Below, one piece after another: positions 1 to 14,421 of a stretch of DNA of 14,421 nucleotides (positions are counted from its first letter, which is position 1; every line of letters begins with the position of its first letter). Below the pieces are notes generated by a model that saw only the letters and a list, made by a program, of their open reading frames with translations, was not told where the DNA came from and made no database searches. The position numbers were made by a program, and so were the translations under genes. This DNA is from Octopus sinensis (Eukaryota): NCBI RefSeq assembly GCF_006345805.1, contig NW_021825806.1, positions 1-14,421 of the forward strand, written 5' to 3'.

Positions 1-65
1 TGAGTAGTAGTAGTAGTTGAAGCAGCTGTTGAAGCAGCTGTTGACAATTTACCCTGTATAAAAAT

Positions 66-125
66 CGGTTTCCATCTACCAAATAACTTCCAATGCATGG
101 GAATTTATTTGGTAGATGGAAACTG
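66..125. repeat. 60-bp near-perfect palindrome (fold-back of a SINE segment)
   Basis: gtttccatctaccaaataa (68-86) is the exact reverse complement of 105-123. The inner part ttcc-a-atgcat-g-ggaa is also self-complementary, with the centre at 95/96. Confidence 0.9.
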
Positions 126-346
126 TGCGGAAGCCTATAGCGTATTTACGCATGTGTGCATGTGTATCAGTGTGCCAATATCCCTGTTTTTTGTGTCTGC
201 GTTTGGCACTCGGCGCCGCTTGACAGCCGGTTTTGGTTTGTTCACATCGCCATAACCTCGCGATTCGGCAAAAGGGAACGATAGAATAAGTGACATATTT
301 AAAATAGAACCACTGTCGTCGATTTGTTCAGCTGAAACCTTTAAAG
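105..346 (+). mobile_element. Degenerate, 5'-truncated tRNA-derived SINE (same family as 5246-5661)
   Basis: It shares these blocks, in order, with the copies at 5246 and 7682: atttggtagatggaaactg, cgcttgacagccgg, ttcggcaaaagggaacgatagaataag, gtcgatttgttc. Confidence 0.8.
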
Positions 347-849
347 AAATAAAAAACAACCAAAAAAGATTTGTCTGGTTTATAGTATCCTGCAAACAGA
401 CGTGCAAGTTTCTCGAGTGGCATTCCTCCTTCCTCTTCACATTGAGGGTCAATATGAGACTTAATAGTTAACCCAATAACAACGACGAGGGTGACTACGT
501 TGAGAAAACGCAATGATGTAGAGGCTGACAATGGGTTGCATGGTCTGAGAAAAATAGAGGGCAACTGTCCCGCAAATGGTTTATTAAATACGTAGAGATA
601 AATGCAAATATGTACTCCGCCATGTTGAAAAGGACGGGATGGTCAGGTGACATTGTTGTTCATTATCACAATAGTGAAATAGAATTAGAATAATAAAATC
701 TGATTGGATAATAATAAAAAAGGAAAGTGGTGAATGAATTAATGAAAATGATGTGGACGCAGAATGTAATAAATATCAGAGAACAGCTAGGCACCTGAAA
801 GACCAATACACAAGGTGGCGCTAGTGACATTCTGTGAAGGCAAAAAATA

Positions 850-1087
850 CTTTGTGCGTATGTGTGTGCGTCCGTGTGTGTGTGTGTCTGTATATGTCTA
901 CATGCATACATACGGGTATATATAGATACGTACATACTACAGAGACAAACAGATAGAGAGAAAGATAGAGGTGTACACTGACATATATATATGCGCGTGT
1001 GTATGTATGCACACATATATATACATATACATGTATATATCCATATGTATATACATATATATATATATACATATATATACATACATA

Positions 1088-1123
<36 letters not shown>

Positions 1124-1188
1124 CATACATAAGTATATATGCATTATATACTCAAGTAAACATATATATGTACATATAAATACATATA

Positions 1189-1219
<31 letters not shown>

Positions 1220-1545
1220 GTATTTATGTATGTATATAGACATATGTGTGCGTATGTATTCACACACACATGCGCGGGCTCACACTCACATACACACACA
1301 CACACACACATATACGTATATAATGTATATGTCTGAGAGATTGAAATTGTGTATGTATGTATTAAATGTGTACGTGTGTATATAGACAGATGTGTATGTA
1401 TATAGACATATGTGTGCGTATGTATTCACACACCACACGCGTGCGCTCACAGTCACACACACATATATATATATATATATATACGTATATAATGTATATG
1501 TCTGTGAGATTGAAATTGTGTATGTATGTATTGAATGTGCATGCG
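850..1545. repeat. Compound (TA)n/(TG)n/(CA)n/(TACA)n microsatellite with a ~166-bp tandem duplication
   Basis: Visible dinucleotide runs. The block gacatatgtgtgcgtatgtattcacac...gattgaaattgtgtatgtatgtatt occurs at 1239 and again at 1405. Confidence 0.9.
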
Positions 1546-1779
1546 TGTGTGTCCGTATACTTCAAGGATGATAGACATACTTTAAACTGTATGTGCAATG
1601 CTCGTTGTATAGTCACTGGATTACGTCACATCTCTGAGGATATAAAACAGAGGTGAAATGTTATGCGATAAAAAATAAAACTGGTCGTCTGCCAACATTC
1701 AAATTATACATATGCGTGTTTCTATGTGTGTGTATATATTACTGTATGATGTAAGTACGTAGATAACGGTTTAATTTGG

Positions 1780-2092
1780 CTTGTAAGTCTATATAGATGT
1801 GTGTGTGTTTATGTGTGTTTGTGTGTGGGGTTTTTTTGTGTGGAGCTATGAATGTATGTATTTGTATGTATGCTTGCATGTGGATGAACGTATGCGTTTA
1901 TGGATGGATCGATGTATAAAATTATATTTTTTTTGTTTGAGTTTTTGGCTGTAGTTTTTATTTTATTCATTGCATCACATCTACCTCTCTCTTATTTCAT
2001 ATTCACACTCACTCACACGCACCACACATATGTATACACACACACATACATATATCTCTATATACATACCTATAAATACATACATATGCACA

Positions 2093-2184
<92 letters not shown>

Positions 2185-2310
2185 AGTATATATACACTCA
2201 TATATATGTTTACTAATTACATATGTGCTTGAAAAAGTGTGTGTGTATCTATAAAGAAGTGTATGTGTGTGTTTGTGCGTACGTGCGCGTATGTGTGTAT
2301 ATACATACAT
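1780..2310. repeat. Compound microsatellite (TG, CA, TACA, TA)
   Basis: Visible simple repeats. Confidence 0.9.
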
Positions 2311-2679
2311 ATTTATACACGCTCAGGTCCATTTAAGTGAAAATAAACACTCATACATCACTTGTCTTTAACAAGTCGAATCGTTTATGTATTTTTTTTG
2401 GCGTAGTTCTACCCCGCTAGAGAGGAGAATGGAGGTTGGAATTGGTAGCGTTATTTTTTTTTTTTTTGCTTCAGTTTGTTATTTTTTTTTAGTTCTGTTT
2501 TTTTTCTATTTGCATTTTCGTTTTTTTTGTTTTTGTCTAGCGATATTTATAAACATTTGAGACATCAAAAGTACTTAATGTGTATGGTCAAAAAAAATGT
2601 TGGCATACATCTGACGCGAAGGGCCTGGTCTATCCGTTTGTGGCGGGGAGGACAGGGTGGGATTGGAACTACGTCGGGG

Positions 2680-2862
2680 AGGAGAAGGAGGAGGAGGAAG
2701 AGGGGGGAGGGAAGTGGTAAAATGTGTCGGAGATGGAAATGTTATTAAGATGATGACGACGATGATGATAATGACGATGACGGCGATGACAGCGATAATG
2801 ATGATGATGATGGTGGTAGTGATGCATGTGGCGCGTGCGCTGATCACGATGATGATGATGAG
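2680..2862. repeat. GGA-rich and (GAT/GAC)n trinucleotide low-complexity tract
   Basis: Visible triplet repeats, which explain the poly-I/poly-M/poly-R ORFs. Confidence 0.85.
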
Positions 2863-2964
2863 AAACGGGAGGTTTGAAGGAGGCTTCCTATTGTGCTGAA
2901 GCTTCAAGCAAACCGAGCTCACATACTGTTTATCTTGACAATGTTTATCTTAATGAATATCCTT

Positions 2965-3075
2965 GCATATACACACATACTTATCCATATATACATACAT
3001 ATATAACTATATATATATATACATACATACATACATATATATACATATATACATAAATACATACATACATATATG
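2965..3075. repeat. (TA)n/(TACA)n microsatellite
   Basis: Visible simple repeats. Confidence 0.85.
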
Positions 3076-3787
3076 TGTCCTCTTATTTGCATTTGCATTT
3101 ATGTACCATTTCTCCGTCTTTTTTTCCGCTCTCGTTTTCGTATACATTTGCTGCTTTCTTCTAAGGAATCTAATGCTCTTAGTTTAGTATTTCCTTCGGG
3201 AAATACTACGCTACCAATTACAATCTCCATTCTCCTCTCTGGCGAGGTAGAACTACGCCAAAAAAATACATAAACGATTCGACTTGTTAAAGACAAGTGA
3301 TGTATGAGTGTTTACTTTCACTTAAATGGACCTGAGCGTGTATAAATATGCTCCAGATTGGAGCAACCTTGAGTATAACCAGCCGAAATTGCAAAGATAA
3401 TATGGAACTCGACTGAGGAAAGAAAACTTCGAATGACCAATCCGTGTTTTTTTCTTTTCCCTCTTTTGTATCATCTGTCTGGATGTTTTGTTGTCCCTTT
3501 TTTGCATCATCTAGCAGTCTGGGAGGGAGTGCTGAAAAGTAGAGTCGTTTGATCTCTTTGAATCTCGCAAACCCGTTATAGCTACTCCTCCTAATTTCTC
3601 TAGAAATTCGAATATTATTTTTTAATACCACTGATCCATTGAACTGGATTCATCATAATCAGGTTATTATCTAACCTGTTTATACGTGTTTAAAACTTTT
3701 CCTGGAGATGGTGGAATATATGCTATGGTATGATATATGAATACATCAATAAAATTCTGCCAAAACAGAGTCCTCGATTTTATTCTG

Positions 3788-3788
<1 letters not shown>

Positions 3789-3857
<69 letters not shown>

Positions 3858-3994
3858 TTATCTATCTATCTAGCCATCCATCTATCTATCTTTCTATCTA
3901 TTTATCTATCTATCAATCAATCTATCTATCTATCTATCTTATCTATCTACTATCAATCAATCTATCTATCTATCTATCTAATCATATATATAAC

Positions 3995-4032
<38 letters not shown>
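3789..4032. repeat. (TCTA)n tetranucleotide microsatellite followed by (TA)n
   Basis: Visible simple repeats. Confidence 0.95.
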
Positions 4033-4036
<4 letters not shown>

Positions 4037-4205
4037 GCTGGGTAAACACAAAACTTATGAACGAAATGCTTAATTGCCTAACGAGATGGGACAGCCAAAC
4101 TTACTTAATTTAAAAGACACATCTGATAAATTTAGAACATCATTGAAACACCCATTAACAGTTTTTACATTCGTATAAGATTAAACGGAAAACTATTGTC
4201 TATCT

Positions 4206-4418
4206 CAATGTGAAGTATATTTGCCACTTAAATGTGGCTAACCACTAAGCGTGGATGCTACTGTAGCCTGTAGCCCCAGGAGAACACCTTCTCCAGCTGG
4301 CTATTGAAAGTGTGTCAATGGCCAGCTGGAGAAGGTGTTTTCTCCTGGGGCTACAAGCTACAGTAGCATCCACCCTTAGGGGTTAGCCACATTTAAGTGG
4401 CAAATATACTTCACGTTG
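4206..4418. repeat. ~213-bp long palindrome (MITE-like or fold-back repeat)
   Basis: Arms of ~100 bp (gtgaagtatatttgccacttaaatgtggctaacc...ccagctggctattga and tcaatggccagctgg...cacatttaagtggcaaatatacttcac) around a 7-nt loop aagtgtg (4308-4314), with few mismatches. Confidence 0.92.
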
Positions 4419-5245
4419 TCGTGCAGCTACCGTTTATACCTCGTTCAGAGATTTATTATTTATTGTCTATCTCGTTTCAATGAAAAAAAACAAGAAAACA
4501 TTACGCGAATCAGAGACAGCCTTTCTGTAGATATGTATAGGTTAGCCTGAAAATGAACATATACCCACACAGCTACGTTCAGTATAATGAGACGAAGACG
4601 TCATCAGATCTCAGAATTGCTTCAACGCGTAGAAAATGTGCCCGTCTCAAAGGTACCTGGATATGAAATCTGATATTTTGACAAATGTAGGCACTTCAAG
4701 CAACACTTGATAGAATTTATCACCACCGCCAAATTAGACACAACAACCTGCTATGCAACATAAGAGAGACCCGTGAAGACATTTCAACGTTGAACTTTAC
4801 TGCTACGGAGCAGTAGCATCGTATTTCCATTTATTCTACATTCTTTTAATATTTCATTTCTGACGTTTTTACCTTTGTTCTTAAACCTTCGTTCTCTCGA
4901 CACATCACTCATCAGCACACATCTCATGGATCTGCGAACATCCATTGCCTCATAGACACGTAGATTCACTTGGGCTTTTTGCTTTAACACTTTCAGCTTC
5001 TTGTCCATCCATTCATCATCGTTCTCCTTTAACTTTCGGAGATATCACATGATCAAACGAAGCGGGAAGTGTTGTACAGGTATGACGAATGTAACAAACT
5101 GATTTTTGCCTTTACATTACAATACAGTAAATACGCTAAATAATAAAAGAGAGAGGGAGAGAGAGATAGACAATACAAAATGATACCAAATTTCTGTATA
5201 GATTTCTGCAAGAAAACAAAATAAATTAGAATATTGAGAGAAATA

Positions 5246-5661
5246 GGCGCAGGAGTGGCTGTGTGGTAAGTAGCTTGTTTACCAACCACATGGTTCTGGG
5301 TTCAGTCCCACTGCGTGGCACCTTGGGCAAGTGTCTTCTCCTATAGCCTCGGGCCGACCAAAGCCTTGTGAGTGGATTTGGTAGACGGAAACTGAAAGAA
5401 GCCCGTCGTATATATGTATATATATATATATGCGTGTGTGTGTTTGTGTGTCTGTGATTGTCTCCCTAGCATTGCTTGACAACCGATGCTGGTGTGTTTA
5501 TGTCCCCGTTTCTTAGCTATTCGGCAAAAGAGACCGATAGAATAAGTACTGGGCTTACAAAAGAATAAGTGCCGGGGTCGAGTTGCTCGATTTAAGGCGG
5601 TGCTCCAGCATGGCCGCAGTCAAATGACTGAAACAAGTAAAAGAGTAAAAGAGTAAAGAGT
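5246..5661 (+). mobile_element. Full-length tRNA-derived SINE (octopus-type)
   Basis: A-box-like tggctgtgtgg and B-box-like ggttcagtccc in the head, an internal (TA)/(TG) microsatellite, a conserved body shared with 7682-8078, and a short tandem tail (aaagagt)n. Confidence 0.88.
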
Positions 5662-5884
5662 ATATCTGTTTCGAGGCTTGGCTAATAGAAAGATACGAAC
5701 CAAAAATCAACGCATATTATATACTACACTCAGAATTAAGAAGGAAAACTACCAGACTTAAGCATTGATTATTTTTTAATCTGCTGTTAATAACAAGGAA
5801 GATCGATAAAATTCCCATAGTCCTTTGCGATCTAACAGAGACCGCACGAGACCCTGTGAGTGTGTAAGTGCTTCTATAAGTATG

Positions 5885-5986
5885 TACGTGTGTGTGGTGT
5901 GTGTGTGTGTGTGTGTGTGTGTTTCAAGCATCTATATATCTTTGAGAGTACAGGAATGAATTTGTGTGTATGTATTATTTTATATA

Positions 5987-6030
<44 letters not shown>

Positions 6031-6043
6031 ATATATATATATC

Positions 6044-6075
<32 letters not shown>

Positions 6076-6370
6076 ATATATATATAATATATATTATATG
6101 TATATGTATATATATATGTATATATATAACAGTGTTCTAAATATGTCATGGTTTTTATATATAAGAGAGAATAAAGTTATACGAAACGCACATATATACC
6201 TATGTATACAGATATATATTTATATATATTTATACATGCAGACACTCAAGTACAGACACCCAAACAAACACAGAGACACAGACGCATGCAGGCACAGACA
6301 CAGGCAGACATACACACATACACACACACATACACTCATGTACACACCAATATACATATATACATATTAA
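5885..6370. repeat. Compound (TG)n/(TA)n/(CA)n microsatellite region
   Basis: Visible simple repeats. Confidence 0.9.
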
Positions 6371-6470
6371 TAGCCTTCAATACTCTACACGCTTTTATTC
6401 CTTGGTTTATGAATTTACGCTCCACTGTTAAAAGCAATACATACGCACACATAGACGTATAATCCATATA

Positions 6471-6590
6471 GAGGGCGCATGGCCTTGTGGTTTGGGTGTT
6501 GCGCTCACGATCGCTAGATTGTGGTTTCAATTCCTAGATCAGGTGGGGAATCGTCTTCCTGAGCAAAACACTTCATCTCCGTTGCTTTGT
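6471..6590 (+). mobile_element. Degenerate tRNA-derived SINE head (second family)
   Basis: A-box-like tggccttgtgg (6480-6490) and B-box-like ggtttcaattcc (6523-6534), followed by ctgagcaaaacacttcat. No complete cloverleaf or CCA, so not a tRNA gene. Confidence 0.6.
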
Positions 6591-6663
6591 GATCCCTTCG
6601 AGAACTAACACAAATTTTCTTTTCTCTGGAGAGAGTCATACCGTCTTAATATCTAACACACAC

Positions 6664-6744
6664 AAAGGCGGCGAGCTGGCAGAATCGTTAGCACGCCGGG
6701 AGAAATGCTTAGCGATATTTCGTATGCCGTTACGTTCTGAGTTC
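6664..6744 (+). mobile_element. 5' fragment of an octopus-type SINE (third family)
   Basis: aaggcggcgagctggcagaatcgttagcacgccggg...gttctgagttc. Its distal part is reverse-complementary to 6903-6945. Confidence 0.7.
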
Positions 6745-6750
6745 TTATAT

Positions 6751-6945
6751 ATTTCTTTACTACCCACAAAGAGCTAAACACAGAGAGGACAAACAAGGAC
6801 AGACAAACGAATTAAGCCGATTACATCGACCCCAGTGCGAGACTGGTACTTTATTTATCGACCCCGAAAAGATGAAAGGCAAAGTCGGCTTCGGCGGAAT
6901 TTGAACTCAGAACCTAACGACAGGCGAAATACCGCAAAGCATTTC
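6751..6945 (-). mobile_element. Body and 3' end of the same SINE family, inverted
   Basis: The minus strand reads gaaatgctttgcggtatttcg...gttctgagttcaaattccgccgaagccgactttgcctttcatc...gtagtaaagaaat. It overlaps the 6664-6744 fragment in sequence. Confidence 0.72.
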
Positions 6946-7060
6946 AGTGGAAACAACTGTTTTATGAAGTTCAAAAATAATATGAAAAGTTGTTATCTAA
7001 TGATCGTTTGCAGAAACGTATGTTCTGATGCATTAATAATTTCCATCCACGAATTAACAT

Positions 7061-7627
7061 TTTTACCTCCGCCTTCGCTAAGGCAGGGGTATTGTTTTCA
7101 GTTGCGTTTGTCTGTTGTTTGTCCATGGAGAAGATATCTCAAGAACCGCCGGATGGATTCGGATGATCCGTTCAGGGATGTTTGACCTCGTGACTGACAC
7201 GAACTGATTGGATTTTGGTATCGATCAGGTAGCGGACAAGGATTCTGGATTATTTGTTATATTTTCTTCACTTTACGTGATTACGATCTTACGTTAACAT
7301 TCAAGTCTTTCTCAAGGCGGTAACTATTTTGTATGGTGAATTTGTTAACCTTTGCTTGGATTAGATACGGATAAATAATTTAGTACTGTTAATAAATTTT
7401 CTACGGCCACCTTCACAATCCATGACTAACAATGGGATCGATCGGGTACCAGACAAGAAGCTTCAAATAAATTTTTGAGAGCGATCGGGTTCATTTTTAG
7501 TATTCTCGTCTGTGAAAGCTGTCGAGTTTATTTCAGAAATTCTCATTTCAAAAATCAGCTCTGGCTAATTCTTGAGAGGACTTTGATGTTGCCTTGGCGC
7601 AGGTTTGCCCTCTCTGAGTGCTCTTGT
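7061..7627 (+). mobile_element. Non-autonomous Helentron-type element (HINE/DINE-1-like)
   Basis: T-rich start ttttacctccgcc with a 5' hairpin (7065-7090), a short (TTTG/TCTG)-like tract, a 3' sub-terminal inverted repeat ggcgcaggt (7596-7604) matching acctccgcc, then a 3' hairpin gccctc-tct-gagtgc and a T-rich end. Confidence 0.65.
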
Positions 7628-7681
7628 TATTATTATATTTATGCTAAGCCGAAAGGAGTTCCATCTGTATATCCAAACCAT

Positions 7682-8078
7682 CGGATGTAGCTGTATGGTA
7701 AGAAGCTTGCTTACCAACCACATAGTTCTTGGCTCCGTCTCAGTGCGTGGCACCTTGGGCAAGTGTCTTCTACTATAGCCTTAGGCCGACCAAACCCATG
7801 TGAGTGGATTTGGTAGACGGAAACTGAAAGAACCCGTCGTGTATATATATATATATATATATACATTTGTGTGTCTGTGTTTGTCCTTCCCTGTCCATCG
7901 CTTGACAACCAATGTCGGTGTACTTACGTTCCAGTAATTTAGCGGTTCGGCAAAAGTATTAGGCTAACAAAGAATATGTCTTGGGGTCTATTTGTTCGAC
8001 TAAAGGCGCTGCCTCAGCATGGCCGCAGTCAAATTACTGAAACAAGTAAAGGAAAAAAGAATAAACGAATAAAAGAAT
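7682..8078 (+). mobile_element. tRNA-derived SINE (same family as 5246-5661)
   Basis: Colinear similarity to 5246-5661, including gtggcaccttgggcaagtgtcttct, ggatttggtagacggaaactgaaagaa and cagcatggccgcagtcaaat, and an A-rich tail. Confidence 0.88.
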
Positions 8079-8124
8079 ATACTCAGATCCTGTGTTCTAT
8101 TTTTCTTGCTTTCAACAACATACC

Positions 8125-8177
8125 TATATATATATATAATTATATATATATATATATTATATATATATATATATACA
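8125..8177. repeat. (TA)n, left flank of the ribozyme array
   Basis: Visible simple repeat. Confidence 0.9.
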
Positions 8178-8325
8178 TTTATATATAGAGGGCATTATAC
8201 ATACATGCCAGGAGGCATTCTACATACACGCCATACGCTAAGAGGGACAATCAGTCATTTCTCTACCAAAAATATTACTAATCCCACCGAATGCAATTTT
8301 TCAAAGAAAGACATTAAAAATATAT

Positions 8326-8374
8326 AGACCTGTATCACAGTGATTTCATACTTACGTAATCATATCAGCAGCCT
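8326..8374 (-). ncRNA. Type I hammerhead ribozyme motif, copy 1 (core disrupted: CUGAUAUGA)
   Basis: The minus strand reads aggctg CTGATATGA ttacgtaagtat GAAA tcac t gtga TA caggtct. There is a 2-nt insertion in the core and a 1-nt loss in stem I. Confidence 0.7.
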
Positions 8375-8811
8375 GAATATACTATAATAAACAACGACCC
8401 TGCCTCGCTTAAGCGATCAGCTAACTGATCAACATCAACGAAGCACATGGGTGGGTTTATATATACTATATCCGGATGAATGGCAAACTTTTACGAATTG
8501 CATTTCGGGAGAGGAAAAGTTTTTTCGGAATAAAAATTTAGCACTTAAGGACAACTACTTAATAAGGAAAACTTAACAAGAAATTGTCAGGTAGAATAGC
8601 GTAAAAACCTCATAAGAGAAAAAATTTCGAAAATAATTATTTCTTATTGAACATATTAATTTATATATAGAGGGCATTATACATACATGCCAGGAGGCAT
8701 TCTACATACACGCCACGCCATACGCTAAGAGGGACAATCAGTCATTTCTACCAAAAATATTACTAATCCCACCGAATGCAATTTTTCAAAGAAAGACATT
8801 TAAAAATATAT

Positions 8812-8859
8812 AGACCTGTATCACAGTGATTTCATACTTACGTAATCATCAGCAGGCCT
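8812..8859 (-). ncRNA. Type I hammerhead ribozyme, copy 2 (intact consensus)
   Basis: The minus strand reads aggcctg CTGATGA t-tac-gtaa-gta-t GAAA tcac-t-gtga TA caggtct. Stem I is 7 bp (one G-U), the core is canonical, stem II is 3 bp with a GUAA loop, and stem III is AUCAC/GUGAU. The cleavage triplet is AUA, with the cut between 8819 and 8818. Confidence 0.88.
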
Positions 8860-9292
8860 GAATATACTATAAATAAACAACGACCCTACCTCGCTTAAGC
8901 CGATCAGCTAACTGATCAACATCAACGAAGCACATGGGTGGGTTTATATATACTATATCCGGATGAATGGCAAACTTTTACGAATTGCATTTCGGGAGAG
9001 GAAAAGTTTTTTCGGAATAAAAATTTAGCAATTAAGGACAACTACTTAATAAGGAAAACTTAACAAGAAATTGTCAGGTAGATAGCGTAAAAACCTCATA
9101 CGAGAAAAAATTTCGAAAATAATTATTTCTTATTGAACATATTAATTTATATATAGAGGGCATATACATACATGCCAGGAGGCATTCTACATACCGCCAT
9201 ATACGCTAAGAGGGACAATCAGTCATTTCTACCAAAAATATTACTAATCCCACCGAATGCAATTTTTCAAAGAAAGACATTTAAAAATATAT

Positions 9293-9340
9293 AGACCTGT
9301 ATCACACAGTGATTCATACTTACGTATCATCAGCAGGCCT
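9293..9340 (-). ncRNA. Type I hammerhead ribozyme motif, copy 3 (GAA instead of GAAA)
   Basis: The minus strand reads aggcctg CTGATGA tacgtaagtat GAA tcac tgt gtga TA caggtct. Confidence 0.7.
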
Positions 9341-9583
9341 GAATATACTATAAATAAACAACGACCCTGCCTCGCTTAAGCCGATCAGCTAACTGATCAA
9401 CATCAACTAAGCACATGGGTGGGTTTATATATACTATATCCGATGAATGGCAAACTTTTACGAATTGCATTTCGGGAGAGGAAAAGTTTTTTCGGAATAA
9501 AAATTTAGCAATTAAGGACAACTACTTAATAAGGAAAACTTAACAGAAATTGGTCAGGTAGATAGCGTAGATAGCGTTATATA

Positions 9584-10099
9584 TTTCCTTATTAAGTAGT
9601 GTCCTTAATTGCTAAATTTTTATTCCGAAAAAACTTTTCCTCTCCCGAATGCAATTCGTAAAAGTTTGCCATTCATCCGGATATATATATATAACCCACC
9701 CATGTGCTTCGTTGATGTTGATCAGTTAGCTGATCGGCTTAAGCGAGGCAGGGTCGTTGTTTATTTATAGTATATTCAGGCCTGCTGATGATTACGTAAG
9801 TATGAATCACTGTGATACAGGTCTATATATTTTTTAAATGTCTTTCTTTGAAAAATTGCATTCGGTGGGATTAGTAATATTTTTGGTAGAAATGACTGAT
9901 TGTCCCCTTAGCGTATGGCGTGTATGTAGAATGCCTCCTGGCATGTATGTATAATGCCCTCTATATATAAATTATATGTTCAATAAGAAATAATTATTTT
10001 CGAATTTTTTCTCTTATGAGGTTTTTTACGCTATCTACCTGACAATTTCTTGTTAAGTTTTCCTTATTAAGTAGTTGTCCTTAATTGCTAAATTTTTAT
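9584..10099 (+). mobile_element. Inverted, circularly permuted copy (~1.07 units) of the same repeat
   Basis: It is the reverse complement of ~9017-9537. It begins and ends with the same ~40 nt (ttccttattaagtag(t)tgtccttaattgctaaatttttat at 9585 and ~10060). Confidence 0.88.
9778..9824 (+). ncRNA. Type I hammerhead ribozyme motif, copy 4 (GAA instead of GAAA)
   Basis: The plus strand reads aggcctg CTGATGA ttacgtaagtat GAA tcac t gtga TA caggtct. Confidence 0.72.
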
Positions 10100-10168
10100 A
10101 TATATATACATTATATATATATATATATTATATATATATATATATTATACCATATATATCATATATAA

Positions 10169-10200
<32 letters not shown>

Positions 10201-10205
10201 CTATA

Positions 10206-10248
<43 letters not shown>

Positions 10249-10312
10249 ATGTATATATAGATGTATGTGTGTGTATTTACATACATATATATGATATATA
10301 TGCATATATATA

Positions 10313-10355
<43 letters not shown>
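10100..10355. repeat. Long interrupted (TA)n, right flank of the ribozyme array
   Basis: Visible simple repeat. Confidence 0.92.
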
Positions 10356-10357
<2 letters not shown>

Positions 10358-10534
10358 AACGAAGGTTAAATCGCTGTTGGCAACGTTTTCTTGTTTGTTG
10401 GCTGCTTTTGTTTTTTGTTTGCTTTATTGTTTTCCTTTGGTTTTTTTTTTTTGTTTTGCTGTTTTAGCCATATTTTGTTTTTCTTTTGTGGCATCCCTTC
10501 CATCTTCCGTTGACAGCAAACCACAACGGTGCTG

Positions 10535-10941
10535 AAGATGATGATGATGACGACGACGATATTAATCATGATGGTGCTCGTCGTAGTAGTGATGGAGGCG
10601 GAGGTAGTGGTATTCCTTGTGGGGTAGGTGGTGGTGGTGGCAGTGGAGGTGAAACTAATGGTGATGGTGGTGGTGGTGGTGGTGGTGCTGCTGCTGCTGC
10701 TTCTGCTGCTACTGGTGATGCTAATGGCACCGGGTGTGGGTACTAGTAGCATTATTTGTAGTGGTAGTAATAGTAGTATTTTTGTGGCGGTGGCGATGGT
10801 GAAGATGATGATGTTGACGATAACGATGATAGTGCTGATGATGATATGATGTTGATGACGACGACGACGACCATTATGATGATGATGATGATGATGACGA
10901 TGACGATGATGATGATGATGATGATGATATGATAATGTTGA

Positions 10942-10999
<58 letters not shown>

Positions 11000-11030
11000 C
11001 ATTATGATGATGAGGATGATGATGATGAAA
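10535..11030. repeat. Compound trinucleotide tract (GAT, GGT, GCT, GTA, GAC)
   Basis: Visible triplet repeats, including a long pure (GAC)n near 10943-11000. Confidence 0.92.
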
Positions 11031-11241
11031 GCCATCACTCTTCTCACTCTGTCTCTGAAACAAACGCTCTTTATTCAACGATGTAAGTAAATTGCACATT
11101 TTTCAGAGGTTGTTCGAAACCCCTACGTACTACCTCGTCATGCTCTTTTACCTAATCATAGCTTTACTGACCAGTCCCCATTTGGCAGATCTATGGCATA
11201 TGGTGATCCAAATCGTTGGGGGAGGTACTGTACATATGCAG

Positions 11242-11404
11242 CAGTAGCGTAGCCGGGGCCGGAGTCAAGAACGATCAGCGATACTCTTATGGGTACGGGG
11301 TACTTTTGGATCTACTGTATAAAGCTGTATAGTGTGAGAGGCCCCGGGGGAAAGCGGCAAGCTCAAGGGTTGTCCCGTGTGGCACACTCTCTAGCTCTGC
11401 CACT
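11242..11404. mobile_element. Possible decayed MITE
   Basis: GC-rich island with ends cagtagcgtagc and gctctgccact, resembling CAGTGGCGTAGC...GCTACGCCACTG-type terminal repeats. The match is only partial and no TSD is seen. Confidence 0.3.
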
Positions 11405-11715
11405 CTGACCTACGCAAAACAGTTTCTCATTTAACTGAAATTTTGTTTCCAGTTGCTGAAATATCACCTAGCGGTAACTGTTTGCAATTCTCACATATTA
11501 AGGGAGATAATTTCATGAAATTTCGAATCAATTTCATACTAAATTATTTCTTTTCAACTGTTGAGGTGGTGACTGGGCTATTCCGATGTTTTTCAGAAGC
11601 CAAGTCATGGATATATTTCGATCCTGTAAGATTCTATTACTTAAGAGTACCCTGACCAGGTGCGCTTGTTTTATTGACATAACTTTTTACAAATTAAAAG
11701 TAGCTACTCACACGC

Positions 11716-11753
<38 letters not shown>

Positions 11754-11776
11754 TTATACGTATATACATAAAAAAA

Positions 11777-12014
11777 CGTCGCCGTTTTCAAGCCTAGCTA
11801 GGCTCATGGGCCCGGTTTCCCGGTTTCTGTGACGTATGTGTGCCCCCCCCCCAGCTGGACGGGATTCCAGTCCATCGCAGCGTTACTCAAGAAGCAATAA
11901 GAGAGAGTGAGAGAAAGTTGTGGCGAAAGAGTACAGCAGGGGTCACCACCATCCCCTGCCGGAGATCGTAGAGCTTCTAGGTGTTTCCGCTCAATAAACA
12001 CACACAACGCCCGG
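11777..12014 (-). mobile_element. 5'-truncated SINE (head missing), body plus 3' end
   Basis: The minus strand reads ccgggcgttgtg...ttgagcggaaacacctagaagctc...gctgcgatggactggaatcccgtccagctg...gggcccatgagcctagctaggcttgaaaacggc. I recognise it as an octopus SINE body, and the gcgatggactgg..cc.gtccag motif resembles V-SINE central domains. Confidence 0.6.
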
Positions 12015-12015
12015 T

Positions 12016-12096
<81 letters not shown>
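12015..12096. repeat. (GT)n microsatellite
   Basis: Visible simple repeat. Confidence 0.95.
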
Positions 12097-12098
<2 letters not shown>

Positions 12099-12099
12099 G

Positions 12100-12235
12100 T
12101 TTTGTGTCGGAACGACCAACCGCTTGATAACTGGTTTTTGGCTTTATACATCGCATAACTTAGTTGTTCGGCAAAAGAGACCGATAGAATAAGTGCCAGA
12201 CTTTTAAGAAAAATTGCTACTTGGATCGATTCATC
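12100..12235 (+). mobile_element. 3' half of the 5246-type SINE, degenerate
   Basis: ccgcttgataactgg...aacttagttgttcggcaaaagagaccgatagaataagt matches 5475-5548. Confidence 0.75.
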
Positions 12236-13099
12236 GGAAGAAAATCCTTTCATGGAAAGGATGAAAGAAAACATCTCACAAAGAGAGACTAAATGAACAA
12301 AATTGAGAAACAGTCCGTACATGAATGAGCATTTCGTCCGCTCAGATGAACCATAGGAGTTATTTTGAGAGGACAATGTGGGAGAAAATATTTCTAAAAA
12401 TATTTCTAAAAATATTTATCAAATTCCTGTTGAGGATACGAGGATACAACATAGTCAAGAGCTAATTGAGTGTTATACTTAATCTGTCAGCGGTTTTATC
12501 ATCATCATTTGTCTCTTCTGAGCATTTAGCAAAGGCCATCTTGGCTGCAGTCATTAGACCTCGGTCTTGGTGCAATTTCTTCTTTAGCAGCCTTTGACCT
12601 CACATTAATCACAGAGACCTTGCAAAAGGTCAAGTGAACACCCTCCTCTCTCCCTCCTCTTCTCCTCCTTCTCTTCCTACTCCTTCCCCTCCTCCTCCTC
12701 CGATTAAGCTATGAAAGATTAAAGTAATCAAGTGCCAATATCGCTTGGAAAAAAAATGTCTTTCCTGCGGATGTTGTGGTGTGGGTGGTGGCATTCGTGG
12801 TGAGATAAGCGCCGCGTGATTACTTGCAGATGAATTACGTATCTGTAAAAAGAAAATAGAAACTAAAATGCCGTATATGTTTCCATTTCCTTTCTTTCCA
12901 ACCTACTATCCCACTCTCTCTCTCTCTCTCTCTCTCAATTTCGTCCATATACACACATACACACACAGAGAAATACCTTAAGCGCTCGGTTTCTTCCAAA
13001 TAAAGTAGCAAAATTGTTTATGTGAATGAAGAATTGGAAATTTTCAATGAGTCAAGATTTTATCGAAACACCGATAAAGTCAACATCCGTAAGTTATAG

Positions 13100-13102
<3 letters not shown>

Positions 13103-13142
<40 letters not shown>

Positions 13143-13295
13143 TTCTCTCTCTCTCTCTCTCTCCCACATACTCACCTATCTCAATAGATAGATAGATAAA
13201 TAGATATATAGATAGATATATAGATAGATAGACAGAAAGATAAACAGGTAGATAGATAGATAGATATATAGATAGATAGATAGATAGATAGATAT

Positions 13296-13368
<73 letters not shown>

Positions 13369-13375
13369 CATATAA
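13103..13375. repeat. (CT)n followed by (GATA)n microsatellites
   Basis: Visible simple repeats. Confidence 0.95.
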
Positions 13376-13399
13376 ATATGAAAAGGTAATGAGCCCATT

Positions 13400-13842
13400 C
13401 GCTCATGTGTGACCATGAGTTTGCACCTAGAAAGTCACACTCTGAGGCAAGGTTGTGACTGGACGTGAAGCGTGATGGCATTGCTGGGATGTTTGGCACT
13501 GTGCAACGTCAATCCGTTCTGGCATTTGTGCAGTATCTCCCAGATGTATATTACTGCATACCACACGCCCCTTCGCTCCAGGGAGAAGAATCTCAGCTGT
13601 TTCAGCCTTTCTCAGCAGCTGAGTTGTGAAGCTTCGCAAGATTGCTTCAAAGTCCCTGCAAGTTTTACATTCAGTTTTTGACGCTGGTAGTGCAGGTATT
13701 GGAATTTTTCAGCATTAAATTGCATATTATTGTCCTCGGCCCATCTGTAATTGACTCCAACTCCTGCTGCAGGTGTGCAACATCGCTGGGGTTCTGTATT
13801 TTCTACACGACTTTTGTATCGTTTGGAAGGGTGGCTATTCGG
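13400..13842 (-). mobile_element. Decayed CR1-type LINE ORF2 (reverse transcriptase C-terminal region), with frameshifts and stops
   Basis: Stitched translation: IATLPNDTKVV*KIQNPSDVAHLQQELESI/YRWAEDNNMQFNAEKFQYLHY ... LEAILRSFT ... LSC*ERLKQLRFFSLERRGVWYAVIYIWEIL. This matches the CR1/L2 motifs (F/Y)ADDTK, LQ.DL..I..WA..N.M.FN..K and L.Y.ERLK.L...SLERRR. Confidence 0.85.
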
Positions 13843-13861
13843 ATATATATATATATATATA

Positions 13862-13917
13862 TACATTATATATAAGGGCTTAGTAAAATATTTTACTAAG
13901 CCCTTATATATAATGTA
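13862..13917. repeat. 56-bp perfect palindrome, no spacer
   Basis: tacattatatataagggcttagtaaaat|attttactaagcccttatatataatgta, with the centre at 13889/13890. Confidence 0.95.
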
Positions 13918-14157
13918 ATATTTTGAATTCGCCTATAATGGTCCCTTTACATACTGAATACTTGGTGAAATTGATTAATAATTAATTAATTTTACCCTCA
14001 ATTGTTGAAATTATATATATATATATATATATATATCCGTCTTTGTATCGTCTATCCATGTTTTTATTGTCATCCGTTATGCTCTTATTCCATTAAAAAA
14101 AAATTTATATATACATATAGCGGCGTACGTACACCTTTGCTCACCTTGTATTATATA

Positions 14158-14421
14158 CTAGCAGTATCGCCCGGCGTTGCTCGGGTTTGTAAGGGAACTA
14201 ACTATATAAGCATTTTTAGAGAGTTATAGCCAAAAAATAGCAAAAATGCATTAAAAATGGAAAAAATATGATGGTAAATTTTTTTTTAAGCGTTGACTTC
14301 ATCGTAGACATTTTTAGAGAGTTACTTCCCTTATATAATAGCGAAAAAATGCATTAAAAATGGAAAAAAAACGATGGTAATTTTTTTTTTTAAATCGTAG
14401 ACTCATCGTAGACGCGCGCTA
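14158..14421 (-). mobile_element. 3' end of a non-autonomous Helitron with an internal ~98-104-bp tandem repeat; runs off the window
   Basis: The minus strand ends cccgagcaacgccggg (GC hairpin), then cgatactg, CTAG and T, the canonical Helitron 3' signature. The internal unit catttttagagagtta...catcgtaga occurs at 14211 and 14309. Confidence 0.75.

What the first reader, a model, noticed from the sequence alone, without database searches (positions are those of the whole stretch)
8178..10099. Tandem ~485-bp repeat with a type I hammerhead ribozyme in every unit: candidate cephalopod non-LTR retrozyme / circular RNA system
Seen: four copies of a non-coding unit, each with stem I-CUGAUGA-stem II-GAAA-stem III-AUA-stem I. 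Copy 2 (8812-8859, minus) fits the hammerhead consensus at every core position. Established: tandem metazoan repeats with type I hammerheads include newt satellite 2, Schistosoma Sm-alpha, the Dolichopoda pDo500 satellite and the non-LTR retrozymes of axolotl, coral and mussel. Their multimeric transcripts self-cleave into monomers, which in retrozymes circularise, and they are thought to be mobilised by Penelope-like elements. Inference: a minus-strand transcript would cleave at ~8333, ~8819 and ~9300 to release ~485-nt monomers, possibly a circRNA family. I cannot tell whether this family is already catalogued.
Basis: partly seen in the sequence, partly recalled or inferred. Interest (0 to 1): 0.95.

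Follow-up and report, generated by a model that had tools for sequence, protein, structure and literature searches.

The report
Octopus tandem repeat carrying hammerhead ribozyme
A 481-bp non-coding repeat in an octopus genome carries a self-cleaving "hammerhead" RNA motif and was inserted the way Penelope-type retroelements insert, so it is most likely a new octopus member of the known "retrozyme" family, not a new kind of element.

Summary
The repeat is real, but its layout differs from the finding. There are 2.9 units of 481-486 bp on the minus strand (9569-8171). A further 1.1 units lie inverted on the plus strand (9584-10099), joined head-to-head. Both outer ends sit in one (TA)n microsatellite.

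Each unit has a type I hammerhead-like motif. Only copy 2 (8859-8812, minus) has the full catalytic core; the other three carry 1-2 nt indels in it. About 25 of 29 differences between copies are such indels, so assembly error is likely.

Copy 2 is improbable by chance (about 1e-4 to 1e-5 expected per window). Its architecture matches the cleaving axolotl HHR_Amex2: a U·U at the base of helix II, a palindromic helix III and A17. It is predicted to form a double hammerhead. A model built from four experimentally cleaving retrozyme ribozymes ranks the sites first in the window (E 0.004-0.03).

Rfam gives no hit at its thresholds, only 12.8 bits to HH9 within 57 nt. I could retrieve no other genomic copies, so covariation, copy number and expression are untested.

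The host is an octopus. The partial tandem, the inverted 5'-truncated copy and the (TA)n target are the Penelope-like insertion signature.

Verdict: a probable non-LTR retrozyme, a new member of a known kind. Confidence about 0.65, interest moderate.

The parts
8125..8176 (.). Left part of the (TA)n target microsatellite
   Evidence: TRF 8125-8187; sequence. It abuts the 3'-truncated end of the minus-strand array.
8171..8332 (-). 3'-truncated unit (monomer positions 1-161). It ends in a UAUAUAUAAAU stretch that merges with the (TA)n.
   Evidence: blastn of the monomer against the window; alignment.
8333..8818 (-). Full unit (486 nt). Its 3' end carries hammerhead copy 1 (about 8373-8329), which is defective as assembled: CUGAUAUGA and a missing C in stem I.
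8819..9299 (-). Full unit (481 nt). Its 3' end carries the enzyme part of the intact hammerhead copy 2.
   Evidence: Fold -129.5 kcal/mol, z about -6.
8805..8868 (-). Intact type I hammerhead (copy 2):
- Stem I 5' strand: 8868-8862 plus 8859-8853, with a UC bulge at 8861-8860.
- CUGAUGA: 8852-8846.
- Helix II: U·U (8845/8834), then UAC/GUA, with a GUAA loop at 8841-8838.
- GAA: 8833-8831. A15.1: 8830.
- Palindromic helix III: 8829-8821. U16.1: 8820. A17: 8819.
- Cleavage falls between 8819 and 8818.
- Stem I 3' strand: 8818-8805.
   Evidence: Sequence; descriptor scan; folds and cofold; HH9 alignment in the same register; model R1 13.5 bits, E 0.03.
9300..9569 (-). 5'-truncated unit (monomer positions about 211-481) with hammerhead copy 3 (9339-9296). 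It is defective as assembled: U10.1 lost, GAAA reduced to GAA, and a TG duplication in helix III.
   Evidence: R1 7.9 bits.
9570..9583 (.). Head-to-head junction between the two 5'-truncated ends. It consists of a 9-nt duplication (ACGCTATCT) and a TATATA filler.
   Evidence: Sequence. The palindrome it creates gives the spurious MIR8562 match at 9437-9683.
9584..9817 (+). Inverted 5'-truncated unit (monomer positions 243-481) with hammerhead copy 4 (9779-9822). It has GAA instead of GAAA as assembled.
   Evidence: R1 16.4 bits, E 0.004.
9818..10099 (+). 3'-truncated unit on the plus strand (monomer positions 1-283). It ends at AAAUUUUUAU and joins the (TA)n.
10097..10358 (.). Right part of the (TA)n target microsatellite
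   Evidence: TRF; sequence.

Best explanation
The segment 8171-10099 is one insertion of a non-autonomous, non-coding retroelement of the non-LTR retrozyme type in an octopus genome. The unit is about 481 nt and contains a type I hammerhead ribozyme.

Inferred life cycle:
1. A multimeric sense transcript is made (the minus strand here).
2. Helix III of a single motif is weak, so motifs of neighbouring units pair through the palindromic AUCAC-U-GUGAU to form a double hammerhead.
3. The double hammerhead cleaves after A17 (AUA|C), releasing about 481-nt monomers with 5'-OH and 2',3'-cyclic phosphate ends.
4. A host RtcB-type ligase can circularise these monomers.
5. The RNA, multimeric or circular, is copied into DNA by the reverse transcriptase and GIY-YIG endonuclease of a Penelope-like element. 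Priming occurs from both cut strands of a (TA)n microsatellite at A/U-rich stretches of the RNA.

This priming explains the partial tandem, the two 5'-truncated ends that meet head-to-head, and the two different 3' end points (monomer positions 161 and 283).

What is shown: the motif, the repeat layout, the flanks and the octopus origin. What is inferred: transcription, cleavage, circularisation and the identity of the mobilising element. As assembled, only one of the four cores at this locus is intact, so this particular copy may be partly or wholly dead.
For: - Complete hammerhead core and three helices in copy 2. It is the only descriptor match in the window, with a chance expectation of 1.3e-4 (relaxed) or 1.4e-5 (as good) per window.
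- The architecture equals that of the experimentally self-cleaving axolotl HHR_Amex2: CUGAUGA-U-3 bp-loop-3 bp-U-GAAA-palindromic helix III-UA|. That motif also has a U·U at the base of helix II and cleaves better as a dimer (PMC7229834).
- Metazoan type I hammerheads typically have a helix I of about 6 bp, a helix II of 4 bp and a short palindromic helix III that acts in dimers (PMC4209133). Here helix I is 7 bp followed by a bulge, helix II has 4 positions, and helix III is palindromic.
- The cofold of two motifs gives the double hammerhead at -33.7 kcal/mol, against 2 x -13.0 for two single folds. The single-motif hammerhead fold is only 0.24% of the ensemble.
- Model R1, built from the four cleaving retrozyme hammerheads (coral, mussel, two axolotl), ranks copies 4 and 2 first in the window (16.4 and 13.5 bits; E 0.004 and 0.03). 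The best background hit scores 8.2 bits.
- Rfam HH9 aligns copy 2 in the same register, though far below threshold.
- The unit is non-coding, about 34% GC and tandem.
- The layout is a partial tandem plus an inverted 5'-truncated copy inside (TA)n. This equals the signature described for Penelope-like elements, including the (TA)n preference of Naiads, which occur in Octopus spp. (PMC8557442).
- A Penelope-like element protein cleaves and extends both target strands in vitro (PMC11167929).
- Octopus vulgaris has recently active Penelope families (PMC13282606).
- The host is an octopus.
- A probable fossil canonical type I hammerhead lies inside a 352-bp partial tandem in 80 kb of O. bimaculoides DNA (L001 2962-3008; 28.4 bits, E 5.5e-6). 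Such elements therefore seem to exist in octopus genomes.
Against: - There is no Rfam hammerhead hit at gathering score, nor at E<=10 in 2.3 kb or 96 nt. The only match is 12.8 bits against a gathering score of 52, within a 57-nt search space.
- Three of the four cores carry indels at essential positions as assembled.
- The 10.1/11.1 pair is U·U instead of the conserved G-C, and the canonical loop 1-loop 2 contact nucleotides are not evident.
- R1 scores copy 4, which lacks A15.1, above the intact copy 2, so its score does not measure catalytic competence. Its E-values are rough and only weakly significant.
- Folding stability is not distinctive. Unit B has z about -6, unit C only -3.6, and 5 of 26 background segments reach z <= -4.
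- I obtained no other genomic copy, so there is no covariation, copy number or expression evidence.
- The unit (481-486 bp) is slightly above the 150-450 bp range given for retrozymes.
- No Penelope-like element ORF is in the window.
Confidence: 0.65

Rival explanations
1. Dead relic. The motif is a genuine hammerhead by descent and the array was made by retrotransposition. However, the family, or at least this locus, is no longer active: the broken cores in copies 1, 3 and 4 are real mutations, and no monomeric or circular RNA is produced.
For: - Three of the four cores are disrupted as assembled.
- Changes are about 2.6 times denser in the 48-nt motif than in the rest of the unit (my count).
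- A clearly decayed hammerhead exists elsewhere in an octopus genome.
- The Rfam score is very low.
Against: - Units are 96-97% identical, so the insertion is young.
- About 25 of 29 differences are 1-2 nt indels in homopolymers or dinucleotide runs, against 4 substitutions. This looks like long-read assembly error more than mutation.
- Copy 2 is intact. In a double hammerhead its enzyme half could act on the intact cleavage sites of its neighbours (inference).
Confidence: 0.2
2. Ordinary satellite or segmental tandem duplication. The hammerhead-like string in one copy arose by chance, and the inverted copy arose by a local rearrangement.
For: - There is no Rfam hit at curated thresholds.
- Only one copy fits the motif.
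- At genome scale, about 5e9 bases on both strands, the random rates predict roughly 20 relaxed and 2-3 equally good chance matches.
- No comparative support could be obtained.
Against: - The chance expectation for one 481-nt unit is about 4e-6 (derived).
- The motif sits in exactly the genomic context in which metazoan type I hammerheads are found.
- The other three copies differ from it only by small indels, so the motif belongs to the unit.
- Both array ends are 3'-truncated at different unit positions inside one (TA)n, and the 5'-truncated ends meet head-to-head. This fits target-primed reverse transcription, not unequal crossing-over.
Confidence: 0.08
3. A fragment of another hammerhead-bearing element, not a retrozyme. 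It could be the pseudo-LTR of an autonomous Penelope-like element, or a SINE-like element with a hammerhead such as Schistosoma Sm-alpha.
For: - Pseudo-LTRs of Penelope-like elements carry hammerheads and occur in tandem or inverted arrangements.
- A 2026 preprint finds retrozymes closely related to pseudo-LTRs of Penelope-like elements.
Against: - No RT or GIY-YIG coding remnant lies in or near the array (Pfam; tblastn with the Poseidon_Ac RT-EN).
- The repeat period equals the whole 481-nt unit, not a 3-4 kb element.
- There is no tRNA-like head.
- Hammerheads in Penelope-like elements usually have a long helix II, a short helix I and a conserved G10.1-C11.1, unlike this motif.
Confidence: 0.05
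4. The inverted part (9584-10099) is an assembly artefact, a fold-back chimera of long reads. The true locus is then a simple tandem array.
For: - The indel-rich differences suggest an error-prone long-read assembly.
- Complex Penelope-like element structures are known to trouble assemblies.
Against: - The palindrome is not perfect. A 46-nt asymmetric centre holds unit sequence, a 9-nt duplication and TATATA.
- The right arm ends at a different unit position (283) directly in a 260-bp (TA)n that continues into unique flank.
Confidence: 0.02

Closest known systems
Axolotl non-LTR retrozyme Rtz353 with HHR_Amex2 (Cervera & de la Pena 2020, PMC7229834)
   Same: Both are type I hammerheads in an AT-rich, non-coding tandem unit. 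Both have a U·U mismatch at the base of a 3-bp helix II, a palindromic helix III, A at position 17, and a predicted or demonstrated need to act as a dimer.
   Different: The hosts belong to different phyla and the units share no sequence similarity. The unit here is 481 bp against 353 bp. Loop 2 here is a GUAA tetraloop, and helix III has 4-5 bp instead of 3. Cleavage and circRNAs are demonstrated for the axolotl element and untested here.
Mussel (Mytilus galloprovincialis) retrozymes, 350-390 bp
   Same: Both hosts are molluscs. Both are tandem non-coding repeats with a type I hammerhead that lacks most canonical loop-loop contact nucleotides.
   Different: The mussel hammerhead has a canonical G10.1-C11.1 pair and a 4-bp helix II. 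About 5000 copies and abundant circRNAs are shown for the mussel, whereas copy number and expression are unknown here.
Newt satellite 2, Dolichopoda pDo500 and Schistosoma Sm-alpha hammerhead repeats
   Same: All are type I hammerheads within repetitive DNA whose multimeric transcripts self-cleave. The roughly 500-bp unit size of pDo500 is close to this one (unit size from my own knowledge, not checked here).
   Different: Those hammerheads reach Rfam thresholds and have canonical helix II and loops. This motif does not reach the Rfam thresholds.
Penelope-like elements (canonical clades and Naiad)
   Same: The insertion signature matches: 5' truncation, partial tandem, an adjacent inverted 5'-truncated copy, and a (TA)n microsatellite target. 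The protein uses both target strands as primers.
   Different: There is no RT or GIY-YIG ORF, so this is at most a non-autonomous passenger. Naiads, the (TA)n-preferring clade reported in Octopus spp., themselves lack hammerheads.

Membership tests
Hammerhead ribozyme, type I | Conserved core C3 U4 G5 A6 N7 G8 A9 / G12 A13 A14 / A15.1-U16.1 / H17, in the right order | tested here: met
   Met in copy 2 (8852-8819, minus). Not met in copies 1, 3 and 4 as assembled; each has indels in CUGAUGA and/or GAAA.
Hammerhead ribozyme, type I | Three helices around the core, with helix I open-ended | tested here: met
   Helix I has 7 bp, a UC bulge, then 7 bp. Helix II has 3 bp plus U·U and a GUAA loop. 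Helix III has 4-5 bp and is palindromic.
Hammerhead ribozyme, type I | G10.1-C11.1 pair at the base of helix II | tested here: not met
   The pair is U·U (8845/8834). The same deviation exists in the self-cleaving axolotl HHR_Amex2, so it is not disqualifying.
Hammerhead ribozyme, type I | Loop 1-loop 2 tertiary contact nucleotides | tested here: inconclusive
   The geometry is close to the canonical 6 bp / 4 bp. Loop 2 is a GUAA tetraloop, and the partner in helix I is only a UC bulge. Mussel retrozyme hammerheads also lack most of the canonical contact nucleotides.
Hammerhead ribozyme, type I | Score at or above the gathering threshold of an Rfam hammerhead model | tested here: not met
   There are no hits at gathering score or at E<=10 in 2.3 kb or 96 nt. 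Hammerhead_HH9 scores 12.8 bits against a gathering score of 52, within 57 nt. My own model, built from four cleaving retrozyme hammerheads, scores 13.5-16.4 bits, E 0.03-0.004.
Hammerhead ribozyme, type I | Core conservation and compensatory helix changes across independent copies | not testable with these tools
   No other copy was found in the metagenome or viral collections, among predicted proteins, or in 80 kb of O. bimaculoides DNA. The four local copies are near-identical.
Hammerhead ribozyme, type I | Mg2+-dependent self-cleavage at H17 | not testable with these tools
   This needs in vitro transcription of monomer and dimer constructs.
Non-LTR retrozyme (metazoan) | Short non-coding tandem unit (150-450 bp) of low GC, each unit with a type I hammerhead | tested here: inconclusive
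   The unit is tandem, non-coding and about 34% GC. It is 481-486 bp, slightly above the quoted range. The motif is in every unit but intact in only one.
Non-LTR retrozyme (metazoan) | No LTRs and no coding capacity (non-autonomous) | tested here: met
   The array abuts the microsatellite directly. There are no Pfam domains and no RT or EN similarity. Primer-binding-site and polypurine-tract motifs were not searched.
Non-LTR retrozyme (metazoan) | Many dispersed arrays in the genome | not testable with these tools
   No eukaryotic genome collection was available. There were 0 copies in three O. bimaculoides loci totalling 80 kb.
Non-LTR retrozyme (metazoan) | Expressed as linear and circular monomer RNAs | not testable with these tools
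   No transcriptome data were accessible.
Insertion mediated by a Penelope-like element | 5' truncation, a partial tandem, and an inverted 5'-truncated copy at the 5' end | tested here: met
   The minus-strand array starts at monomer position about 211 and the plus-strand piece at 243, joined head-to-head. The 3' ends are at monomer positions 161 and 283. This matches the description in PMC8557442.
Insertion mediated by a Penelope-like element | Microsatellite target, (TA)n for Naiads | tested here: met
   (TA)n flanks both sides, at 8125-8176 and 10097-10358.
Insertion mediated by a Penelope-like element | 30-40 bp 'tail' extension at one end | tested here: inconclusive
   Only a 14-nt filler (a 9-nt duplication plus TATATA) is seen at the inner junction. 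The outer ends are hidden in the microsatellite.

The most novel reading that the evidence does not exclude
Octopus genomes may host a young, still active circRNA-producing retrozyme family. Its hammerhead (U·U helix II base, GNRA loop 2, double-hammerhead helix III) escapes the Rfam models. The family would be mobilised not by hammerhead-bearing canonical Penelope-like elements but by the hammerhead-less, (TA)n-targeting Naiad clade. This locus would then be a snapshot of twin-primed reverse transcription of a multimeric or circular RNA into a microsatellite.
Probability: 0.25. Interest if true: 0.6.

Novelty: new member of a known kind. Interest (0 to 1): 0.4.

Why it matters
If confirmed, this would extend hammerhead retrozymes to octopuses. 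I found no paper describing them in cephalopods. The closest record is 235 Rfam Hammerhead_1 hits listed for the giant squid genome. A detailed O. vulgaris repeat annotation mentions neither ribozymes nor retrozymes.

It would also show that Rfam-threshold annotation misses such families. This locus gives unusually clean locus-level support for the idea that retrozymes are passengers of Penelope-like elements, because it carries their full insertion signature without their ORF. The practical consequence would be a class of abundant small circular RNAs to look for in octopus transcriptomes. It would not be a new mechanism.

Tried and rejected
Searches that found nothing:
- Rfam on the whole window, on 2.3 kb and on 96 nt gave no hammerhead. 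The MIR8562, mir-1002 and MIR1878 'hits' at 9437-9683 are only the head-to-head palindrome. The mir-297, mir-1277 and similar hits are (TA)n.
- Exact and degenerate scans for the motif in the metagenome and viral contig collections found 0 matches.
- I tried to reach other genomic copies through spurious ORFs. Concatenated unit ORF translations searched against 5.8 billion proteins gave no hit. An exact look-up of a 190-aa window ORF was not on record.
- Three O. bimaculoides loci (80 kb) contain no copy of the unit and no intact hammerhead.
- To reach octopus Penelope-like elements I searched with the published Poseidon_Ac RT-EN. It returned 4581 hits, but the 120 listed contain no octopus protein. 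tblastn found no Penelope-like element remnant in the window or the loci.
- Pfam on the ten longest complex ORFs of the window found nothing above cut-off.

Evidence I downgraded:
- Folding stability as evidence for a structured sense RNA. Unit B has z about -6, but unit C only -3.6. Background segments reach -4 to -9.5, and the strand asymmetry is largely compositional.

Readings considered and rejected:
- tRNA-derived SINE: there is no tRNA.
- Fold-back assembly chimera: the centre is asymmetric and the end points differ.
Full report
**Observation**

Tandem Repeats Finder reports a 481-bp period array at 8177-9569, with 2.9 copies, 96% matches and 2% indels. Repeat finding, reading of the sequence and blastn of one monomer against the window show a more complex layout than the finding states. 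I number the monomer from the predicted cleavage site: position 1 is the C after GUGAUA and position 481 is A17.

The minus strand carries:
- a 5'-truncated unit at 9569-9300 (monomer positions about 211-481);
- two full units at 9299-8819 (481 nt) and 8818-8333 (486 nt);
- a 3'-truncated unit at 8332-8171 (positions 1-161).

The plus strand carries, in inverted orientation:
- a 5'-truncated unit at 9584-9817 (positions 243-481);
- a 3'-truncated unit at 9818-10099 (positions 1-283).

The two 5'-truncated ends meet head-to-head at 9570-9583. That junction holds a 9-nt duplication and TATATA. The two outer 3' ends run straight into (TA)n, at 8125-8176 on the left and 10097-10358 on the right.

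The region has about 34% GC, no ORF above 57 aa and no tRNA. The strongest Rfam 'hit' in the region, MIR8562 at 9437-9683, is simply the hairpin formed by the inverted junction.

**The hammerhead motif**

On the minus strand, copy 2 reads 5'-AGUAUAU-UC-AGGCCUG-CUGAUGA-U-UAC-GUAA-GUA-U-GAA-A-UCAC-U-GUGA-U-A|CAGGUCU-AUAUAUU-3' (8868-8805). Its features are:
- All strictly conserved core positions are present: C3-A9, G12-A14, A15.1-U16.1 and H17 = A.
- Helix I has 7 bp, a 2-nt bulge, then 7 more bp.
- Helix II has a U·U, then 3 bp, capped by a GNRA loop.
- Helix III is the palindrome AUCAC-U-GUGAU.

The other three copies are not intact as assembled:
- Copy 1 has CUGAUAUGA and lacks a C in helix I.
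- Copy 3 lacks U10.1, has GAA instead of GAAA, and has a TG duplication in helix III.
- Copy 4 has GAA instead of GAAA.

Across all units I count about 25 indel events, nearly all 1-2 nt in homopolymers or dinucleotide runs, against only 4 substitutions. That ratio is unlike ordinary divergence and suggests unpolished long-read sequence. The state of the three 'broken' cores is therefore uncertain (inference).

**Is it more than chance?**

A deliberately relaxed type I descriptor allows any 10.1/11.1 pair and requires helix I >=5 bp, helix II >=3 bp and helix III >=3 bp. It matches only copy 2 in both strands of the window. In 2e9 random bases of the window's composition it matched 9 times, and once with helices as good as here. 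That is 1.3e-4 and 1.4e-5 expected per window. An even looser descriptor again finds only copy 2, and nothing in 80 kb of octopus DNA. A whole octopus genome would still hold a handful of chance matches. The chance that one falls inside a given 481-nt tandem unit is about 4e-6.

**Database models**

Rfam gives no hammerhead hit at gathering scores, nor at E<=10 in 2.3 kb or 96 nt. Only when the search space is 57 nt does Hammerhead_HH9 appear, at 12.8 bits (gathering score 52, E 0.53). It is aligned in exactly the proposed register, with the U·U flagged as non-canonical.

To ask a more pertinent question I took four retrozyme hammerheads that were shown to self-cleave: coral Amil224, mussel Mg353, and axolotl Ax353 and Ax330. 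They come from Supplementary Table 2 of PMC7229834. I aligned them, built covariance model R1 and searched the window with filters off:
- The two best hits are copy 4 (16.4 bits, E 0.004) and copy 2 (13.5 bits, E 0.03).
- Copy 3 scores 7.9 bits.
- The best unrelated hit scores 8.2 bits.

This is weak but positive. Because copy 4 lacks A15.1 yet scores highest, the score reflects overall shape, not catalytic competence. The model's E-values are also rough.

**Precedents for the odd features**

The axolotl HHR_Amex2 reads CUGAUGA-U-GCC-CACUA-GGC-U-GAAA-CACGUG-UA|. It has the same U·U at the base of a 3-bp helix II, a palindromic helix III and A17. It self-cleaves (22% in 1 h as a monomer) and cleaves much better in dimeric constructs. 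Metazoan type I hammerheads generally have a helix I of about 6 bp, a helix II of 4 bp and a short palindromic helix III that makes them act as dimers. Mussel retrozyme hammerheads also lack most canonical loop-loop nucleotides.

Here the single-motif hammerhead fold is 2 kcal/mol above the MFE and accounts for 0.24% of the ensemble. Two motifs cofold into the classical double hammerhead at -33.7 kcal/mol, against 2 x -13.0 for two single folds.

In that structure each active site combines the enzyme half of one unit with the cleavage site of the other. So even a single intact enzyme half (copy 2) could in principle act on the intact cleavage sites of copies 1 and 3. This is inference only.

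**Global RNA structure**

The 481-nt sense monomer folds to -129.5 kcal/mol (z -6.1 to -6.3), with helix I closing the molecule. The antisense strand gives -93.6 kcal/mol (z -3.1). The neighbouring unit's sense strand reaches only z -3.6, and 5 of 26 background 481-nt segments reach z <= -4. The strand asymmetry is largely compositional. I treat this as compatible with a structured RNA, not as evidence for one.

**Host and context**

A roughly 400-bp dispersed repeat in the window (5243-5656 and 7687-8064) matches Octopus bimaculoides proteins when translated. It is present in many copies, up to 92% identical, in three O. bimaculoides loci fetched from GCA_001194135.2. The window therefore comes from an octopus, and 'cephalopod' is confirmed.

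None of those 80 kb contains the 481-bp unit. R1 does find a 28.4-bit match there (E 5.5e-6) at L001 2962-3008. It has canonical helices I (6 bp), II (4 bp with a 6-nt loop) and III, but UUGAUAA and AAAA in place of CUGAUGA and GAAA. It lies inside a 352-bp unit repeated 1.3 times, with direct repeats at 2746-2849 and 3098-3201 that are 80% identical. Rfam misses it. I read it as a probable fossil retrozyme hammerhead. If so, such elements have a history in octopus genomes.

**Mechanism of insertion**

The literature describes insertions of Penelope-like elements as highly 5'-truncated and arranged in partial tandems. They often have an inverted 5'-truncated copy adjacent at the 5' end. The Naiad clade, which is reported in Octopus spp., prefers (TA)n microsatellites (PMC8557442). 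A purified Penelope-like element protein cleaves and extends both target strands and initiates reverse transcription internally on its template (PMC11167929). O. vulgaris has recently active Penelope families (PMC13282606).

The present locus shows every one of these hallmarks without any RT or GIY-YIG coding remnant. The two 3' junctions lie at different A/U-rich positions of the unit, 161 (UAUAUAUAAAU) and 283 (AAAUUUUUAU). This is what priming by (TA)n DNA ends on a template without a fixed 3' end would give, that is, on a multimeric or circular RNA (inference).

A fold-back assembly artefact is unlikely. The centre of the palindrome is a 46-nt asymmetric segment, and the right arm ends at its own position in 260 bp of (TA)n that continues into unique flank.

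**Comparison and membership**

The element works like, and most probably is, a metazoan non-LTR retrozyme (PMC7229834). [quoted passage not shown]
- Defining features met: a type I hammerhead with a complete core in one copy; a low-GC, non-coding tandem unit; no LTRs; the insertion signature of Penelope-like elements.
- Not met: Rfam thresholds and G10.1-C11.1. The latter has a functional precedent in the axolotl motif.
- Untestable here: multicopy distribution, covariation, cleavage and circRNA.
- Unit length (481-486 bp) is slightly above the quoted 150-450 bp.

**Novelty and verdict**

I found no paper describing hammerhead retrozymes in cephalopods. The giant squid genome paper lists 235 Rfam Hammerhead_1 hits without analysing them. 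This is therefore a probable new member of a known kind, not a new kind. My confidence in the retrozyme reading is about 0.65. A further 0.2 goes to the same element being a dead relic. Interest is 0.4.

The most novel reading not excluded is an active family with an Rfam-invisible hammerhead that is mobilised by the hammerhead-less, (TA)n-targeting Naiad clade. I give it about 0.25 probability. None of the steps I took or left out was of the kind that needs referral.

Noticed in passing
window 5243-5656 and 7687-8064; fragments at 188-291 and 12120-12198: A roughly 400-bp dispersed SINE-like repeat. The two window copies are 79% identical to each other. It is up to 92% identical to copies in O. 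bimaculoides loci, for example L001 2050-2463, with several copies per 25 kb. Its translations hit annotated O. bimaculoides 'uncharacterized proteins', which therefore probably contain repeat-derived exons.
   Followed up: partly
L001 2962-3008 (+), O. bimaculoides CM046609.1, about 80.98 Mb: A probable fossil canonical type I hammerhead: GCGGCA-UUGAUAA-GUCA-AAACAA-UGAC-AAAA-CAUCAAUG-UC|UGUCGC. It scores 28.4 bits (E 5.5e-6) with my model R1. It has three core substitutions (C3U, G8A, G12A). It lies inside a 352-bp unit repeated 1.3 times, with direct repeats at 2746-2849 and 3098-3201 (80% identical). Rfam does not detect it.
   Followed up: partly
window 8171-10099: Differences between repeat copies are dominated by 1-2 nt indels in homopolymers and dinucleotide runs: about 25 events against 4 substitutions. 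This suggests unpolished long-read assembly in this region.
   Followed up: partly
window 4206-4418: A 213-bp near-perfect palindrome, 91% self-complementary. It could be a MITE-like or fold-back element.
   Followed up: no
window 2308-2456 and 3201-3350: A 150-bp inverted repeat pair, 94.7% identical, enclosing about 750 bp that includes microsatellites. It may be the terminal inverted repeats of a DNA transposon remnant.
   Followed up: no
window 7430-7687 (+): An open frame with a sub-threshold match to the nuclear-receptor zinc finger zf-C4 (17.2 bits against a cut-off of 21.1; E 0.007). The motif reads VCESCRVYFRNS, compared with the canonical CEGCKGFFRRS as I recall it. The upstream cysteines are absent, so it is probably chance or a decayed exon.
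   Followed up: no
window 6663-6945: A second dispersed repeat family shared with the O. bimaculoides loci, 80-87% identical, with several copies in L002 and L003.
   Followed up: no
window 11709-11752 and 12014-12096: Complementary (CA)n and (GT)n microsatellites about 300 bp apart give the most extreme folding z-scores in the window, -9.5 and -6.5. This shows that z-scores alone are poor evidence for structured RNA in this genome.
   Followed up: yes
window 9437-9683: An Rfam sub-threshold 'MIR8562' match (83.9 bits, E 6e-15, gathering score 211) and several other miRNA-family matches are artefacts of the head-to-head repeat junction forming a 250-nt hairpin.
   Followed up: yes
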